Below are positions 1 through 64,000 of a stretch of DNA of 64,000 nucleotides, piece by piece. The DNA is from Bugula neritina. Its lineage: Eukaryota; Animalia; Bryozoa. Made by a program: the position numbers and the translations under genes. The stretch's first letter is position 1. Every line of letters starts with the position of its first letter. The notes beneath the pieces were generated by a model. That model was not told where the DNA came from and did not search any database. It was given only the letters and a program-made list of their open reading frames with translations. The stretch lies in the NCBI GenBank assembly GCA_964035545.1, contig OZ037769.1, positions 5,995,929 to 6,059,928 of the forward strand, written 5' to 3'.

Positions 1-1514
1 GCAAATATATACAAGGTGGGGGAACAGTAGTTTCTGATAAAACAAGATTAACACAACATTGGATAGCTTCTGTAAACATAAGCTGAGTGCAAATACGATA
101 ACAGCAACCTATTGACAACAGGTTGAGTAGCTCCTAGACAGCCAGTCTTACTTTACATCAAGTTTATATCAGGTTGTGGTCCAAACTAAGGTATAAGCAA
201 GGATGGGTCAGTGAACGTAAGCTGGGTGTATAGAATATTGAGATAACTTTAAGGCTGGTTAAGCTAACAACAATATCAAACTTTTTCTTACTTTGACCAA
301 TTATCACAAACCCATAGGCCTAAACAACATCTGTGCAAATATAAAACAAAGTGTGTAAAATATGGTAAACTTTCAGGCTGCATGTGTGTTCTGTGCTTTA
401 CAGTTTCAATTTCACTGAAAAATTATTCCCCAGCTGGAGATAACCAAAAATTGTTACTATAAATATTCCTTGTTACCAAGACAGAAAAGTTAGTATTTAT
501 ATAAGGGTAAGATTTTTATAGTAAAATAACAGCGCCCAGAGGCGCTACCATATCACGTATCAGATCCTCAACTGTGATAGGAAATTACTGCACAGCTTGA
601 CATCGATATGATCCTTAAGAGATGAGATTAGTCTTTGAGCAAATCACATCTTTCAATTTAATTTCTTGACATATCATAGCAAAAAGACAACTTTGTTCTG
701 CATCACTAAAAGCTGACTCGGGTGTCATGTTTCACTTTGTCTCATGGCAAGTTGTTCAACAATTATACAGCGAAACCCAGTTCTAAATAGTAGGTTTTAA
801 AAAAGAGATACGGCAATTAAAAAAGTCACTTTTCAGCAATATTTGAATGAGAGTACAGACTGATAGCCAAACTAATAACTGGTCTAGTGTGAACTCACTG
901 ACAAACAAAAAGTTCAAATCTAAATACAAGCCTGAAGCACTGTCTAACCAAAGCCAATAGTGTATTAAAACTTACTCAGACAGTTTTAAATATTTTTAAT
1001 TAAATTTTGCTAACAATTTGCATAAATCAAGCATAATAACACCTCTGCCTATTAAATCAATCACTCTTGCAGCAAACCTCTATGTACATTTATCTCTAGA
1101 TGGTAATTTACAAGCAACATACAAAATTATTTGGCACATTTACCAAGTGAAAATATTCATTAATTTGGAGTTAGCTCTGGAAATAGAAATCAAACAAATA
1201 GTTGATAAAGTAGTTCCATAGCCTAAACAACGACTTTCAACACATTTGAAAATACAGGAAAATGTGGCAGCTGAAGGAATAATAATTTTTATCTAAATTA
1301 AAAACACGCTGAAAGCATCGCTAGTAAGTAACGCCCCAGGCAAGCGGCTAAAAGGCTTCTCATCCGATAGAAAAGTCTATTTACTTAATTCATCAGCTGG
1401 CTGAGTAGTAAGTGGCGGAGTTAATGAGGATGTATATATCAACTCTTAAACCCTCAAGACACAGTGGTTTTTTGGCCTTAAACAAATTACTCCCAATTTC
1501 AGGCACATCTGCCT

Positions 1515-4500
1515 CTAAGTGTACTCAGTACAGGATGCTGTAACACTGAAGATCATGTCAACTGAAGGAGAACACTGAAGCTGTATGAAAGAAATAGGGG
1601 CCAATATTGCATGCTTCAGCACCTGCGTCTTAAAAGCACCTATTAGAATTTTTTTAGTTTTAGGAGTTATCTTAACCACATCTCAGCCTATGGTAGGTCT
1701 TCTGTATCTTAAAGTTTGCAGTAAGATATTTTTTACAATGTTTTTCATTAAAACTGTTTGTATAAATCTCTATAAAAATAATATTTTATTTAGTAATTTC
1801 ATAGAAAGGTTTTATAAAATTCCCAACTTTATAACTCTGCTTTTTACAATTAAGATTGTTTTGAAATACAAACATATTACTCACCGTTCTTTCATCTATT
1901 TCTGCATACACATGCTTTTCAGTTGACGGCACTGATGCAGAATATCCGTCGTGTGTTGGGTTTACGTTACGAGAAGACAACTTTGGGCTAGCTGACTTGC
2001 TCGCTCTACTCCTGTAATAAATTACTCAAGGTTATCATAACTTGTAATCCTCAAATAACAAAATGTTTCACGTTTGGAGTCAAAGAAATTTCAGTTAAGT
2101 CAATAGAAACCATCAAAAACCACCACAAACAATGTGTGTTCCATGTGGTTGACTTGGTGTGGTTGATTTACAGCGTGTGAGTAACCTATTCATGTGGCTT
2201 CGACTTCAACATCAATCACTGGATTTGATGTAACTGATTAAAATAAACTCAGTTGGTGAAATGATGAGCATAGTTAAGATTTTGGAGGCTGTTGGATTGA
2301 AATTGTGGTTACATCAAAGAGAAATAATGATGATAAGACCAAAATATGCTGCAGATATTTCTATCAATAAATGAAATCTCATTAAGAAGTAGGTAAGTGG
2401 AATTCAGTTTTCAGTCTTTAGGGTCATTTTGAGGATTTCTAGAGCTAATTACATCCATCCCTCCCACCTTCCTTCAGTAATAAAATAGTATTTTATTTAG
2501 TTGAGTATTATGAATGCGACAGGTTGAAGGTTGAAGTATTTATATAATAGAAAATTATTATGCAACTTTAATTAAATTCCAGATTCAACAACAAGTTTGA
2601 AGTGCAATTCGGCTGGGTGAGAATTGAGAGGAAACACTGATCAAACATAGCTTCACAAATTCCCACTAAACTTACACGAAAATTTAAAGCTGTTACCATT
2701 TTAATGTTTAAGAAATCTTTTCAATTTATAATTGAAAATATAATGATAATTAATTTTATACGCTGCACCCAAAACACTTAAACATCAAGTTGAGAAATAG
2801 TGAATTGATCTCAAGCCAACATTACGTCTGAAATAGTGCTTCGTGGCATTACAATACAAATTATAATGTATGATATATATTAAACGTAACAATTTTCAGT
2901 TTCAAGTGCGCTTTGCTAAGATTATACAGCCTCAAGCAAACTATACAGTTGCGAGTATTTGCTTAGCAGAATTTAAATGTTTATCCAAATTTGATAACTG
3001 AATCCCACAAAGTTTATCAAATGTAAGCATAAATTTTATCAAAAAGCAAATAAGCAATTATTCTACTTACGCTGGTGCAGCTTGCCTTCTCTGCCAGCAG
3101 AAGACACCCATGACTATCACCACTATGACTATGACTGTCGCTGAAACAATCGCTGCGATAATGATTACATCAGAGCTGACAGGGGGTTGAGTATTTGTAT
3201 TAGGATTGCTTCCACTTGGTTGACCCGCATCGGCACCACCTCCATTTACAATCAATATGGCTTCCGTAGTTGTTGTCTGGGATGCCGGGAGAGGCATGAC
3301 TGGCTCTGTGGTGGGAGGTACAGTAGTGGTGGTCTGTTCACACTCGCAAGGGGCATTGCTGGTGTCACATTGCGATGTCACAGGGTTGAAAGTTTCTCCG
3401 TCACCGCAGGGGCAGTGGAGGCATGAGTTACCAGTACATTCGAAATAGTTCTGACAATTCCTCACGTCTATGACATTCTTCACCTCCCCTTGTGGTATTG
3501 GAAACGACACTTCTGTGCCACATGATACTAAAATATGAACACATAATGGGCACATTAGATGGAAGTTAAGATTAGAACTAATAAGTTTGTTAAAATCTAA
3601 ATATATAATATATTATTTCATAGCTTTTTCTGAGTGCAGTTGAATCGGGTTGCAAACAACTCAGAGATTGCTGTATAGGATATCAGAGGGGCCAATCATG
3701 CATTTAATATTCACTTTGTTGTCTGTACAAGTGAAAAGTGCTGCAAGCAATTCTGCTCTTTTGCAATTTCGTCAGCTATGCTATAGAAAGCAGTATTTAG
3801 AATGTACTCTTCAAATTCATGGAATTGTTTCTAACTGAACCAAAGCACTAGTTGCTGGAGCTGGTTTCAAGTCTGATTGCACAAAATAGTTGATGCAAAA
3901 ATTAACGAAGCTTGACAAAAATGATTTATCTTCTCCCAGCAAATATGTTCCTAATCTCCACTCTTTATCCCATCACAGTGGTGTGCTTAATTTGTGTAAT
4001 TCACTCTGATATGAAGTTATTACAGCTGTTTTTCTTGAGAACATATACCTAGGCTTCGGATATTTTATTTTAAATCCCAACATTATATGACGCATTAAAT
4101 AGTCTTATCAATTTCTATTATTTCCTGTACTATTCAAGTTCTATTGTTTTCTTGACACTAACCAACAAGTGTTTGCTTCTTCACACTCTACCGAGAAAGC
4201 AGTACTGTCTCAACAAAGAAAGCTACCACAGAGTTCCTTCAAAAATGCCAACTGATACTACTATTACCTCTTCACCATATATAATCCTCTCTTGTTATTT
4301 CTATCACATACTTACTACTAGAATATGTGTTATGACAATTTCTAGGCTGACTATTCGTTATTTACTTTCCCTTGCATTGAAGATGTTCAATTGAATTAAA
4401 AGTTTTGTTATTTCACTTGATCCTGCCATGATAAAGCAAGGATTTCTAAAGTTTCTGTTACAATTTAACAATGACTAAGTGACTGATTTTATCAAAGTGA

Positions 4501-7500
4501 TAAAGAATAGTGTAAGCATGTTTGACATATGCAAACATTACTGTTTGTAAACCAGTAACTGCCATTAATCACTTATCAACATAAGGAACAAAATATTTGG
4601 GCATTTTCAAATTGATGTTAAACAGGTATAGAATTAGGACAATGATCAATTATGATAAAATCTACATAATCTAGTGCATTTGTATGACTGCTAAGTGAAT
4701 ATTATGCTCTTGCAATGTCTACCCTATATCTATAGTTCAGTAAATAGACACTTGAGAGCTCCATACTTTTCTTTATAACTTATGAAAATATTGATACAGC
4801 AGGGATTTACTGCAACTCACAGCTGTATTATATACATAATATTATGTTTTATGGCTTACTCCCTGCCACAACCACCTGCATTCACTGACTCTCTAATCTC
4901 AAGTGCCTACAGACTTATATTTTATCTTTTAGTGGCCACATTTGTTTATAGGAGTATATTTGACAAACTGATCGTTATTCTTGGAAACAGTTGTTAACAG
5001 CTATAGGTAACTGCAACAGTTGAGTGAGTTAACAAGCACATGCTGGTTTGGGTTGGTAAATGTTAGATGAACTATAATTAGCAAATTAAAATGATTACCT
5101 ATAGAAGTAAGGACAAGTCAATGCCATCTGTGAAAATAACAAGTCGTACATTTGATTATATTGCAGGTACAGCTTTTATTATCTATGCAGTTGATGTATA
5201 TACAGATTATTCTAATTTAACCAATTTATGGTGGCCTTGTTTAGTTTTGAGGTTTTCTTCTGGGATTAGAGTATTATATATTCACTAGTACAACACATGA
5301 CTGCTTGCTTTTAATTTGTTTATAACATCATTTACTAATTAATCTAATAATTACCACACAGTGTTTGTTACTTGTAACTAGAGCTTCTATGTATTGTAAT
5401 TAACAGTTTAATGAAAGGTATTATATTTATGCACAGTTGCTGCTCCAATTCTACACCTTATGCGCTGCTTTCAAGCAGGTTTGTGTGAATTCTCATCACA
5501 TCTAATCTTCAACAGTAACATAGCCTCTACATTGTGTTACAACAGGCTTATTGTTTCCTGCCACTTCTTAGGTAAATATCATTTTAAAAGTTATTTATCC
5601 ATTGATTAATGCAGTTTTTATATATATTATCTCCGGAATGAAGCCCTTATTTCTCCTAAACTGTTGAGTGGTTTTGTTGTTTTTCTTAGCCGCTCACTTA
5701 AAGAAATTAGCAGAGGTATTAATGGATTCTTTTGAATTGCTAGCATCAAATTACTTGTCTCAATGGTTAAGGTAATAATTTTAGTAGTGGCAGATCAAAC
5801 AGCTAATACTTTTCAACTGCAAGTGGCTTCTTTAAAATGTACATTAGCAGACCACATAGAATTTTTAGTCATCCAACTAATTTCAACTACTCACTGGTCC
5901 ATTAATGCCAAAAATTGCAAAAAAAAGTAGTTTTACTTGTCTATGGGTCTAGGCTGATGCTAAAAGGTGTTAATCTTTACAACTTGTCTAGATGAAGCTG
6001 ATCTACTCAACTCAACAAAGGGCTCTAATCCACTTAGCCATTTAATCCAGTGTGCAAACAATTTAAACTCATATTTCTTAGTAGGTAAGAACCCGATGGC
6101 AGTTCTAAAAATTGCCTTACAAGAGGAGGTAACTGCCAATCTTATAAAATTATTGTTTCTCAATTTTTTAAAGCTACTTAAAAATGTGAAACTTACTTTC
6201 AAGTTTTAATTAAATAAGCTGGAATATAAATTTCAGATCGACTTTCAATTTCCAATTCAAACTATTTTCTATACAAGATTAAATCATTCCATACTTTGTG
6301 TGCTACTATATACTTGGGTGTTATATTATAACAGCATGCAGCAATAGCAGTAATGTTTTAAACATTTAATTCGATATTGTACGTGATAAATTATTTTGGT
6401 TAGCAAATTACAATAATTATCGATTTACTTCACAATACTGAAATATTTTATAACATTTCAAACACGTCTAATTATCCTTAGCCAGGGATGGTAAGTTTAT
6501 TGAATCTGGCAGCTAATTTCCTTTAGGAATCAGCATGTAATCCCTGTACAAACATATGCTGCAGATAAGAAATAAAGCTTTCAGAAAATTAGCAATCACT
6601 GGACAAGGAATTCATGGCAGACTTATCATTGAGACAACTAATTAAATGTGCCAGCATACGAGATAATTGAATAAACTGTCTAACTACACGCTAGCGCAGA
6701 AAGTGTTAGCAAATCTACAAAGATAAAAGGCTGGCAGAGTGTTAAAAGAGCCATCGCAAAGTTGAGCAAGCTGTAATATTTTTCATTTCAATTAGGATGC
6801 TATTGAAGTGGCAATGGAGATGCAATTAATTTGTGGAGAGAAGATTTACCAGACTGTGATATTGATTACCAGTTGGTAAAGCATATGCTTGTCAACCAAG
6901 GCTTATGTTGAATTGAATTATTCTCAATGTCAATATTGTTATTTTTCCTTTGATATCCACTAACCAAAGTGTTTTTGTACTAATTTTATCTGACACAGTG
7001 AAATGGAGTTCAAATGCTCATGGAATAACCAGTGACATCAGCTATCCAATTGTGTAGAGGCAGTTATATCACTCTCACTGCAGGAACTCATGACTATTAT
7101 GAATTCAGTCATAATTTTCCCTTTCAGATGCACTTGAAGTCAAACATATTTCAAATCAACGACCAGAATCAAGCTAAGGCTGATGTATTTTATGCCAAAA
7201 TAACAAATGTTAAAACTAAAACATCTTTCAGAGTAGAGGTTAGAAATGATCATAGATTAACTGTTATATTCCAACTTTCAATCAACACATTTCAACTGAA
7301 TATGGTTAGAAAATAATAACAAATCTTTTTGACTTGAAAATTTTTGTATAAATAAGCTCAAGAGTCAAAAAACTAGTTTGAGTGTTGAAAGCAAAAGGCA
7401 ATCTCTAACTTTTAACGAGGAAAAGTCAAGGAGCTTATTTTGATTTTGTTTATTAAACCATGCCAAAAGTCAGGTATTGTAGGTAGTAAGTTTAGGTCTG

Positions 7501-8732
7501 TATTGATAAATGAAGGTTAGGTGAGTACCTAAAAACAGCACTCTCTGTAGAGTGTAGAGCATTGTTATTCTAAGTATGTTGATAAGAAATGTCAAAATAC
7601 CAAAGAAATATTTATGATAATTGATGCCAAGAGCTGATGACAAGTTCTAATTTGGCTGCAATCACCAGGGCAGACTCAGACCTAAATAGTACTAACACTG
7701 TGTTTAGTGAATACTTGCGTTTTCAGAAATCATGTTCTAACATGTTTAGTACTTGTACCATATTATTATGCTGGCAGGTGGTTCGAGTAGTTAGTATAAG
7801 TATAAATATTAGTATACCGTTTAAAATGGTTTTCCATGATATTTGTGTTACTTATCTAGATTATCATTATATGCAGTTATAAACCACCAGAATTATTGTG
7901 AATTACTAGTTCTGTGTGTTAGAAGGCCTAACATAAATATTGTGGTGCTGAGCAAGGCTATAATTCTGCAACTTGTGTCTCATTGTTTAAGTGTTAGGGT
8001 TTGAGAACATGTCAAGTGTGGCCTGTATTATTATGATTCTGGTAACAGGTTGAAGGTGTACACCACAAATAAGCATAAACTGCATTTTAAGTCAAATAAA
8101 GAATCTAGTTTTAGTAGCTGCCATGTTACTTTTAAAAATAATTTCTGTACTTGCATCAAAGTTTGATGTGTAAATTGAATTTGGAGTTCCAAATTCCCTA
8201 AACTTACTTAAGACTGTAAGTGTAACTGTAAGTACAGTACGTGTAGTTTCTTTAGTATGACCATGATGTCAACTCTGACATAATTAAAATAATGAGAGTT
8301 TTCGATGTGATAGTATTACTTAATTAGAGAAGTTGCAGCATAATATAAATACTAAGTCTAATATTAATAATTAATATATAAGCTTAGCACTACCTGAATA
8401 TAATTATGCTAATAGTAATAGTAATAGATTTGTGGACCATCACTTCTAAATTACATAATCATAATGATAATAATTAGTATATACTATATCTAATGATAAT
8501 ATGAAAATTCAACATTAAACTTGATATAAGTGAAACTAGTACAGTACAGGAATTGTGAGGTTGAGTGTAAGTTGTCTCATAACTACGTACCATCTGAACC
8601 TTGAATCGGTATAAAGACTTCTGGTCCTTTAGCTTTATGTTCAAGTCTACATCCAGGTAGCTTTGGAGCAGCCTGACTAGAAACGAATAAGTTAACAGAT
8701 ACTAGTGTCATAAGCAAAGCTAGACGACACAT
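1515..8732 (-). CDS. Type I membrane protein: signal peptide, one chitin-binding type-2 (peritrophin-A/CBM14-like) domain, Thr/Pro-rich stalk, TM helix, cytoplasmic tail (~263 aa, 4 coding exons)
   Basis: Exons: 8732-8591 (MCRLALLMTLVSVNLFVSSQA signal peptide; donor G|GTACGT, phase 1); 3527-3071 (acceptor ttttag; C-x21-C-x5-C-x9-C-x12-C-x6-C with the CQNYFEC and C.G..FNP..QCD pattern, TTTTVPPTT stalk, TM VIIIAAIVSATVIVIVVIVMGVFCW followed by QRR; donor GC|GTAAGT, phase 2); 2011-1885 (acceptor ttacag; ...KHVYAEIDERT; donor GTGAGT, phase 0); tentative last exon 1580-1515 (LQCSPSVDMIFSVTASCTEYT*). Phases are consistent. The last exon is the least certain. An in-frame upstream ATG exists at 8801. 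Confidence 0.8.
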
Positions 8733-9408
8733 CTTTACAGGTGCACTGCTACTAGTCCATGTGACTGGTGATATTCTACAGCAGCTGCTAGACGTCCACA
8801 TCGTGATGTCACACTTGCGCCGTTAATTATTCACCTATCACCTCTTTGCGCTTAAATATCAATAAACAAAACAACACAAACAATTTTTGGTCAGCTGGTA
8901 GCAGACCCGTTCAACTCAACGGTACTATTACGTTTTAATTAATAGTATAAAAACGGCTTTCTCCTGGCCTAGCACGATATCTTTGTATACGGATTGAATC
9001 CGTTACGTGATTGGCTGAAACGCTTGCATGCTCCGCCTCTTATTTTGATTATTAGCCCACGTGCTGCTAAGCATATTTGATATGTATGGCCTATAGTTGA
9101 AGCCTAGGGCCACACGGTGCGTATTTTCGCATGCGAAAATTGAAACCACAAGTAGCAAAGGCGTCCACTGTAGCGTCAGTGATGCGTGATAAATAAAGCT
9201 TTCATTTTTAAATCGCACTCGCTTTCAATAAAACGCAATTTACTGGAATTTAGCACTAAAATAAAGAAATTGGGCTCGCTTAATAACTACCAGCCAATTA
9301 GGTGACGACGACAGAGACGATTCGCACTTGCGTTGAAAATGCAGAGCGACAAGTGCGAACGTTTTCTCAACGCGCACAGTGGACACCTTTGCTACTTGTG
9401 ATTTCAAT

Positions 9409-12400
9409 AGACCATGTAAAACTCAGCCAATCAGCGAAGTGTACCAGGTCAATGTCTTACCATTGTAACTGATATAAAATTCTGCAAGTTCAATTGCAAA
9501 ATGCATGCTTCTAAAAGCTAGTTGTGCAACTTTTTTTTCATGCATTATTTAATTTCATATCTTAAATTGATGACTCTTGAAATGATTTTTTAAAATGTCT
9601 GAATTAAGTGTTTATAAAACGCAATTAAAAATTGCATGTCTAGAAAAATGACCTGGTACACTTTTGCAACTTAAGGCCAATTATTACATAACTGCCAGCT
9701 TAGTAGTTATTTGTTGTTGCAGCTTGAATGGGTTATTGTTTAGCATTGGAAGCTTGCAGTAAACATCTGTGAATTTGGTACATGACTTTGATTGGCTGGT
9801 TTTTGAATGGCCCTTTAATATATGCATCTGAATGGCTGGGTAGTGTAGACCCGCCTACATCCAGCTAATGTACAGTAGCCAATCCACAGTAGTATTACAA
9901 AATTTCTGCTTAACAAATGAAATATTTTGGTCATTTGTTATGTACTTTACAATAGTAAATATTCTATTCAACTAGAATTTTATTGTATGTAAGCCATGGG
10001 AACTACTAAGAGGTTAAATCAACCACCCATGCTAGTAATATTGTAGCCCACAGTAATAACAAGTCCACACCATATAAATATACACATAAGCTATTATGTG
10101 CAGCTTATGAATGCTAAAATGACCCAATTTCTTACTTTCAATTTGAAAAAAATTGTATTACATATTCTGCCACTTCTGCACCAGGAACTTGTTTTCCTTT
10201 TAAATTTTGAAAATAGTAGTCAGTTTCTATAGCAGTCAACATCCACAATAAACAATGTAAGCTTTCAAATAAACTATAAATATATGAAATATTAGTGTGG
10301 AAACAATGCAATTTATTCATTGCTATGATGAAAAATTACAAGAATATTATATAAAAGCTAGATATAGATTTCTAGTAAAATGGCACAGGTAAAAATAACA
10401 CATTTTTACTTCAAATTCTAAATTTCATCAGTCACCAATGGTGGCTGTAGATTACAGAGAGCACAGCAAACTATCATAATCTTGTCTAATAGAGGTGCCA
10501 ACACCAAGTTCACACCTCCAGGACTATTTAAAATATTGAACTCCTTTATCCTTTTGATTGCTCTTTGATTGCTCTGACATGGATTCGAAGGTTAGAAATC
10601 AACTTTGTTTGCAGTAACTGCATTTGCAAATAGCCTCTTTTCCCAGGTGATATAGCCAACTTGGCTCCAGCGCCTATAAGTTCTTCTTCAATAAGAAAGC
10701 CTCTATCTGCCATGACCACATCATCTGGGTTTATAAAGTCTAAGAACCCAGAGTCATTCACTACACACTTGTCTGAGGCTCTACCTCCCATTCCATGCGA
10801 AATAGAGCAGATAGTGCCCCTGGGTGTAATTGCAACCAAATACTTGATGGTGTTGATATTTTTATACTTACTCCATGTTAAATATTGAGCCAGCTTTGAT
10901 TGAGGCTTGCAAATGAATATTTCTGTGTAGTCTATAATGCACCTAATGTTAGAATATTGGCTTTGAAAGCTCAGAGGGATGTTCTTGTTGGAAAAACTAT
11001 TAGATTGTTCAGTTCTCTTGCTAAAATATCTAATGTGTTTTTGAAGGTTTTGCTTGCTAGCAATCTAGAGATATAAAAAAGGCCAGCAAGTATTTGAAAC
11101 TGTAAACCTTGACGCAGCTTCATCAAAGCCAATAAAAGTTTATCTTGTCTTGTTAACTTTTTTCTGAGAGTGAGAACTTTCATCTTCAGACATATAAATC
11201 TAAATATAGTAAATAAAGAATGAAAATTAAATTATGATTCAAATTATAATGTATGTGCTAAATAAATTTTGTGCTTAGTTTGTATTCATTCAGCAGTTTT
11301 TACCCTCTGGGAAGTAGCTTCAGTTATATTTGCAACAACTATGAAGTTCAAGAACTGCTAGCTGAAGGCTTGACCCAATATATCACCATCCAAACAAAAT
11401 GTAATGTGTGTCAACATGTGTTACGTAATGCTGTAACAGTACATAATAAGCTAGTTGTATGAATACATGCTTTAAATGAAGTCATGAGTTTAAACAAATA
11501 GTGTTGAAAAACAATTATTACTTCATTTTATAATTATACTATAACTAATTCAAACCCATATTATTTCTAGAATAGCATTTAATAATGTTTGTGAATAAGT
11601 GAAACTAGTAACAAGTGTAAACCATTTTAGTTTTAAACACTGAGTTAGTTTCAGCTAAAAATTAGATCAGGAGGCCACTTTTGATAGGCTTTAAAATAAC
11701 CAAGGAAAATTTAAGTCAAAACAATTTACTTTTCCTGGAGAAAGTGAGTCAATTTGTCCACAAATAAAAGACTGCTGCTTGTTTAAATAAAACCCTAAAC
11801 TAAATAAGTCGAAGCATACAGATGACCACTGTGGTATTTATGAATATCTTACATAAAACAACATATTTAATAAAAAATGTATGAATGATGCACTCACACA
11901 GCAACAAATTTAATTAAAATGACAGTTTTACTACACATCAAATTTAATCAATGTAAAAATTTTAGCATAGTGAGACTTGCATTGTTTATTTGTAATAAAC
12001 CATAGTCTATCTTTGCAATAAGAAAATCATAATTTTCACCTTGCTAAAAAATAGTATAGAGAACGTTTAGGTATTCCAGTATAGAATTTAGTTTGCTCAT
12101 CTGTAGTGGTGAAAGTTTTAAAAACTTACTTTTTCAATAGTTGCTTTTTGTTTAAACGTGGAACTTTTTGAGCCTTTTCTTCCAACTTTTGATTTTCGTC
12201 TATCAATAGAATGTGCAGATCTTTTTTTCTGAGTAGTTGATGATTCTGGTAACTCAGTTACTTCTGATGAAGTCTGACTATGAGGATGGCTGTCAGATGA
12301 GTTCTGTTGCTCTATATCAGCTGACTCTGTTGAAGATGTTTTCTGTTCGCTTCCTTCACATGTTTCATTAAAACCACTGTTTTTTGTGCGTCTTACATTA

Positions 12401-13542
12401 TATGCTTTAGTGCGTTAGTAACCCAAATGAAAGATTGGAGTTTGATTTTGCTCAGTGGGCTGACCATCCTTATGATTATGATAGTCTGCTATGCTCTCTG
12501 TAATCTACAGCCACCATTGGTGACTGATGAAATTTAGAATTTGAAGTAAAAATGTGTTATTTTTACCTGTGCCATTTTATAGAAATCTATATCTAGCTTT
12601 TATATAATCTTGTAATTTTTCATCATAGCAATGAATAAATTACATTGTTTCCACACTAATATTTCATATATTTATAGTTTATTTGAAAGCTTACGTTGTT
12701 TATTGTGGATGTTGACTGCTATAGAAACTGACTACTATTTTCAAAATTTAAAAGGAAAACAAGTTCCTGGTACAGAAGTGACAGAATATGTAATACAATT
12801 TTTTTCAAATTGAAAGTAAGAAATTGGGTCATTTTAGCATTCATAAGCTGCACATAATAGCTTATGTGTATATTTATATGGTGTGGACTTGCTATTACTG
12901 CGAGCAACAATATTACTAGCATGGGTGGTTGATTTAACCTCTTAGTAGTTCCCATGGCTTACATACAATAAAATTCTAGTTGAATAGAATATTTACTATT
13001 GTAAAGTACAAAACAAATGACCAAAATATTTCATTTGTTAAACAGAAATTTTGTAATACTACTGTGGATTGGCTACTGTACATTAGCTGGATGTAGGCGG
13101 GTCTACACTACCCAGCCATTCAGATGCATATACTAAAGGGCCATTCAAAAACCAGCCAATCAAAGTCATGTACCAAATTCACAGATGTTTACTGCAAGCT
13201 TCCAATGCTAAACAATAACCCATTCAAGCTGCAACAACAAATAACTACTAAGCTGGCAGTTATGTAATAATTGGCCTTAAGTTGCAAAAGTGTACCAGGT
13301 CATTTTTCTAGACATGCAATTTTTAATTGCGTTTTATAAACACTTAATTCAGATATTTTAAAAAATCATTTCAAGAGTCATCAATTTAAGATATGAAATT
13401 AAATTATGCATGAAAAAAAAGTTGCACAACTAGCTTTTAGAAGCATGCATTTTGCAATTGAACTTGCAGAATTTTATATCAGTTACAATGGTAAGACATT
13501 GACCTGGTACACTTCGCTGATTGGCTGAGTTTTACATGGTCT
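9409..13542 (-). mobile_element. ISL2EU-type (PIF/Harbinger/IS5 group) DNA transposon derivative with ~1.07-kb inverted arms and AT target-site duplication
   Basis: Ends are agaccatgtaaaactcagccaatcagcg ... cgctgattggctgagttttacatggtct. Arms 9409-10481 and 12474-13542 are near-identical inverted copies (ORFs 10138-10320 and 12631-12813 mirror each other). AT lies at 9407-9408 and 13543-13544. A decayed DDE transposase lies inside. Confidence 0.9.
10418..12470 (-). pseudogene. Decayed, 5'-truncated ISL2EU/Harbinger-type DDE transposase (THAP remnant, HTH, DDE_Tnp_4-like core)
   Basis: Motifs in order: DGQPTEQNQTPIFHLGY* (resembles a THAP C-terminus), DEQTKFYTGIP, a phase-2 intron at 12039-11200, QDKLLLALMKLRQGLQFQILAGLFYIS (HTH), RCIIDYTEIFI..TWSKYKNINTIKYLVAITPRG, GGRASDK, VMADRGF, RIHV(-)RAI, CALCNLQPPL, TAG at 10418-10420. 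Contains in-frame stops, frameshifts near 10980 and 12225, an 11-bp duplication near 10555-10575, and lacks the E expected in HVERAI. Confidence 0.9.
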
Positions 13543-16500
13543 ATTTTCGCATGCGAAAATACGCACAGTGTGGCCCTAGGCGAACACTTCCACCAACGAA
13601 TCTGAACAAAATGGTATTTTCTAAAAACCACCTTATGTCGCACCATTTTGGTACATTACTGCTTAGCACTCAAAATAAATTACCAAAAGCAAAAGACAAA
13701 GCTAGGTACCATTATTAGCAACGTGGCTGTCTTCAACACACAACTCTCACTCTTTCATAACGAAGCTTTTCAAAGCCAACAATAATTAAGTTAACTTTAA
13801 TACCAGCTAGAAACACCTTATCTCTCAACTGATGGCGAAGTAAAGTGAGCTAATTTTTATATAACAGCATCGTCATAACAGCTATTTGTTTAAATGAAAG
13901 AATTGCAGATTTCTCTGCCTGACACTTTGCTATCACTTCTTATTATAAAGATAATGATGCTTGTACTGCAAACCCAGCTCTGTAATATATAACTAAACCA
14001 TTCCTCAATTTCGGTAGCTCTTCATTAAATTAATTTGCAAAGTTTTTTGATTGATGGTGATTGATAATGTGTTAGGACATGACTAGAGGTAATAACTATG
14101 GTTAGTTATAAATCATTTTAGCTTTTCCATCCACACCTCTGCCTGCCAGTTGCCACCAGTGCCAGATGCGTGTCTCTCTGAACAGTCAACACTTGATATA
14201 TTTTGTTTGCGTAATAAAATACAGAAATATTTCATGTTGTGACCAGGTGCTAAATTCAACAAAGTTATTTTGAATATTTATATATTTCTTCCTCTATTAA
14301 AAGTTCTAGCAGTACTGTATCTGTGATGTGCACACACATTTAGCATGTCGTATAAGCCCCACCTGGCTGGTCCATCCAACATACTTTCTCACCAATTATA
14401 GAAAGAAGAATGATACGCAGCTCTTGTTTCATTGTTTTCTCTACAGAATATTATTCTATGATTTTTAACTGTTCACCAGGCATTGATTGCTTGACAATGG
14501 TCTAATAATTATGTATGCAAACTGAGAGTAAAACACAACTGCTATGCAAGCAAATACAAATAATGTAACAATAGGAGGTCTAAGAAATGAGGTATTTAGT
14601 AAGTCGCTATACAACTGGATGATAATGGCCTTGCTGTGTTGAATGACTGTACACAAATATGCAGCTTTTGTATCGGTGAATACACAATATGAAGATTCTC
14701 ACAGCCTCATCAGTTTTTATCTTATTTCCCTATTCAAACAATAGAGGGAAACATGACTATCATGTTTACTAGCATACATTGCCTTCAGTGGATCTAGGCA
14801 ACTGTAAGTGACTTCAACTCTTTTGGAGTTGCAGCTCCTGTAAGGTGCATTGGTTACAATCAAACTGCATGAAATCAAATTCACTTACACATAAATGAGA
14901 TATACTGTTTTAGTATTTAATTTAAATGAATATTTTGCATATCCTCAGTGTATTTCAATTAGAACAGTGTTTGAAAATGTACATTAGAAAGTTGTTGAGC
15001 AAAGATTTTGGAAAAGTTGATGCTGCAATGATGTTTTATATAATATCACTGCACAATGAGGCCAACAAAAAATGAGCCAATTTTAAAGTTCATACTGGGC
15101 ACAGCCGTCTGCTATCAATCACAGACCACCCAACAGATAGTTTGTAATAGCCATTTTTTGCATGTAACAAAATTTAATTCACCAATAGAATATCTGATAT
15201 AAATGAGCATGCTAAAATGTCAAAGTCCCATCAACTTTGTGAATAAAAAGATTGGCAGTTACTTGAAACATTTTTTGCCATGTAGAACTTTAAATTAAAA
15301 CATGAAGTTTGGTTGCCTCTGCCAATTAAAGGTCAAGGATCGATGTAAGCTGTGAGACATGGATTTGCAAATGACTAATGCTGCCTTAACTGCTGCTTCA
15401 CACTACAATTCATTCATAGTTCAGCCACAATACCAAGCAAAGATGTTATCTGACGCATACATTTTTATATTAATATTATCTGATGACAAAATATATAGCA
15501 GGTATGAGCCAATATATGAATACCAAGTAGAGAGATTATATGCTTGGCTGCTGCATTTCCAAGTAAGACACGCAGCATAGCTCGATCCATTATAACACAA
15601 GTTTATGATGTTTCTGTTATCCCCAACTGCTCTAATGAGTAAGTTTACCAGTCAAAACTGGGCTGCAATTTTTTGAAGGGTAGTGGTCGGGCAATAACTG
15701 TTAACAGAATACTAGTTTACGTCCAGAGTTCACGGTAAACATTTCTCATGGTATACAATTCCTATGCCACAAAAATCGACAAGTCCAACCATTCAAACTC
15801 CAATCAAAATTCACAAACTGGGTATAAATTTGACCTCTAAATTTAGGCTCCAAATAGTGACTTTTCAAAGATAGGTACAGCTTGATCATAATAATATATA
15901 ATATATTTTAGAGGGTGTCAAGACGCTAGTTTGTATGCATGTCTAGCGTACGCAAACTGTAGAACAAAATAGAAGTTATTGAAGTAACTCGTTCTCTAAG
16001 TTTTACTCTAACTTGAAAAGTAAATATACTGAACTGAAAAGCAATATACAATAAGCCTGGTTGGTATATAACTGAGTGCCTACTATATATGCATCTGCAT
16101 AATACATGATGAAATAGAAAAAACAAATCTTTGCCTTGATCTTCAACCCACCAAACACTCTTATAGATTTACCATATGCAAAGTGCATATCTTTCTTTAA
16201 TTGGTTCGAGCAGATCAAAGTTTGTTTTGCCAAATTCCCAGCCAAATGCATTATGTAACACCCCACGCTGATATAGATTTGACACCTTCATTTTCATTTT
16301 TAAATGTAATCTTACATGAGCTGCAACTAATTCAATTTTATTTCAAAATAAATTACAAGTAGCACTTGAGTCACAGTTTCCTTGCATATTAAATTATACT
16401 TGTCAGAGGTGAGAACTAATTTACCAATTTTGCATTCGGGGCCTGAATTATTATTGGAAGTTTTCATGTGCAGATGTGTCAAAAATTGATTAACTATAGA

Positions 16501-19500
16501 CACACATTCTTTTAAATTTAATTTTATGTTTAATTTTATACTTTTTATATGTAGAAATGTCTAAAGCATAGGGTAAAGAATATAAATCTGCATTTTATAC
16601 AAATTATGTACTAATTTTATTTTTGGCATTCTTATACAGTTTCAGATAGCTAACTATAAGATTGAGTATTTTGCAATCCTGCATTAATTGAGAAAAAAAA
16701 TCGTAATTTTTTTAGATTAACATGATGGGTAACAAAAACATTACATTTACACTGTTATTCTTGAGCCATAATATGTATATGAAGCATCCAGTACAAGCAA
16801 GATAGGCTGGTATGCCTGAATCTACGTGGGGGAAATATTTAATCAGACATATTTTGCAGCCCTGCTGACGTCTATATTTATGATTATAACTCTTCGCAGT
16901 ACACATGCCATTGCAATATCAATAGTTTTCTACTGACAATGTACTAGCGGTGTGAGTATATTTATATAACAGTAATATAGATGTCTCTGATACAGATAAT
17001 ATGACGACAGAGATAGGCTACATCTTCCATCAACTACTCTAATCAGCCACTCTACTCTGATTTTATCTCCCATGTTAAACAATTGAAACGCTCAATATTC
17101 AAATTATGCATGATATAGAAGCAATGATACGAAAACTATTGTGGCGCTACATTTTCAAATCACTAAAATTCTTGTTTAATTGATTATTAATGACGGTATT
17201 GTGAACTAAAATTGTTCTAGAAAACAATGAAATATATTAGATCTCCGAAAATACTGCTAAATGAAACAGTAGTATACAGCTTGTAACTGACTTTTGTATA
17301 CTCTAAAAAGTCACTCTGCATGAATATTTTGCATCCACAACTTTGTACGGGCTGTATAACCCCCTGCCCTTTCCTAGTAGTAGTATCAATAGTGGATTTT
17401 AATTTACAAACAAAAGGCGAAAGTTGGAAGTGAATAGTCAGTTTGAATTATCTAACCACAAATAAATCCATTTAAAAGCGAGAAACTATAAAAACACTTG
17501 ACTGGAGGATTTATAATCTATGAACCTCAGTATTTGTTTTGGTTTTAAAAATAAATGATATCTAAATTAGTTTTTTACAAATAAAGAAAAACAAAAGCCA
17601 GCTGTAAATTAAGTGGTAATTACTGTTGCTTGACAACAAAACAGGGAATCACCTACAAGTGGACATGAATAGCAATAAACAGAGTACATTATAGGTTTAA
17701 AGGTATAGATAGGTTTAAAGGTGGATAGATTTAAAGGTAGATAGGCAAGTTATACTAAAACTCTTCCAGTGAGTTATAAAAACTATCAACTATAGTTTTC
17801 TATTTTTTAACCTATACTGTCCTATAATCTCAACTAATGCTTTCAGTTTGCTTTTGCATCTGAAAAATATGATCATTATTATTTACTTGAAAGCTTTATT
17901 CCTAGAATCAAACTGAACACATCATGTTTTAATAATAGGTAGCACATTGTAACTAAGTTGCAGAAAGCGTATAGATTATGCTGTCTCTTTATTACTGCGT
18001 CAATTCCTTGTAAAACCTAACAAGGACTACTTATATTACGAAGCGATGTAATTTAAGGAACATATTTTTTCTTGGGCTATACGAGAAGCTGATAAACTAG
18101 TGAATTTCAGCCTTTATCTAATCAACTTCGGAATAATCATGGGCAGTGTGTAAATGTCTGTTTAGTTGGTTGATTATGACGTCTTTCACCATCTGTAAAT
18201 TATGACTCACACCTTTTTTCAAATAAAAGCTATTTCATCTGTATAATATCCGCGACTAGTTAACAATAAAGTTAATTTATGATTTCCAGCCAAAAATACT
18301 TGTAACGATAATTGACTTTAGTTTGATTCCAGGTGTTAGTTTCATTTTAAAATTTCTGACAAAACTTTTGTAATATAGCATATTTCAGCAGTGTAAGTGA
18401 TTAAAAGTACATAAACATATTTCACACCTTATAAAAACACTGCTTATAACATTTAATCTGAAAACATCATTGCAAATGAAAATGCTGAATTGCTTCTTAA
18501 AGGTTGTAACAACATTAACTGATTCTTCAGCCCATCTCAAAGTTAACCTATAATAACTAGCCATGTATCCTCCCAACCTGGAAATTTTCAACCTTAACCA
18601 TCTACTGCATCCAACTTCCAGCATCATTTTCACCATGTGCCCTTGTAAGATAAGGAAACACCACCTTAAACCTCATCTCTGTTAAACTGTATAACTCAAT
18701 CTTTTCACAAAGAATTAGTAGCAGTTTTCTCTTTGTATTTTAATATACCTATTTGTTCCACAAAAAGAACAGCAAACTTTAAATGGCCTTTACATGTTCT
18801 TTCATTTGTTCTGCTCATATTCATTAGCTTATGTTTTTTATATTTGTACTTTTTTTGATCTATCTTCAGTTAGGAAGCATTGCCTTGTTATTTTCTATTA
18901 TAATTAATTGATATAGATTTAGATTAAAATTAAAAGTCTACAGCAACTTAGCTACCTAACAAACCGCACAAGTAGGGGAAAGGAGAGAAAGCAGATAGAG
19001 GGGGGAGATATTATAGAAAAGGGGTATTTGTGGTTTCTATCCAAACTCTGCCAAACTTGCAGTATCTGAAATCTAAATGACAAAATACAACAGCATAAAG
19101 TTTTATTGAGAGCAACTTCAAAATATCTTATTGAGAAACTAAATTCATCCATTTTATTGACTGTTTGTTGCAGCAATTTCAACCCTGCTTTCTATATACT
19201 AAGCAACATGTCTTGTAGTTCTGCAAGTTCATAGACTTGCAAGTCATATAGAAATGTTGTATAGAAAAGTAAAGATTGTTGAGCCAAATTGAAAATTATT
19301 AAAAAATAGAGTTGAGGTTTGTGGGTTATGAACAGCTCACCCTTAATCGGCCAAAATGTGTTAATTGCTGCAATTATTTTAATAGCTAAAGCCAAATCTA
19401 TGCTATCAATTACATTGCCTCTAGGGCAGTGCTAATTTGCTAGAAGTGCTCAGGGCTGCAAACAAGTTTGATCATAGCAAAACTGGTGTTTGAATCCCAC

Positions 19501-22500
19501 ATAGATGTCTGTAATAAAATAAAACTATTAATTAACTTCTTTTTTCCAATTTCAACATCAAAAAGTTAATTTATTTTTATCTCTATTGCTTTCCATGTGT
19601 AGCTCATATCTCAAGGTTCAATGAGAGTGACGTTAGCTTCAACGGAGGTCATTTCTACATCAAAAGCATTTTTGGTCTAACAGTTTTGGCAGTAGTGTGT
19701 TATTTTGTAATGCCATCTTTAAAATATAAATAGCCTTTTCAATTCAGCAAGAAAAAAATGAATGTAGCTGTAGAATTATTTAACTTTTTGCATCCTTTTA
19801 CTGGCTTTATTTTGTATACAGGCTAAACTCCAAAATTCTAAATTATGATTTTTTGTGGTGGTATTCAGGTGTTAATCTGTCAGTTGCTATATATCTGGGA
19901 GCTAATTTCTTTTGTTTATATTTTTCAGCAATAAAGGTCAATAAAATATTCAGGTAGCTGTTACACAGCATGCAGACACTGAGTCCCCCATTATAATTGA
20001 GATAATTGATGGAATGGCCCAAATTAGGCAAAGGAAATAATCTTTTCACACCTTCCCTTATACTGGGTAATTTAGGTAGTAAAAAATAGGCTTTTGCTAC
20101 TTTCATAAATCATTTTCACCACAAAAAAGTTGATTAAAAATCACCCGAGAACCATTATCCTTCAGGCAATAGATGTTTCACACTTACTGAGATTCCAAAA
20201 TAGAGAATTGGTTAGCAATCCCACCATAAATACCCAATGCTAATTGCATTCACAGTCTAAGTTTGAAAGATTTTTAATTTTGCAACAATTAGAATCACAT
20301 CAAAGAAGTGTGTAACTGACTATTAATATGAAATGGTTATAATTTATTGTTGCTATTAGCAACGTTCATAGGTAACTTAATAGCCAAAGGATCAAAGCTG
20401 TGCTAACAGTAAAACTGGTTGCTATCTCTTCTAGCACCAAACCAACAGCATCGTTTGCATTCTTGCCTTACATTTCTCACCATTTTGACACATCAAAGTA
20501 AATAATAGCATACTGAGAAATAAGCTTAATACTAATTCTGGCAAAATTCAGCTACTGTGTACAGTTAGCATAAGGGTGCTAAAATGTGTAAGATATGGTG
20601 TATGCTTTATGTTAAGTTTCTTGTTTTATATATTTATACAATGTTTATTATAGCTTATATAATGGATCTTATACTTCACAATTAGAAAGCTACAGTTTAA
20701 ATTAAAAAATAGCTAATAAAGATAAATTTATGCTTTTTTTCAAAAACCTGATTGGTGGTATTCAATTTTTTATTGTTAATGAAAACTATTCTACAATGTT
20801 ATATAATAACATAGTTAGATTGGCAGCTTTCAGAGCATGGCTGAGCTGAGAGAGCTGCCAAAGCTACGGAGAGAGCTGATTATGCTGGTCTAGAAGTAGA
20901 ATCTCGACTGAACGAGAAGAGAGATCACACTAATGTCTTCACACTTTGGTTGAATAGGATTATAGAGATCGTGAGATTATCTAATAATATTGCGAATAGA
21001 GTCAGTAACACATTTAGTGTCTTTGTAGTAGAATGTTCACAGCTCATTAGCTGCTTACTACCAGTCAATAACTGATAAATATGTCTCTGAATATCTCCAT
21101 CGTGATGAGTATAGACTCTTAAATCTCCCTGAAGCATACACAAACACGGAGTCCAATAAAACACCCAAAGACAAATTATTTGTGCAACTTGTATAAAAAA
21201 GAACTAATCATCAGCAATTGTTGTAGCTAACCGTTAACATTAAAGTTTTGAAAATATTACTGATCTAAATTTATTTATTTAGATATTTTTTGTCAAAATA
21301 AACTAAGAGTTGAATTATCTTATTTATTTATAATTATGACAGAATCTTATATAAGCACTTGTTTAAATTTTCAAATTGACAGACCTGGTATGAATCAATG
21401 TTATTAAGTAGGTTAGTAAACACAGTGATTCAGTATTTTGAAATTATTATTCTATAAAACAGGTGAACGGAAAAAATCTTTACGGTGTTTTAATGATGAT
21501 CAAAGGTAATTCGGATTAAACACATTTTATCAATAAACCAATCTTTTGGAATGAAATTAAGGTGTGAAGCACATCAAAGTTTACTTGAAAGTAATTTAGC
21601 AATCAAAAGAATCATTAAAAAGCTTTTGTTCTTAAATAATGGTGGCTATATGTTATGGTAATAATAGTCAGTCTGTAAGCAGAGAATGGAAAGCTTCTGT
21701 TTGCTGGAGGTCTCTCACCATTATTAATAATGACCAACAGATAAAACTTTTAAATGTAGAAAAATGGCTATTAATTGAATCATTATTTTCTCTAAATGTG
21801 GTTTTAAATTGCTAAATGAGTTATGAAAAGTTTTAAATTATAGTCTTATTTACATTTTAAAATGAAGTACAGTACTAGGTAACTAAGATATTTCGAAGAG
21901 CTTGTGAAATATTTTAGGGCAAAAGTTGCAAGATAACATTGGCTGATGCTTATCTCTCATTGGCCAAATAGTATTGAACTCACTTCCACTTGATGGCTTA
22001 TGTTCACAATACTGCTAATGATAGCTTTCCATCTTTCTCAGGCTTTCAAGTTTTGACGTTAGACATGAGATAGAGTAACGGGATCTTAAGCTGGTGCCTT
22101 CCATTGCTAAAGCACTCTCTCTTTCCAGGTTTAAAAGATATTGATTGTTTAAAAAGTAAATTATGTAACGAGTTTTTGCTGCAAGTAGCTAAACCATGTA
22201 GACCTGTACAGTTCAATAGTCAGGGTCTGTTACGTGGGATAGTCTACTTGTGTTATCAACAAACAGCAATATCACGAATAAATTTCACACCAGGTATAAT
22301 CAAGCTGTCATTTCTCCGTTTAATGATCTCATTATACCTGGTTTCTGCAACATATTATTCACACCTTCTCCTGTAGACAAGCTAATCAAATCTACTGCCT
22401 GTCTCTCTAGAATAGTGACAAATCTAGTTACCAAAGAAACTGTTATGGAGATGCATGTGTAGCTGTAATTTCATCAAACAGTTCTGCACAATAGTCTTAC

Positions 22501-25225
22501 TAAATAGTTGGTAATTTAGCACAACAGCCATTTCTTCTACATGTCAGTAGAATTGTAAGGATATCATTTTGATATGGTAATTGTACAGATGCAGCACCAT
22601 CTGCGATACTTCTGCAAAGGTCAAGCTTATCTTTCCTTAGTGCGTACTGATTATCTCTGCACCAACTGTTCCACTTATCAACTTTTTGATGTTTTCATCT
22701 CAGTTCTATCTCAATTTATTTCACACATCCTAAAGGTTTTAAAGCTAACTTAATTAACACGAGAAATGCTATTTATACGGAGTACAGAGTATAACACATA
22801 GAGTATGTACAGCATAGAGTAGAAATTGTAGAGTATATAGAGTATAAGATTACAGAGTATATAGATAAATAAAAAAAGCGCTTTTACCCATAACTCTATA
22901 CAGCATATCCAACTCCATACAGTACCGGATGCACACAAAATGATATATTCATCTGCATGTAAAATTGCTGCTAAAACATTCTTCTCAGCTCTAAAGTTTT
23001 TTGACATAATGCAGTAAAATTTATTTCATCAATTCTTACTATTTATTAATGTATTATTAATAACGTATAACGTGTGGTATGTCTCCAATGTAATACAATA
23101 TACTATTCTGCTGCAGCATGGGTCTGCTGCACCACCTACTAGTTACTGGTAAATAGTTCAGACACTTACTAGTAACTCCATCATCGTTGGCAGAACCATT
23201 CTTTCAAACTTGGCTAAAAACTGATCATGAAAGAGAAAGTCAATTTTTTTCCAGTTGATTTGCACCAATAAATTTGGGATCAAACAAAGCATGACTAGAG
23301 AGCAATTAATTTGTGGAAAAGTGTTTTGGGAAATTCTGGCAGACTCGGCTGCTATCAAAAGTGAATCACGTCAGTGTTATCAAGATGTTGATATAGTATG
23401 TTTATTGAGTAGATCAACTGCTAGTGTCAAGGTGATGGTGTTGCCGTAACATTGTGGAGCTCAATACTTAAATCTCATGACACTGTGACTCTGTATTACA
23501 ATCACTGCTTAGGCTACCTCCAAATTGTACTGTGTTTGAAATCCAAAAGCCTAAATTTAATCATAAATCCAAGACTCGTTCAAAGTCACAATAAAGCTGC
23601 TTCATCAGTTTAGGTGGTGGGATTCTCGCCCACACCAAGGGTAGGCAATCCAAGTTATCCTTTGATCATCAAGTCTCCTTATGTAATATGACATCAGCAT
23701 GAGAATTTGTATGTAAATCTTACAAAAGAAACGCAACCACTTGGGCACTCATCCCGGATTATCTGTTTAACTTTGACCAAAACTCTATCAGTAATTCAAC
23801 ATATACCAGTTACCAGGCTAAACACCGCCATATCTCTCATCCGATTTGATCTCTACTGACTTAGCAAGCACCTAAAATCTGCAAAATACAAAAACAAGTA
23901 CTCTTTAATTAAACAGCTACATCAAATGTAATTTGTTTAATCCATAGAATCGGCCAACTTTGTTTGAGTTTGAGAAGAGCTAAAAGAGCAAAAAAGTACA
24001 TTAGATACTAAGTAGATAATCTAATCCTGTTATGTAATGCAGTTTGTCAAACAAATGATTGATGAAGGATTTCTTCACACAACCTGCTAACTACACCTAC
24101 AGATGCGAATACTTCTGACAAACCAGCAGTGCTACTACTCAAATACTTGTCATACGTATAGTCAACTGTATGAGAAATCCTATATTTGATGCAAAAATAT
24201 CATTTGTTGGCTGAGGTGCATCATATTGTATAAGAAATAATTATATTATGTGGTTGTATTTTGGTGTTTCTGAGCTTTTAGTAATCACAGTTCTAAAATT
24301 GCCCAGCAGGTATAAATAGGATATAGTATATAGTATATAATTGTTGGCTATAGCTAATGCCATTGCATATATATCATACAGCTTGAACTAAGTTATTATA
24401 TACTGTTGAGTATTAGTATTGCTTACATAAACTACTGTAAATTGCATTGTATGCATCTTCCTTGACCATACAATGTAGCTATTTCATTATCAACTTATTT
24501 TTATCATCGATTCTAGATATAATACGCACTTAGCTATCCATTTCTCCTTGCACTTGCTAACTATAATGTAATTGTTAACTAGTAGCTGTTATAAGAATGC
24601 GAAAAGAGAGGATAAAAAGCCTACAAGCCTAAATCAATGATGAGAGACTCAATGGCAACTGCAGTTTCACTAATTTATTGAATTACTAATCATTGAACCG
24701 ATACCGTTATCTGGCCATTGATATTTCATTCTTTAGATTGTGGAGTACACAATTATTGAGTTATTTAAGATGACTCATCTTATAAAATAAATTTATACAC
24801 TCTATCAAGGTGTGACAAAATGTAAGCAAAAAAACAAAATACTTTGTAAAACTGGTTATGGCTGAAAAGTTTTAGAAGTCTATTTTCATCAATTAATACT
24901 TACTAATGAGCAGTACAAACTTTTTAACTTTCTATCTAGTCTGAATGTTGTGGCCCATAAACATTATTTATTTACTGTGCAATGGGCAAAAACGTTGATA
25001 ATATACATTATAATTTATACAAAATTACTAACAATTAGACAATTTGTTTGCCACTTGCTTTTTGAAAATCCAATTGATGAAGTTTAAATCCATCAAATTT
25101 ATTCGTCTGCTACAATTAACTTGATGAATGCTGGTTTCTAATAGCTATTAGTGAATATCTTATTTGACCAACAGTTATAAAGAGCTATAATAATTATAAC
25201 AAATTACTTAGCTCACACACAACAG

Positions 25226-25238
25226 TATATATATATAC

Positions 25239-25276
<38 letters not shown>
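25226..25276. repeat. (TA)n microsatellite
   Basis: Alternating TA run, interrupted once by cgg. Confidence 0.95.
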
Positions 25277-25279
<3 letters not shown>

Positions 25280-26771
25280 ACTTTTTTATAATCTTTCAAA
25301 TTTTTAGCTATTAGCATAGGTTAGGCATTTAAATGACTACACTTAGAAGGAGACAATTCCTATAGCTAGACATAGTAGACAAAGTTGAATAACATTATGC
25401 CAACTTGGCAAATGCCATGTTTAATTCAATTCTATTAAAATAGGTTATCGATTTTAATTTCCGGCCTGTATATTAAGAAATGACGGACTAAAATGAAATC
25501 AAATAGCCCGCCTTAAACCATAATTTCCGTAGAAGGAGGATTAAATGTACGAGCTTCAGCTTGCTAGTGATTATATTGGTAGTTTTCATCTAACACACCA
25601 AATGGATCAGACCGACGTAGTTGAATAGTTGAAGAACGAATTCTATAAATTTATGATTCTACGTGCTGGAGACTGAAAGTTTTTATCTTAAAAGTTGTTT
25701 GTTGAAAAAGATGCAGCACCCATTGACGTAAGGTTGTAGGCTTCTTCAACTTATCTGTAAGTGAATTCCTGGTGCCAGCCCAACTGATAAAACTTGAAGA
25801 GGTACAAACAAGTTGTTTGCACTATCTAGCTGCATGAGTATAAGCGCCTGCCATGCAACTATCACTAAACAGTGGGATGTACCTGTCCCTAGCCCCTTCT
25901 ACTAGATAAATGTACTGCAGCTGATCATGAATTATGAGCAAAAATTATGTTTTAAATTATTCATAGCAAGCATTAATTAAGCATACAATTTTAGAGAGTT
26001 GCATAAAGCTGGAATATAGAAAATAGTTTAATTTTAATAATACACGGTTCAGCTGTTACTACAGCCAATCAAACTTAGCCAAACTTTTAACTGGTTGAAT
26101 TATTATTCAAACTCCGGTTATATCTAATCTACTATTATTCACTAGCCACTTTCTGGTATGAAACAAACCCAAGTGGTTATAAACCTGTCTAATAATCCCC
26201 ACGCTATCAAGTACTGTCTCCTTTTTGTAAAGTTGATAAACATGTTTGGACTTTGATTTACGCAGGGTGGCTGAGCAGATGCCCTAATTCAATGCTTAGT
26301 TATAGCTCTGTAAGTGGTGCTAGGGCTACAATAGCTGAGTCAATGTTTTCTGATTAATTGCTCTTCATATTAAATAAGTGCGGTTAGAGCAAATAAATGT
26401 AACATTTGGATTACATAACGCTGACAAAAAATGTATAAACTAAACTTTTGCGTCTGTCAACTTTTTTAGTATTCAAATATTCACTAAACAGTCAAGTAGT
26501 TTAGTTAATTCATGCATAACATTAGACCTTCCCTGTTGTACACTGTTGATAGGAACTGAGAGATAAGAATTATAGGTTTAAAGAAGTCTTTTAAGTAAAA
26601 GTTTCAGCACAACGCATTGTCATTTCAAATATTCCTTCAAAATTATTTTCAATCTTATTGCAAAGTTCATGCTCAATGCTTCATGGTTGTATGCAATTTT
26701 ATAGCAACTTGTGCCGATCTTATTTATTTGACTTTATAAGATAATCATGATCAAAGTGTAAAATGGTTGCT

Positions 26772-26840
26772 CCCACTGGCCAGGATTTGAACTGCAGACC
26801 TCCAACCTGTAAGCTAACAGTGCTAACCCTTCCAGTATGG
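26772..26840 (-). mobile_element. Degenerate tRNA-derived SINE head or tRNA-like relic
   Basis: Minus strand reads ...tggaagggttagcactgttagcttacaggttggaggtctgcaGTTCAAATCCtggccagtggg: a B-box with an A-box-like element at tRNA spacing. The cloverleaf is not intact. Confidence 0.45.
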
Positions 26841-26932
26841 CGAGGGGGAGAGGGGCGAGGCGAGGGGGAGAGGGGCGAGGCGAGGGGGGAGGGGGAGAGG
26901 GCGAGGGGGGAGAGAGGGGGGGAGAGAGGAGG
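26839..26932 (+). repeat. G/A-rich polypurine repeat (ggcgagggggagagg-like)
   Basis: About 90 nt of nearly pure purine with many G4-G7 runs in otherwise AT-rich DNA. Confidence 0.9.
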
Positions 26933-29900
26933 CTACTGGTAATCTCAACACTACAACCAGTTGTAGCTCCTAAACATTAGGAAAGTAATTCCACATACTG
27001 TGTCATCCTTCAGTTTCCCAACAGAAAAATGTGTATACTTTGGTATTCTTTGTCTTCCAACAATGCATTATAGTAATGGTAACTAGAAACAGGTGACAAA
27101 GCTATACTCAATATACAGTTGAAGAACATAACACAAATACTAACAAACTAACAATGAAAATAAAGAATAACACGAAGGTGATTCATTAATAAGATGAGTG
27201 TGAAATGATAGCTATTACAAAAGCAGATTATGTCTATTATGTCAATTAACATGTGATGATGTACATTGAAAATATCAAGTGCCAAAATAGAAGCTGGGCA
27301 TTCGAATTAGTGTCACTTTTTATAGGTTTACTAAATGTTCAATCAAACTCAGTCTTAATAATCATCTCTAGATCCATGTAGGTATATGAAATCTTTATTG
27401 TTAGTGTAAGGAAACTGAATCAAATGATATGTTATTATATAGGTATATATGTTAAGAGAAACATATCCCTCATAACATAACTCCAAGTGTTGGATGAGAG
27501 AGTAAATATTATTATGCAAATGAGTTGAGCCTAGATGCTAATGAGTAAAAAGTCGCCTGAACAATACAGTAGCCCTGAATACTAACTCTTAGTTAGAAGT
27601 CCAAGTTTTGAATGACAATAGCATATATTGTTGCACTATATAAGTCATAAGTATATTTTAGTGTGGTATAACTAATATGCTATTTCACTCAATATTGTAA
27701 AATAACTGCCCCCATTTGTCCGGACCCCAGACTGCTAATCTGCAAGCCAGCATGCTACCCATTATATTATAGAATATGAATAGAGTATGATAGAATCTCT
27801 ACCCAACAAATATCTGCATCCAGGTATATGTTAAGGGTCTGGTTAGAGAGATGCTAGTTATGATCCATCAACAGATGAGTTAAAAGTTCAAACCATTCAT
27901 CAATCACCAAGCTGCAACTTTGCCTAATGTTACATAATAATTGACAAAAATTTAAAAACCGGCAACACATTTGAAAACCTCACTATTTCAAACTATTGGC
28001 TTTTAAACCAAAGCAATTATTGATTATGGTCACATTTTCATAATTGCAACAATTTAAATGAAATATAAATGTCAAAATGTATACAATTTTAATTTCCTGC
28101 ATAAACTTCACTTTCGAACACCTTAAACCTCACATCACCGCAAGGTTTCAAAATATAAACTGCTTGGTGACAGCTGAACAATATAAACTGTCTATAATTT
28201 ATGTTACCCGGTGACCAGCAAGTTTAAGGTGAGTAAGGGCAAGCCGTACTTAGGAAATTAAAATCCGAGGATATTGGTGAATGACAATGAAGCGTAGCCC
28301 ACAACCCTCTACATTACCATACATTTTAACCTAGTATTAGCTGCATTCTCTACCATGTTTTACTGCAAAGAGATGGTGAAGAAATAACCAACATACCATA
28401 AACGGCATTTAAAACCATTTCAAAGAAGAATTTAAATCATAATGCGGTATTATAACACCAAAAACTCTAATCAAAGCAAAAAACAGCAATTTATTATTCA
28501 GAAAGTGGTGCTTTTTGATGAAAAAGACTATCAGCCCCTATTTAAATCTGACATTGTAATTTTAATTTAGGATGTTTTCATACATAAATTGTAAAGCTAC
28601 CATCAAATTGGTGTGAAAAATGAAATTTGGTTTTGCGGATGGATTACCAAAATAAGGGTAGGGTGAGCATCTCTAACCCAGTGGCTATTCTTTCAAGACT
28701 GCACAGTCTAACAGCACAAGTTTGAATGAGAATGATGCTGGCATTTCTAGCCGCAACCAGTCAGTGTAATACTGAGCTTTGTTGAAGATTTCTTTGAAAT
28801 TTGATATTCGATTTGCATAAAACGGGTAGAGATTATTTGACGTACAGAGATTTACAGTAAATAATGGTAGAATTAGCAGATGTATAGCTTAGTTTAATAC
28901 TTAGCTGATGTTGGTATCTCTTGATTAGATTAAGATGACATAAACCAAACCAGTCATTAACAAGGGTGAAGTCTTATTCTCTTTATACAGGTTGCTGCTG
29001 CAGTAAACTGCAAATTAGTGTCTTTTTTATCAATTAAGAGCTTACAGCTGCAAGGCTAATCTTACTCCATCACTCATTGAATTTTTTTTATAAGTATATT
29101 ATACCAGATGCAGGGTTAGCATTCAAAACTAAGTCATGACTACTGTATTCATGAACTTTTATTTGAAAATTTAGCATTTGCCTGAATGCAAAGATATTTC
29201 CAGGGTTGGATTATGTAACATAGACCCTTAAGCTTGTTTAATTACACTATTTATTCAATACTGTTGTAATACAAAATAACTTTGAATTCAATCAGGAGGC
29301 CATAACTACAAATTGAAACTGTTACTGGCCAAAGCAAATTAAGTACTACCGTCATATTTTATTTTCACCGGTTAAAATATATTATAAAAGCATAAAACCT
29401 TCAAAAGTATCATTCTTTATTTCAATTAAAATTTGAAATTCAAATTATTCTGGGTGTAAATCAAATTAATAATTTAGTAGCTTAATATATTATTATATAG
29501 TTCTGGTCCTACCATCTGTTTAGCAGAGAGAAAAATATAAATTTGACTTCAAGTTTAATTTAAACAAAAAATTCACTCTTTTAAAGCACAAGCTGGATTT
29601 ACCAATATAGCGTTGGTATTGTATTCTGCGTTGCTAAAAATATTAGCTCAACTCATTTAAACCAGTTTATGAAACCTAATTCAACATAAAGAAAAGATGA
29701 TCTATTGTAGCTGTGAAGGTTTGCAGTTAACCGCTATAATTATATTTTTATTATACCATTATTAGCAAGAAAATATTTTATGAAACCAGTTGAAGTAGTA
29801 AAATACCATAACAATATTTCTAGAGCATGTTGGCTTGCAGTTGAGGGAATGCAAGAAATACGAGAGGAGCAGAGGAGCTAGCCAGAATAAGTATGGCCAT

Positions 29901-32361
29901 GATTAGTGGGGAATTGCTGTGATCAAACGCAAGTCTTATGATGGCAATACTGATAAATTTATCTTGAGAAATTCCAACATACCAAAGAATGTTATCTCCC
30001 ACTGTAATCAATGGAAGATCTGCCAGCGGCCATATTGGTGTAACCTCAATTTTTAGTCCAAAGTTTGTCTGTGCACCACAGATCTACCAATCAGAAGGCA
30101 AGGAGAGAAAATTGACCTAAATAAACTATATAGCTACTCCATTTGACTATCTAAACCTAAAGATTGGCCAGCGAGTTCTACACTTTCCCTGGTCGAACTG
30201 GAAAATATACGATTTTACATTTTTACCAAATTTTTACCAAATTGTTTATATATAAAATATAATATGAGCAATGTAGGTGTGAATCTTTGCTTTCTAGCAG
30301 ACCTGCATATAGTGCTTTCCTTGAGCTGGCTTAAAAAATTGCTCTAAAACTCATCTTTTAATCAATCTGAAAACCTCATATTTGATTATTTTGTTTACTA
30401 GTAGCAAAACATAAAAGTAATTTTTTCACCTAGGAAGTAATATAATAAATGATAGAGTTAATGTCAACCTGATACAAGTGTATTGCTTACAAATCTAGTT
30501 CCAACTGAAAAACACCTTCGAATTGGAGAACTTTTGACTTATAAGAAATAATTGCAGCAAATAAGTGACCCACTAACCAGTGGAGCAGATGCAAATAATA
30601 TATACTATCAATCTAAGGAGAGAAGTACAGCCTGGACTAAATAGTATAACGTTGGTTTTTTAAACCAAATAATAGTAAAACTTATAAAACTTTCTTGTAT
30701 GTATTTTTGTATCTATAAAAAGTAGCAGCAAATGCAATGTGTTTTATGACAGAAAAGGTTACAATATTTGCTTAAGAAGTTAAGGAGCCTGTACTACCAC
30801 GTAGGGTTAATTTAGTTATAAATACTAATTTGCTAATTACTTCTTAATTCACTTATATTTGTTTTCCTCCTATTCACTCAAGACTGCAAAAACAAACATA
30901 AACAAAACATTGCTAATTGACTGATGATAATTCGTAAACTTCTACTGATCAGACATGTAAAAACAAACACTTGCTTTATACTCAAATGAGGTTATGTTTG
31001 TTCTAACGAATGCACTGGTAGACATTCAGCCTGAGCTTGATGATTAGTTTAACTCATTGAAGACTTTAGAAATTTGAGAATAGGTATAATAGAACAAGCA
31101 TAGTTTTAATACTTTGTTTTTGACTCTAATGGCTGCAATCGTTTGCCTTTGTGTTGTTGGTATTTAAACAATTACTATGTGGGTACAGCCATCATAAAAA
31201 TACACCTTTCTGTGGATTGCACGCTCTTATCTTAGGACCAAAATGTAACCAGTTCAACTGTGAATCATTTCTGAGTCACTCGCTGGTCAACATTATAGTA
31301 AGATGAATGTATAGGATAAGAGCCTTTCAAATATTCTCATTGTTCTTCCGCCTGCCTTCAAGTTCCTGCATTTTACAAAAACACAGGTCTTTCTATTTAG
31401 CATTGTTATAAAGTAGTCTATAAGAATTAAGATTTCACATTTTATACATGACTTTACCCAGCGTAGTTTTGAAGAAAGATCATATTTTTATAGGATCACC
31501 ATTGGTTTACTAGAACGTTGGATTTGATGTTTGGATATGAGTCAGTTTACTTCATTTAGTACACACCAGCAACTTATGACCTAACATTAAAGTTTGCTCA
31601 AAATCAATTGAAATTTACTATACATGCTATTTTTATGTGCTGGTTTTAACTACGCATAACAGAAAAGGCTGGAAGGGGATTCCCCAACATTAAAGCACAG
31701 GTCATTGTCATATGCACTTAATATTCTATATGTTCGGACCGTTACGAAAAAACCGTAACGGTCCGTAACTAAAACTAGCTGAATAATTAGGGAAAAACAT
31801 AGGAAATGAAGCAAAATTAAAAAGAACTTTGATTATTTAGGTGTATTTATTGGTGTTTTACTAGTTTTGGCCAAAAAACGATGTTCATTACCAGCTAAAT
31901 TGTGAAAAATAGCCAAAAACTGAAGATATCCAGTGTGTACTAAATTAAGTAAAATGACCCATATGCAACTTTGTAAAGCCAATATACAATGGCGTTCAGT
32001 ACAAGGATATTATATATACTTTTACATCATTTGAAATCTTGAATGAAATATATTGTCAATAAACTACAATGACACTGCAATAATCCCCCAGATGAGCTCC
32101 ATTAACTGGATAAAACCTAACAGTGCTGGATTAACCATAATCAAGCTACGGCTTTACAAACTCTAGCATGTGCAGGAAATCCTATAATCCATAGAAAAGG
32201 CAAAAAACTATTCAAATATTATCACAAAGTGGATAAAAAAGAAATCTTTTAGATGACTTCGCATTCTGATAACAAAAGTGATAAAACTGGCACTATTATT
32301 AATATTTAGTACATTAGAGAATTTAGAACATAGAGAAAAATTAAGACAAGTAGAGAATTCA

Positions 32362-32488
32362 GAGAGCAGTCGTGGTCTAGGAGCTAAATTGATGACTCTG
32401 TAAACACAAGGTCAGTAGTAGTTAATCCCCAGTGAAGGTCATTGATGATGTTAGGAAGAGCATTCAGTCATAATTGCTTCTTTGCCCC
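32362..32488 (+). mobile_element. tRNA-derived SINE copy (same family as 42111 and 47732)
   Basis: A-box head gagcagtcgtggtctagg and core gatgttaggaagagcattcagtcataattgcttctttgcc are shared with the two other copies. Confidence 0.7.
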
Positions 32489-33293
32489 AATAGTGAAAAA
32501 GTACTGAGCTTGTTGAAAAAACCCACGTTAAGCTTTTATTTAATCAGAGAATTACTGGGTGCACCAACACTATACATGTTTGATATCTAATCAGGTGGCA
32601 TATTATCGATGACTGGACCGATTTGAAATACTTGGCCAAATAAATTGCAGATGGAAAAGTCCGTTGATCAAAGCAAAGATCATGCTAAACTCATGACAAT
32701 ACTTTACGCTATAGGCAATAAATACTGCAAGATGAAACAGAATAAGAAAGATTGAGAAAAATAGTCAAGTTTCGTTGCTTTCTTACAAGTTTATATTTAA
32801 TCATCAATAAGCATAAAGCTTGAGTATTTGCAATAAGTTTAAAGATTTGTGCCATCTTGTCCAAAAAAGAGAGAGCAAGAGTGAAACTTCAAGTTAGTTA
32901 TTGAGAGTAGATGCTAGCACCAAAAGAAATGCAATAAAAAGTTAGATATTCAAGACTTTGTTGAGATGTTGATGTGCCTTAGAAAAAAAAATACAACGCC
33001 CACATATAAAACCACATAACTCTATAAAAGGAGATTTAAAATAAAAAAACTATAATATAATTTAACATTATAAAATATGATTGACCCCAATTCATTTTTA
33101 AGAATGCCATTATGTTTCAAAATGCATAAACCTGCGAGAGATGACATCCTTATATGTTATGCTTGCTATGAAGTCCAGATAATATTTAATTATGAATTAA
33201 AGTATTTAAGCCTATAAATCAAAATAAATTGAGTATAACAGATGTTTGCTAACATTGTTTTCAAACACCTGTTGTCAACTGCCACCATGACAT

Positions 33294-36200
33294 TTAGAAA
33301 TATCTTGGCGCACCAGGGGGTCTCTTCTCCATTGTGCCAATAATCTCTGGTAATCTGCAAATACAAAAATAACAAATATACAGCAACTTGTTGTTACATG
33401 TCACTTGTTGCCACATGCGTCACATGTCACACAAAATAGACAAATGTAACTAAAAACTTGTCAACTTCTTTACTTACAAAAACCTTGAATTTTTATCAAA
33501 ATACATAACCACTTTTTATTAAAGCCAATAAACTGAGAAAAGAAAACATTATAGTTACAACTTCTGTGAAAGCATTATTCATGGAAACTAATGTAAAGAA
33601 ATAAGGAGGATGTTGACACGATAAGAAATTACATTACTAAGAGAGCACGTGTTGGTGACTACTGCAAACTTAATATTTGAGATAAGAATTATCATATCCA
33701 GCAGGTTATACTCATGGGAGTCACCAAGTGCAATCACTTCCTCATTCGAACTTCTTATGACATCTTACGGAATCAAAACAAATGTTACGCATTGGTGTGT
33801 AAGACACAATGACAGCGCAATTGATAAAAAGAAACAGTCAACAAATTGCAAAACTGTCCTATCAAATTAAAAATTGAATCGCTTATCGCTTTCACGGGTT
33901 AATATAAAAGAGGGCACAACTCTGAAATGTTTACTCAGCAAATCTTGACTTCTATTTTTATCTTTAATGCAGTAAAATAGCGTCTAAAATTTTAGTTTTA
34001 AAACTCACTAATGCTTCATAAGCACATGTTAACGTGAAGGCAACTCCAAATTTCATCAGTTATCACCTAAACTATATTTATTTGAAATGAAAAATAACAA
34101 TTATGGGCTGCAAATGAGCAATATCAAGAGTTCAAAAATGATAGATTATGGGTTAAATACAAAATGATAATTTGAATTGTTTTAAAGTGAACCCAACGTA
34201 TTCACAGTAACTGAACTTACTTGGCGTATTTAGATAAGATTTTTCTACTCTTTTCTCTCATCTCTGTCTTATTAACATTAGAACCATGCAGGAGCTCGTC
34301 TGCCAGCTGCCGATTCTGCCAGGCTGTCTCCTTCTTAAGTGGGAAACCCAGAGGATTCAAATCTCTAGTAGCGACTTCATTTTTTACATGTCTTGGTTTA
34401 TTAAACTTTTCCAGCGACATGTCAAAAGGGTTGAGGCATATCCCGTCATGCATTGATAGAAAGAGCGGAATATATACTAAGTAATCCAGAAAGCATACCT
34501 ACAAATGACAATGTGCTTTTACTATTCTACCACACACTAGTTATCTTGTACTTATACTTACTACCTGATTATTAGGTAGTGTATTTTGTTGATACTTGGT
34601 GAACACAGTTAACACTACCTACTTAGCTCTATAATTACGTGACCTATTAATTAAATTTATACTCCCACCAAATCTTCTTGAATAAATAAGGTTAACTCTT
34701 GTTTAGACATGCCAAAGAAAATGTTCAATTAAAAACTACAGTAATGTTATGAGACTTAAAAGCCCTTAATTGTTACCATTTGCTAGGAACTGGTTATATG
34801 GTACAGAGGAAACATAATATTACAAATAAAATGGGAGTTATCACCTCATGCCAAGAGTTTGGCTTGAGTTGTGCCATTACGTAATCCTGTTGTTGCCACG
34901 ACAACCCACCAGCAATGAGCTCTATCATAAGAGCCTCACACTTTATATAGTTAGGGTCATGGTCCCCTTTATTGTTGCAGAAAAACATTTCCTTATATAA
35001 GTTAAGTTTTCGCTCAATATCGGCTAAATCTGAGATCTTCAGCAGATCCTTGCAATGAGTACTAAAACACAATGACCTCTATGAAATACAAAGAATTTTA
35101 AGGAATACAATGAGCTTTGTGGAATACAAAGAGCTCTAGAAAATAAAGTGAGCTCTAATTCCTACAAAGAACATTATAAAATACAGTAGAGATTCAATGA
35201 AATGCATAGCAATGAGTTATGTCAATAACTTCTTTATATCATATCTAGTTTAGTATTGATTTTCTAAAAAAAATTTCGGTTTTACCCATCAATTTTTCTG
35301 ATAATTAATTCAGTGTGAGACAATCACAAGGTTGTATTTAAACTCTGCTGTTAACATATATTTAAAAATTCTTTGCTTCCAGTTCAAGTTCATCAGCAAG
35401 ACATAAGAGAAGATAACAACTAAATCAAAACAATAATGTGCTATTATTCCGATACATGAGCAGGACTTCACAAGCCATCTCCACTCACTCCATTTTGGTG
35501 ACTCTATCACTAAGAGCGGCAGCGACACCAAACATTCTAAAGGATAGATGATCATGTGGCTGTACGTCTAGTATCTTCATGACGTAGTCCATCTGCTTCT
35601 CCGTCATTCCAGCTATACTGTTGACACCTTCCAGAGCTACTCGGGCGTCCTGTAATTAGTATACTACGTGATATAGTGATGTACAATAAGATTCATTGAG
35701 AATAGACATAGCATGTGTGCATGAGCACAGGAGCAGATAACTCTGTTAAAAAATATATAAAACATGTTTGATTTGAACAGGCTAGGGTATATGTCAAACA
35801 GATGTTTAGTTTAATTGTAGTCCCGATTCTCAAAAATAGCTTTCCTATTCATATTTATACTAACTACGACGAACAGGTATCATTATATTGAATTCGACAC
35901 AATCAAATGATAGGAATTCATCAGGGATAGCCTACATGTTGCTACAAATTAAAAATATATTCAGTAGAACTGATGCAACAGAAAATACTTAATTGTCTCA
36001 CTATTCAACATAAGCATTTAAAATTTAATAACAATTGTTGATGCGATAATTTTAAATGAAACCATGGAATTACTTAAACCTTTCAAACTTGAATATTTTT
36101 AGACACTCTATATAACTACTGACTGAAGTTACAAAGCAGCCTCCAGCATATAAATTCAGCAAAAATATCAATTGTCCTTGAAAAAGACAATAACTCCAAT

Positions 36201-39200
36201 AATTACAAAAACTTTTATGCAAAATGTTTATTCCTTAAACTTTACCTGATAGCTAACGATTCCTGTCTTTTTCTGATCTTCAACAACAAAGGCTCGAGCA
36301 TAGCTGTCAATCATCTTCTGATCGACTAGTCTATACGCTGCCAGATAATCGATGCCGGCATTCTGCTCCGGCTCCAAAGGGTATTGTAGGAGGGCAGACT
36401 CCTCAATTAGCTGCTTCATGTATCCCAGTAACTCGTTACCACCCTTCTTCATCAGCACGTTTACTCGTCGCTTACCGGGCATCACTGCATGCAGAAGACA
36501 ATGCTAGATGCAGACGTTACTAGATGCAGACGTTACTAGATGCAGACGCTACTAGATGCAGACGGCACCAGCACACACAAATGACATCAGTGCATGCGTA
36601 TATAATGCAGAAAAACCACCTCATCATTGTTGGTGAAAATAAAAAAGAGCCTCAATGCTAACAAGTTGGAGCTACACAGACCATTATATTCTAACCAACT
36701 CAAGTTACCATCTTTCTGTCATTCTAGTGTGAGCCCTTTACGCACATTATACTAATGGATCAACCCTCTAAGGTAGACATAGAAGCACCGATACATTTAC
36801 TAAGTAGATGTTCTTTTTTAAAGAGAAGATATGCAGTATGGTGAGTGAGAGTTTATTCAGTATGTTTAAGTGGTTTCGGATCATCTTACATAATGCTAGT
36901 ATAGATATCTTTACAGGGACAGCATTGCAATATTCAGCTGACAGATTAAATTTTAACATAAACCCAGGAGTTATCTTCTATTATCCAGAATAACTAAACC
37001 TCTAAAGGAACAGATATAGCTGTATACGTCTGTTCAGTTGCTGGTGAGGAATATTTGTAGTACACAGTTAGATATACAAACATTCAACTTAAGTTAATAA
37101 ACAACACTGACAGACATTTAAGTTCCCAAATGTTATCAGTTGTTGAAAATACAACCTCCAAGTAGTTCTTAGCCAGTTCTTTCCAAGTAAGAGTTATACA
37201 ACTTGAAAAAACTGATTGCATCATCAGCCATTTTTAGCACATTTAAGCCAGAGTTAAATAAACATATTCAGTCACTTTGAACCCTTTGGGATATAGTTAA
37301 GCTTTATTAACTATAATACATCCAGAACCTGCTCACGGAATGCCTGAGTGACTGGTGATAATGATAAGCTTCTCAGAGTAACTTACGTGTAGAAGTGTCA
37401 AGGTCACTATCTCCTGCCAGTTCGTCACTGTCCATGTCACTAGCATAATCACGGGCGTTCTTCAGTCCAACCTAACAGTACAACAAATATTATATATGGC
37501 AGTACAACAAATATTAATATTATATATATAATACAACAAATATTATATATGGCAATACAACAAATATCAATATTATATATATAATACAACAAATATTATA
37601 TATGGCAATACAACAAATATTATATTATATATCAAAACCCAATAAATTTATATATTATATAACCCATTAAATAAAAAAGAAAAAATACAAATATAACATA
37701 TACCAAGTACAACATACCAATATCATAACATAAATATCGCAGGCCAATATCCCCTAACAAATACTATACGCACAAAATATAAATATATATATATATCATA
37801 TTATATTGTATTGTGCAAAAGCTACAAAAAATTCTCTGAACTAAATCAAAAGACACATTTCTTGACCTGAAGTAGCTATCTGAAATTTTTTTATACAAAA
37901 CTTCCTTATGAAAAGCTTGGTGTAATAAGATATAACTTTACTTCAAAGTTTCAAACAAAAGAACTCAGTAAAAACCTGTGAAAAGGCTTCAAGGGTTTCA
38001 TTTTGCAAATTCTCTCACAAATGTCACTAGTAAGTTTCAGCAAGAATTTAAACTAAATCCTTCAAGTACTTTACAGCAAACACACCTTTTGGCCTCCTTC
38101 CATAATTCTCAAGTCGTCTCCGAACTTCTGCTTTAGAGCTCTAGCGATATCCTGTTTAGACATGTTCGGGTCAATGCCGAGTGCCTTCAGGTCTTCTTTG
38201 GACAGCTTGTTTATGTCTATTTTAGTCTTGCCAGCTCGAAGTTTTAGTTTCCCATCAGCACCCTGCAAGTATGAAATTGTACATCAAGTTCTGTCTACAA
38301 ATCTCACAGAGTACAATAAAGTTGTTGCATAATGTATAATTGCAATTAGAAACTGCGTTTTCAAGTAAATAAAAATTGCAAATCTCAATAAGAAACATAC
38401 TAATTATCTGATGTACTAGCAACCATTTAAGAAAATATTTAACTCCAATCTGCTATAAAATTAGAACTTTATTTTTAAAAATCTCAATACACCAGCAGCT
38501 GGTAAAAGGGAAACATCCACAACTATCACATGTCTTATACACAAGTTCAAAAATATAATTTCATATACATGAACTTTATCGTATTAATAATATTAAACTA
38601 AGAAAATGCCAGAATAATTTTCATATATTTGATTTTAAAACCTTGTATTGGCAGATATGACAATACAAATAGGGAACACAACTCTAGAAGTCTTTTTAGC
38701 TGTGCGCTCATAACTTACGGTATAAATAATACTTGCTTACTCATTATTTATATTTTATATAAACAACATAAAGAAACACCTTCTCAAAGTAGTTGCCGTC
38801 ATCGTTGTCAAATTTGTCTCTGGTGACATGTTTCTTAGTCTTAAGACCCTCTTTAGTTTTGGTCTTGCCGATGACGTTGCCATGTTCATCATAAGTGTAC
38901 TCGTACTCCGAGCCCGACTCCCCGTCGTGGTACTTCTTTTTCTTCTTCTTGATACGTCCTTTCTCATCGTATTCCTACAAAGAATTGTCTGCACATGATT
39001 CAACACATTATAGAAAAGTAATTTGAATATTTTTATCACACAGCTTTATTATAATATATACAAGTTACATAATGATACTGTTGAACCAAATACCACTATT
39101 ATCATGAGCCTGTATTCCACATAATTATTGATCACTACAAATAAGAAAAATAGGTTTATGGAGCACTGCTACCTTAAAGAGTATTCAACTAGTAACGCAA

Positions 39201-42200
39201 ACAGATAGAGGAAATGTGTATACTTCCAGATGTGTACACTACTGACTGTGAGATGGGTTCAGCTAAAGAATCCCAGACACACTTCAGTATTTAAAAAATC
39301 CACACAAATCTTAGCTATTATCTACATTCTACAGCCTGTTTGATGGTTTTATGCTCAAACAATTTTGCTTTATAATTAATTTTGTTCAAACATATCTTGA
39401 AAAGATTTAGAATTTCTGCGATGGCTCACCTGCCATTTCTAATAGCTCTAAAACCCGTAGTATTATAAAATAGTAAATATTGCTAACTTTCATTGCCATT
39501 CTTAGCTGCTGCAAAACACAGTTTAATCACTGGGCTGGTTTCAAATTTTAAACTTTGAACTTACTTGCTTCCTATATAAATTTTACAGATTGAAACAGCA
39601 GCACAACTGTACACAAGAAGTTAATTTGGAATATAAATGATGAATAATAATGATTGGATGTTTTTCCATGCAAATTGTTTTACTGTTTTAGTGACACCCC
39701 TGACCAGCATTGTCTGACTATGTAGACAGTAGTGTCTATAGCAACATAAGCTTAATATAACTACAGTTGATACAGAAGTATACGTACAATCTCATACTCA
39801 TAGTCACTCTCCACAATCTCATCCACTCCTTTTCGCAGTTTCTTTTTCCGTTTTCCATCCACACCAATGAATGATTCACCTGGGGCAAGAAAGGTTTACA
39901 AGAAGCTAGAGAATAATTCCAGGAGGAAAATTATATAAAATGCAGTACTCCCTTCGTATTATACTAAGTTACAGGTCCCAAAACCTCAATCCATGATGCA
40001 TTAGAATACCAGATTCAACTCATGGTAACATTGAATTTGGCGATTTTGTCTCTATACACACATACATAAGCCACAGAATGGGGGTTCAAGTCTTTTTCGT
40101 GACTAGTAAAATTGCGTGAGAAATGGATCAGTGTGTTGCATTTACAAGAAGCAGTGAACACAATGTGATTGAGGAGAGGTTTATACACCTACCACTGTCA
40201 CTGCTTTCATAGCCACCACCTCCTTTACCTTTCTTCCCACCTTTACCTCCTTTATGTCTACCCTTGGTCCCATATCTTTCTTCTACAGCAATATAATGAC
40301 ATAGTGTAATACAGAAATCAGTTCATAAATTCAGTTCTAGCTGTAGCTTGTAAGTTATAGCTGTGATATATCAAATGATTCACTAAATTATGGCAATATT
40401 TCGAGTTTATTGCTTCAAATTGCTCACATGAAACCATCAAAATTATTTCCTTGTGTCAAATACACCACAAAATAGTAGGAAACATTGAGATTTATTAGTT
40501 ATCTTAATTTCAGGGTTATGACTAATGTAGCAATAGTTAAGTTGCTATTGCTAGCATTCCAAGTAAATGACATGCAGGCATGTTCATTCCATGTTGGAAT
40601 TCCAAGCACCACTTGGGAAATTATGGGTTACATTTTACACATCATGATGTAATGATTATTGCAACACTAGATAGATTTAACCATGCTGGTTGAAAAACAT
40701 ATTTCTTATTCTATTAGGCTTTCTTGGCAAATTTCATATAAATAACCAACATTATTTTGCTATTAATTAAAATGTATAAGCATGTTTAAAAACTTTTCTT
40801 GGAATTTGAAATAATTATAAGTTTCATTGAATATGTTTATAAAACAGCATTGATACCTTCTACAGAAAGTGTTTGGGAATTTTATAAGAAAGTTTCTAAA
40901 AGCAGGGAAATTCCATGGTGAAACATGAGTGAAAAGTAGATTTTTCCAAGAGAGGTACTATAAAGAGACTGAGTTAATTGAGACAGAATCATATGAGGTC
41001 TTGTAGGCTGTAACACTAAGCTGTGGAATAGAGTGGGACCACAGTATCGCATGCATATCGTGAGTATAACACAGGTATACATGCAGGTAGCTGTACATGA
41101 TGCCTGATGAAGGGTGCAGCTTGAAATCAGGTATGAAATCTTAACAACTCAAGTTGCAAACTTCTTACAGTAATCTACAATATTTGCTGAGAAATTGAGG
41201 TGGGATTTTAGACGCAAGTGTTTATATACTGCAATTCGATGACATTATTGTTATGTTGTAACTCCATATATGTTTGCATTGATTGAGATATAATATAATG
41301 TTATTAATTATAATAATGTGGTTACATGTAAACCTCAATGCAAAGTTGTGAGTAAGATTTCAGCAAAACACAACTCATTATTTGCAGCAACCACAAAAAT
41401 AGGAGAATTAATGACAGAGGTAATTTTCTCAAAAAGAATCTCAAAAAATTATTTCTTACAAAATAAACTTTGAATACTACTAATAATGTTGAAGTAACTT
41501 TTGTTGAGTAAAATTGAGTTAAGCTTCAATATTCATTCATTAAAAGCTAGCTGGTTTGCTAACTTGTACATTTAAAAACAACATTTACACTGCAACCTTG
41601 ATGGAGTATTATAGATGCTGAGCCATAGCCTACTTAATCACATCAAATTATTGCAACACACCAGGGTATTGGTCACGTGGTAGTATAGCTTTATATTACG
41701 TGGCACACAACGCTTTCATCTCCGCATATGCTGGGAAATTCCAACATAAATACATGAGTTATCAAAGCAATTGGAAAACCAGTTTGTAATGAAAAATCTG
41801 CAACTTGACAACTATGTAATATATGTACATTTGCCTTGCCTTCCTGTAAACTCCTCAAGTATACTCATAAATACTGGCAGGTAGATATAGATATTGAAAT
41901 GCTGACGAAACAACACATGACTAAATGTTGCCAACATTTAGCAGCTTATATATACACAACACTGATATTAGTTTAACCTCAACAAAGTCTGTAAAATACA
42001 TAAAGATTTAACTTTAAACCTTGATTTCTCGTAAATCATAGTACATGTAGTTGAAATATTTTCCTATAGGACTTCTATATTATAAAACTTATGCAAGTAT
42101 AGAGCAAATATCCCTGTGAGAAACCCCTGACAAAAAGGTCTTTTTTGTTAGATCAGGCTAAGGACTAATTAATATGTGGCACATGAGCAATTATGATTGG

Positions 42201-45200
42201 ATGCTCTTCCTAGCATCACCAATGGCCTTTACCAGAGATAGAACCCATGACTTCGTGTTTACTAACTCCTTAAAAATACAAGCTGCCGAGCTGAAACTGC
42301 AGGTGGCAGCCAGTGGCAGTAGACCAGCTGACTAGTAGCTCAATATTAGGTAGTTTATGACGGCCACCCTTATAATAATATACGAGTAATATTAATAAAC
42401 ATCTTTGGGTGGCAGTGCTAAAAGAATAAAAACTTAAAGAACTATTGAGTAATAAATATAATCATAAAGTACGACAGCTGCTATCTATAAAGTAGGCTTA
42501 TATATACATCTACATTATATATACGTTATACAATATATATGTGCATGTGTGTAGCATCGTAGTAGCTTTAGTATCATAGTTGCCTGCAGTTGTAACACAA
42601 GGCATTTGCATTTCTAAGAATTTAAGTGGATGTGATAGGCCAACACTAATGATAGTGGAAGTGTTTCGCAATAGTGGAAAATCCAAATAGATTTTTCCAC
42701 AATTGCATTAATTTTCCCAAATGATAAGTAGCACATTTTATGGGCTACAAATTTTGGAACTCGGAGTAGGTTTTCCAACATGGAGGTATATAAGGAGTGG
42801 ATCAGCAATAACACATCATTGCCCTTACTACTACCTGACAGAAAGCTAAAAGGAAGCTGATAAGAGAGCGTAGAGAAAGTGAGTAAGCCTACATTATAAC
42901 ACCGGGCTACTAAAATTGCTCTACTTAACATAACTGTGAATAAATAATTAATAATACTATAATTATTAAATTTTATTTTCTAAGAATTAATTTAGCAACA
43001 TTTATTAGAAAAGAATTGATAGAATGCCTATAGAAAGATGTTTACAGTTTTATATTAATAAATTATAAATATTATTCATGATACTATAAAATGTTTTAGC
43101 GATGCTTTTACTAGTGAAAAAAACAATCAGTTTTAAAGCATTTGGCTTACAGTAATGTGCTTTAATTTTTTTAATTATACAAAATATAAACTTTAACTAA
43201 AATTTACTATATGCTAAAAGCTTAATTAAATGGAAAAATAAATGCTATCTTTTCGTACACATCTGCTTATATTTATAAATTATTTAAAATATTTTAATAT
43301 ATTCATTATTTGAATTATTTATAGTGATACAATATTTATATGTAGTAATGCCACTAAAATCACCTGATAGTAACCTAGTATGAAGCAATTTTCACTACTT
43401 TGACTATCATAATAAGCTTATTCAAATACTAAAAGACCAAACTATGATGCTAATGAAATGTTCCACGTTACAGAAATGATCAAGGTTTAAATTTATTGAA
43501 ATAAACTTACTCTCAATATGTTATAGAAATGGCCGGTGCTAACAGGGGTATTGCATTTAACGATTACGAGGATCACCCAGATTTTCTCGGACCTTCCAAG
43601 ATGAAAAAATCTAAGAAAATTGAAGGGCCTCACTTTGATAGTGGTTGCTATTATAAGCCAGAGTAAATATATTATATTGAATTTATTATTCTGATTCTGC
43701 ATAAATATATGTTTTTTATAAAGTGCGCAAAATGAGAAATAGGTCAAGTCAGCTGGCCTGATAATGTTCCATACACTGACTAATATAAGCAGTATTCTAC
43801 CATCTACAGCCTCATATTACCAGGTAGTCCAGCGCATCTGATGAAACCTGAGCTAAGCTTCTAAATATAGTAATACACACATACTGCAGAATATGCTGGC
43901 AATTTTCTAATCAACTATTTGCATATTTTTTGGCAAAAATTAGAGTTGTTTCCAGCCAAATGCGCACATAAGTTTAACTCGCATATCTATATGTTTAGTC
44001 AAGTCTTGGTAAAGTATGGGCAGTAAAATCATAGTATTGTCAGCTAAATACATTGTAATTTTTTCTGAGGTAATACATATATACATATTAAGTTCTCAAT
44101 GATTGCCGATGCCCTTAAGACTGTATGTTAGTGAGGAAAACAGCACCGTTTTAAGAAAACTTTAAAATGTTTATCCACCTTGTAAAGTATACTAGCATCA
44201 TTCAAAAATCACTGAAAAATCTATCAAGCCATAAATGTCCTGTTGTTAGTTTTACCGCCCTTAATAAGTTTTTCAGATAAAACTTAGAATTGCTTGACAG
44301 GTTTAAGACACAACCACACTGAGTAAGTGATAGACCTTCTGCTGAATCAACTCAATGTGAAAGTAACCAAAATAACAGATTTCTATCTGAGAGTGCTAAG
44401 ATCTGGTTTAACCAGTCTCTATATGAAAGCAGTGCGCTTGAAAAATTAGAGAAATAAAAACACTTTATACAAAAAATCATGATACAACTTTTCTAAATAA
44501 TTAGTATTGTTTAGAAATAGAAAAGGCCATGAACATTATAATGTTCTCTCATAACTTTCTATTTCAGGCATTATGCTAATGGCGAGTTCTACTTGGTGAG
44601 GAGATGTCTGTGTAAGAAATTTAATGAAGAAGAAGAACGCCACTTCAACGACAATTGCCATTACAAACGCTACAAAGATGTCTACAGCACAGAAATTTAT
44701 CTAATGCTGAAATGTTACTGTAAAGAGTCGGAGAGTCAGCTAGCGTGACAAATCTTATGGTATTCAGATGAAGTGTTACATTATAATAAATATATATTAA
44801 ACTTCATTTCCACTAAATATTTATGTAAAATAGTTTTACAACCGTACCAATATATTTATGTAATAAAAAATATAGATGAAACCTGATTAAAATCTCTTCA
44901 GCTAAGTTATAAGTTGCTAGCTCCTGCACGCTGATGTATTTAAAGCATTCTGTCGATTTTAGAATGCTGTTAAAACAAAGCCATTTCAACTACACAGTCA
45001 CAGCAGACACAACTTTTCTCTTTTTTGATACAAACAGTTGACTACTAGAGGTTATACAAGGCACAAATGATACTTATTATAATATCATCATAGTTTTTAT
45101 AACTAAGAAATAGTCGTACCTCCTGATTCATAATCCGACTCGTCTCCATCTTTCTTAATAATTTTCTTGACTCTTTTGCCTCCCCAGCTAAAACAAGTGC

Positions 45201-48200
45201 AAACTCTGTGTCAGCATGTTTTAAGGGTTATAAAAGGCCTGGCAGCTATAATAGGGAAAGCTTGCATATTCCAATACATCAGTAGTCAGCAGGGAATAAT
45301 ATCTCACATGAAATAGCTCTGCAGTGTATGAATCTTTTTGCATGAAAAAACTTTGATAGTTAATAATTGAGACAAAATATTTAAATAAAATTGATGTAAA
45401 ACCACAAGTTGGCAAAATGCCATTTCATTAAAACAGATAAGATAATACAAGTATTTTAATTCTTATACATTTGTGGCAGTTGTATCACAAGGGGCAATGT
45501 TTACAGTACAGTGTGCTATCACTAACTAAGTGTGGCCAACAATGCTATGATACTTCCATTATCTATTTCTACATTGTTAGAAAATCTCTGACACACCTTA
45601 TCTAAGTGGTATTAAGATACATATATATCTTAGCTATCCTCTAACGACTGCAAGAGGGTGGTATTCGGAAAAAACTTTGTTTTATAATATATTTTGTGCT
45701 CATGCTGATGACAATTCAACTTGAAACTTGCAATCCAGCTCAGCAATTTAACTCTGTGTTGCAGTAGATAAGAATAACACGTCATAAAAATCAGAAATAA
45801 TTACTGTTAGTTTTACAATACAACAGATCAGAAATCCCAAATCGATTCAAAACATGTTTGCACAAAATTGATTATAACACAACATTGGTTGAGCACACAA
45901 CCCTCAAAAAGGCTGTAGATGATAGCTAAGATATATATGAATATTTAAATAATGCATAAATAAAGTGTAATTGAAACACAACTTTTAAAAATATAAAATG
46001 CCACGTTCTTTCAAAACAAACCCTAGTTGCTATAGACACTCACTCATCATGGCCTGGGCCCAGACTCCTGTTGTCAGCCTTGCCCTTCTTGGTTAGCCCT
46101 CGTTCTGAGCCCTTGTCATAAGTTACCATGCTCTTGTACTTCTGTTTGAAGCCCTCAGGGTCCGCCTCGTACTCGTCCGAGTCCCATTCCATGCCCTCAG
46201 CTAAGGCGCGTTCTTTTCTCAACTGCTTCTTATTTCTACAAAACACAATGGAAAAATGTTAGTCCACAAATATACATAAAAATTAACTCCAGATTATGAA
46301 TAAATGTTGAATTTGTGCAGTCAGAAAGCATTTTTAAACTGCAGCCTCTTTTTGGATCTAGTTGCTTCTGTATTGCAAATTACAAGGACGGAAATATTCT
46401 CACTTCTCATGTTTTGCCATGATCTCATCAAACTTGTCGCCATATTTCTCACGTCTGCGCTGTTCTCGAGCTGCCTTTCTCTGAGCCTTCTTAGCCAAAT
46501 ATTCTTCTCTCTCCTGCTCTGTCATGTTTTCTAAATCTGGTTCATCTTCAGTGTCTGTTGAGTTATCGCTATAGCAACGAATTAACAAGATGTCAACATA
46601 GCAACACATAAACAAGTTATCACTACAGCAACACATAAGCAAGTTATTGCTATAACAACACATAGACAAGTCATCTCAATGTAATAAACTGAAATTTGTC
46701 GCAATAGTGACTATTCAAAGCGATTTCTTTAGGAGCACACTAAATGCTATTAGAGTTCAAAAAAATTACCTGATACAATCAGTTGGAAGTAAAAAGTCTA
46801 ATTTCCAATCCAAAGACTAACTAAATGTTGTTAACATCACTGTTACTGCCAGTTTGACCAGTTAGAAAGGCTATTACATATTGTTTATACAGTGGATATC
46901 TGCATTATATGTTCAATTCACCTGAATCCACCTTTGAAGTGGTCTCTTGTTTTACCAAGCTTCTTTCTTTCCTTTCCATCTTTACCCTTTCTTCTCCCCA
47001 ATGCACCAGCTTTTGAAGGCTTGGCCCTGACAACTCTGTTACCATTTGAGTCAATGAAACTCTCCATGGAGTCAGAATCTTCTGCAATCACAGTTGAAAT
47101 TGCAGATCTATCTCAAATTGTGGAATAAATAATAAATTTTAAATGTACAGTTATGCAATCAACAGCTTTTAAAAGGAATGAGCAGTGCTTTTTTCGCTGC
47201 TACAACATATAGCTTCGTACTACATTAGCATGTGACATAGAGGAACTGTTCGGACCTGAATGATACATTTCAACAGCACCATGTCCAATCACCTTCCCGT
47301 CAGCGTCTCGAATTCTCTTCTTTCGAACTCTACGCCGAGTGCCTCCTGCGCTGACATCACTGTGATAACTAAATGATATCATAATACAGTGTAATGACAT
47401 CATAACACAGTGTTTGACGTCATAATACAGTGTATAACATCATAATGCAGTGTAATGACATCATAACACAGTGTAATGGCATCATAACACAGTGTATGAC
47501 GTCATAATACAGTGTGATAGCATCATAATACAGTGTAATGACATCATAATACAGTGTATGACGTCATAATATAGTGTGATGGCATCATAATACAGCGTAA
47601 TCATGTATAATATTTTGTAATGACATAATATGGGGTAATGACATAATAATACAGTGTGATGACATCATAATATAGCAGCTATAATACCACAACTACCAAT
47701 AAAAAAAACTCATGTAAGTTTATAGTTCCTATCCCTGTGAGAAAACCCCTGATGAAAAGATTTTTTGTTAAATCGAGCTAAGGACTTATTCCTCTATGTG
47801 GCAAAGAAGCAATTATGACTGAATGCTTTTCCAAACATCACCGATGGTCTCTGCTGGGTTTTGAACCCATAACTTCAGGTTTACTAAGCCAAACACTTAA
47901 CCCCTAGACCACGGCTACTCCCTACTAACTACCAATAACATATAATCTAATGCCATAATCACACTACAGTAACTACCAATAAGATACAGTGTACTATCAT
48001 GAGTCATGACATTTTAATACCAATATATAAATTCTAAAAGTTACCTATACTCGCTGTCGCTGCCGTGCACCTTTTTGCCCTTTTTAGCTCTTTCCTTAGC
48101 TTTGTGTTTCTTGTCGGCCTTTCTCATAATCAGACTATCATCACTATGATATTCCTCATCAGCACCATACGTACCGTCAGCATTTCGTTTCTTCCTTCTA

Positions 48201-51200
48201 ACTCGTCGCGTTCCTCCAGCACTCACCACGCTGTAGCACCAATACTTTCTTGTTAGTAAAACTAGTCGAGTTTACACACTAGGCAGTAGTGACTTAAATT
48301 CACTCAATTGAAAATGAAAGAATTTTATTATAAACATGTTGAATACAGATAGACTGGCCGCCTAAACTCTGTCCAAGTTTAGAAAATATGATTGTCACCC
48401 GAGTGCAATGGCGCCATAAATTAAATTTGCTACTTGCGAACAGCTTTCATTAGAAGAGTGTTCTTTCACATGTAACATACATAAAAAATATAAAAAAACC
48501 ATTTGAAGTTGATTTGAACATCACCACTATAAAATACTGAGTAATATTGTGAATTTTTAATTACATGTCAGTGCAACATTTAATTTATTTATAAAATATA
48601 GTCCCAGCCTTCAAATAAAAAAGTGATTTTGTCGCCAAACTAACCAATTTCATTAAAATGCATTGGATAGCTGCAGATTTTGAAAACATAAAAATATACC
48701 CCATTATTATTCTCTTTTAGTTTATAATTCAATTTTGAAGTGACATGTATAACCCAAGGAGTTGGAGTTTTATTTTCCACATGACTCATAGCCAATAATA
48801 CATACTTCCTCTCAATACACAATAACAGACCTGGAGATCTGATACAGTATACCTACTAACCTGTAGTAACTATGAGCACCTACTAACCGGTAGTAACTAT
48901 GAGCACCTACTAACCTGTAGTAACTATGAGCACTGTCAGCACCGTGTTTCCTCTCTCTACGACGCTGACGCCGTCTAGCTTTGCCCTCCTCGTCTTCATC
49001 TTCATTGTACTCTTTTTCTGCAGAGTAGGTTCCGTCGCCTCTTTTCCGCTTACGCAACACTTTCTTAGTTCCTCCGGCACTGTAGACGCTACGGTAGCTG
49101 TTAACAGAATAGAAAGTAGACTCAGAGTATATACAGGTTCACAGGCTATTTGTAAACATCTAGGAGCAGTAATGGAGAAATTGAGATAGCCTAAGTTCTT
49201 TAATTTTTTTTATAAATTTTAGTTTGGGGCGCAGGGTGCAATTCTTGCAAAAGCATAACTTCTTTTGTTACATTTCTAATTTAGAACACAGGCTTTTCTC
49301 AATTTCTCCATTACTGCACCTACCTCTTCATAAAGTAACCAGATGTTTGAGCAGCGAAACATAATCTCACCAGCTTAAAAATATGATTATACGGTACACA
49401 CATGTTACATGCGTAAGCTAATTCTAAAAACAACTAACACATACGATATGTATACATAAAGAAAATTACAACTTAAATAACAGTACAAAAAACATATGAA
49501 ACTCTTAAAGATGAACACAATGGCATTCAAAATATTAGTTTGCTTTGCTTTAGTATAAGTAAAGTAACATGAAAATTAATTTTTTTCTAGTTTATCTTTT
49601 TTAATGAAGTTACTAACTAGCTCTTAACGATATATTCAAAATATATTATTAGTGTATTTTAATATAATATTAAGACATTTTCATATAAAAGTAAGAAAGC
49701 CAACATTTAATATGTGGCTAGAATCATATGAGCTAGTTTAAGTTTATCTGCAGTATTTTAGTTAATTATTATTGCATCATGTTGATTTCATTGCAGAAAA
49801 AATCTGTTGATAAACACAATTTGCAGAATGACACCTGATCAGCACACATCAGCACACACTAACAACCATACCTATACTCAGAGTCCGAGCCTGCGTTACG
49901 TAGGCCCGCCTTCATAGCTTTATATTTCTTTACTTCATTTTTGCTAGGCAGAATATTGCCGTGTTCATCTACAAGCACGTCGCTGTCACTACCATCTCCG
50001 GCAGCACCTCCCTTCTTACCTTTGCCTGTTTATATTACAATAACACTTTGTTAGCTCTTTACCTGTTCATATTATAATAACACCCTGCTAGCTCTTTCCA
50101 AGAAGTCTAACTAACTACTAAAGAAGAATTTACAACAACGAAATCATACAGGTATTTTTATTAGCCAGCATACTGTAGTTTAGCATAGCATTGCATAGTA
50201 TAGCATAGAACAGTATAGTACAGTATATTATAGTATAGCATAGCATTGCATAGTATAGCATAGAACAGTGTATTACAGTATATTATAATATAGCACAGCA
50301 TTAATATAGAAAAGCATAGTGTAATATAGTATAGCATAGCATAGTATAGCATAGTATATATAGTATAGTAAGGAAAGCTGAAACACTGCTATTCAGATAG
50401 TTTTGAATTGAAGGCCTAGAGTAAAGCACACAAAATATGTGCAGTAAACCCAATATTATTCTATTGTCGAAACTCCTGAGTAAAAGCTTAACTGTTAGTA
50501 TAGCCTGAGGATTTTAAAACTGGAGTTGTGAAAAAATATTCTCGCTGATATCACCAACTGCCTTCAAGACTTAATAGAAGTGATTTCAGGCCCAGTGCGT
50601 GCTAAGCAATCCGCTCTTTACATTTAATATATAAAAGATATTACAACATCCATATTTGTAGGGCAGAAATTACGCAATAACAAATAGAAAGACAACTCCT
50701 ATTTGCAACAAATGGGGAAAATAGAGGTCAAGGTTACCCTAGCCCAGATTCTAAAACAGCTAATTACAGTATGCAGCACCTTTCTTCTTTCTATTCTTCC
50801 CTCCGGCTGCTCTGTTATTGTCACTACCATAATACTCTCCACCATCACCTCCAGCCAACAGGTCCTCCAAATCCTCAAAATCCGACGCTTTTCCAAGTTT
50901 TCTGAATGCAAACACCAAAAATGATATTTCTGATCAATTTTCACACAATTTAATTAATAAATAACGTTGGCTTTGGTGAATCTTGAAGAATACCATCCGC
51001 ATTTCAGTAACTAAACAAGAGCCCAAGTTTGATAATATATAATATATTAGATATAATAGGTCATTTTACAATCCACCCCAACTACAATTATTATTTTGGT
51101 ATTCACAAGGTAATACAATTTTGATTTAGTATAAGCAGTGGAACAAAAAAAGGTAAGACAATTTCCCAGAATAAAGCTCATACTTTTTGTATTTCTTGCC

Positions 51201-54200
51201 AGTCTTCTCATCTATAACCACTTCATATACCACACCATCATCTCCCACCAGTCTTTTGCCTGGCAAACAGAATGTGCAAAAAAAGTATACAATTTGTCAA
51301 GATAGTCAAAAGCTGATCACTAAATCAAAGAGAATGCAAACAAAGTATTCCACAGAGCCATAAGCTGCTGAGAAACGGCATCTCAAACAGGAAGTAGAGT
51401 CACTGACCCACGGCTGTGTTCTGAATAATCTCGTCAGCATCCGAATCTTCGTCGGCATACACGGTGCTGGCCTTCTCCCAGCTCTCTAGCACCTCCCCCT
51501 TCTCCAGCTTTATGAACTTCCTGAGAGCCTCTTTGTCACCACCGGCTTTCTCGAACTCTGCGTACTCTTCCTCCGTCATCATAATCGTCTTCTCCACCTT
51601 TGATAATAAACAATCAGTTACAAACCTCATTAAACCTCACTTTATTTATTATACCACAAATGATAGTTAAATATTAGTCACAACGATATCTGTCAGAAAC
51701 TTATTAATAGATACTCTATTTTGTCATCAATAAGAGATTGAGTTGTTTTTTTTTTTTAATTAATACTGCTAAAAAAATTGAGTAAATTTATTAGTAAATT
51801 ATATTATATTCATTGTCAAAAGGAATAACTATTTACCTAATATGCTTTTAAACTTTCAAACGTCTAAATATGGTTTTTAAACATAAAAATGCTGAATAAA
51901 ACTTCAACACAATACCATTGTGTTCCCAAGAGGTACTGTGAGACCCAATGGTAACATCAACTCACCATCCTTCCACTTTTAGTCCTAATCATTGTTTTCA
52001 ACACCTTCATGGGTTTGGGGGGAGGTGGCTTTTCCCCTGGTTTATGAGTCTTTTTTACTTTCTGCCAACTCTCAACCTTTTCATCTCTGCCCATGTACTT
52101 CTGAAGTATCTATAACAGATGTAATAGCACATAGTGTCAGAATAGCATTATAATAGTTCATGAAATTGTCTCTACAGTACAAGCACAAATAAGCGCACTT
52201 GCCAAAGCAAGCCCATTCCAGAAAATAGCTTATTAACATGGCAAACACTGGCAACACAGCTCATTCTATTACAGTACTCTTTCCGTATCTCACTCTAATA
52301 AACAATACAATGTAATATATGCATCACGAATAAAACTTAATGTGTCTAAGCGTAAATAGATAAATTATACCAAAGTTGTTATATTTATACTAAACCTTAA
52401 AGACAGAAGTATATACATACTGTGGTTGGGTCTCCCCCAGCCTGAGTGATTCTCTGAAGTTCTTCATATTCCTCTTTACTCACTAGAATTGTCTTCTCTA
52501 TCATTCTACCACTTTTAGTCCTCACCATGGTCTTTATCTACAGTAGAATAGAGAATACGTCTGTGACACTTTTACTATATAGATAGCTGAGCTGTGACAC
52601 TTTTACTATATAGGGAGTTGAGCTGTGACACTTTTACTATATAGATAGTTGAACTGTGACACTTTTACTATATAGATAGCTGAGCTGTGACACTTTTACT
52701 ATATAGGGAGTTGAGCTGTGACACTTTTACTATATAGATAGTTGAACTGTGACACTTTTACTATATAGATAGCTGAGCTGTGACACTTTTACTATATAGA
52801 TAGCTGAGCTGTGACACTTTTACTATATAGGGAGTTGAGCTGTGACACTTTTACTATATAGATAGTTGAACTGTGACACTTTTACTATATAGATAGCTGA
52901 ACTGTGACACTTTTACTATATAGATAGTTGAACTGTGACACTTTTACTATATAGGGAGTTGAACTGTGACGCTTTTACTATACGGGGAGTTGAATTGTGA
53001 CTTCTGTATGCCACACAAAAAATGTCACTTTTATGGCATCTGATATAATATCAGATACCTAGGCACAAACCAATATCCATGAATTAGCTCACAGATATAT
53101 AACACCGCAGCAGCAATAACTGCTACAGATTTTACTTTCAGCATAATATATCTACACCTGCAAAAACCTAGGTAAATTGATCTCATTTGTAAGTAAAACT
53201 AAATATATTGAAAATAAACTTATCTATTAAGGAGTAATATCATCTCGAAGAACCATAAAATTATATTGTACATATCTAGAATTGAAAAGAAAAATAATCT
53301 TGAGTCCAGAGAAAACACACATATTTCTCTGCTGATGTGTTTTCATAACTATAGGAATTGTTTTAATGTATCATCAAAACATCTTAAAATAGTTAAAGTA
53401 AGGATTACTCTCAAAAATGGTAACAGTAAGGGCGTTGGTCAAATGTTCCAACCACAATACCTGTCTGACTTCTGCCTCTCCCCAACCATCAATCTTCTCA
53501 CCATCTTCAGGCTTTACATACTTGTTCAGTACTTTCATCACTTCCTCTGTATTCATGTTGCCAGCTTTAATCTTGTCGTAATCACTCTTACTTACATACA
53601 CCATCTTTTCCTTTAGCCTGCCACTCTTAGTACGTACATACGTCTTTATCATCTTCACCTACACACATGTACCACGGGTTACATCAAGTGATGGCACTGG
53701 TAAATAGGTTGTGAAGCTAGGAAACTTAATTGCTAATGCAGTAAGTATTTAAGGTCAAAATAACATATACAAATGCAAATACAATGCATTATATAAGCAA
53801 GAATTTTTATTCATTTCATCAGCTTAAATAGAAACAACCTTAGCACCTGTAAAATATTTAAATAAAACTCAGATTTCCATGTTTCAATTAGCAGAAAATT
53901 TAAAAATTTACCATTTTACAAAAAACTTCGATGATGAATTTTGGCTGTAAGCTTATAATAGGTCAAAATAGCATATTTTAAAATAAATTAGTCCCTTAAG
54001 AGTGTTGTGATTCAGTAATAAGAGTTACCTCCTCTTTGTCCCAAGACTCGAGGTTTCCAGCCTCTTCCTTGGTGAGATATTTTTTGAGAATATCGGAAGC
54101 CTTGCCACCTCCTTTAGTAAACTTCTCATAATCCTCAGCTGATAGGAACACAACTCTTTCAATTATTTTGCCACTTTTAGTTCGGATGTATGTTTTCACT

Positions 54201-57200
54201 GCACGGACAGCTGCAAACAGATCAAATAAGCAAAAACATAAAAAATAACTATATACAATTGGAATTGAGTGTGAACCTTGAAGGGTAAAAGTATACCGTT
54301 TTTATTGATAAGACATGATAAAGTCAATGAGTTATTCTACAGATGTCAAATCAAATCTACACTCGACCGAAAAGAAAAATGCAATAGAACTTTGCCGAGG
54401 AGATTTTTCAGATACACCACAGTATATTTGCGCTAAATTATAGAAGTCTCAAATAACCATGAGTCCGAACACAACATAATGCTAATCTAAACAAGCTTAG
54501 GAAAACACACAAATAGTGAAATTGGACATCGAAAAGAATCATAATAAAATATATTTGGAAAGTATCGAGTAGCATATCTTGCTGATCACCAAATGAACAG
54601 GATACATAAAGAATGCATGAGTCGTTTATTGCTAAAACAAATTCAGTTATTGGTTGTTATTTTAGCTGTCAGTTATAAAAGCTTTTCATTTAAAAACTGC
54701 ATTGTATTCATGTTACCTGTTGCATAATAATTAAAAGTCAACAGGTTAGAGCTATTGATAGAATGAACTTGAATAAGTCAATCAGTGCAGGCTGTACAAT
54801 TACAATAAGCTGTAAAACTGCTGAACAACGTGACAATGGGATGTATGCAGTGATAACGCCTAATGCTAATGAATAGCAATTTGTCTGGAAGGCAATTGAA
54901 TTATTAAACATCTGAAGCTCATTGTTTCAACTTCTAGCAAGTCAAATAAAATAAACCAAACCTCATTTAGAACACTGGCTGCACACGGAACAATGTCTTG
55001 AAAATATGCAGACCAAGTTTCATATAATGTATAAAACAGTACATGTTTGTTACATTATTTCAAAGATAATTTGCCTGTAGCAATATTCACGGTGTCTTTA
55101 ATTTCAAATTTGAAAAACTAAATGTTTAGTTAAAAGGCCAATCATTAAATTCTAGGTTGTTAAGGTGAAAGCACATCTCATATAAAGAAACAATTTCCCT
55201 TTACATCAAGTATCTGGGCTTGTATGAAAAAGACTGAGGTCCAAAAAAGAGCAGCAGCAGTGTTAGTTAGTATCCTTCCCTGTAAAAATATACATGGCTC
55301 TGTAGTTCCAATAAATATGGCTTTTATTTGTTTTTGAATACAGCATATGATAATACAGTGTTCCTTCCATTTCTCATGAGAAGGGCTTGGACCCCCGTTT
55401 TGTGGCTTATGTATGTGTATAGGAACAAAATGGTCGAATGTATCGGACCCGTGAGTTGAATCTGGTATTATACTATGTTACTAATTGAGGTTTCGGGACC
55501 TGCAGCTTGTAGAGAGAACACTGTACAACTTATTTATTGATAATGAAAAATATCAAAACCTATTCATTTCCCTTTAATAAACTAAATAACACGAAAAGTG
55601 ACATACGAGGCGTTTCTGCTCCTTCCCGAGCCTCCTGTATAGCCTGAAGTTGCACTTCCCTTTCATATAACTCTTTGGTTAGCTCCACCAGAAGTTCTCC
55701 CATGATACTCTTGAGGTACGAGTAGCTATGTCTGTACCCGCCCCCTACACGAATGTATTTGTGGGCCTCACACCTTTTGTGAGGGACTCTAAGCATGCAT
55801 CTGATGCACTCTTCAGGTCCCAACTAAAACATACAGTATTTAGTAGATGAAATTATGTAGGTCTACGGGTGGCTAATTAGCTCAAACAGAAGCTATAACT
55901 TTTAATCCGCTACCCGATCAAGACATCACGGTGAAAGATGAACAAAGGTGAACAAAAGCTATGGTCTTTGAAAAGCATCAATGCAAAAGTCTATATTTCT
56001 ATTAACATTTGAGCACCAGTAAATAACAGTAATATATGTATAGCGTTTTGTCTCATACCTAAATTCTAAACTGAAAACTAAAACATAAGCTATGCAAAAA
56101 TATCATATTTAAGCAGAAACCCATTGAGTTTGGCCAACTATGAAATATTGTCTGGTCAGAAAAACAACTTTGTTACAAAAAAACCCATTCCAGCTATTAA
56201 AAATTATTTACAAAATTAAATTCAAAATGCTTGATGGACATCATATTTCAAATTATTTCATAATATTTTTCTTTTTGTAAAAAGATGTATTTTGCTTGCA
56301 GATTCGACTTTCAAATGTCATAAATCGAAGCAAATACAAAGTGAAGAAGCCAACTTGTGTGAACTAAGCATTAGAAAATTTACTCTATAATAAAAATTAC
56401 GCAGCCATTTCAATAAATAATAATCACCAACCTTGCCGGCTCCATGGGCTGAATTCAGCTGCGCAAACTGCTCCAGAAACTAAAAGACATAAAGTTTTAG
56501 CGACACCACAAATGAGAGAAAACGGAAAACAATGAGGTTTTTTATTTGAATAGTCCAAAACCCAACAATAGTGTTTGAAATACTGCCATAGAATGACGTA
56601 ATATATGTCAACATGTTTACTAACAACAGTTTGCACCGCAACCAAGAAAAAACGGCTCCTTCAGCCATCATTAATTTTTTGAATAAGACAAACATATTTG
56701 ACTAGGAGGCAGTTTAACTAGTGCATTGTGTATGCAAAACTAAGGAAAATACAATATGGTAATTTTCAAAAGTTACTTGGAATTGAAGTGATTTTCCAGT
56801 CATAATACATAAAATATTCAACGTAATAAAGAAGATTTAAACAATCAACCAGCAGCATAATATTATATTTTCCATAATATTGACTCAAATTTTACATATT
56901 AAATTGCTCACCCAAACTTTATAAGTATAATAATGTATAAAAGTGATTCATCTACTATTTCAAGTAACATTTGTTATCTCTAATGTAAAACTATGAATTT
57001 TAAATTGAATCATTATGATACTTTGGGTTTTACGAATATTAACGTTCTTTTTAGGAAGCTACCCATATAAAATTTAAAAATAAAGGTAGACAAGACTGTT
57101 GTTCAGCTGTACATAAATTCTGGTAGTGACAAGCAACTTTAAGAACTAGAATTACAAGTTCTTAAGTAAAAATGTACAAAGTCATGGCATATTGACTTGA

Positions 57201-57807
57201 AATATTGGTGAAAAATGGGAACCTGATTAAACAACTAAAATAAAACTAGGAACACTCTACTGAGCCAATTTCTTACAGGTTCCTAACAACATCTAAAAGT
57301 TATTCTACGAAGCATTGAGAGTTTAATTGATCAAAGAGCCCATTTGGAAATAGTACTGTATATCATTTAGTTATAAAGTATATAGATGTACTCACATGAT
57401 CAGCAATGAGTGGCAGAGTGAGGACAGTGGTAGGCCTTCTAGGGGTGGCCCCTCTAGACCCCCGACCTAAAATTCAACGTACAACAAACACCATTGATAA
57501 ATACTTAGTCTACATAAAATTTTTCAACATCTATAAATAGATTTAAAAACTTGATGAAGCAAACTTGCTATCAAATTCTATTAGAATCTATTAAATACCA
57601 TACACTCCTACACTGTAGATGATCTAAAAGGATCATCTTTATTAAATATATACAGGAGGTGAATAAAACAAAAGACAAACCTCTGTTGAACGTAGTGTCA
57701 GATCTACGAAGGTTTGCCTCAGCACAAGTCTCGGGACGGTTCCTATGACCAAGAGTTGGATCAAAGGCTGAGGCGCCAAGCCGCGGCAGTCGATCAAAAT
57801 CTGCCAT
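33294..57807 (-). CDS. Large uncharacterised protein (~1435 aa, 29 exons): N-terminal Cys/His motif, 4x RTKSG repeat, 3x SAGGT repeat, K/D/E/G-rich disordered middle, C-terminal degenerate EF-hand (calmodulin-like) domain
   Basis: Exons 5' to 3': 57807-57681, 57466-57396, 56479-56432, 55823-55607, 54210-54029, 53658-53461, 52537-52421, 52109-51966, 51597-51408, 51259-51184, 50901-50780, 50025-49872, 49097-48915, 48230-48045, 47368-47256, 47081-46922, 46568-46404, 46235-46044, 45187-45120, 40282-40193, 39879-39788, 38974-38780, 38262-38086, 37471-37387, 36484-36246, 35649-35489, 35061-34845, 34498-34221, 33354-33294. All introns are GT-AG with matching phases; the total is 4308 nt (divisible by 3), from MADFDRLPRLG to PPGAPRYF*. 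EF-like helix-loop-helix segments include YARAFVVEDQKKTGIVSYQDARVAL and YVMKILDVQPHDHLSFRMF. A few junctions have plausible alternatives. Confidence 0.85.
36504..36564. repeat. 16-bp tandem repeat, ~4 copies (ctagatgcagacgtta)
   Basis: Read directly; lies ~20 nt from the acceptor at 36485. Confidence 0.9.
37479..37630. repeat. AT-rich minisatellite (tacaacaaatatt core, ~6 copies)
   Basis: Read directly; begins a few nt from the acceptor at 37472. Confidence 0.85.
39972..40106 (+). repeat. Dispersed ~130-bp repeat, copy 1 (unclassified TE fragment)
   Basis: caggtcccaaaacctcaat...aataccagattcaactca...tatacacacatacataagccacagaatgggggttcaag matches the reverse complement of 55373-55502. Confidence 0.7.
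42111..42265 (-). mobile_element. tRNA-derived SINE copy, 5'-eroded
   Basis: Colinear with 47732-47890 (tccctgtgagaaacccctga...gctaaggact...gcaattatga..gatgctcttcc..catcacc.atgg...gaacccat). Confidence 0.75.
42787..42878 (+). promoter_or_regulatory. TATA box, initiator and putative non-coding first exon of the nested gene
   Basis: TATATAA at 42787. An Inr-like TCATT has its A at 42818, 31 nt downstream, the canonical spacing. A consensus donor GTGAGT follows at 42879. Confidence 0.55.
43529..44748 (+). CDS. Nested intronic antisense gene, 104-aa protein with two His/Cys (HF-x3-C...C-x-CK) repeats
   Basis: Exon 43527-43662 (acceptor ttatag, ATG at 43529 in context aaATGG, donor GA|GTAAAT, phase 2) joins exon 44568-44748 (strong acceptor ctttctatttcag, TGA at 44746-44748). 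AATAAA follows at ~44785 and ~44862. Protein: MAGANRGIAFNDYEDHPDFLGPSKMKKSKKIEGPHFDSGCYYKPEHYANGEFYLVRRCLCKKFNEEEERHFNDNCHYKRYKDVYSTEIYLMLKCYCKESESQLA. It lies in the 40283-45119 intron of the minus-strand host gene. Confidence 0.75.
46561..46670. repeat. ~30-bp degenerate tandem repeat, ~4 copies, duplicating a splice acceptor
   Basis: gttatcgctatagcaac-like units; the minus strand reads tgttgctatag|cgataac repeatedly. Confidence 0.75.
47384..47670. repeat. ~21-bp minisatellite (tgacatcataatacagtgtaa)
   Basis: About 13 degenerate copies next to the acceptor at 47369. Confidence 0.9.
47732..47922 (-). mobile_element. Near full-length tRNA(Thr)-like SINE, ~190 bp
   Basis: Minus strand GGGAGTAGCCGTGGTCTAGGGGTTAAGTGTTTGGCTTAGTAAACCTGAAGTTATGGGTTCAAAACCCAGCAGAGACC has an A-box, a TAGTAA anticodon-loop remnant as in tRNA-Thr(AGT), and a B-box. 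It is followed by a non-tRNA core and tail shared with two other copies. Confidence 0.8.
48851..48932. repeat. 27-bp tandem repeat x3 duplicating a splice donor
   Basis: Minus strand (GTGCTCATAGTTACTACAG|GTTAGTAG)x3; translates as AHSYYRLVG x3. Confidence 0.9.
49163..49320. mobile_element. MITE, ~158 bp, ~38-bp imperfect TIRs, flanked by TA
   Basis: TA|ggagcagtaatggagaaattgagatagcctaagttct ... agaacacaggcttttctcaatttctccattactgcacc|TA. Confidence 0.75.
50170..50370. repeat. Low-complexity (tagca/tagta)n repeat
   Basis: Pentamer-like periodicity; accounts for spurious ORF 50161-50352. Confidence 0.85.
52561..53001. repeat. 31-bp minisatellite x14 with higher-order variant pattern
   Basis: Unit ctgtgacacttttactatatagatagctgag with tail variants gatagctgag, gggagttgag and gatagttgaa. 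Confidence 0.95.
55373..55502 (-). repeat. Dispersed ~130-bp repeat, copy 2
   Basis: Inverted, diverged copy of 39972-40106. Confidence 0.7.
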
Positions 57808-58803
57808 TTTATTTCAAATCATTTAATCTAATAGTTTTATTTCATAACTGGGACACAGTATAGCTTATCCTGTGTAACTCAAATTAAAGTCCCTTGGTTT
57901 CTGTACTACATATCCATGTTAGCAACAGCGAAACGGGTAGGTGTATGTAACACTATTGTTTCAACAACTTGATAAATGGGTTTCACTGACTGTGTTCTTT
58001 CAAGTCTTTTGTTTTAAGAGAAAAACGCAACACACACTGATTAAACACAATGCTGTTGTTGTGTAATTTATAGAATTCAAACTATTGAAAGGCACTATGA
58101 AAACATGATCGCTTAGACATGATTGAAACAATTATATCACCAAATCAGTGCGTATCAATGCAGTTACATAGGTTAATATAATTGATAGACAATGAAGTGT
58201 ATTATTAATTTCAAGGCAATAAACAAAATTTAAGTGTAGTTGTAATGTACCGGGATAAGTGTAGGCTAATTTTTGTAACCTCCATACAACTGTGGGGAGT
58301 AGGTTAAGCAACCCTTAAATAATGTCATTAAATGCTAAGTAAAAGGTATACACACTGTGTACCGCTACTGGATACTACTGATATAAAAAAAACAACTATT
58401 GAGCTCTGGTGGATTTTATAAAACTTTTATTTGGTGGATAATTTACAAAAATAACCTCTCAATGTACATTGTCCTTTCTATCGATTGGAAATCATCATAC
58501 AAGGCACAACGCCATGGCACACATGCCACAAAATTAATAACAGTTTCGTGTGAATCTTAAGCTCACACAAGCAAACAAATTCATAAATGTCTTTGAAACA
58601 TACCAGCCAATTCTGTGAGCCTAGTTTTCAGTGGCACTAGGTTTAGCTAGTCAAACAACGTCCAAAATACCAAATAATGTAAAAATCTCAAACATTAAAA
58701 AAATTTCCTTTTCAACATAATATACAGCATGTAGACGTGGAGTGGGAGTTGTCAACCTTTAGTCTGTAAAACTAATTGTTAGAGTTGTACCTCTAGTATC
58801 AGG

Positions 58804-61800
58804 TTATGACATTAGACCTGTACCTCTAAACCCTTCTTCCATAACCCCCTGTTGCAGCAGAGCAAGTTCTAAGTGACCCTCATCATACGTCTCCCCCTAA
58901 ATGAAAAACAGAGCTAAGGCTATGTATGGCAAACAGGTGACAACATCTTAACACTGTAATTTTTTACACGTGAATTGCTGTATTTCGGCTAACTTAGTGA
59001 ATGAAAACAGAATGAAGTCAATTTATCACCAAAGCAATATTTCACAAATAATGGTTACTGAACATACGAGAGGGGCAGCAAACAAATACAGCTCCCTGTC
59101 AGCAACGCTGCAAGTTTTCACTAAATAACAGACAACTCTACAGTTCTAAATAAAACATCATTGCATAGAAGCCATTTACAAGAAGTGCTAACAACCTGAG
59201 TTTTCATTGTCTCATTTTATCAAAAGTCAGTGAGCATATCAAGTCTAAATATAAAATATTCCTGCATCCAAGCAAGCAGAATGAAAAAGCAGTAAATGAA
59301 TATTTGGAAAAAATTAAATTGAGCTTTTAAGATAATTTGAGTTCTTTCAACTAATAAAATGCTAGTCAATGATAATGAACATTAAAAAGTGGAAAACTTA
59401 AAAATACAATTGCAAAGCACAATACTGCACATTCAAATATTTGAAGAAAAACTAGTCAAAAAATATATATCAAGCGTTCTTAAAATGTTAGCATGGTTTC
59501 ACAAGCACTGTTGGAGTCAATTTGGATTTTAAAATGGTTAAATATTTGAGGTTAGGTTATCTGCATAAACAGCTCAGGCAGTTGCCCGATACACGAAAAT
59601 TTCAGAACTTTCCACATGAGTGTAAAGATGCAAAAATTTGCAAATATAATGCCAAGTTTTCGACAACCACATACATACAATAATATGTTGCTTACAACAT
59701 GTTATAGAGGGCACAGCAAGCTGAGGTATGATATCAAATAGGGCTGCAAAGGTATTGCTAAAATGTGGCCAGCTTAGTACTTTTAATATTGATATCTTCA
59801 GAAGTCCCAATACCTTCCCAGCACTAACATGACCACCAAACCTGTACTGCAGTTACTACAGTTGCAGCATTTACACCAACAATTTATACATCAATATCTA
59901 CACTGAGCACAAATAGTGGACATCAGCGGTTCATATCTGGTGTACCTTTAGCAAGAGAAGACAACCTGGGTAGAGTTTCAGTTCTGTCAGACTCATATCG
60001 TCTCCCTCCAACTTCCTACCATCTAATGTCAATATCTGGTCGAATGGTGCAATGGCAAATAACTTGACCAGCTAAAACAGGATACACAGACATGATAACA
60101 GATCATTGTGGATTCATCAATTGTTTACATAGAGAAGTGACTTCAGATAAAGACAGCTTTAAATGCCATGAGCAACTTATTCAACAATAGTGACAGCTGA
60201 AAAGTTAGCAAACACAGTCCCAATATTAGTTTATATCTCGGTATACAGATAGATGAGTGGTTTGTTTCCAGGATTCATCATTTAGCCAAAATTTAGGGCG
60301 TTCCAGGAAACACCAGTTACGACACAAAAGTCAATTTAACAATTTATTATTATCCTACTATTTTCAGTATTTTGAAAGTTAAAAGAGTTGTGGGAAACAT
60401 TCAAACAATGCGACACAACATGTCCTGATGGTACCAATGAATCACACTTTCATAACTTATCACATGTGCCAGCTGACTCTTATACATAAACTATAGATTG
60501 TGTTTCGCACACATATTTTGACATGTTTAACCTACCTCAAGGCTAAATATTAAGTTACCTACAACAGGTGGGTATGTCACACTAGCTATGTATGTATACA
60601 CAAAATATACTAGATACATGTATATATTATTTATAATGTATGTACTATATACACTAAATACATTTCTACACTAAATATATATTTAGTGTATACATATAGT
60701 TAGTATATATAGTATATATACATGTATTTAGTATATACTAAATACATGTATATTCTATAAATACTAAATATATGTATATAGTATATAAACTGAATACATG
60801 TATGTACTATAAATACTAAATACACATATACACTACAGAGTACACATAATATATAGACGTACATTACTCTGATAGAGATATAATAAACAGACACAAGAAG
60901 CGTAACCCACCTCAACTCTAAGATCTTTCAGGGTCATTCTAGAAGAAACCTTCAAGTGCTTGTCTCCACGTACATGCTTCCTTCTAGCGGACTTCCTGTG
61001 TGACACCAGAGAGCCTGTGACAGCAGGTGCTCCCAGTGCTCTGCTGGTCTGTCCACACTGGGTGAGATCAAGTTTTGGCTTCTTGCACTCGGAATGGATC
61101 TACATTGTAAGGTAGAAAGAGTGAGCTGGTTGCTTCTTACAACTTATACAGTCAGAACAACTTTTATTCAAATGCCACAACACATTACCAACCACCTCTT
61201 AGAATTTAGTGCTATTCAGTGCTCATTGTATAACTAGCCTAAGCAAAAAAGTGTATAACATTTAATTTTATCTGAATTAAAAAATTACTGTAGAGTATAT
61301 GTATAGTATATGTAGAGTGTATGTAGAGTATATGTATAGTATATGTAGAGTGTGTGTGTATATTGTGTGTAGAGTGTACGTAGAGCATATGTAGAGTGTG
61401 TGTATAGTGTGTGTATAGTGTGTGTAGAGTGTATGTAGAGTGTGTGTAGAGTGTGTGTAGAGTGTATGCAGAGTCTATATAGGGCATATTTAGAGTGTAT
61501 GTAAAGTGTGTAAAGTGTACGTAGAGTGTGTACACTGTACACAGAACGTATGTAGAGTAAATGTATGCTATATGTAGATTGTACAGTATTACTGAGTAGA
61601 GCATCTAGCAAACCTCCTCCTCTGAAGTAGGCGTGTCCTCCGTGTTGTTAGGAGTTTTGCTCTCCTTGCTGTCCTCTTCCAGCAGCCTCACATATATTCT
61701 CTCATTCTCAAACACATGAGACTCGAGCTCTACAGACAGCAGTCTTGAGTGTAAGCATCCAGGACACATGTCTACAGTATAGCATGTGTATGCATAGAGT

Positions 61801-63977
61801 ATAGCATGTGTATGCATAGAGTATAGCATGTGTATGCATAGAGTATAGCATGTGTATGCATAGAGTATAGCATGTGTATGCATAGAGTATAGCATGTGTA
61901 TACATAGAGTATAGCATGTGTATGCATAGAGTATAGCATGTGTATGCATAGAGTATAGCATGTGTATGCATAGAGTATAGCATGTGTATGCATAGAGTAT
62001 AGCATGTGTATACATAGAGTATAGCATACATGTGTATACATGGAGCATAACGTTATGCTATAGGAGCAACTTATACCACAGTTCTAAACTCAATACCTGG
62101 TGGAAAAAACAGCACAATTTCTGCCAAGCTACCTTTTTCGAAAACTCTGAGAGTGAAAAGTGAGAGACTAAGTTAACTAGTGTAGGCAGCTTAGAGCCAT
62201 AATGAAAACATGTTTTGCAGCTTCCTCTTTCTACCTGGTGTATATAATCACCTACCTAGTATATCATGGTACAATATCTACCTACATACCTACCTAGTAC
62301 ATATATTCACCTACCTATTACATATATTCACCTACCTGGTACATATAATCACCTACCTATTACATATAATCACCTACCTAGTACATCTAATCACCTACTT
62401 GGTATATATATTCACCTACCTAGTGCATATATTCACCTACCTAGTACATATACTAATCACCTACCTAGTGTATACAAACATCTACCTGTCACATATAATC
62501 ACCTACCTGGTACATATATTCACCTACCTGGTACATATAACAACATACTTAGTACATATACTAATCACCTACCTATTACATACAATCACCTACCTGGTAC
62601 AGTGACATAAGGAGTGTCATTCTCCTTCCCTGCTGCCTTCACTTGTATCACCATACTGCAGGGGAAGTGGGAAGAAAGGACATCCCACTCATACGGCCAC
62701 AGTAGTATAATACTGCTCTCATCGGACGGACTAACACACAGTTTATCATGTGGGCACAGCAAAGTAGAGTTTTCTATACTGGCTAAAGTTGACGATAGTG
62801 GGTTTCTACAAATTCATTACTAATAAGATTAAATCAGTGTGTGAGTAGTTTTAAGCTATATAGGTTGTCTAAAATCTAACAATTGTTTCATACCGGAAAG
62901 CTTCAGATATGCTAAATCTATTGCACTTAAGTGTGTGGTGTGCGTGTTTGTGTGTGTGTGTGCGAGTGTGTGTATGTATATGTGTGTGCGTGCGTGCGTG
63001 TGTGTGTGTGTGTTCGTGTCTGGGTGTGCCTGTGTGTGTTTGTTTATTTACTTCTCTTGCACAAAGCAAAATATAAAATAGCTTTATAGTTAGCTTTACT
63101 TTTAGTACTGAGAAAACACACAACTACAGTAAAGGGAGATAAACATTAAATCATACAATGCTTGCGACAAGTGACTTTGCAAATACAAAGGGAACAAAGT
63201 GTACAATACAGCTAAGAAGCATCACGACTTTAGATTGTGTGAGATTCAATAAATTGCTCAGCTCAGGGTAGAATATGTCTAACTCAAGGATAAATACAGG
63301 AACAGCCAACCTGAGAAAGGCTTTCCACTGTTTATACGAAGCAGAGCTCAGACAGTAGACAGTGTCAGTAGTCAGCGAGCCTACGATTGGACGGTTACGT
63401 AATGACGCAAGGTCGGACAGCAGCTGCCGCTCCTCCTTCACCAGAGTTTTGCGCTGATCTTCTATTTCTACAAGCCTCTGATTATCTCCCTGCAAAGGTT
63501 AACAAATAAAACTTGCTTTAGTCTGGTCCTTGTGTTCAGGCATATTCTCTATTCCTACAGAACTAGGTATGTCTTCATCCACACTGCTTTTCCATGGCCT
63601 AGAATGGATCCATATGGATGCTCATAGGATGGATTTGTGGTTGCGGTTTGCATTAACTTATGGTTTCCAAATATCGAATAAAAAAATTTATTTTTGTTCA
63701 ATGCGAAGCAATGGAAATGCAGTGCTAGACCAGATCATGTTGCTATGGCTACACAATACACAACACATCTAGATTGACAATATACTCCTAGATTGACCCT
63801 ACCCTATGACCTACACACACATGACCTACATATTATGACTTAGCACACTCACCAAGCACTGTGCACACTTGGGGTCCAGCGATGTGAAGCTAATAGCATC
63901 AGGAAAATACTCTAGAAAGATGTCCCAGACTGACTGAGGAACCAGCTGCCTGTGCTTGTCCGCCGTGTCCAGACAAC
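58804..63977 (-). CDS. USP48: Ubiquitin carboxyl-terminal hydrolase 48, 3' part (DUSP region and C-terminal ubiquitin-like domain); 5' part lies beyond the window
   Basis: Exons 63977-63853, 63489-63311, 62805-62594, 61771-61614, 61099-60911, 60071-59946, 58896-58804 with consistent phases. The C-terminus RRKHVRGDKHLKVSSRMTLKDLRVELVKLFAIAPFDQILTLDGRKLEGDDMSLTELKLYPGCLLLLK...EEGFRGTGLMS* matches the USP48 Ubl and terminal EEGFKGTGL motif as I recall them. DUSP-like KQWKAFLRNP...IENSTLLCPH and EWDVL are also present. Confidence 0.92.
60590..60860. repeat. AT-rich low-complexity repeat (tatatactaaatacatg-like)
   Basis: Read directly, in a USP48 intron. Confidence 0.75.
61288..61545. repeat. Degenerate ~11-bp repeat (gtagagtgtgt)n
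   Basis: Read directly; accounts for spurious H/T/Y-rich ORFs. Confidence 0.85.
61776..62040. repeat. 22-bp minisatellite, ~11-12 copies (agtatagcatgtgtatgcatag)
   Basis: Near-perfect copies starting at the acceptor of USP48 exon 61771. Confidence 0.95.
62230..62600. repeat. ~21-bp minisatellite (cacctacctagtacatatatt) containing repeated donor-like AG|GTAGGT
   Basis: About 17 degenerate copies running into the donor of USP48 exon 62805-62594. Confidence 0.9.
62930..63040. repeat. Imperfect (TG)n microsatellite
   Basis: Read directly. Confidence 0.9.
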
Positions 63978-64000
63978 CTGTAACACCAAACACAGTAACG

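Follow-up and report, generated by a model that had tools for sequence, protein, structure and literature searches.

The TAZ domains of CBP/p300 carry HCCC-type zinc sites, several to a domain, on a helical structure. In the CDGSH/NEET proteins (mitoNEET, CISD3/MiNT), a set of three cysteines and one histidine includes a C-x-C pair, and CISD3 fits two such units into one small chain. The CSL domain of DPH3/KTI11 (PF05207) is small, beta-rich and metal-binding, with a strand followed by C-x-C-G. Beside these named families stand the Bugula EB796 paralogues and the Watersipora subatra XP_ models, proteins of ~100-110 aa with two H...C...C-x-C units and an intron splitting unit 1, all of which lack a name, a Pfam domain and a described function. 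Here we describe a gene of this last kind in a window of 64,000 nucleotides of Bugula neritina DNA. Its product resembles TAZ in having one His and three Cys per site and multiple sites per domain; unlike the helical TAZ, the Bugula domain is predicted to be all-beta, and the sequence and fold searches gave no match. With the CSL domain it shares the outline of a small, beta-rich, putatively metal-binding domain; CSL, however, has a single Cys4 site, finished by a downstream C-x-x-C.

On comparative evidence, the + strand unit at 42787-44870 is a real, intact protein-coding gene under selective constraint. The sequence-only reading had proposed a compact + strand unit with a TATA box at -31, an Inr, a non-coding exon, two coding exons and AATAAA, and each of these signals is present, all on the + strand. 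The TATA box TATATAA (42787-42793) lies 31 nt before the A (42818) of an Inr-like TCATTG, where we place the inferred start of the predicted non-coding exon 1 (42818-42878). The exon 1 donor at 42878/42879, AAA/GTGAGTAAG, reads AAA/GTGAGT. Intron 1, a 5′ UTR intron (42879-43526), ends at the acceptor TATAG/AAATG at 43526/43527, which sits 2 nt ahead of the ATG at 43529. Translation of exon 2 (43527-43662) yields an N-terminus predicted to be disordered, followed by the opening half of module 1 (E-x-x-H-x4-C-x-Y). Module 1 is interrupted by the phase-2 intron 2 (43663-44567; donor GA/GTAAAT at 43662/43663, acceptor TTTCAG/G at 44567/44568), and the coding part of exon 3 (44568-44748, stop TGA at 44746-44748) supplies its second half (YL-x-R-x-C-x-C), an acidic linker and the complete module 2. 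The 3′ UTR (44749-44870) contains AATAAA at 44785-44790 and 44862-44867. Transcription of this unit would run from the TATA/Inr promoter, through the short non-coding exon and the two coding exons, to the poly(A) signal. The phase-2 join gives 44 + 1 + 59 = 104 aa, and the product contains both repeats as originally read. The gene is missing from the ORF track, as had also been remarked, because its coding exons show up solely as ORFs of 45 aa and 51 aa.

The family alignment and a mid-confidence structural model suggest a hydrophilic protein of ~104 aa, in which a disordered N-terminal segment of ~30 residues would be followed by an all-beta domain of ~70 residues. The unit consensus E-x-x-H-x4(-9)-C-x-[YFW], beta-hairpin, [LV]-x-[RK]-x-C-x-C occurs twice in the window protein. 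This internal duplication of a His/Cys module, first read from the sequence alone, is confirmed by profile comparison (repeat 1 against repeat 2, hhalign probability 96%, E 4.1e-9), and the first copy does cross the splice junction, with intron 2 splitting it in phase 2. The domain probably originated by tandem duplication of one unit of ~30 residues. The exons were searched separately, with the natural orthologue P0001 representing the full length; alignment A1, which combined P0001 with the exon pieces, misplaced exon 2 pieces onto repeat 2 and was dropped as a profile. In the family alignment A2, the invariant residues are R, C, C, H, C, Y, D, C and C. Columns C40, C58, C60, H75, C80, C99 and C101 are invariant across the Bugula, Watersipora, amphioxus and ENA members, and the module-1 alignment shows no variation at the first His. 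Profile E-values for the window exon 3 were 1e-35 (self) and 5.7e-23 (family profile).

With the family alignment as input, AlphaFold2 returned a model of middling overall confidence (pLDDT 68.9, pTM 0.56) and a better core (pLDDT 84-87), with strands at residues 28-35, 41-47, 51-57, 73-75, 81-86 and 93-99; a single-sequence fold reached pLDDT 52 and was set aside. The model puts C40 next to C58 and C80 next to C99, at the bases of the hairpins. In each unit, the hairpin would bring the C-x-C beside the H...C loop, and the two units would pack as a small beta-sandwich. No significant match to a known fold or a solved-structure relative was found by Foldseek against the PDB, VIA wide, the Atlas fold search or a PDB sequence profile. 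The ESM Atlas feature search gave no usable match, and the Atlas's own model was poor.

The conserved H/C residues, taken with the hairpins in the model, point to zinc binding as the likeliest property of the domain: each unit would hold one structural metal ion through one His and three Cys, with Zn2+ the likeliest ion. The same set of three Cys and one His per unit, C-x-C pair included, with two units per chain like the two-CDGSH protein CISD3/MiNT, could instead hold a [2Fe-2S] cluster in each unit in the manner of CDGSH/NEET, which would make the product a small redox or cluster-transfer protein. We consider this improbable: the ligands run H...C...C-x-C, opposite to the order in CDGSH, the residues of the signature C-x-C-x2-[ST]-x3-P-x-C-D-G-[SAT]-H are all missing from the alignments, no structural match was found, and Pfam returned no match to zf-CDGSH (PF09360), even at E 10, or to any other Fe-S family. 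The conserved cysteines are also even in number (six) and could form three disulfides in a product that works outside the cytosol, such as a peptide for defence or adhesion that leaves the cell by a route needing no classical signal peptide; the His would then have another role. Tandem arrays and fast divergence, with paralogues 30-40% identical to each other, would fit such a product, being a pattern common in secreted defence peptides. Both His are, however, conserved as strongly as the Cys, one gene model has the domain fused with a RING/B-box protein, which is intracellular, and inspection found a hydrophobic N-terminus or signal peptide in 0 of 10 members from four sources. GRAVY values of -0.6 to -1.4 in all members and hydrophilic N-termini in the 10 inspected bear out the lack of a signal peptide already read from the window copy; a secreted cysteine-rich peptide was rejected as a candidate on this ground, and we regard the disulfide arrangement as unlikely to the same degree as the Fe-S one. 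Zinc binding by both units is the reading we carry forward.

The sibling Bugula neritina assembly holds the orthologue at a colinear locus: P0001 is EB796_018719, a hypothetical protein of 109 aa in GenBank and UniProt, with 78% identity to the window copy over exon 3. Gene models of that assembly were made by AUGUSTUS with transcriptome hints (PMC7576161), and the junction in EB796_018719 (..YYKPE/HYANGEF..) is the identical splice junction to that of the window gene. The window gene likewise has two tandem units in ~100 aa and a phase-2 intron between C-x-Y and L-x-R-x-C-x-C of unit 1, as is typical of the EB796_018719-like family. The two proteins differ chiefly at the N-terminus and in the acidic linker, where there is an indel of 5 residues, and all H/C positions are unchanged. 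We counted 12.5 synonymous and 10.5 non-synonymous changes, a dN/dS of 0.17 with a significant synonymous excess (binomial p = 3e-4). In both genomes, which are ~9% diverged, the reading frame is intact, and so are the two splice sites, the TATA box (identical in the sibling) and the distal AATAAA; the proximal signal reads AATGAA in the sibling. The 3′ UTR is 95.9% identical, against about 91% in introns. These values bear on the alternative that the family is real but its copy in the window is decaying or not transcribed, with an open frame and signals that survive owing solely to a recent duplication. In favour of decay, exons (89-91% identity to the sibling) and introns (91%) are equally diverged, and the window copy is a lone one, away from the tandem arrays; the low dN/dS, the intact signals, the constancy of every H/C position and the more conserved 3′ UTR make decay very unlikely, and we retain the reading of an intact, constrained gene.

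The genome that contains the window carries 14-18 paralogous copies, and paralogous copies of exon 2 could also be located in it. The phase-2 intron occurs at the same position in 10 of the 10 fully modelled paralogues, and an AG acceptor lies 0-8 nt ahead of the ATG in 9 of the 10. In most paralogues, 80-150 nt separate a TATA box from a GTAAGT or GTGAGT donor, which sits 440-1000 bp before the ATG; at the equivalent place their TATA element reads TATAAAAG. The exon structure of the + strand gene is supported by this agreement of paralogues and orthologue. We regard the gene architecture as beyond chance because the 10 modelled paralogues repeat it, the AUGUSTUS junction in the sibling is identical, and the two repeats align significantly. 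The family has expanded in tandem arrays, with exon-3 dN/dS of 0.28-0.66 between tandem paralogues, and could serve as a marker family for lineage-specific gene expansion in Bugula. Annotated paralogues in the sibling draft include EB796_001956, EB796_001957, EB796_001959, EB796_011763 and EB796_006740.

Nested genes in animal introns have the same layout as this locus, being small, on the opposite strand and equipped with their own promoter; the arrangement itself is not unusual. Exon phase and the pattern of substitutions support the placement of the + strand gene within the minus-strand host intron 40283-45119. The host coding exon upstream of the intron (45120-45187, minus strand) ends ..WGGKRVKKIIKKDGDESDYESG, with a phase-1 donor at 45119, and the coding exon downstream of it (40193-40282, minus strand; EERYGTKGRHKGGKGGKKGKGGGGYESSDS) follows the acceptor TGTAG/ at 40283. 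The two exons join in frame. Relative to the sibling assembly, the exon at 45120-45187 has 3 synonymous substitutions and 1 conservative one, and that at 40193-40282 has 3 synonymous and 2 conservative ones. The sibling draft annotation has two separate minus-strand genes here and no nesting; it probably truncates the host gene, reading through the splice donor into a stop codon. The sequence-only reading had spoken of a hidden nested antisense gene. Nesting is upheld by the in-frame, constrained host exons on either side; "hidden" is too strong, because the orthologue is in GenBank and UniProt as a hypothetical protein, draft paralogues are annotated and the Watersipora homologues are RefSeq models.

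No Pfam family scored above threshold in a search with 13 members, and the inability to name a family from the window alone has held in Pfam, in sequences of solved structures and in fold searches. The matches to SPK, DUF2729, DUF6219, WSC and CSL were sub-threshold and each confined to 1 of the 13 members, and we attribute them to chance. The SPK domain (PF04435) matched window exon 3 only, at 15.9 bits (E 0.015) against a gathering cut-off of 22.1 bits. That the domain belongs, after much divergence, to a described zinc-finger or beta-sandwich family, such as the CSL/DPH3 type or the alpha-crystallin/CS sandwich, is the least likely reading of all. CSL (PF05207) matched one member at E 1.5, and its C-x-x-C is absent from every family member. 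Nothing of relevance turned up in a literature search on the EB796 locus-tag prefix. The family to which the domain belongs is undescribed and without a Pfam entry; the gene itself is already deposited as a hypothetical protein. If both His-Cys3 units bind metal, the family would represent an undescribed small metal-binding domain without a structural relative, and its compact ~70 residues offer a target for structure determination.

Relatives so far come from Watersipora, amphioxus and one dense, intronless metagenomic contig, so that the domain is found in the poorly studied phylum Bryozoa, with outliers in amphioxus and on a contig that is possibly viral. The Watersipora subatra members are RefSeq XP_ models named "uncharacterized protein", and in one Watersipora gene an intron interrupts unit 1 at the corresponding position. 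In the Watersipora model P0016, the domain is fused to a TRIM-like RING/B-box protein, in the position that the target-binding domain has in TRIM proteins; this is a single automated gene model of 27.5 kb and may be chimeric. On the metagenomic contig there are also genes of the histone H3-like and ankyrin types, together with a virus-associated DUF5662 gene.

Because the protein is small, diverges fast outside the ligand scaffold, has expanded in tandem arrays and occupies the TRIM target-binding position in one Watersipora model, we suggest that it serves for binding or recognition and not for catalysis, the weakest step in our proposal. Taken together, a nested + strand gene encoding a metal-chelating protein of two His-Cys3 units with a recognition role is the reading that we hold to be fairly probable, and the locus is a well-supported lead rather than a discovery. 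Bugula is known for its bryostatin-producing symbiont. We speculate that the two His-Cys3 units form a new metal-binding fold, that its patchy distribution over cheilostome bryozoans, amphioxus and the metagenomic contig arose as large DNA viruses and marine animals exchanged it, and that bryozoans expanded it for recognition in host-virus or host-symbiont conflict and once recruited it into a TRIM-type E3 ligase as the part that binds the target; this extended scenario is improbable as a whole. Searches for viral relatives with P0017 or the Watersipora sub-alignment as query found none. The metagenome scan returned L025, a bacterial false positive, and one further eukaryote-like member, L024.

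The small gene on the + strand of the window comprises a predicted non-coding exon and two coding exons that would join to encode a protein of 104 aa. Upstream lies a TATATAA box (42787-42793), with an Inr-like TCATTG whose A falls 31 nt past it. The non-coding exon 1 ends at the donor AAA/GTGAGT (42878/42879), and the next acceptor, TATAG, lies 2 bases 5′ of the ATG at 43529. From this ATG, 44 codons run to the exon 2 donor GA/GTAAAT (43662/43663); the frame resumes in phase 2 at the exon 3 acceptor TTTCAG/G (44567/44568) and closes at TGA 44746-44748, with two copies of AATAAA downstream, at 44785 and 44862. Exon 2 translates as MAGANRG...GPHFDSGCYYKP(E) and exon 3 as HYANGEFYLVRRCLCKK...LKCYCKESESQLA. 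Wherever we checked them against the sequence, the exon, splice, promoter and AATAAA coordinates of an earlier sequence-only reading were accurate, and both His/Cys repeats that it quoted are present in the translation. In a bacterial-style ORF list, the coding exons are visible only as ORFs of 45 aa and 51 aa.

A search with exon 3 returned a single database entry, the 109-aa P0001 (EB796_018719, a hypothetical protein of Bugula neritina), which is the orthologue from a sibling assembly. It contains ...GPHFNSGCYYKPEHYANGEFYLVRRCLC..., the exact splice junction proposed for the small gene. Its gene model, which spans the CDS only, was predicted by AUGUSTUS guided by transcriptome hints (PMC7576161). 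Over 33.6-54.8 kb, the window is colinear with a contig of the older B. neritina draft (GCA_010799875.2), nucleotide identity being 82-92%. Between window 33668-54824 and this contig (L021), the two 'Bugula neritina' assemblies lie ~9% apart in introns and up to 18% apart in some blocks. The name B. neritina covers several cryptic species (PMC11480708), and such sequence divergence would fit two different ones.

In the small gene, identity between the assemblies is 89-91% in exons and 91% in introns; the exons being no more conserved than the introns, raw conservation is uninformative. Summed exon by exon with a linker indel excluded, the comparison with the orthologue gives 12.5 synonymous changes over 53.5 sites and 10.5 non-synonymous changes over 231.5 sites, a dN/dS of 0.17 with a synonymous excess at binomial p = 3e-4. 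All motif His and Cys residues are unchanged, and the 3′ UTR is 95.9% identical as far as the distal AATAAA. The identical junction, this dN/dS and paralogues with the same intron uphold the proposed gene structure, and the small gene is very probably real. To call it hidden was an overstatement, as the orthologue and paralogues were already deposited as hypothetical proteins.

The genome searched for paralogues held 216,009,554 bases in 321 sequences, the window being C5:5995929-6059928; the Darwin Tree of Life Bugula neritina assembly is reported as 216.00 Mb in 320 scaffolds plus the mitochondrion (PMC11480708). We found 14-18 copies of the family: six in tandem at C2:26.26-26.28 Mb (C2:26261864-26276344) and three at C6:14.53 Mb (C6:14531985-14536163), both arrays spaced at 2-3 kb, two at C5:3.67 Mb, and others on C7 and C2. 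All ten fully modelled paralogues have a phase-2 intron at the same position, with GTAAGT/GTGAGT donors and matching acceptors, and nine of them have an AG acceptor 0-8 nt 5′ of the ATG. In most paralogues a TATA[AT]A box stands 440-1000 bp before the ATG, and a strong donor comes 80-150 nt after the box, a layout that makes the non-coding first exon a family trait. Exon-3 dN/dS between adjacent pairs ranges from 0.28 to 0.66. In the C2 and C6 arrays, each copy comes with a TATA box and a short non-coding first exon of its own, and among the C6 copies promoter and first exon are nearly identical.

Against 1.84 billion representative proteins, a profile of aligned exon-3 pieces matched just 18: B. 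neritina hypothetical proteins, 'uncharacterized' RefSeq models of Watersipora subatra, a 376-aa Watersipora 'TRIM5-like' model with RING, B-box and coiled coil and the domain at its C-terminus, the 104-aa C3YCW5 of Branchiostoma floridae, and unnamed fragments from JGI, ENA and Logan assemblies. A profile built from bryozoans only aligned across both units with the amphioxus protein (hhalign probability 97%, E 4e-11) and with an ENA metagenomic protein, P0017 (97%, E 1.5e-10). Seven columns are invariant in all members (C40, C58, C60, H75, C80, C99 and C101, P0001 numbering), as is the first His after allowing for variable spacing; in two members from Watersipora, the entire protein contains just two His. 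Profiles of units 1 and 2 match each other over 33 columns (hhalign probability 96%, E 4.1e-9), so the internal duplication, with unit 1 across the intron as proposed, is real. The Watersipora TRIM-like gene spans 27.5 kb and encodes the domain in its last three exons; this is a single automated model, either a genuine fusion or a chimera. This RefSeq model (L023:10001-37581, OY755167.1) has an extra intron between the two units.

One further eukaryote-like member, on a metagenome contig, has an intron between the units. P0017 itself has 82 aa, both units and no intron, and lies on a 5.3-kb ENA contig (L022:1-5352, ERZ13706889 NODE_7641) of densely packed, intronless reading frames. Beside it lie genes for an ankyrin-repeat protein, a DUF5662 protein and a histone H3-like protein whose N-terminal tail is long, together with a secreted Cys-rich ORF. 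For the DUF5662 protein, the closest clusters in the Atlas carry viral labels, mostly of tailed-phage taxa. The contig looks like that of a large DNA virus or a very compact eukaryote; IMG/VR scans gave no further viral copies of the family.

The original statement that no known family could be assigned still stands. Pfam gave isolated sub-threshold matches only, each in one of 13 members, and up to E 10 the family profile matched no sequence of solved structure. By AlphaFold2, pLDDT was 52 without an alignment and 68.9 with a 15-sequence family alignment (pTM 0.56, core 84-87). In the latter model, residues 1-23 are disordered and six strands (28-35, 41-47, 51-57, 73-75, 81-86 and 93-99) flank a short linker helix. 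With this model, Foldseek found nothing in the PDB at E <= 0.001, and an Atlas shape search reached TM 0.44 or less. We treat the fold as an undescribed domain with the predicted look of a generic small β-sandwich, and the family as a sound lead to a lineage-restricted, probably metal-binding domain.

Tight hairpins in the model (41-47/51-57 and 81-86/93-99) would place C40 beside C58 and C60, and C80 beside C99 and C101, with a His at the end of the strand before, five residues ahead of the first Cys. At one tip, each unit would thus offer His and three Cys, and the predicted secondary structure alone favours within-unit sites over a cross-brace. For the core chemistry we rank structural Zn first, two ions per chain, and consider it somewhat better than an even bet. 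An Fe-S centre of the 3Cys-1His kind is improbable. Disulfides are equally improbable, since all members are hydrophilic and none has a signal-like N-terminus, in keeping with the predicted lack of a signal peptide, which favours reduced, metal-bound cysteines. Its small size, its rapid divergence outside the scaffold, its tandem expansion and its C-terminal place in the TRIM-like model incline us to see the domain as a module for binding or recognition.

The proposed nesting within a minus-strand intron is well supported by the flanking exons. The reading frame of a host exon whose end is ...GGCCATGATGA/GTGAGT (donor 46043) continues into exon 45120-45187 (..WGGKRVKKIIKKDGDESDYESG) and from there into exon 40193-40282 (EERYGTKGRHKGG...YESSDS). 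The latter two differ from the sibling assembly by six synonymous and three conservative changes, and are therefore coding. Donor 45119 must reach an acceptor past the small gene, which would place the latter inside the host intron. The sibling draft annotates two minus-strand genes here, of 767 aa and 528 aa. The 767-aa model ends at a TGA overlapping the GTGAGT donor (window 46040-46050, minus; L021:12652), and this stop looks like read-through of the splice site; the two in-frame, constrained exons 45120-45187 and 40193-40282 suggest that both models are one gene. Host exon 46400-46669 (minus) scores 23.0 bits against the Pfam family DUF7167, just short of its cut-off of 24.4. The rest of the host protein matched no recognised family and consists of Lys/Arg/Glu-rich repeats and 'KTYIRTKSGK...' units. 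Lastly, laddered blastn matches reveal short tandem repeat arrays in the minus-strand gene region (36496-36564, 47454-47620 and 52623-52940), whose copy number differs between the assemblies.
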